From positions 1 through 7,391 of the forward strand of contig CAZMCX010000037.1 in NCBI GenBank assembly GCA_964565125.1: 7,391 nucleotides of DNA, read 5' to 3'. The position numbers were made by a program, and so were the translations under genes. The DNA is from an uncultured archaeon. GTDB lineage: Archaea; Iainarchaeota; Iainarchaeia; Iainarchaeales; 0-14-0-20-30-16. Position 1 is the first letter of the stretch; each line of letters begins with the position of its first letter. The notes under the pieces were generated by a model. It made no database searches, was not told the origin of the DNA, and was given only the letters and a program-made list of their open reading frames with translations. Below are positions 1 through 7,391 of this stretch, piece by piece.

Positions 1-71
1 AAGAAAAGGGATTTATACTCAAAAGCTGTATTTAATATATATTTATTTTTGATTATTTGGAAGTTGATTAC

Positions 72-275
72 ATGGATGTACTAAAAAATGTTAGAACCAG
101 AGGCGGTTTAACCTCAACAGTAATACAATATACCTGTATGAATTGTAGGAAAGTTATTCTTGAATCTGGGCCCGGGGCTTACGGTAGAAGATTTTGCTGT
201 GAAGACTGTAAAAAAGAGTATATGGAAAAAACCAAGCAAGCATCTTCTAAGTTTGAACTTAGCGGTGCAAAATAA
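72..275 (+). CDS. small Cys4 zinc-ribbon protein, TRASH/YHS-like metal-binding motif; function unknown
   Basis: The track ORF 57..275 begins at TTG; the first ATG is at 72 (MDVLKN...). Cys pattern is C-x2-C-x16-C(C)-x3-C. RRFCCEDCKKEY resembles the F-C-x3-C-x3-aromatic half of TRASH/YHS zinc ribbons, though the spacer is shorter than the canonical 19-22. TAA stop. Confidence 0.5.
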   Translation: MDVLKNVRTRGGLTSTVIQYTCMNCRKVILESGPGAYGRRFCCEDCKKEYMEKTKQASSKFELSGAK

Positions 276-377
276 TTGATTTTATAGGATGATAAGACTT
301 AACCTACCTTTTTTCAGTTTTGGTTTTGCTTATCTTCTTTTTAGTTCATCTTTTGTCTTAAGGCAAGGGTAACAGGA

Positions 378-1514
378 TCATTTCTCTATTAGAACTTTAT
401 AAACCCCCAATAATTCCCTTGTCTTATTCTGGATAGACATCTCTTTTGCTCTTTCTTTTGCCCCTGCCTGTTTTTTTGCATAAAGCTTTTTATCTTTCAA
501 AAGTAGCAAAACTTTATTAGAAAAGTCACCAATATTATTCTTTACTAAAAGCCCACCGCCTTCTTTATCAAGCACATCTATTACACCGTGTGCTTTTATT
601 GCCACCACTGGCTTTCCCATACTCATTGCTTCCAACAAAACGATCCCTTGAGTGTCAGTTAGAGATGCGAAAGCAAATAGATTACATGCCGCATAGGCAT
701 CTGCCAAGTTCATTTTGTCCAAAAATCCAGTAAAGATTACTTTATCTTTCAATCCTTGCTTTTGCGCAAGTTGTTCCAAAGATTTTCTTGCAACACCATC
801 ACCAACTATTGCCAATACAATATTCTTTTGTTTTTCAATAATCTTCTTCAAAGCCTTTATCAAAAAGGAAATATTCTTTTCATGCCCAACTCTCCCCACA
901 AACAAAAGAATCTTTTCGTTCTCTAAACCATATTTTTCTCTAAATCTCTTTTCAACCCCATTCTTGAATTGATCCAAAATTATTCCGGTCGGTAAAACCA
1001 CAATCTTTGACTCCACACCATAATCTTCCAATATCTTCTTACTTTGTGGGCTAGGCGCCAAAGTAACATCACATTTTCCATAAAAGTTTACAATTACTCT
1101 CTTTGCAATTTTCTGAAGAGCTTTAGAAAATACTTTATAATATCCAGGAACATAATCTACAAACTGGGTGTGGTATGTTCCTACTACCGGAATTCCATAC
1201 TTCTTTGTTAGTTTTAATGCCTTCTGGCCCAAAGTAAAAAAAGAATGGATATGCACAAGATCAAATTTCTCTTTCTTAAATATTTTATCCAAATCTTTTA
1301 GAGGAAGAGCCAATCTATACCCCGCTGCTTTGGGAACCTTAAAAGATCTTATTCGAATTATATTTGTTTCTGTATCTTCATATTTGGGATATTTAGGACA
1401 GATAACATAAACCTTATGTTCTTTTTTTTCTAGTTCCGCCTTAAAGTTCCTGATTGATGTTGCTGCGCCATCTATTGACGGATAATAAGCATCTACTACA
1501 AAACATATCTTCAT
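378..1514 (-). CDS. GT4-family (GT-B fold) glycosyltransferase, possibly a lipid/diacylglycerol glycosyltransferase type
   Basis: 378-aa ORF with ATG start and TGA stop. The N-terminal KICFVVDAYYPSIDGAATS loop is typical of Glyco_trans_4. It also has FVGRVGHEKN and the E-x7-E region LLEAMSMGKPVVA of Glycos_transf_1. The acceptor cannot be read from sequence. Confidence 0.9.
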   Translation of the reverse strand: MKICFVVDAYYPSIDGAATSIRNFKAELEKKEHKVYVICPKYPKYEDTETNIIRIRSFKVPKAAGYRLALPLKDLDKIFKKEKFDLVHIHSFFTLGQKALKLTKKYGIPVVGTYHTQFVDYVPGYYKVFSKALQKIAKRVIVNFYGKCDVTLAPSPQSKKILEDYGVESKIVVLPTGIILDQFKNGVEKRFREKYGLENEKILLFVGRVGHEKNISFLIKALKKIIEKQKNIVLAIVGDGVARKSLEQLAQKQGLKDKVIFTGFLDKMNLADAYAACNLFAFASLTDTQGIVLLEAMSMGKPVVAIKAHGVIDVLDKEGGGLLVKNNIGDFSNKVLLLLKDKKLYAKKQAGAKERAKEMSIQNKTRELLGVYKVLIEK

Positions 1515-1553
1515 CTAACCACTGCTTTTTTATTTACTAATCTTATATTTTAC

Positions 1554-2573
1554 ATGAGAAAAAAATCACCAGTTATAATTAAAACAATATTTGTCTTTAT
1601 AATATTAATCATTGTTCTTGCCTTTGCAGTATACAAAAATACACATTCTGAACCAACAGAATCCCAAGATACTTTAATACAATCAAAAACAGGAAATATA
1701 CAAGTTTATTTTTGTCCAGAAGACTGCAAAGACATAAACACACTTTTCAAAGATATCAATGAGTTCTACTGCTCAATATATGACATAGAGTATTCTTGGT
1801 TCTGGAATAAAGCAAAGTCTCTTTATGATTCCAATAAACCAGTTATAATTATCACAGACAATGAACAGCTTACAAACAACTTCAAAAAGCTCGACTTGCC
1901 GGTTCTACAAGATATCAATTATGCCTACTCATCAGGCTTCCTAAAAAAAGACAAATATTCCGGCTATATGCACAATAAATTCTGTGCCTTTGGAAACTAT
2001 CTTCTAATAGGAAGCAAGAATTTCAGTAACACATCCAATTATGACAATTTCATTCTATTAGAAAACAAAGAACTTTCTGAAATCGCAAAAGAAGAAATAT
2101 TAGAACAATATTCAGGAACATTTAACAAAGGAGAAAAATCTCCTGCCCAAACAGGATACCTACAAATATACTTCTGCCCAGAAGATAACTGTGAGTCAAA
2201 ATATCTAGAACTTTTAGAAACCGCAAAAGAAAGAATCCATTGTGAGTTCTTTTCTATGACCTTAAACAGCCTTTCTCAAGCAATGCTAAGCAAAGCAGGA
2301 CAAGGGGTGGATTTAAAAGTTCTATTTGAAAAATCCCAGATAAGTCAATATTCCCAGCTCACCACTTTATTTGCATATGCAAAAAAGAATACAAAAGGTT
2401 ACATCCACAACAAGTTCTGCATAATCGACGATACAGTTATCACAGGATCCCTAAATCCATCAAAGAACGGCACTACCAAGAATGATGAATCAATAATCAT
2501 AATCCAAGACCCCAAGATTGCTGAGATCTACGAGAACAAGTTCCAAGAGCATTGGATTAAACTGGTTGAATAG
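1554..2573 (+). CDS. membrane-anchored phospholipase D superfamily protein with two Nuc-like HKD domains (nuclease or phospholipid-acting)
   Basis: 339-aa ORF with ATG start and TAG stop. N-terminal hydrophobic helix VIIKTIFVFIILIIVLAFAVY. There are two HKD motifs. HNKFCAFGNYLLIGSKN has its His codon at 1971-1973 and Gly in place of the motif Asp. HNKFCIIDDTVITGSLN has its His codon at 2406-2408. Each half opens with YFCPED(x)C, indicating an internal duplication. Confidence 0.9.
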   Translation: MRKKSPVIIKTIFVFIILIIVLAFAVYKNTHSEPTESQDTLIQSKTGNIQVYFCPEDCKDINTLFKDINEFYCSIYDIEYSWFWNKAKSLYDSNKPVIIITDNEQLTNNFKKLDLPVLQDINYAYSSGFLKKDKYSGYMHNKFCAFGNYLLIGSKNFSNTSNYDNFILLENKELSEIAKEEILEQYSGTFNKGEKSPAQTGYLQIYFCPEDNCESKYLELLETAKERIHCEFFSMTLNSLSQAMLSKAGQGVDLKVLFEKSQISQYSQLTTLFAYAKKNTKGYIHNKFCIIDDTVITGSLNPSKNGTTKNDESIIIIQDPKIAEIYENKFQEHWIKLVE

Positions 2574-2623
2574 GAGGTCAAATTTTACCCAAGGCCCCTT
2601 TGTTTTGGTCCTACCTGCTTCAG

Positions 2624-2839
2624 TTATTTCTTCTTGGCAATCACAAATAAGTGCTCAAAGTTCCATTCTGCTTTAGAAACTGGTTTTCTTTTGTGTTTTT
2701 CTACAATACAAAATCCTGTCTTTTTTAACAAGCCCCCAATTTCTTCCAGATCCATTACATTCAAAAAAGTTTTTTCATCTAGTTTAAGGGGCTCTGTTAA
2801 AAAGATCTCTTCTGGCTTTCCGCACGGGGATGATTTTTT
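2624..2839 (-). pseudogene. C-terminal remnant of a class I SAM-dependent methyltransferase-like gene (no usable start, N-terminal two thirds absent)
   Basis: A 71-codon stop-free frame on the - strand: KKSSPCGKPEEIFLTEPLKLDEKTFLNVMDLEEIGGLLKKTGFCIVEKHKRKPVSKAEWNFEHLFVIAKKK, then TAA at 2626-2624. The segment F-x-x-x-(D/E)L-x-x-LL-x-x-xGF-x-IV followed by a short basic tail is the usual C-terminus of Methyltransf_11/25-type enzymes. No SAM-binding GxGxG region lies upstream. The frame overlaps the end of the SPASM fragment. Confidence 0.3.
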
Positions 2840-3083
2840 CTAGAAAATATTGTATTTTCCTTTTCCTAAACAAATCACATCCAGATAGGCTTTTTTCTAA
2901 TCGTAATGCCTTTGCTCGGCAACCACCTGTACAAATATTTTGTAGACTACATTTAGAACACAGAGAATTTAGATCTAATAAAGCAGTTTTAAATTTAAAT
3001 TGGCCTACAAAATTTATTTTTTTATTGTCTCTTTGTAAACCGATTTTTCTTTTTTGGCAGATAATGATTTTAAAAAAACGCAA
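2784..3083 (-). pseudogene. orphan SPASM-domain fragment of a radical SAM peptide maturase (no radical SAM core attached)
   Basis: 99-codon ORF starting at TTG; the frame opens only at 3089 after a TAA. It contains C42-x2-C45-x5-C51-x3-C55 (CSKCSLQNICTGGC, nt 2919-2960) and then C69 after a 13-residue gap. That is the CX2CX5CX3C-gap-C half of the SPASM seven-Cys motif. No CxxxCxxC or GGE lies upstream because the Nudix gene ends 27 nt away. Confidence 0.6.
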
Positions 3084-3110
3084 TAGGCGTTAAATTCTTC
3101 TTCAACAATA

Positions 3111-3992
3111 TCACATATTATTTTTAACTCTTTTTTTTGCATAATAAGACCTCAAAAGTTTATTTGTTGCACCAAATATTCGTAATTTGGGATTATAATA
3201 TTGCCATTCGTCTATTTCTGTTGTAGGTACTTGAGGCAATTTACTAATATCAACTAAATACACTTTTACTTTCGCACCACAAGTGCCTGCTTTAATTTGT
3301 TGTAATATGGGCTTATCATATAAAAAGGTTCCAATAAGCTTTGTAGTGCCAATGTCTTCTACTGCCAGCCCAACTTCTTCCCGTATTTCTCGTTTTAGCG
3401 CTTGCTCATCGGACTCATTTTTCTCTATTCCGCCATGCAAGACATCAAAAAAAGGCAACCCAGGCTTACATACAAGCAAATCTTTACCTTTATATCTTAA
3501 CAAAGCACCAATTGTAGATCTATAAGACAATGATTTTAAATAGTTATAACTTAATGCAATTTGATAGCCCTGTGCGATAAAAAAGGGATTGTTTGTTTCA
3601 GTATACCTATTTTGTTTTTCAAAGTCATATTTTTTCAGCAGGGACCTCAAATTTAATAAGTTATAATATAATTGTTCTGAATTATTATAAAATAGAGGAA
3701 AATTCAAAAAAGCCAAATTTTTATGTTCTCGGCAGATCACGGGTTTATGTGCATAAATAAAATTAGTCAGTGTTGAACTATTTGTTAAAGCTTTTAATGT
3801 CACTACCCCCACATCAACCGACTCTATAAACTTACAATATAAATTAAGGTCTGATTTCAAAATTTTTATATCAATAAGACCTGAACGAATATAAGTTAAA
3901 ATTTTTTTTTCATATTCTTGGCGATCAGGACTTACTCTGTCAGGCCCACTTGCATATCTTGAATACTTTTTATTTTTAGAAATATCCGTCAA
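3111..3992 (-). CDS. Nudix hydrolase with an unassigned ~155-aa N-terminal region
   Basis: 293-aa ORF. Perfect Nudix box G-x5-E-x7-R-E-U-x-E-E-x-G-U: GGIEKNESDEQALKREIREEVGL (residues 187-209, nt 3366-3434). The start is uncertain: the ORF opens with TTG at 3992, has no internal ATG and no convincing SD. TGA stop. Confidence 0.8.
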   Translation of the reverse strand: MTDISKNKKYSRYASGPDRVSPDRQEYEKKILTYIRSGLIDIKILKSDLNLYCKFIESVDVGVVTLKALTNSSTLTNFIYAHKPVICREHKNLAFLNFPLFYNNSEQLYYNLLNLRSLLKKYDFEKQNRYTETNNPFFIAQGYQIALSYNYLKSLSYRSTIGALLRYKGKDLLVCKPGLPFFDVLHGGIEKNESDEQALKREIREEVGLAVEDIGTTKLIGTFLYDKPILQQIKAGTCGAKVKVYLVDISKLPQVPTTEIDEWQYYNPKLRIFGATNKLLRSYYAKKRVKNNM

Positions 3993-4922
3993 ATCGTCTT
4001 TTATCTAACCCCCAATACCTAAATAAAATGAATATAAAAATATCGCTTTTTCAAGTTTTTTCTTTTTTCTTTTTATTGTATTGTAAATCATCATATTTGC
4101 TAGTGCCCCGCTAGTAGTCTTAAGCATTGCAATTTTAAATAAGTCTTTTATATTAGATGATTTTTTTAACTTTTGCTTTTGTTCTAAATAAAAAGACCTC
4201 CAAAGGCAATAGTCATGATAGTATTTTAAGTGATGCGGTATTCCAAAAAATAAAAGTTACTTTTTGGAAATCAAATTTGGAAATAATTTTAAAGAAAAAG
4301 ACGGAATAATTTATCTTACAAAAGACAAATTAGATAAAAATAAGTTGCCTCTGGCAATATTTTTAATTTTTCCTGAAGAGTGTTTAAAATTAATTGAAAA
4401 AAATTAAAATCTGCAAAACTTATAATTGTTATGTATAGATAAAGGGTTTTTGCGAAAAAGTGTTCTTTGAAGCAAAACTTTTTAATTTATGTAGTAACTC
4501 CTAATCACAAGTTCCATTTATTCTTTTCGCTTACTTTTCTTAACATAGAGGTTAATTTTAGTAAGGTTTGTTTCACAAATCTTTCTCCAGATTGCACAGC
4601 CCCCAAAAAATTAAACTTCACTTTCACATCCTGCGAGTCTGTAAAGATTTGGTTTCAATTATTTGGATTAATAACATTTGTAGAAACTAAAGAAACAGAA
4701 AAACAAATTGGCAAAATAGTTATTAATAGAATAAGAAATAATTATAATTTCCCTTTAAAACACATAATATGAAATAGTTATATAAAATATATAAGCTTTA
4801 GCTTTATTTTTTTAATTTGGCGCCATTTTATTTTGTTTCTTTAAAATCAGTAGGGTAAGAAAAAATACCTTTTGTTTATGGAACTATTTTTAAACTAAAC
4901 CAGTCTATATTTTTGTGATATT

Positions 4923-5246
4923 ATGATTAAATATTTGAAAGGAGTTGCAGCAAGTAAAGGTATAGTAACTGGTCCATGTAAAATAATAACTTCTCTCTCA
5001 GATTTGTCCAAAATAAAAAAGGGGGATATACTAGTAACCAGTATGACTATTCCAGATTACCTTCCTGCTATGTCTATTTGTTCAGCTATAATTACTGATG
5101 AAGGGGGTTTATTGTGCCATGCTGCGATAGTTTCAAGAGAGTTTAATATTCCTTGCATTGTAGCAACAAAAAGAGCCACAAAAATTTTAAAAGACAACCA
5201 AATAGTTATTGTTAGGGCAAATGATGGAATAATACAGTTATTTTAA
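4923..5246 (+). CDS. stand-alone PEP-utilising enzyme mobile (swivel phosphohistidine) domain protein
   Basis: The 107-aa ORF (ATG start, TAA stop) aligns end to end with the central domain of PEP synthase/PPDK. Matching segments are LKGVAASKGIVTGPCKII, GDILVTSMTIPDY, and AIITDEGGLLCHAAIVSREFNIPCIV with the phospho-acceptor His66 (nt 5118-5120). The usual T-S before the His is L-C here. No ATP-grasp (PPDK_N) or PEP/pyruvate-binding domain is encoded in the window. Confidence 0.85.
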   Translation: MIKYLKGVAASKGIVTGPCKIITSLSDLSKIKKGDILVTSMTIPDYLPAMSICSAIITDEGGLLCHAAIVSREFNIPCIVATKRATKILKDNQIVIVRANDGIIQLF

Positions 5247-5262
5247 TTTAAAACATGAAATG

Positions 5263-5769
5263 TCATCTCCAAAAAGATTCCCCTAATTTAATAGTTATTT
5301 TCCTTTGTTTATTTAGTTCTAAAAATTTAGTTAAATATAACTCTTCTTTTACAGATAATACCTGATCTGTTTCTTTTGCACGTCCAATATTTCTTAAAGG
5401 TGATGCTTTAAAAGAATCAACTCCTAAAGATTCTGCAAGGCCAATCATTTCATCTAATTCATTAATATTTGTTTTACTTATTGTTGCTTGCCACATTACG
5501 GGTATTTTTACAGATAATATATTTTTCAGACCGTGAATAGCTTTATCAAAAGAGCCAGGTACTCCTCTCAAATAATCATGAGTAGAGGGCTTAGCACCAT
5601 CAATACTTATTTTTATGGCAGATACTCCCGCAGTTTTTAATTTTTTTGCGATGCTTTTTGAAATTAGGGTTCCATTAGAAAACATTTCTGTTTTAAAATT
5701 TTTAGAAAATAGCTTGACAATTTTAAACCAATTCTGTGCTGATAATGGCTCCCCTCCAGTAATAATCAC
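5263..5769 (-). CDS. radical SAM enzyme, C-terminal part of the TIM barrel (downstream half of the same frame-disrupted gene); no SPASM/twitch domain, no Cys at all
   Basis: The track start is GTG at 5769, but the frame is open further upstream. Motifs: IITGGEPL (the GGE SAM-binding motif), FSNGTL, KISIDG, THDYLRGVPGSFDKA, NIGRAKE. Reading one extra A in the tract joins both parts as ...IVDFLKKLGNPTVIITGGEPL..., 301 aa in total. Confidence 0.85.
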   Translation of the reverse strand: MIITGGEPLSAQNWFKIVKLFSKNFKTEMFSNGTLISKSIAKKLKTAGVSAIKISIDGAKPSTHDYLRGVPGSFDKAIHGLKNILSVKIPVMWQATISKTNINELDEMIGLAESLGVDSFKASPLRNIGRAKETDQVLSVKEELYLTKFLELNKQRKITIKLGESFWR

Positions 5770-6167
5770 AGTTGGATTTCCAAGTTTTTTAAAAAATCTA
5801 CAATTCTACTTGCTTTTTTAAAACTTAAATCAGTAGTATGTTGTAATCCTGAGTTATTATAACAGCTTAAACAATTCAAATTACATTTTTTAGTAATTTC
5901 TAAATAAATAATTCCGTCAAATGGTTGTTGTTTTTTTAAAGAAATTATTTTTTTAAAAAGGTAATTATGATCCAATTTATCAATTATTTGTTCCTTTTCC
6001 AAAACTGCTAAATCAAGAGAGTTAATTTTTTTTGAGTTATTTGATAAAAAGGCAATTATTTTATCACTGCAAAAAAATTGGGTATTTTTTAACAAATTAA
6101 CTATAATACCCTGTCCCCTAATTTTCCAGAATACTATTCCAGGCCTTAAATTTTGTTTTTGCTTCAT
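5766..6167 (-). CDS. radical SAM enzyme, N-terminal part: RRE-like extension plus CxxxCxxC cluster motif (upstream half of a frame-disrupted gene)
   Basis: ATG at 6167 with GGAG (6178-6175) 7 nt upstream. ITKKCNLNCLSCY gives C95-x3-C99-x2-C102 (nt 5862-5885). About 90 residues precede it, with a strand/strand/strand/helix pattern resembling a PqqD-type RRE. The ORF ends in IVDFLKNLEIQL*, just after a T6A6 tract. Confidence 0.85.
   Translation of the reverse strand: MKQKQNLRPGIVFWKIRGQGIIVNLLKNTQFFCSDKIIAFLSNNSKKINSLDLAVLEKEQIIDKLDHNYLFKKIISLKKQQPFDGIIYLEITKKCNLNCLSCYNNSGLQHTTDLSFKKASRIVDFLKNLEIQL
5784..5796 (-). other. T6A6 homopolymer tract / in-phase A_AAA_AAC heptamer at the radical SAM frame break
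   Basis: The - strand reads GAT TTT TTA AAA AAC TTG in the upstream frame. The downstream frame is reached by a -1 shift, or by one extra A/T in the tract. The heptamer A AAA AAC (5790-5784) is in the X_XXY_YYZ phase. Confidence 0.7.
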
Positions 6168-7089
6168 CTAGTTTCTCCAAATTAAATTCCATTCTATATT
6201 TAGTTAATTTTCGCTTAGCTTTATTTAAAAATTTATCTATTGGCAGATATAATCCCATTTTATTTGTTTTTGCAAATCCATCCAAAATCTCAAAATATAA
6301 TCTTAATTGATTTTTATTAGTTTCTATTCCAGATATATCTTTCCATTTTTTTAACTGAATGAATAATTGTGCTAACTGCTTAAAATCACTTGTAACACAG
6401 GCTATTGATTGATGTTTTTTAAAAATAAGATTATGTTCTTTAACCTGTTGCAGTAATCTAACTGCGGGAAGAAACTGAAAATAATTCATGTTAAAAAGAT
6501 TTAGATAGTTCCTAAACTCAGCAGAATTCTTTAAATTAGTTAGTGAATATAATTTTTTTAATTCTAGTTCAACTTCTTGCATTTTTGAATCATTAAAAAG
6601 ATCTTTAACTACCAATAAGTTACATACTGCCAAGCGTATGTCTTTGTTTAACATAATTTTTTTTGCTATTAAAAATCTTTTTGTCAAAATAGAATGAAAA
6701 TTTAAATCCAAGTTTGAGAGAAAAATTAATTCATCTATATTGTGTAATTTTGCATAATCTTTTATCTTTGTAATAAGTTTATGCTCAATAATGCCCTCAT
6801 CAATTACCTGATTAAATAATTGAGAATAACCATAAACTAAAACAATTGAATTTATTATTAAATTGTTATAATCTTCTAGATTTGAAGATTTTATTTTATT
6901 AACTATTTTTTCTAATTCTATGCCTGTTTGAATAGCTATTAAGCCATATTTATCTATTAGTGATGGATTTACATCCGAATTATTAAAACAAGAAAAAAAA
7001 GATATTACAAAATCATTAAAATCTGGGGAAATTTTTGACAAGTTTTCAAAAATGCGATTTGCTACGGCGTCATTACAAATTTTTAACAT
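6118..7089 (-). CDS. hypothetical, predominantly alpha-helical 323-aa protein; candidate accessory protein of the radical SAM locus
   Basis: Long ORF with ATG start at 7089, 14 nt after the small-peptide stop, and TAG stop at 6118. It overlaps the radical SAM start by 50 nt. Composition is Leu/Ile/Lys/Asn-rich and helical-looking. I can find no catalytic or cofactor motif (no HExxH, P-loop or Cys cluster). Confidence 0.7.
   Translation of the reverse strand: MLKICNDAVANRIFENLSKISPDFNDFVISFFSCFNNSDVNPSLIDKYGLIAIQTGIELEKIVNKIKSSNLEDYNNLIINSIVLVYGYSQLFNQVIDEGIIEHKLITKIKDYAKLHNIDELIFLSNLDLNFHSILTKRFLIAKKIMLNKDIRLAVCNLLVVKDLFNDSKMQEVELELKKLYSLTNLKNSAEFRNYLNLFNMNYFQFLPAVRLLQQVKEHNLIFKKHQSIACVTSDFKQLAQLFIQLKKWKDISGIETNKNQLRLYFEILDGFAKTNKMGLYLPIDKFLNKAKRKLTKYRMEFNLEKLDEAKTKFKAWNSILEN
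6175..6178 (-). promoter_or_regulatory. Shine-Dalgarno (GGAG) of the radical SAM gene, embedded in the 3' end of the 323-aa ORF
   Basis: The - strand reads TTGGAGAAACTAGATG, placing GGAG 7 nt before ATG 6167. Confidence 0.5.
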
Positions 7090-7103
7090 AACTGCACGAT
7101 CTT

Positions 7104-7253
7104 TTATTTACACCAACTACATGGACCAGCATAACCTTTTCCAAATGCTTTAATCCAAGTATCATCAAAATATACTTTTTCTATATTACGGGGTATTTTA
7201 TTTTCTTCTATTATTTTTTTATTTACTTTTTTCTTTTCCATTATCGCCCTCAT
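7104..7253 (-). CDS. 49-aa candidate RiPP precursor peptide (not in the ORF track)
   Basis: ATG at 7253 preceded by GAGGTG with a 5-nt spacer. Translation: MRAIMEKKKVNKKIIEENKIPRNIEKVYFDDTWIKAFGKGYAGPCSWCK, with TAA at 7106-7104. It is the first gene of the same-strand radical SAM operon. A second in-frame ATG at 7241 (MEKKK...) is an alternative start. Confidence 0.55.
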   Translation of the reverse strand: MRAIMEKKKVNKKIIEENKIPRNIEKVYFDDTWIKAFGKGYAGPCSWCK

Positions 7254-7258
7254 ATCTT

Positions 7259-7264
7259 CACCTC
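7259..7264 (-). promoter_or_regulatory. Shine-Dalgarno (GAGGTG) of the 49-aa ORF
   Basis: The - strand reads AATAATGAGGTGAAGATATG. This is the strongest anti-SD complement in the window and the spacing is optimal. Confidence 0.6.
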
Positions 7265-7273
7265 ATTATTAAA

Positions 7274-7391
7274 TTAAATATTATCTGCTACCCCACCACC
7301 AAGCACAAAATCTATGTTAAATCTAGGTTTTATTGTGGTTTGATTTATCTTTAGAAAAATAGAATTTGCTCTCTGAATAGAATAGCAAAGT
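7274..7391 (-). CDS. possible 3' end of an upstream gene running off the window (partial)
   Basis: One - strand frame is stop-free from the window edge: ...LCYSIQRANSIFLKINQTTIKPRFNIDFVLGGGVADNI, TAA at 7276-7274. It ends 20 nt before the peptide ATG, which is operon-like spacing. Only 39 codons are visible and there is no recognisable motif. Confidence 0.25.
   Translation of the reverse strand, partial: LCYSIQRANSIFLKINQTTIKPRFNIDFVLGGGVADNI

Follow-up and report, generated by a model that had tools for sequence, protein, structure and literature searches.

The window, by which we mean the whole stretch of 7,391 nt analysed here, is probably a broken copy of an undescribed RiPP-like gene cluster for peptide modification that belongs to tiny DPANN archaea. 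Its three minus-strand genes, coding for a 49-aa peptide, a 323-aa protein and a radical SAM enzyme (rSAM1), are conserved and real, with relatives elsewhere. Across lineages a conserved short gene, the putative precursor, is co-located with a predicted modifying enzyme, the arrangement by which RiPP biosynthetic gene clusters are recognised, and judged from its genes alone the cluster looks like one that modifies a peptide. The initial annotation had seen a sacti-/ranthipeptide-type locus here, which is right as to the operon family (a short peptide gene next to a radical SAM gene) but not as to its integrity. The radical SAM gene carries a frameshift and ends short of its SPASM domain, and a second radical SAM/SPASM gene (rSAM2) and a PPDK_N gene, both present in the intact relatives, were not found in the window by tblastn; therefore, this copy of the cluster most likely does not make the mature product. 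The peptide gene, the 323-aa gene and a gene for a PEP-utilizers protein are intact. Searches for tRNAs and Rfam elements found neither in the window.

The peptide gene (7104..7253, minus strand) has a Shine-Dalgarno-like GAGGTGA (7258..7264, minus strand), read from the sequence, 4 nt ahead of its ATG. After a spacer of 14 nt comes the 323-aa gene, running from 7089 to 6118 on the same strand, which overlaps by 50 nt the start of rSAM1 (ATG at 6167, with a GGAG at 6178-6175), a geometry that agrees with the first description. In the peptide a Lys/Glu-rich leader, which varies, precedes a conserved core (YFDDTWIKAFGKGYAGPCSWCK), and for the family as a whole the C-terminal core can be written as YF[DN]D[TA]W[IL]KAF[GA][KR][GN]Y[AS]GPCS..C. 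Inspection of the ORFs adjoining rSAM1 homologues, together with a degenerate DNA pattern search, brought out the homologous peptides, and such a core peptide heads the radical SAM operon of five or more further DPANN (Micrarchaeota/"Diapherotrites") lineages. The initial reading required a conserved short ORF near homologous radical SAM genes in relatives, and the operons of L004/L013, L008, L015, L018 and L022 contain one. In L004/L013 and L015 the radical SAM gene comes immediately after the peptide gene; in L008, L018 and L022 PEP-utilizers (with or without PPDK_N) and a relative of the 323-aa gene (the 32x-aa family hereafter) lie between the two. Between the window and L004 the 22 codons of the core have accumulated 12 synonymous versus 5 non-synonymous changes, a codon comparison that argues for purifying selection on the core. 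This synonymous-rich divergence, together with the full-length homologues of the 323-aa protein, indicates that we are dealing with genes and not with chance reading frames. A query with the peptide against a database of 5.8 billion clusters returned only the peptide itself, and the precursor family is new.

The 323-aa protein (6118..7089, minus strand) is an orphan, predicted to be all-helical. Its family is tiny: a search of 5.8 billion clusters gave 2 matches, and one of 1.84 billion proteins gave 9 representatives; the family was absent from the GTDB genomes and viral contigs searched, and a metagenome scan recovered a near-identical contig only. The AF2 model, a confident one (pLDDT 88.5, pTM 0.87), has 14 helices, and the alignment of the family (A2) displays near-invariant residues at F24, G87, Y88, N93, D97, G99, F199, F204, K250 and Y265. 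That the protein holds no motif that could be placed, as stated from the start, was borne out by family searches and by Foldseek on the predicted structure, with no match in Pfam, NCBIfam, PADLOC, PHROGs, PDB sequences, or the structures of PDB and BFVD. Membership of a known family was rejected, the sole Pfam line (Apo-VLDL-II, E = 0.027) being below threshold.

The radical SAM gene had been described as a single ORF of SPASM type, and neither part of this description fits the window. The frame that opens at 6167 closes at a TGA (5768-5766), and the first piece of 133 aa (5766..6167, minus strand) comprises the RRE-like N-terminal region (residues 1-85) and the cluster motif CNLNCLSC. From IITGGEPL onward the protein is read in another frame (5769 to 5263), and this second piece of 168 aa (5263..5769, minus strand; PF04055, 9e-12) covers the rest of the radical SAM core from GGEPL on and breaks off at GESFWR, short of the SPASM domain. 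The frameshift comes from a 1-nt deletion in an A6 homopolymer (5785..5790, minus strand), as seen by comparison with contig L003, 99% identical to the window, in which an A7 allele restores the frame (DFLKKLGNPTVIITGGEPL) and gives a continuous ORF of 301 aa, as it does in protein P0099. All the motifs listed originally (CNLNCLSC, IITGGEPL, FSNGTL, KISIDG and THDYLRGVPGSFDKA) are present in the radical SAM sequence of the window, and the PF04055 match that had been expected was obtained with the frame-repaired protein (2.2e-20, 73.9 bits versus a gathering threshold of 29.5). The gene thus belongs to the radical SAM superfamily by its CNLNCLSC and its SAM-binding GGEPL core, but in the window the domain is split over two frames. 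The continuous 301-aa protein of the A7 allele, devoid of SPASM, might keep some activity.

The truncation is a separate lesion. Once repaired, rSAM1 matches SPASM-type families only over profile positions ~2-213 of ~340 and stops at residue 301, with no SPASM domain in the same polypeptide. Intact homologues have 437-445 aa, and the full-length P0003, P0004 and P0007 carry the seven-Cys SPASM pattern (tested as CX9-15GX4C ... CX2CX5CX3C ... C in the same polypeptide). In the window, a displaced remnant of the SPASM tail (CSKCSLQNICTGGC...SLSGCDL) was found at 2841..2993 (minus strand), within an ORF at 2784-3083 and 2.2 kb from rSAM1, as a detached CX2CX5CX3C...C fragment matching TIGR04085 (6.7e-6, positions 44-84 of 93). 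A tblastn search with an rSAM1 homologue placed residues 1-309 at 6167-5266 and residues 381/392-431 at 2993-2841, while residues 310-380 had no counterpart in the window. Inserted or rearranged DNA parts the SPASM tail from the body of rSAM1. We rejected a mobile element as the cause of this 2.2-kb interruption, as convincing terminal repeats were not found; a 15-nt inverted repeat (2986-3000/5240-5254) is present at both breakpoints but does not stand out from 14 other AT-rich pairs.

There are other ways to account for a radical SAM gene in this condition. One would be that the three genes form an intact and working RiPP operon, with the peptide, a 323-aa accessory protein and an RRE-bearing SPASM-type enzyme, and that the frameshift is a sequencing error. 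The A7 allele with its continuous ORF, the unbroken and conserved peptide and 323-aa genes and an N-terminal topology that fits an RRE would all agree with this, but the A6 version is repeated in independent assemblies (the window, L012, P0100 and P0098), and even the A7 allele ends at residue 301 without the SPASM domain common to all full-length homologues. With the SPASM tail a fragment 2.2 kb away and the second maturase absent from the window, we find an intact operon quite improbable. Programmed -1 ribosomal frameshifting could also carry translation across the break, on the zero-frame A_AAA_AAC (5791-5784), giving DFLKNLGNPTVIITGGEPL. This heptamer, as read from the sequence, has the form and the frame of a canonical slippery site, and there is an archaeal precedent in the A-AAA-AAT of Sulfolobus fucA1. 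However, a stable downstream structure was not found (z = +0.57), the mechanism would be needless in the A7 allele and its product would still be without a SPASM domain, so that recoding of this kind is barely conceivable here. As for the two distant pieces of rSAM1, the contig is metagenomic and the window and L012 differ downstream of 4245, as might be expected if an assembly chimera had produced them. Yet the junction between the rSAM1 stop and the PEP-utilizers gene is reproduced in L012. Moreover, a separately assembled contig of 5670 bp from a 'Candidatus Diapherotrites archaeon' (PIU02891-PIU02895), compared by its protein products alone, codes for GT4, PLD-like, Nudix and partial PEP-utilizers proteins at least 90% identical to those of the window, a gene set that brackets the SPASM remnant, and a chimera is very hard to accept. 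In practice, the radical SAM gene of the window should be annotated as a disrupted gene and not as an active maturase.

The proposal that the N-terminal ~90 residues of rSAM1 form a PqqD-type RRE fared unevenly. The AF2 model, of low confidence (pLDDT 45.7), has the order b1b2b3-a1a2a3 that such a domain should have, but the Pfam scan gave no PF05402 (PqqD) hit on the N-termini of the window protein and six homologues, and a PDB profile search for an RRE was negative. The top Foldseek matches of the region were the RRE proteins CteB, TbiB1, SkfB and SuiB, at non-significant values (E >= 0.08), and we consider the RRE no more than plausible. The full-length rSAM1 P0004 is far below every curated NCBIfam maturase cut-off, the best being AhbD with 138 bits versus 500 and WgkB with 131.8 bits versus 650, and it did not reach the cut-off of any of the curated maturase equivalogs WgkB, StsB, SkfB, AlbA, PapB, KxxxW maturase, DynA, PqqE and MftC, among which WgkB was the best and the others scored lower.

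The cluster is reminiscent of sactipeptide/ranthipeptide (CteB, SkfB, PapB) and streptide (SuiB) systems, whose maturases bear an RRE and in which a short precursor gene likewise heads a SPASM-type radical SAM operon, and with which it shares a Cys pair in the core and a predicted b3-a3 N-terminal extension. It differs from them in its new precursor family, its DPANN host, and the curated cut-offs and PqqD Pfam hit that its enzyme fails to reach. Besides, the intact clusters have two maturases and a PEP-synthase-like module, whereas the window copy has lost its SPASM domain. In triceptides, which are cyclophane-forming radical SAM RiPPs, the motifs are defined as aromatic1-X2-X3 (PMC11499958), and the conserved triplets W-[IL]-K and F-[GA]-[KR] of the peptide alignment fit this definition. 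The tryglysin system, with its Trp-Lys cross-link, could be another parallel, since among the NCBIfam models WgkB comes second for full-length rSAM1, yet at 132 bits versus 650. Triceptide and tryglysin systems are bacterial and lack PEP-synthase-like genes, whereas the cluster is archaeal and known from genes alone.

Convergent with rSAM1 there is a gene (4923..5246, plus strand) that the initial annotation had missed. It codes for a 107-aa PEP-utilizers (phosphohistidine swivel) protein that matches PF00391 over profile positions 1-72 of 72 (5.2e-24), i.e., the whole swivel domain, and contains the catalytic His motif GGLLCHAAIVSRE (GGxxCHAAI), as in the PEP synthase/PPDK/RPH family. Its best PDB matches were PEP synthase (7e-27) and rifampin phosphotransferase (7e-17), and it is 55% identical to the orthologue in L008. 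In relatives the orthologous gene neighbours the 32x-aa gene, which it immediately precedes in most lineages, and it is inverted in the window. Co-occurrence of the 323-aa homologues with radical SAM genes had been anticipated, and in several lineages a radical SAM gene does adjoin, but the most constant neighbour of the family is PEP-utilizers, which adjoins it in L008, L014, L018/19, L020 and L023/24 and, in L021/22, is separated from it by PPDK_N alone. A PPDK_N-only protein is added in the orthologous operons of L008, L014 and L021/22, and a split pair of PPDK_N and 'PEP-utilizing enzyme' also appears in other clusters for secondary metabolites, such as a Bacillus cereus NRPS locus.

The clearest examples of the intact cluster are L022 and L008, the latter from GCA_027334085.1. 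In L022 the genes follow one another as a 46-62-aa precursor, PEP-utilizers, the PPDK_N ATP-grasp, the 32x-aa protein, radical SAM/SPASM 1 (whose start overlaps the 32x gene) and radical SAM/SPASM 2; in L008, PPDK_N is located at the 3' end of the operon. The module of PEP-utilizers, PPDK_N and 32x is optional, since it is missing from L004/L013, where the peptide and the two radical SAM genes are present. In the organism of the window, rSAM2 or PPDK_N could lie past the end of the stretch at 7391. From such operons a pathway may be sketched in which the enzymes would bind the variable leader through their RRE-like N-terminal domains, and the two radical SAM/SPASM enzymes would cross-link the conserved core. 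To guess from the motifs, W-[IL]-K and F-[GA]-[KR] would be candidate sites of aromatic-x-Lys/Arg cyclophanes, and/or the C-terminal Cys pair might form thioethers. PPDK_N, the swivel-His protein and the 32x-aa protein could make up a split enzyme of the PEP-synthase/rifampin-phosphotransferase type, with the 32x-aa protein holding the substrate that would receive the phosphate from the phosphohistidine. RPH is laid out as ATP-grasp, substrate domain and swivel, and the cluster would hold these three parts as three separate proteins. However, the candidate counterpart of the central domain has no detectable sequence or fold similarity to it (best Foldseek E on PDB 0.59; hhalign probability 0.2%). 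A detached RPH substrate domain was rejected after hmmsearch and hhalign against four RPH-type proteins proved negative, the sole match being one stretch of 9.6 bits with a B. cereus homologue. We infer the role of substrate-holding part for the 32x-aa protein in spite of this negative homology search.

What the substrate might be can be argued in two ways. Our tentative proposal, which we put forward as a possibility, is that the 32x-aa protein holds the peptide as one subunit of a swivel-histidine phosphotransferase made of three proteins (PPDK_N, PEP-utilizers and 32x), which would activate or phosphorylate the ribosomal peptide before or after cross-linking. An enzyme of PEP-synthase/RPH type, with a new fold, would then have been recruited to RiPP biosynthesis in ultra-small DPANN archaea, in a cluster repeatedly lost and rearranged in natural populations. 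The other alternative is that the 32x-aa protein is unconnected with the peptide and serves, with PEP-utilizers and PPDK_N, on a small molecule, merely sharing the operon. L023/24, with a 295-aa family member and PEP-utilizers and neither radical SAM gene nor peptide on the contig, would speak for it, as would L014, L021 and the window, in which the pair has outlasted the radical SAM genes, although the L023/24 contigs are only 2-3 kb long. We regard it as unlikely, given that the 32x gene overlaps the start of rSAM1 in most lineages with a surviving radical SAM gene on the contig (by 50 nt in the window, 59 in L001, 47 in L016, 59 in L018, 62 in L022 and 1 in L008, and probably also in L025). 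L020 departs from this pattern, its 32x gene being parted from the radical SAM gene by a peptide ORF and a 288-aa gene. In addition, the peptide gene heads the operon wherever it is on the same contig (the window, L008, L018 and L022), and even the distant L020 keeps a Cys-rich ...GPCPYCD peptide directly after its 324-aa gene.

Returning to the cluster as a whole, the decay seen in the window has similar counterparts in the relatives L014, L015, L018/19 and L021, and it is independent in each of these cases. Such repeated decay suggests that these genome-reduced, host-dependent archaea can do without the product or that selection for it fluctuates. In the literature that we searched, we found neither a characterised radical SAM RiPP of this kind from archaea nor any link between PEP-utilizing enzymes and RiPPs. 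Three things stand out in the family: the conserved precursor is new, the two SPASM maturases are uncharacterised, and an orphan helical protein accompanies a split PEP-synthase-like module. If it is true that this module acts on the peptide, it would represent a new activation chemistry for RiPP biosynthesis.

Three genes are packed head to tail on the minus strand between 7253 and 5263, as the initial annotation had described: a 49-aa ORF (7253->7104) preceded by GAGGTGA, after a 14-nt spacer a 323-aa ORF (7089->6118), and the radical SAM gene rSAM1, whose ATG at 6167, preceded by GGAG, gives a 50-nt overlap with the 323-aa ORF. All the radical SAM motifs quoted in that annotation were found, but not in the single continuous ORF that it assumed. 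The frame from 6167 closes at a TGA (5768-5766) after 133 residues, and IITGGEPL onward lies in a separate frame (5769->5263, 168 aa). One A added to the A6 run at 5790-5785 yields DFLKKLGNPTVIITGGEPL and a frame-repaired protein of 301 aa, which gives the expected match to PF04055 (2e-20). In L003, a JGI metagenome contig 99% identical to the window, the run is A7 and the frame stays open, and the uninterrupted 301-aa product is represented by P0099 from an ENA assembly. A6 is also found in L012, from another JGI sample and gapless against the window over 1651 nt, and the 133-aa and 168-aa pieces are called in further assemblies too. A6 and A7 therefore coexist in nature, and the frameshift is a real allele. 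The heptamer A_AAA_AAC in the zero frame is a classical -1 slippery site; the frameshift site (5784-5791, minus) reads tt_A_AAA_AAC, and -1 slippage there would restore the enzyme frame. The downstream sequence folds no better than shuffles (z = +0.57), and we regard the break as a simple indel. Upstream of the peptide gene (7286-7378), window and L003 differ by 12 substitutions and a 2-nt indel in 93 nt, versus 4 substitutions and 1 indel in the 1839 nt of downstream coding region; this divergent stretch may mark a boundary of recombination or a promoter that evolves quickly.

The enzyme is also truncated. Against SPASM-type families (AhbD, NirJ, WgkB, StsB and others) the repaired protein covers only profile positions ~2-213 of ~340. 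Its close homologues P0003, P0004 and P0007 (437-445 aa, 49-58% identity across all 301 residues) carry the full SPASM pattern, CX12GX4C ... CX2CX5CX3C ... C. In tblastn searches with rSAM1 homologues, residues 1-309 fell on 6167-5266 and residues 381/392-431 on 2993-2841, with no counterpart of residues 310-380 in the window. The detached fragment at 2993-2841 (CSKCSLQNICTGGC...SLSGCDL) matches the SPASM model TIGR04085 (6.7e-6) and resembles the tail of rSAM1 (SLxGC[DN][LI]), not that of rSAM2, the second radical SAM/SPASM gene of intact relatives. The gene initially read as a SPASM-type enzyme ends before SPASM here. Between the main part of rSAM1 and the detached fragment stand a gene for a phosphohistidine swivel protein (PEP-utilizers, PF00391; 4923-5246, plus), inverted relative to rSAM1, a 293-aa Nudix-domain ORF (3992->3111, minus) and ~900 nt of AT-rich sequence. 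Neither a second radical SAM gene nor a gene for the ATP-grasp protein PPDK_N was found in the window by tblastn. The window copy of the cluster is a relic.

An assembly chimera was considered as the cause of the split and is rejected, since the arrangement recurs in other assemblies: the junction between the rSAM1 stop and PEP-utilizers is found in L012, and a 5670-bp NCBI contig, "Candidatus Diapherotrites archaeon" (PIU02891-PIU02895), carries GT4, PLD-like, Nudix and partial PEP-utilizers genes with products at least 90% identical to the window's, a gene set that, compared as proteins, brackets the SPASM remnant. L012 and the window agree at every position between 5895 and 4245; past 4245 they are unrelated, and L012 carries a 440-aa AAA_14/DUF4143 ATPase gene there (L012 1652-4148). 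The region is structurally variable between strains. A 15-nt inverted repeat, 93% complementary, lies at both rSAM1 breakpoints (2986-3000, GTTTTAAATTTAAAT; 5240-5254, ATTTTAATTTAAAAC) and may be chance in AT-rich DNA. Judged by eye alone, a short minus-strand frame just past the SPASM remnant (2624-2800, ...LKLDEKTFLNVMDLEEIGGLLKKTGFCIVEKHKRKP...) resembles the C-terminus of a class I methyltransferase and would be another gene fragment. In the Nudix ORF the domain occupies only residues 158-268, the 157-residue N-terminal part having no assignment; in other assemblies this ORF starts earlier, with longer N-termini (297 and 338 aa). On the plus strand, the window also encodes a 339-aa protein (1554-2573) that has two PLD-like domains (PF13091, 2.5e-27) besides a hydrophobic N-terminal segment and is hit as well by two models of defence systems, DrmC (2.8e-13) and DpdK, and by phrog_12711. 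A 72-aa zinc-ribbon-like ORF on this strand (57-275) has two CxxC pairs and only weak matches to DksA-like and HNH phage families.

Among the loci compared, L022 has the most complete gene order: precursor (46 aa), PEP-utilizers (111 aa), PPDK_N (309 aa), a member (333 aa) of the 32x-aa family to which the 323-aa protein belongs, rSAM1 (445 aa, with a 62-nt overlap with the preceding gene) and rSAM2/SPASM (463 aa). The L008 cluster contains these genes too, PPDK_N being the 3'-most. L004/L013 lack the PEP-synthase-like and 32x-aa genes, and run from precursor, rSAM1 and rSAM2 to an arginase-family gene, a 118-aa gene, a third SPASM enzyme and a GNAT. Cluster neighbours are archaeal (thermopsin, Rpr2, TFIIE, aIF2-alpha, prefoldin). 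A distant variant (L020, 185-4580) combines PEP-utilizers, a 324-aa 32x-family member, a 41-aa Cys-rich ORF ending ...SRCQCSCTTTGPCPYCD, a 288-aa protein without assignment, a 489-aa radical SAM enzyme that is extended by 300 residues at its N-terminus, and SPASM as a protein of its own (125 aa). Some kilobases upstream of the peptide or 32x gene, L015 (1770-5095) and L016 (6077-9128) each encode a protein of 558-567 aa that weakly matches radical SAM, together with GNAT acetyltransferases; the cluster may extend to these genes.

Decay of this kind is not confined to the window. rSAM1 and rSAM2 have collapsed into an 80-aa fusion ORF in L014 (4658-4900), where the peptide is mutated; rSAM1 is cut off at ~residue 340 in L015 (10001-11146) and broken in L018/19 (L018 1586-1920), with stops in the leader; and L021 (10941-11483) is L022's locus with rSAM1 in pieces and rSAM2 gone. 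The radical SAM genes have thus decayed independently in four other lineages or samples. L014, L018 and L021 keep the 32x-aa and PEP-utilizers genes intact despite it, and L015 has neither, with an intact 62-aa precursor gene.

The peptides were found by reading ORFs upstream of rSAM1 homologues and by a degenerate DNA pattern search. They end in ...NIEKVYFDDTWIKAFGKGYAGPCSWCK (window, L002, L003), ...SIRRIYFDDTWIKAFGRGYSGPCSWCV (L004-7 and L013, Micrarchaeota MAS4.bin50), ...SIKRIYFDDTWIKAFGRGYSGPCSWCK (L015), ...FIRKAYFDDTWLKAFAKNYSGPCSGLCSS (L008-11, with a mutated form in L014, Micrarchaeota YP3.bin49), ...KKIYFNDAWIKAFGRNYSGPCSGLCNL (L018/19) and ...IKRIYFNDAWIKAFGKNYSGPCSGKC (L022). Their leaders are unrelated to one another in sequence, and the cores differ chiefly by synonymous codon changes (12 synonymous versus 5 non-synonymous in 22 codons between window and L004), the signature of a translated, selected peptide. 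The 49-aa ORF is thus, by this pattern, a conserved precursor-like gene. The initial annotation was partly right: its RiPP-like reading holds for the gene family and fails for the window copy, where rSAM1 is frameshifted and truncated. The recognition element (RRE) that it placed in the rSAM1 N-terminus is plausible. There is no PqqD profile match there, and the first 133 residues are poorly modelled (pLDDT 45.7). The low-confidence order of secondary-structure elements in this model, b(6-16), b(19-24), b(29-34), a(35-43), a(50-58), a(67-80), is that of an RRE; none of its Foldseek matches is significant, the best being CteB, TbiB1, SkfB and SuiB. Both rSAM1 and rSAM2 fall outside every curated maturase family (best AhbD, 138 bits versus a cut-off of 500; WgkB, 132 versus 650). 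The conserved core triplets W-[IL]-K and F-[GA]-[KR] are candidate cyclophane sites, as they fit the aromatic-X-X motif by which triceptide cyclophanes are defined (PMC11499958), and the C-terminal Cys pair of the core would suit thioether formation. For DPANN, surveys list generic ranthipeptide- or sactipeptide-type clusters only (PMC12144867, PMC12153355), and text searches gave no paper on the precursor, the 32x-aa family or a link between PEP-utilizing enzymes and RiPPs.

The 323-aa protein had been called unplaceable, and indeed has no match in Pfam, NCBIfam, PADLOC, PHROGs, PDB sequences or Foldseek (PDB and BFVD). Its family comprises two clusters out of 5.8 billion and nine representatives out of 1.84 billion; the homologues can be aligned over their full lengths, with G87, Y88, N93, D97, G99, F199, F204, K250 and Y265 near-invariant. 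The AlphaFold model is confident and all-helical (14 helices, pLDDT 88.5, pTM 0.87). The ORF encodes a real protein, a genuine orphan whose family is extremely small. "Partner of the swivel-histidine protein" describes it better than the "undescribed accessory component" first suggested. PEP-utilizers lies directly upstream of the 32x gene in L008, L014, L018/19 and L020 (probably also L001), directly downstream in L023/24, whose contigs carry just this pair, and one gene apart in L021/22, with PPDK_N between. At its 3' end the 32x gene runs 47-62 nt into the start of rSAM1 in L001, L016, L018 and L022, as it does by 50 nt in the window, and a cut ORF in L025 with a 47-nt overlap is probably another family member. 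From this neighbourhood and the overlap, we read the 323-aa protein as part of a phosphotransfer module coupled to rSAM1. In a bacterial secondary-metabolite cluster on a Bacillus cereus plasmid (L028, NZ_CP045607.2, 2411-5786), a split PEP-synthase-like enzyme, made up of a 332-aa protein with PPDK_N alone and a "PEP-utilizing enzyme" of 538 aa, stands between an NRPS gene and a thioesterase gene. In rifampin phosphotransferase and PigC, an ATP-grasp domain loads the swivel histidine, which passes phosphate to a substrate on a third domain. By analogy, this scheme is the most economical mechanism for the module, with three separate proteins in the archaeal cluster playing these parts: the ATP-grasp protein would load phosphate onto the swivel histidine, which would hand it to a substrate held by the third protein.

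Follow-up and report, generated by a model that had tools for sequence, protein, structure and literature searches.

Near one end of the window (the whole 7,391-nt stretch of Candidatus Diapherotrites DNA that was analysed) lies a small open reading frame on the minus strand, running from an ATG at 7253-7251 to a TAA at 7106-7104, whose 49-aa product is MRAIMEKKKVNKKIIEENKIPRNIEKVYFDDTWIKAFGKGYAGPCSWCK (Table 1). An earlier, sequence-only reading of this DNA had nominated the ORF as a candidate precursor peptide without stating its strand; the frame it described was exact, and so was its remark that the ORF has the best Shine-Dalgarno (SD) sequence in the window, as in a whole-window scan no start codon has a longer properly spaced anti-SD-complementary match ahead of it than GAGGTGA (7 nt). 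Most of the homologous ORFs described below are likewise preceded by SD-like motifs, and variants of the ORF within the population are rare (R2G, P21L, F29L). The ORF had further been placed directly upstream of a radical SAM operon, which is right in that the radical SAM gene rSAM1 follows it on the same strand, but the gene for a 323-aa protein comes between them and the operon is degraded. Searches of the window for Rfam families and tRNAs found neither.

Table 1. Features of the window around the small ORF and the remains of its gene cluster
Feature	Position	Strand	Evidence or remark
Detached SPASM tail of rSAM1 (C-terminal), CX2CX5CX3C...C	2784..3083	minus	tblastn and HMM
293-aa ORF with NUDIX domain	3111..3992	minus	Pfam NUDIX, 1.3e-7
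PEP-utilizers (phosphohistidine swivel) domain protein, inverted, between rSAM1 fragments	4923..5246	plus	Pfam, 5.2e-24
rSAM1 N-terminal ~300 residues: RRE-like domain (assigned from predicted fold) and radical SAM core, CNLNCLSC	5263..6167	minus	Frameshifted, truncated before SPASM
323-aa all-helical protein, "32x" family, cluster component	6118..7089	minus	Homologues in six loci
49-aa putative precursor-peptide gene, stop included	7104..7253	minus	ORF scan; homologues by phmmer
Peptide residues 24-49, conserved block IEKVYFDDTWIKAFGKGYAGPCSWCK	7107..7184	minus	Synonymous changes many, replacements few
Peptide residues 1-23, variable Lys/Glu-rich N-terminal segment	7185..7253	minus	Alignment of 9 family members
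Shine-Dalgarno-like GAGGTGA, 4-5 nt upstream of ATG	7258..7264	minus	Anti-SD match

The length of the ORF is weak evidence for a gene; its conservation is decisive. The sequence-only reading had judged 49 stop-free codons improbable by chance, which shuffling bears out weakly (P = 0.033 for an ORF of at least 49 aa on the operon strand of a 302-nt stretch), but each shuffled window holds ~7.8 ORFs of at least that length, and many spurious ORFs of like size are listed in the real one. These counts would suit a chance ORF in AT-rich DNA preceded by a fortuitous SD-like sequence, an explanation that the conservation data refute and to which we give virtually no weight. An exhaustive phmmer search of 1.84e9 proteins retrieved four relatives, with E-values including 9e-10, 1.8e-9 and 1.5e-4; when the peptide was the query of a word-indexed homology search, only a 98% identical variant came back. 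The earlier reading would have counted interruption or absence of the ORF in relatives, or conservation no greater than base composition explains, against it; instead, the seven other lineages for which the relevant DNA is available (L012/L023, L015, L017, L020, L024, L026 and L028) all have an intact homologous small ORF, in each case as the first gene, on the same strand, of a radical SAM/SPASM cluster, and an HMM finds exactly one copy at each related locus. The hosts are DPANN archaea, Candidatus Micrarchaeota MAGs among them, and the genomes range from 32 to 53% GC, over which the C-terminal block of the protein is kept and synonymous sites are saturated (pS 0.55-1.08 and pN 0.02-0.26 over 22 aligned codons; the L012 and L015 genes differ by 13 synonymous changes and 1 non-synonymous change). 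Taken together, the comparisons show that the ORF is a genuine conserved protein-coding gene under purifying selection. The family's genes are 35-62 codons long, and the L015 and L017 copies had been overlooked by some gene callers. It matched no Pfam or NCBIfam model, and no paper covering it was found, literature on DPANN or Micrarchaeota RiPPs included. Of the four genome matches to a degenerate DNA pattern, two, in L022 (Clostridia) and L025 (Bdellovibrionota), lay within unrelated frames and were rejected as chance.

Conservation is concentrated in the last ~25 residues, which follow the pattern I-x-x-x-Y-F-D-D-T-W-I-K-A-F-G-K/R-x-Y-x-G-P-C, with F29, D31, W33, K35, A36, F37, Y41, P44 and C45 invariant in the family and position 39 occupied by Lys or Arg (K39 in the window). 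The amphipathic stretch IYFDDTWIKAF may form a binding helix. Trp, Tyr, Lys and Cys had been singled out beforehand as candidate residues for modification, which fits the upstream W-x-K, the Tyr and the Pro-Cys, all invariant, but not the Trp and second Cys of the terminal CSWC; that C-x2-C pair does not survive as a conserved motif, as both it and its Trp vary (CSWC, CSGLC, CSGKC, CSRKC, terminal CST). The C-termini include CSWCK, CSWCV, CSGKC, CSGLCSS and CST, as well as CSRKC, so that members have one or two Cys, of which the first alone is invariant; L028 lacks the second. The N-terminal ~30 residues had been described as leader-like; the first ~23 of them, rich in Lys and Glu, are the unconserved part of the peptide, neither their length nor their sequence being kept in the nine-member alignment, and the recognition element for the enzymes therefore probably lies in the conserved block. 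Classic precursors have a conserved leader and a variable core; the variable N-terminus and conserved C-terminus found here are the inverse of that layout, which counts against the precursor reading.

All clusters headed by the peptide contain rSAM1, which has an RRE-rSAM-SPASM architecture (the RRE from predicted fold), and the intact clusters, i.e., those of Ca. Micrarchaeota MAS4.bin50 (JAJZOD010000002.1), L026 and L028, contain a second rSAM/SPASM enzyme, rSAM2. The accessory genes differ among lineages, and rSAM1 (in L024 a remnant) is the one neighbour present in all of them. Intact rSAM1 homologues are 432-445 aa long and their clade is sharply bounded, with five homologues at 301-451 bits and the next at 153 bits; no such peptide was found near the more distant rSAM relatives. 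An AF2 model of the rSAM1 homologue P0004 (pLDDT 82.9) places an N-terminal domain of four strands and three helices ahead of the barrel, and its best structural matches are the RRE-bearing RiPP maturases SkfB (391 columns), CteB and SuiB (452-468 columns). The assignment of this domain as RRE-like rests on the predicted fold; a search of the rSAM N-termini by sequence did not find the RRE family Pfam PqqD. Moreover, rSAM1 matches heme-pathway SPASM enzymes (AhbD, 138-141 bits) no less well than WgkB (114-132 bits), which counts against the precursor reading, and all of these scores are far below the curated cut-offs.

As the ORF always stands at the head of an rSAM peptide-modifying cluster, it is very probably the peptide on which the rSAMs act, and the family very probably supplies the precursors of an as yet uncharacterised RiPP-like system in archaea. 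That the window's ORF is itself a ribosomal substrate (precursor peptide) of a DPANN radical SAM/SPASM maturation pathway we consider likely, the modification being inferred; the earlier proposal of a candidate precursor is thus supported by the conserved ORF and its strict synteny with rSAM/SPASM genes, but is qualified by the degraded operon in the window, where modification is doubtful. Counting against the precursor reading is that the peptide gene has outlasted broken or deleted rSAM genes in three lineages (the window, L015 and L024), which could mean that the peptide has an rSAM-independent function. It might then be an unmodified conserved small protein, such as a regulator, an enzyme subunit or chaperone, or a membrane-active peptide, that is merely co-transcribed, and its possible binding helix would suit such a role. 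We hold this to be improbable: rSAM1 is the sole constant neighbour while accessory genes vary, its architecture and structural neighbours are those of peptide maturases, and the covariation of the Lys/Arg site with arginase-family genes is difficult to account for unless that residue is modified. In addition, the peptide of L024, a locus whose rSAMs are deleted, has Arg-Pro-Cys-Gly in place of Gly-Pro-Cys-Ser, with flanking genes 98-99% identical. The excess divergence between the L017 and L024 peptides may reflect relaxed selection after rSAM loss or a recombination tract; the former reading was not adopted, as the intergenic DNA upstream has diverged to the same extent.

The Lys/Arg site sorts with the accessory genes. 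Arg co-occurs with arginase-family (PF00491) genes in L012 and L028, two intact Arg lineages standing apart on the rSAM1 tree, and Lys co-occurs with a set comprising PEP-utilizers (PEPut), PPDK_N and 32x genes in the window, L017, L020, L024 and L026. In PEP synthase-like enzymes, the N-terminal domain is matched by the PPDK_N protein (ATP-grasp) of the clusters and the C-terminal one by their PEP-utilizers protein (swivel His); the PEPut protein of the window is 48-55% identical to those of L017, L020 and L026. Of the intact clusters, the Arg-type one on JAJZOD010000002.1 (L012/L023) consists of the peptide, rSAM1, rSAM2, an arginase-like gene, a 118-aa gene, rSAM3 and a GNAT gene, and the Lys-type one of L026 consists of the peptide, PEPut, PPDK_N, a 333-aa gene, rSAM1 and rSAM2. 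The 323-aa protein has homologues in L010, L016, L017, L020, L024 and L026 (33-48% identity), always just upstream of rSAM1; it matched nothing in Pfam, NCBIfam or the PDB, profile searches of PDB and Pfam included, a scan of its alignment against genome and metagenome contigs gave nothing new, and its structure prediction reached a pLDDT of 37. Its closest homologue, in L010 (48% identical), was considered as a locus that lacks the peptide, only 64 nt being available upstream with no CSWC-like tail in them. This was rejected: in Lys-type clusters the gene preceding 32x is PEPut or PPDK_N, not the peptide. The tail encoded upstream of the L010 32x gene, ...NQGRNLLVIKSSTA, would fit the C-terminal end of a PEPut protein.

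In the window itself the cluster is in disrepair. A frameshift in an A-run at ~5784-5790 disrupts rSAM1 in the window and L001-L003, and a second indel, at 6077, is found in L002, L007 and L008. The window's rSAM1 ends at residue ~301-309, with loss of the C301-equivalent Cys, and its SPASM tail lies ~2.2 kb from the N-terminal piece, beyond the inverted PEPut gene and the NUDIX ORF, such that no single polypeptide combines CX3CX2C with an intact SPASM domain. The tail belongs to rSAM1 and not to rSAM2, as shown by its tblastn match to rSAM1 residues 380-432, and it is also detected by the family C-terminal HMM (E=1e-9) and TIGR04085 SPASM (6.7e-6). The N-terminus of the NUDIX ORF, in which the first SPASM Cys is replaced, bears a likeness to rSAM1 residues ~312-338 that is suggestive only (weak but consistent tblastn matches to four homologues, HMM E 0.06-0.15). 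No repeats were found bounding the 2.2-kb interruption, and the 7.4-kb contig contains no remnants of rSAM2 or PPDK_N, even at E=5. With rSAM1 frameshifted and split and those two genes absent from the contig, maturation of the peptide in this organism is doubtful. We give an even chance to the peptide gene being a relic, its pathway pseudogenised in this Diapherotrites population and the peptide unmade or unmodified, and the recurrence of the same broken arrangement in independent assemblies agrees with this. Against it, the window keeps intact copies of the peptide ORF, with its strong SD, and of the 323-aa and PEPut genes, ORF variants are rare, one extra A in the run gives L004, L005 and L006 a continuous rSAM1 ORF, and rSAM2 and PPDK_N could be encoded elsewhere in the genome, beyond the contig. 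DPANN archaea often have split genes, and an enzyme in three pieces is therefore conceivable. The pathway may be decaying in the window, with the peptide gene intact and maturation perhaps lost.

For clusters that are whole, a mechanism can be proposed in which the conserved C-terminal block would both dock the peptide on the enzyme and carry the modified residues, whose identity is guessed from their invariance. Hydrogen abstraction by rSAM1 and rSAM2 would lead to cross-links among Trp33/Lys35 (the W-x-K), Tyr41 and Cys45, which may be C-C links as in streptide and tryglysin and/or a Cys thioether as in sactipeptides. Residue 39 would need a primary-amine side chain, supplied directly by Lys in clusters with the split PEP-synthase-like set (PPDK_N, PEP-utilizers and 32x) and by ornithine, made from Arg, in those with an arginase-family enzyme. 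In its fullest form this becomes a new DPANN ribosomal-peptide class, in which two rSAM/SPASM enzymes would cross-link an invariant W-x-K...Y..PC core, after which a split PEP-synthase-like phospho-histidine relay encoded by three genes would act on the primary-amine residue (Lys, or Orn that a canonical arginase-fold enzyme makes from Arg), and the product could be a cofactor or a mediator between symbiont and host; we offer this whole as a tentative proposal, somewhat short of an even bet.

The peptide could alternatively be the precursor of a peptide-derived redox cofactor used inside the cell, comparable to PQQ from PqqA or mycofactocin from MftA, and not of a secreted RiPP, with cross-linking or oxidation of a small set of invariant residues, namely Trp, Lys, Tyr and Cys. 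Its putative core is near-invariant though the enzymes are only 22-60% identical, as is typical of cofactor precursors, unlike antimicrobial RiPPs; each locus has a single peptide copy; the clusters share no transporter, immunity gene or dedicated leader peptidase; the hosts are genome-reduced; and the NCBIfam matches include mycofactocin and PqqE maturase models. Yet the peptide lacks the motifs that define PqqA and MftA (C-terminal Gly-Val-Tyr), no homologues of PqqB/C or MftB/D/E/F were seen in the clusters, no partner oxidoreductase is conserved in them, and the family is extremely rare and repeatedly lost or degraded, which would be unusual for a needed cofactor. We regard this specific alternative as unlikely.

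DPANN archaea have tiny genomes and depend on hosts, and to our knowledge almost nothing is known of their ribosomal peptide natural products or peptide-derived cofactors. The family offers a directly testable system, with a conserved precursor, a delimited enzyme clade and two versions of the accessory genes that covary with one residue. Should the PEP-synthase-like trio or the arginase-fold enzyme act on the peptide, it would be new enzyme chemistry for RiPP biosynthesis, and the phospho-histidine relay, if true, would bring in an enzyme type with no earlier link to peptide maturation. For annotation, a gene of 35-62 codons that some gene callers skip is real, and the window may show a biosynthetic cluster caught mid-decay.

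The systems of PqqA with PqqE-PqqD and MftA with MftC-MftB resemble the archaeal one in their tiny single-copy precursor with a near-invariant, Tyr-containing C-terminal core, and in a rSAM/SPASM maturase with an RRE-type recognition domain (here from predicted fold). They differ in that the archaeal peptide has neither Glu-x3-Tyr nor the Gly-Val-Tyr end of MftA, the accompanying Pqq and Mft genes (MftB/C/D/E/F) are absent from the clusters, and matches to the PqqE and MftC models reach 70-107 bits against cut-offs of 265-381 (TIGR03962, 92-107 bits against 265). Among the sactipeptide and ranthipeptide enzymes (SkfB, CteB, AlbA, PapB; SCIFF), SkfB is the best match of rSAM1 both in PDB sequence (2.8e-32) and in fold, with CteB second, and the invariant near-C-terminal Cys of the peptide could donate a thioether; the peptide, with one invariant Cys, lacks the Cys-rich core (e.g., six Cys in ~45 residues) and curated-model match that define those families. 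Streptide and tryglysin (StrB, SuiB, WgkB) share a short precursor beside an RRE-rSAM-SPASM enzyme, with SuiB among the top structural matches and WgkB the best RiPP-specific NCBIfam match, and the invariant W-x-K recalls the W-G-K motif in which WgkB cross-links Trp and Lys (PMC9389541). Their precursors have no sequence similarity to the archaeal family, whose motif is W-I/L-K and not W-G-K or KxxxW: the window peptide has K26-x6-W33 and W33-x-K35 where streptide has K-x3-W, rSAM2 scores 77 bits against the TIGR04080 cut-off of 500, and rSAM1 stays at its 114-132 bits where tryglysin enzymes require at least 650 (NF050035). Further differences are the archaeal (DPANN) hosts, the two rSAM enzymes of intact clusters (three in L012), and the split PEP-synthase-like set, arginase family and YcaO, which are absent from the streptococcal systems.

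The PEP synthase-like enzymes (rifampicin phosphotransferase RPH, PigC/RedH) have terminal domains that PPDK_N and PEPut match, and in the gene order of L020 and L026 the 323-aa gene sits where their middle, substrate-binding part would be; here, by contrast, each of the three parts has its own gene, the 323-aa protein shows no detectable similarity to known domains, and our literature search found neither a peptide substrate for such enzymes nor PEP-utilizing enzymes in RiPP clusters. Peptide arginases (OspR, PF12640) offer a parallel in the Arg at the Lys/Arg site and the ureohydrolase gene in the same cluster, which suggests conversion of Arg to Orn on the peptide in Arg-type clusters, an established RiPP modification (PMC12703449, PMC10028609), although the cluster enzymes are of the canonical arginase/agmatinase family PF00491 and not PF12640, and their activity on the peptide is a prediction. 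What the archaeal family shares with RiPP precursors in general is a short ORF near, and co-oriented with, a modifying enzyme, in the window and in seven further lineages, and coding conservation.

The small ORF noted in the sequence-only reading was confirmed as described and lies on the minus strand. Its Shine-Dalgarno-like element was indeed the best in the window: no other start codon on either strand is preceded, at correct spacing, by so long a match to the anti-Shine-Dalgarno complement as GAGGTGA. The argument that 49 stop-free codons would be unlikely by chance held in part: shuffling gave P = 0.033 for an ORF of at least 49 aa arising on the operon strand within a 302-nt stretch, yet shuffled windows had ~7.8 such ORFs, and the length of the ORF by itself is weak evidence. 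As to its placement directly upstream of a radical SAM operon, the cluster is on the same strand, but the next gene, starting 14 nt downstream, encodes a 323-aa protein without known domain (family 32x), and the radical SAM gene comes after, overlapping its end. We consider the ORF almost certainly a real gene. Elsewhere in the window, a 72-aa ORF at 57-275 (plus strand) with two CxxC pairs (zinc-ribbon-like) had weak Pfam matches only and is unrelated to the cluster.

Features of the window and peptide homologues at other loci (L, contigs or loci of the same population or related lineages; P, proteins)
Feature	Position	Strand	Description
Peptide ORF	ATG 7253-7251, TAA 7106-7104	minus	49 aa, MRAIMEKKKVNKKIIEENKIPRNIEKVYFDDTWIKAFGKGYAGPCSWCK
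Shine-Dalgarno-like GAGGTGA	7264-7258	minus	four bases 5' of the peptide ATG
rSAM1 frameshift	A-run ~5784-5790	minus	one A fewer than L004, L005, L006
Inverted copy of cluster PEPut gene	4923-5246	plus	between rSAM1 pieces
ORF-poor stretch	4000-4900		~900 nt, ~25% G+C, between rSAM1 pieces
NUDIX ORF			293 aa, between rSAM1 pieces; N-terminus weakly like rSAM1 residues 312-338, first SPASM Cys replaced
Detached SPASM tail of rSAM1 (residues ~380-432)	~2996-2835		matches rSAM1, not rSAM2; HMM E=1e-9
Homologue, L012/L023 (Ca. Micrarchaeota MAS4.bin50)			MASKTKVVAKPEMKLDKPELKSIRRIYFDDTWIKAFGRGYSGPCSWCV
Homologue, L015	5672-5860 (L015 coordinates)		62 aa, intact, not called as gene; ...LLSIKRIYFDDTWIKAFGRGYSGPCSWCK
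Homologue, L017 (GCA_027334085.1)			not called as gene; MQEKREFIRKAYFDDTWLKAFAKNYSGPCSGLCSS
Homologue, L020			...KHIKRIYFNDAWIKAFGKNYSGPCSGKC
Homologue, P0125			new relative from phmmer; MGEKLLKEEQITKHIKKIYFDDTWIKAFGKNYQGPCSGKC
Homologue, P0127			new relative from phmmer; ...WIQEIEFNDGWLKAFGRGYAGPCST

A word-indexed search with the peptide produced nothing beyond one 98% variant, and the partner enzyme, rSAM1, was therefore taken as the search handle. A profile built from the frame-repaired radical SAM protein brought out five homologues (301-451 bits, 41-58% identity) as a sharply bounded clade, the next matches scoring 153 bits, and wherever DNA upstream of these was available, a homologous small ORF headed the cluster. 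An exhaustive phmmer run over 1.84 billion representatives, with the window peptide as query, yielded four relatives, two of them new (P0125 and P0127), each heading a cluster with rSAM1 and a second radical SAM enzyme, rSAM2. A degenerate DNA pattern for YF[DN]DxWxKAF, run over 185,579 species genomes, matched two Micrarchaeota MAGs, two chance sites and nothing else. A nine-member peptide HMM identified exactly one copy at each locus, and no match adjoining more distant rSAM relatives.

The G+C content of the host genomes spans 32-53%, and over 22 aligned codons synonymous sites were saturated (pS 0.55-1.08) while pN was 0.02-0.26; between L012 and L015 there were 13 synonymous changes and one replacement. 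Therefore, rather than an ORF absent or interrupted in relatives, or alike only in base composition, what emerged was a conserved gene at the head of its clusters. The first 11-38 residues show no constraint on length or sequence; the conserved block begins ~5 residues ahead of Tyr-Phe, with the consensus I-[KRE]-[KRE]-[IVA]-[YE]-F-[DN]-D-[TAG]-W-[IL]-K-A-F-[GA]-[KR]-[GN]-Y-x-[GR]-P-C-[SG]. Invariant (window numbering) were F29, D31, W33, K35, A36, F37, Y41, P44 and C45, with Lys or Arg at 39. The CSWC motif was not conserved: the cysteines are spaced C-x2-C or C-x3-C, the Trp gives way to Gly-Leu, Gly-Lys or Arg-Lys, and the L028 peptide has a single Cys and ends in CST. The peptide gene is under purifying selection and linked to a clade of radical SAM-SPASM enzymes with a predicted RiPP recognition element (RRE). 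Synteny and selection thus support the candidate precursor, although the residues originally stressed, and the state of the local enzyme, needed correcting.

The rSAM1 homologues are 432-445 aa, with ~85 residues ahead of CX3CX2C and a complete SPASM cysteine set. In the AlphaFold model (pLDDT 82.9) of P0004, which shares 57% identity with the window protein, residues 1-80 form four strands then three helices, the predicted topology being that of an RRE, followed by the barrel and the SPASM domain. Pfam PqqD was not detected in the rSAM N-termini at the sequence level, and the RRE assignment is accordingly based on the modelled fold. The best PDB Foldseek matches of the model were the RiPP maturases SkfB (391 columns), CteB and SuiB (452-468 columns), and SkfB was also the best sequence match (2.8e-32). 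Against NCBIfam, rSAM1, rSAM2 and rSAM3 (the third radical SAM enzyme, of L012) reached no model at its curated cut-off, and the peptide and 323-aa families had no matching model.

Peptides with Lys at 39 are known from the window, L017, L020, L024 and L026. Clusters of this type have rSAM1, rSAM2 and a split PEP-synthase-like trio: a PEP-utilizers swivel-domain protein (PEPut, ~107-111 aa), a PPDK_N ATP-grasp protein (~284-309 aa) and the helical 32x (~322-336 aa). L010 and L016 also have the 32x gene, on contigs from which the peptide is missing. Clusters with Arg at 39 are without the trio and have instead a protein of the arginase family (PF00491) in which the GGDHS and DAHxD motifs are intact. 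Extras in L012 are a GNAT, a third rSAM and a 118-aa protein; in L028 (11065-15127) the two rSAM genes are followed by genes for the arginase-family protein, a class-III aminotransferase and a YcaO, a combination absent from the other clusters seen. Neighbour joining of the rSAM1 sequences (no bootstrap) placed L028 as the outgroup and nested L012/L015 among lineages with the trio (window, L010, L016), so the two intact Arg-type clusters, both with the arginase-family gene, are separated on the tree. From these patterns we infer that residue 39 is a modification site requiring a primary amine, supplied by Lys or by ornithine derived from Arg. Conversion of Arg to Orn is well documented among RiPPs, but the enzymes responsible belong to another family, PF12640 (PMC12703449). 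A thermopsin-family protease gene, a possible leader peptidase or a mere neighbour, comes after the cluster in both Micrarchaeota-type loci (L017 9877-10863, L024 2541-3524).

In the window (a complete contig of 7391 nt, 30% G+C) the cluster is decaying. Its locus was assembled at >99% identity in at least nine other samples, where rSAM1 has one extra A and is continuous in L004, L005 and L006 and is frameshifted as in the window in L001-L003; L002, L007 and L008 have a deletion in a T-run at 6077, which in L007 is accompanied by a compensating insertion nearby, at 6034. These homopolymer differences are either true polymorphism of a decaying gene or assembly errors. Even when frame-repaired, the window rSAM1 ends at residue 301 (...GESFWR*), where homologues read on as GESFCD(I/V)NEDWR. 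The interruption spans ~2.2 kb (within 2784-5262); no repeats were found bounding it, and no rSAM2 or PPDK_N remnants on the contig, and the split arrangement recurs in independent assemblies and is therefore real. The N-terminus of the intervening NUDIX ORF is suggestive, but no more, of a SPASM remnant. In one strain a 40-aa ORF (4127-4005, in window 3993-4127, minus) continues in frame into the NUDIX ORF to give a protein of 338 aa (P0149), and the start of this gene therefore varies within the population. A NUDIX gene (L026 7518-7862, minus) also adjoins the intact cluster of L026, with similarity over 21 residues only.

Within the population the peptide ORF varied by one synonymous change, the only one between the window and L004, and rare replacements (R2G, P21L, F29L). 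Upstream, 7286-7378 differs from L004 62-152 at 17 positions, four of them indels, in ~93 nt, a local hot spot between strains otherwise >99% identical. In a Logan contig (L005 1-150) the ORF is joined in frame at a Lys-rich A-run to unrelated coding sequence (KPGTVGIKVSILRPDVYLHDK...), probably a chimera produced in assembly where the sequence is of low complexity.

Such decay recurs elsewhere in the family. The L015 rSAM1 (6001-7146) is cut off at ~327 residues with an unrelated tail, rSAM2 is missing, and a DDE transposase (9659-11203) is 2.5 kb away. In L024 (JAKAUU010000015.1, Ca. Micrarchaeota YP3.bin49) a deletion at ~4660-4900 joins rSAM1 residues 1-45 to rSAM2 residues 369-474; relative to L017, its flanking genes are 98-99% identical, whereas the peptide gene and its upstream DNA are only ~90%, with 6 of 35 residues changed (GPCS to RPCG among them). 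As the intergenic DNA is as diverged as the peptide, recombination is possible.

In intact clusters the peptide is probably a substrate of the radical SAM enzymes; that it is still matured in the window organism is at best an even proposition. The conserved block would serve in docking, rSAM1 and rSAM2 would then cross-link invariant residues, and the accessory enzymes would work on residue 39 or another position. The invariant W-[IL]-K recalls the W-G-K site at which WgkB joins Trp and Lys (PMC9389541), one precedent for such cross-linking, and a thioether is suggested by the invariant Cys, given that the nearest relatives are SkfB and CteB. By analogy with PQQ or mycofactocin, the product may be cofactor-like, in keeping with a core that is near-invariant, a peptide gene present once and clusters that conserve no export or immunity genes. 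Searches of full-text literature gave no paper on Micrarchaeota, Diapherotrites or DPANN RiPPs with these features, and nothing tying PEP-utilizing enzymes to RiPP maturation; the precursor family is uncurated, its accessory set unusual and its lineage unexplored for such chemistry. The system appears to operate as a radical-SAM RiPP pathway, and its closest relatives are the streptide/tryglysin, sactipeptide/ranthipeptide and cofactor-type PQQ/mycofactocin systems, and it departs from each of the three in a defining motif or score test.
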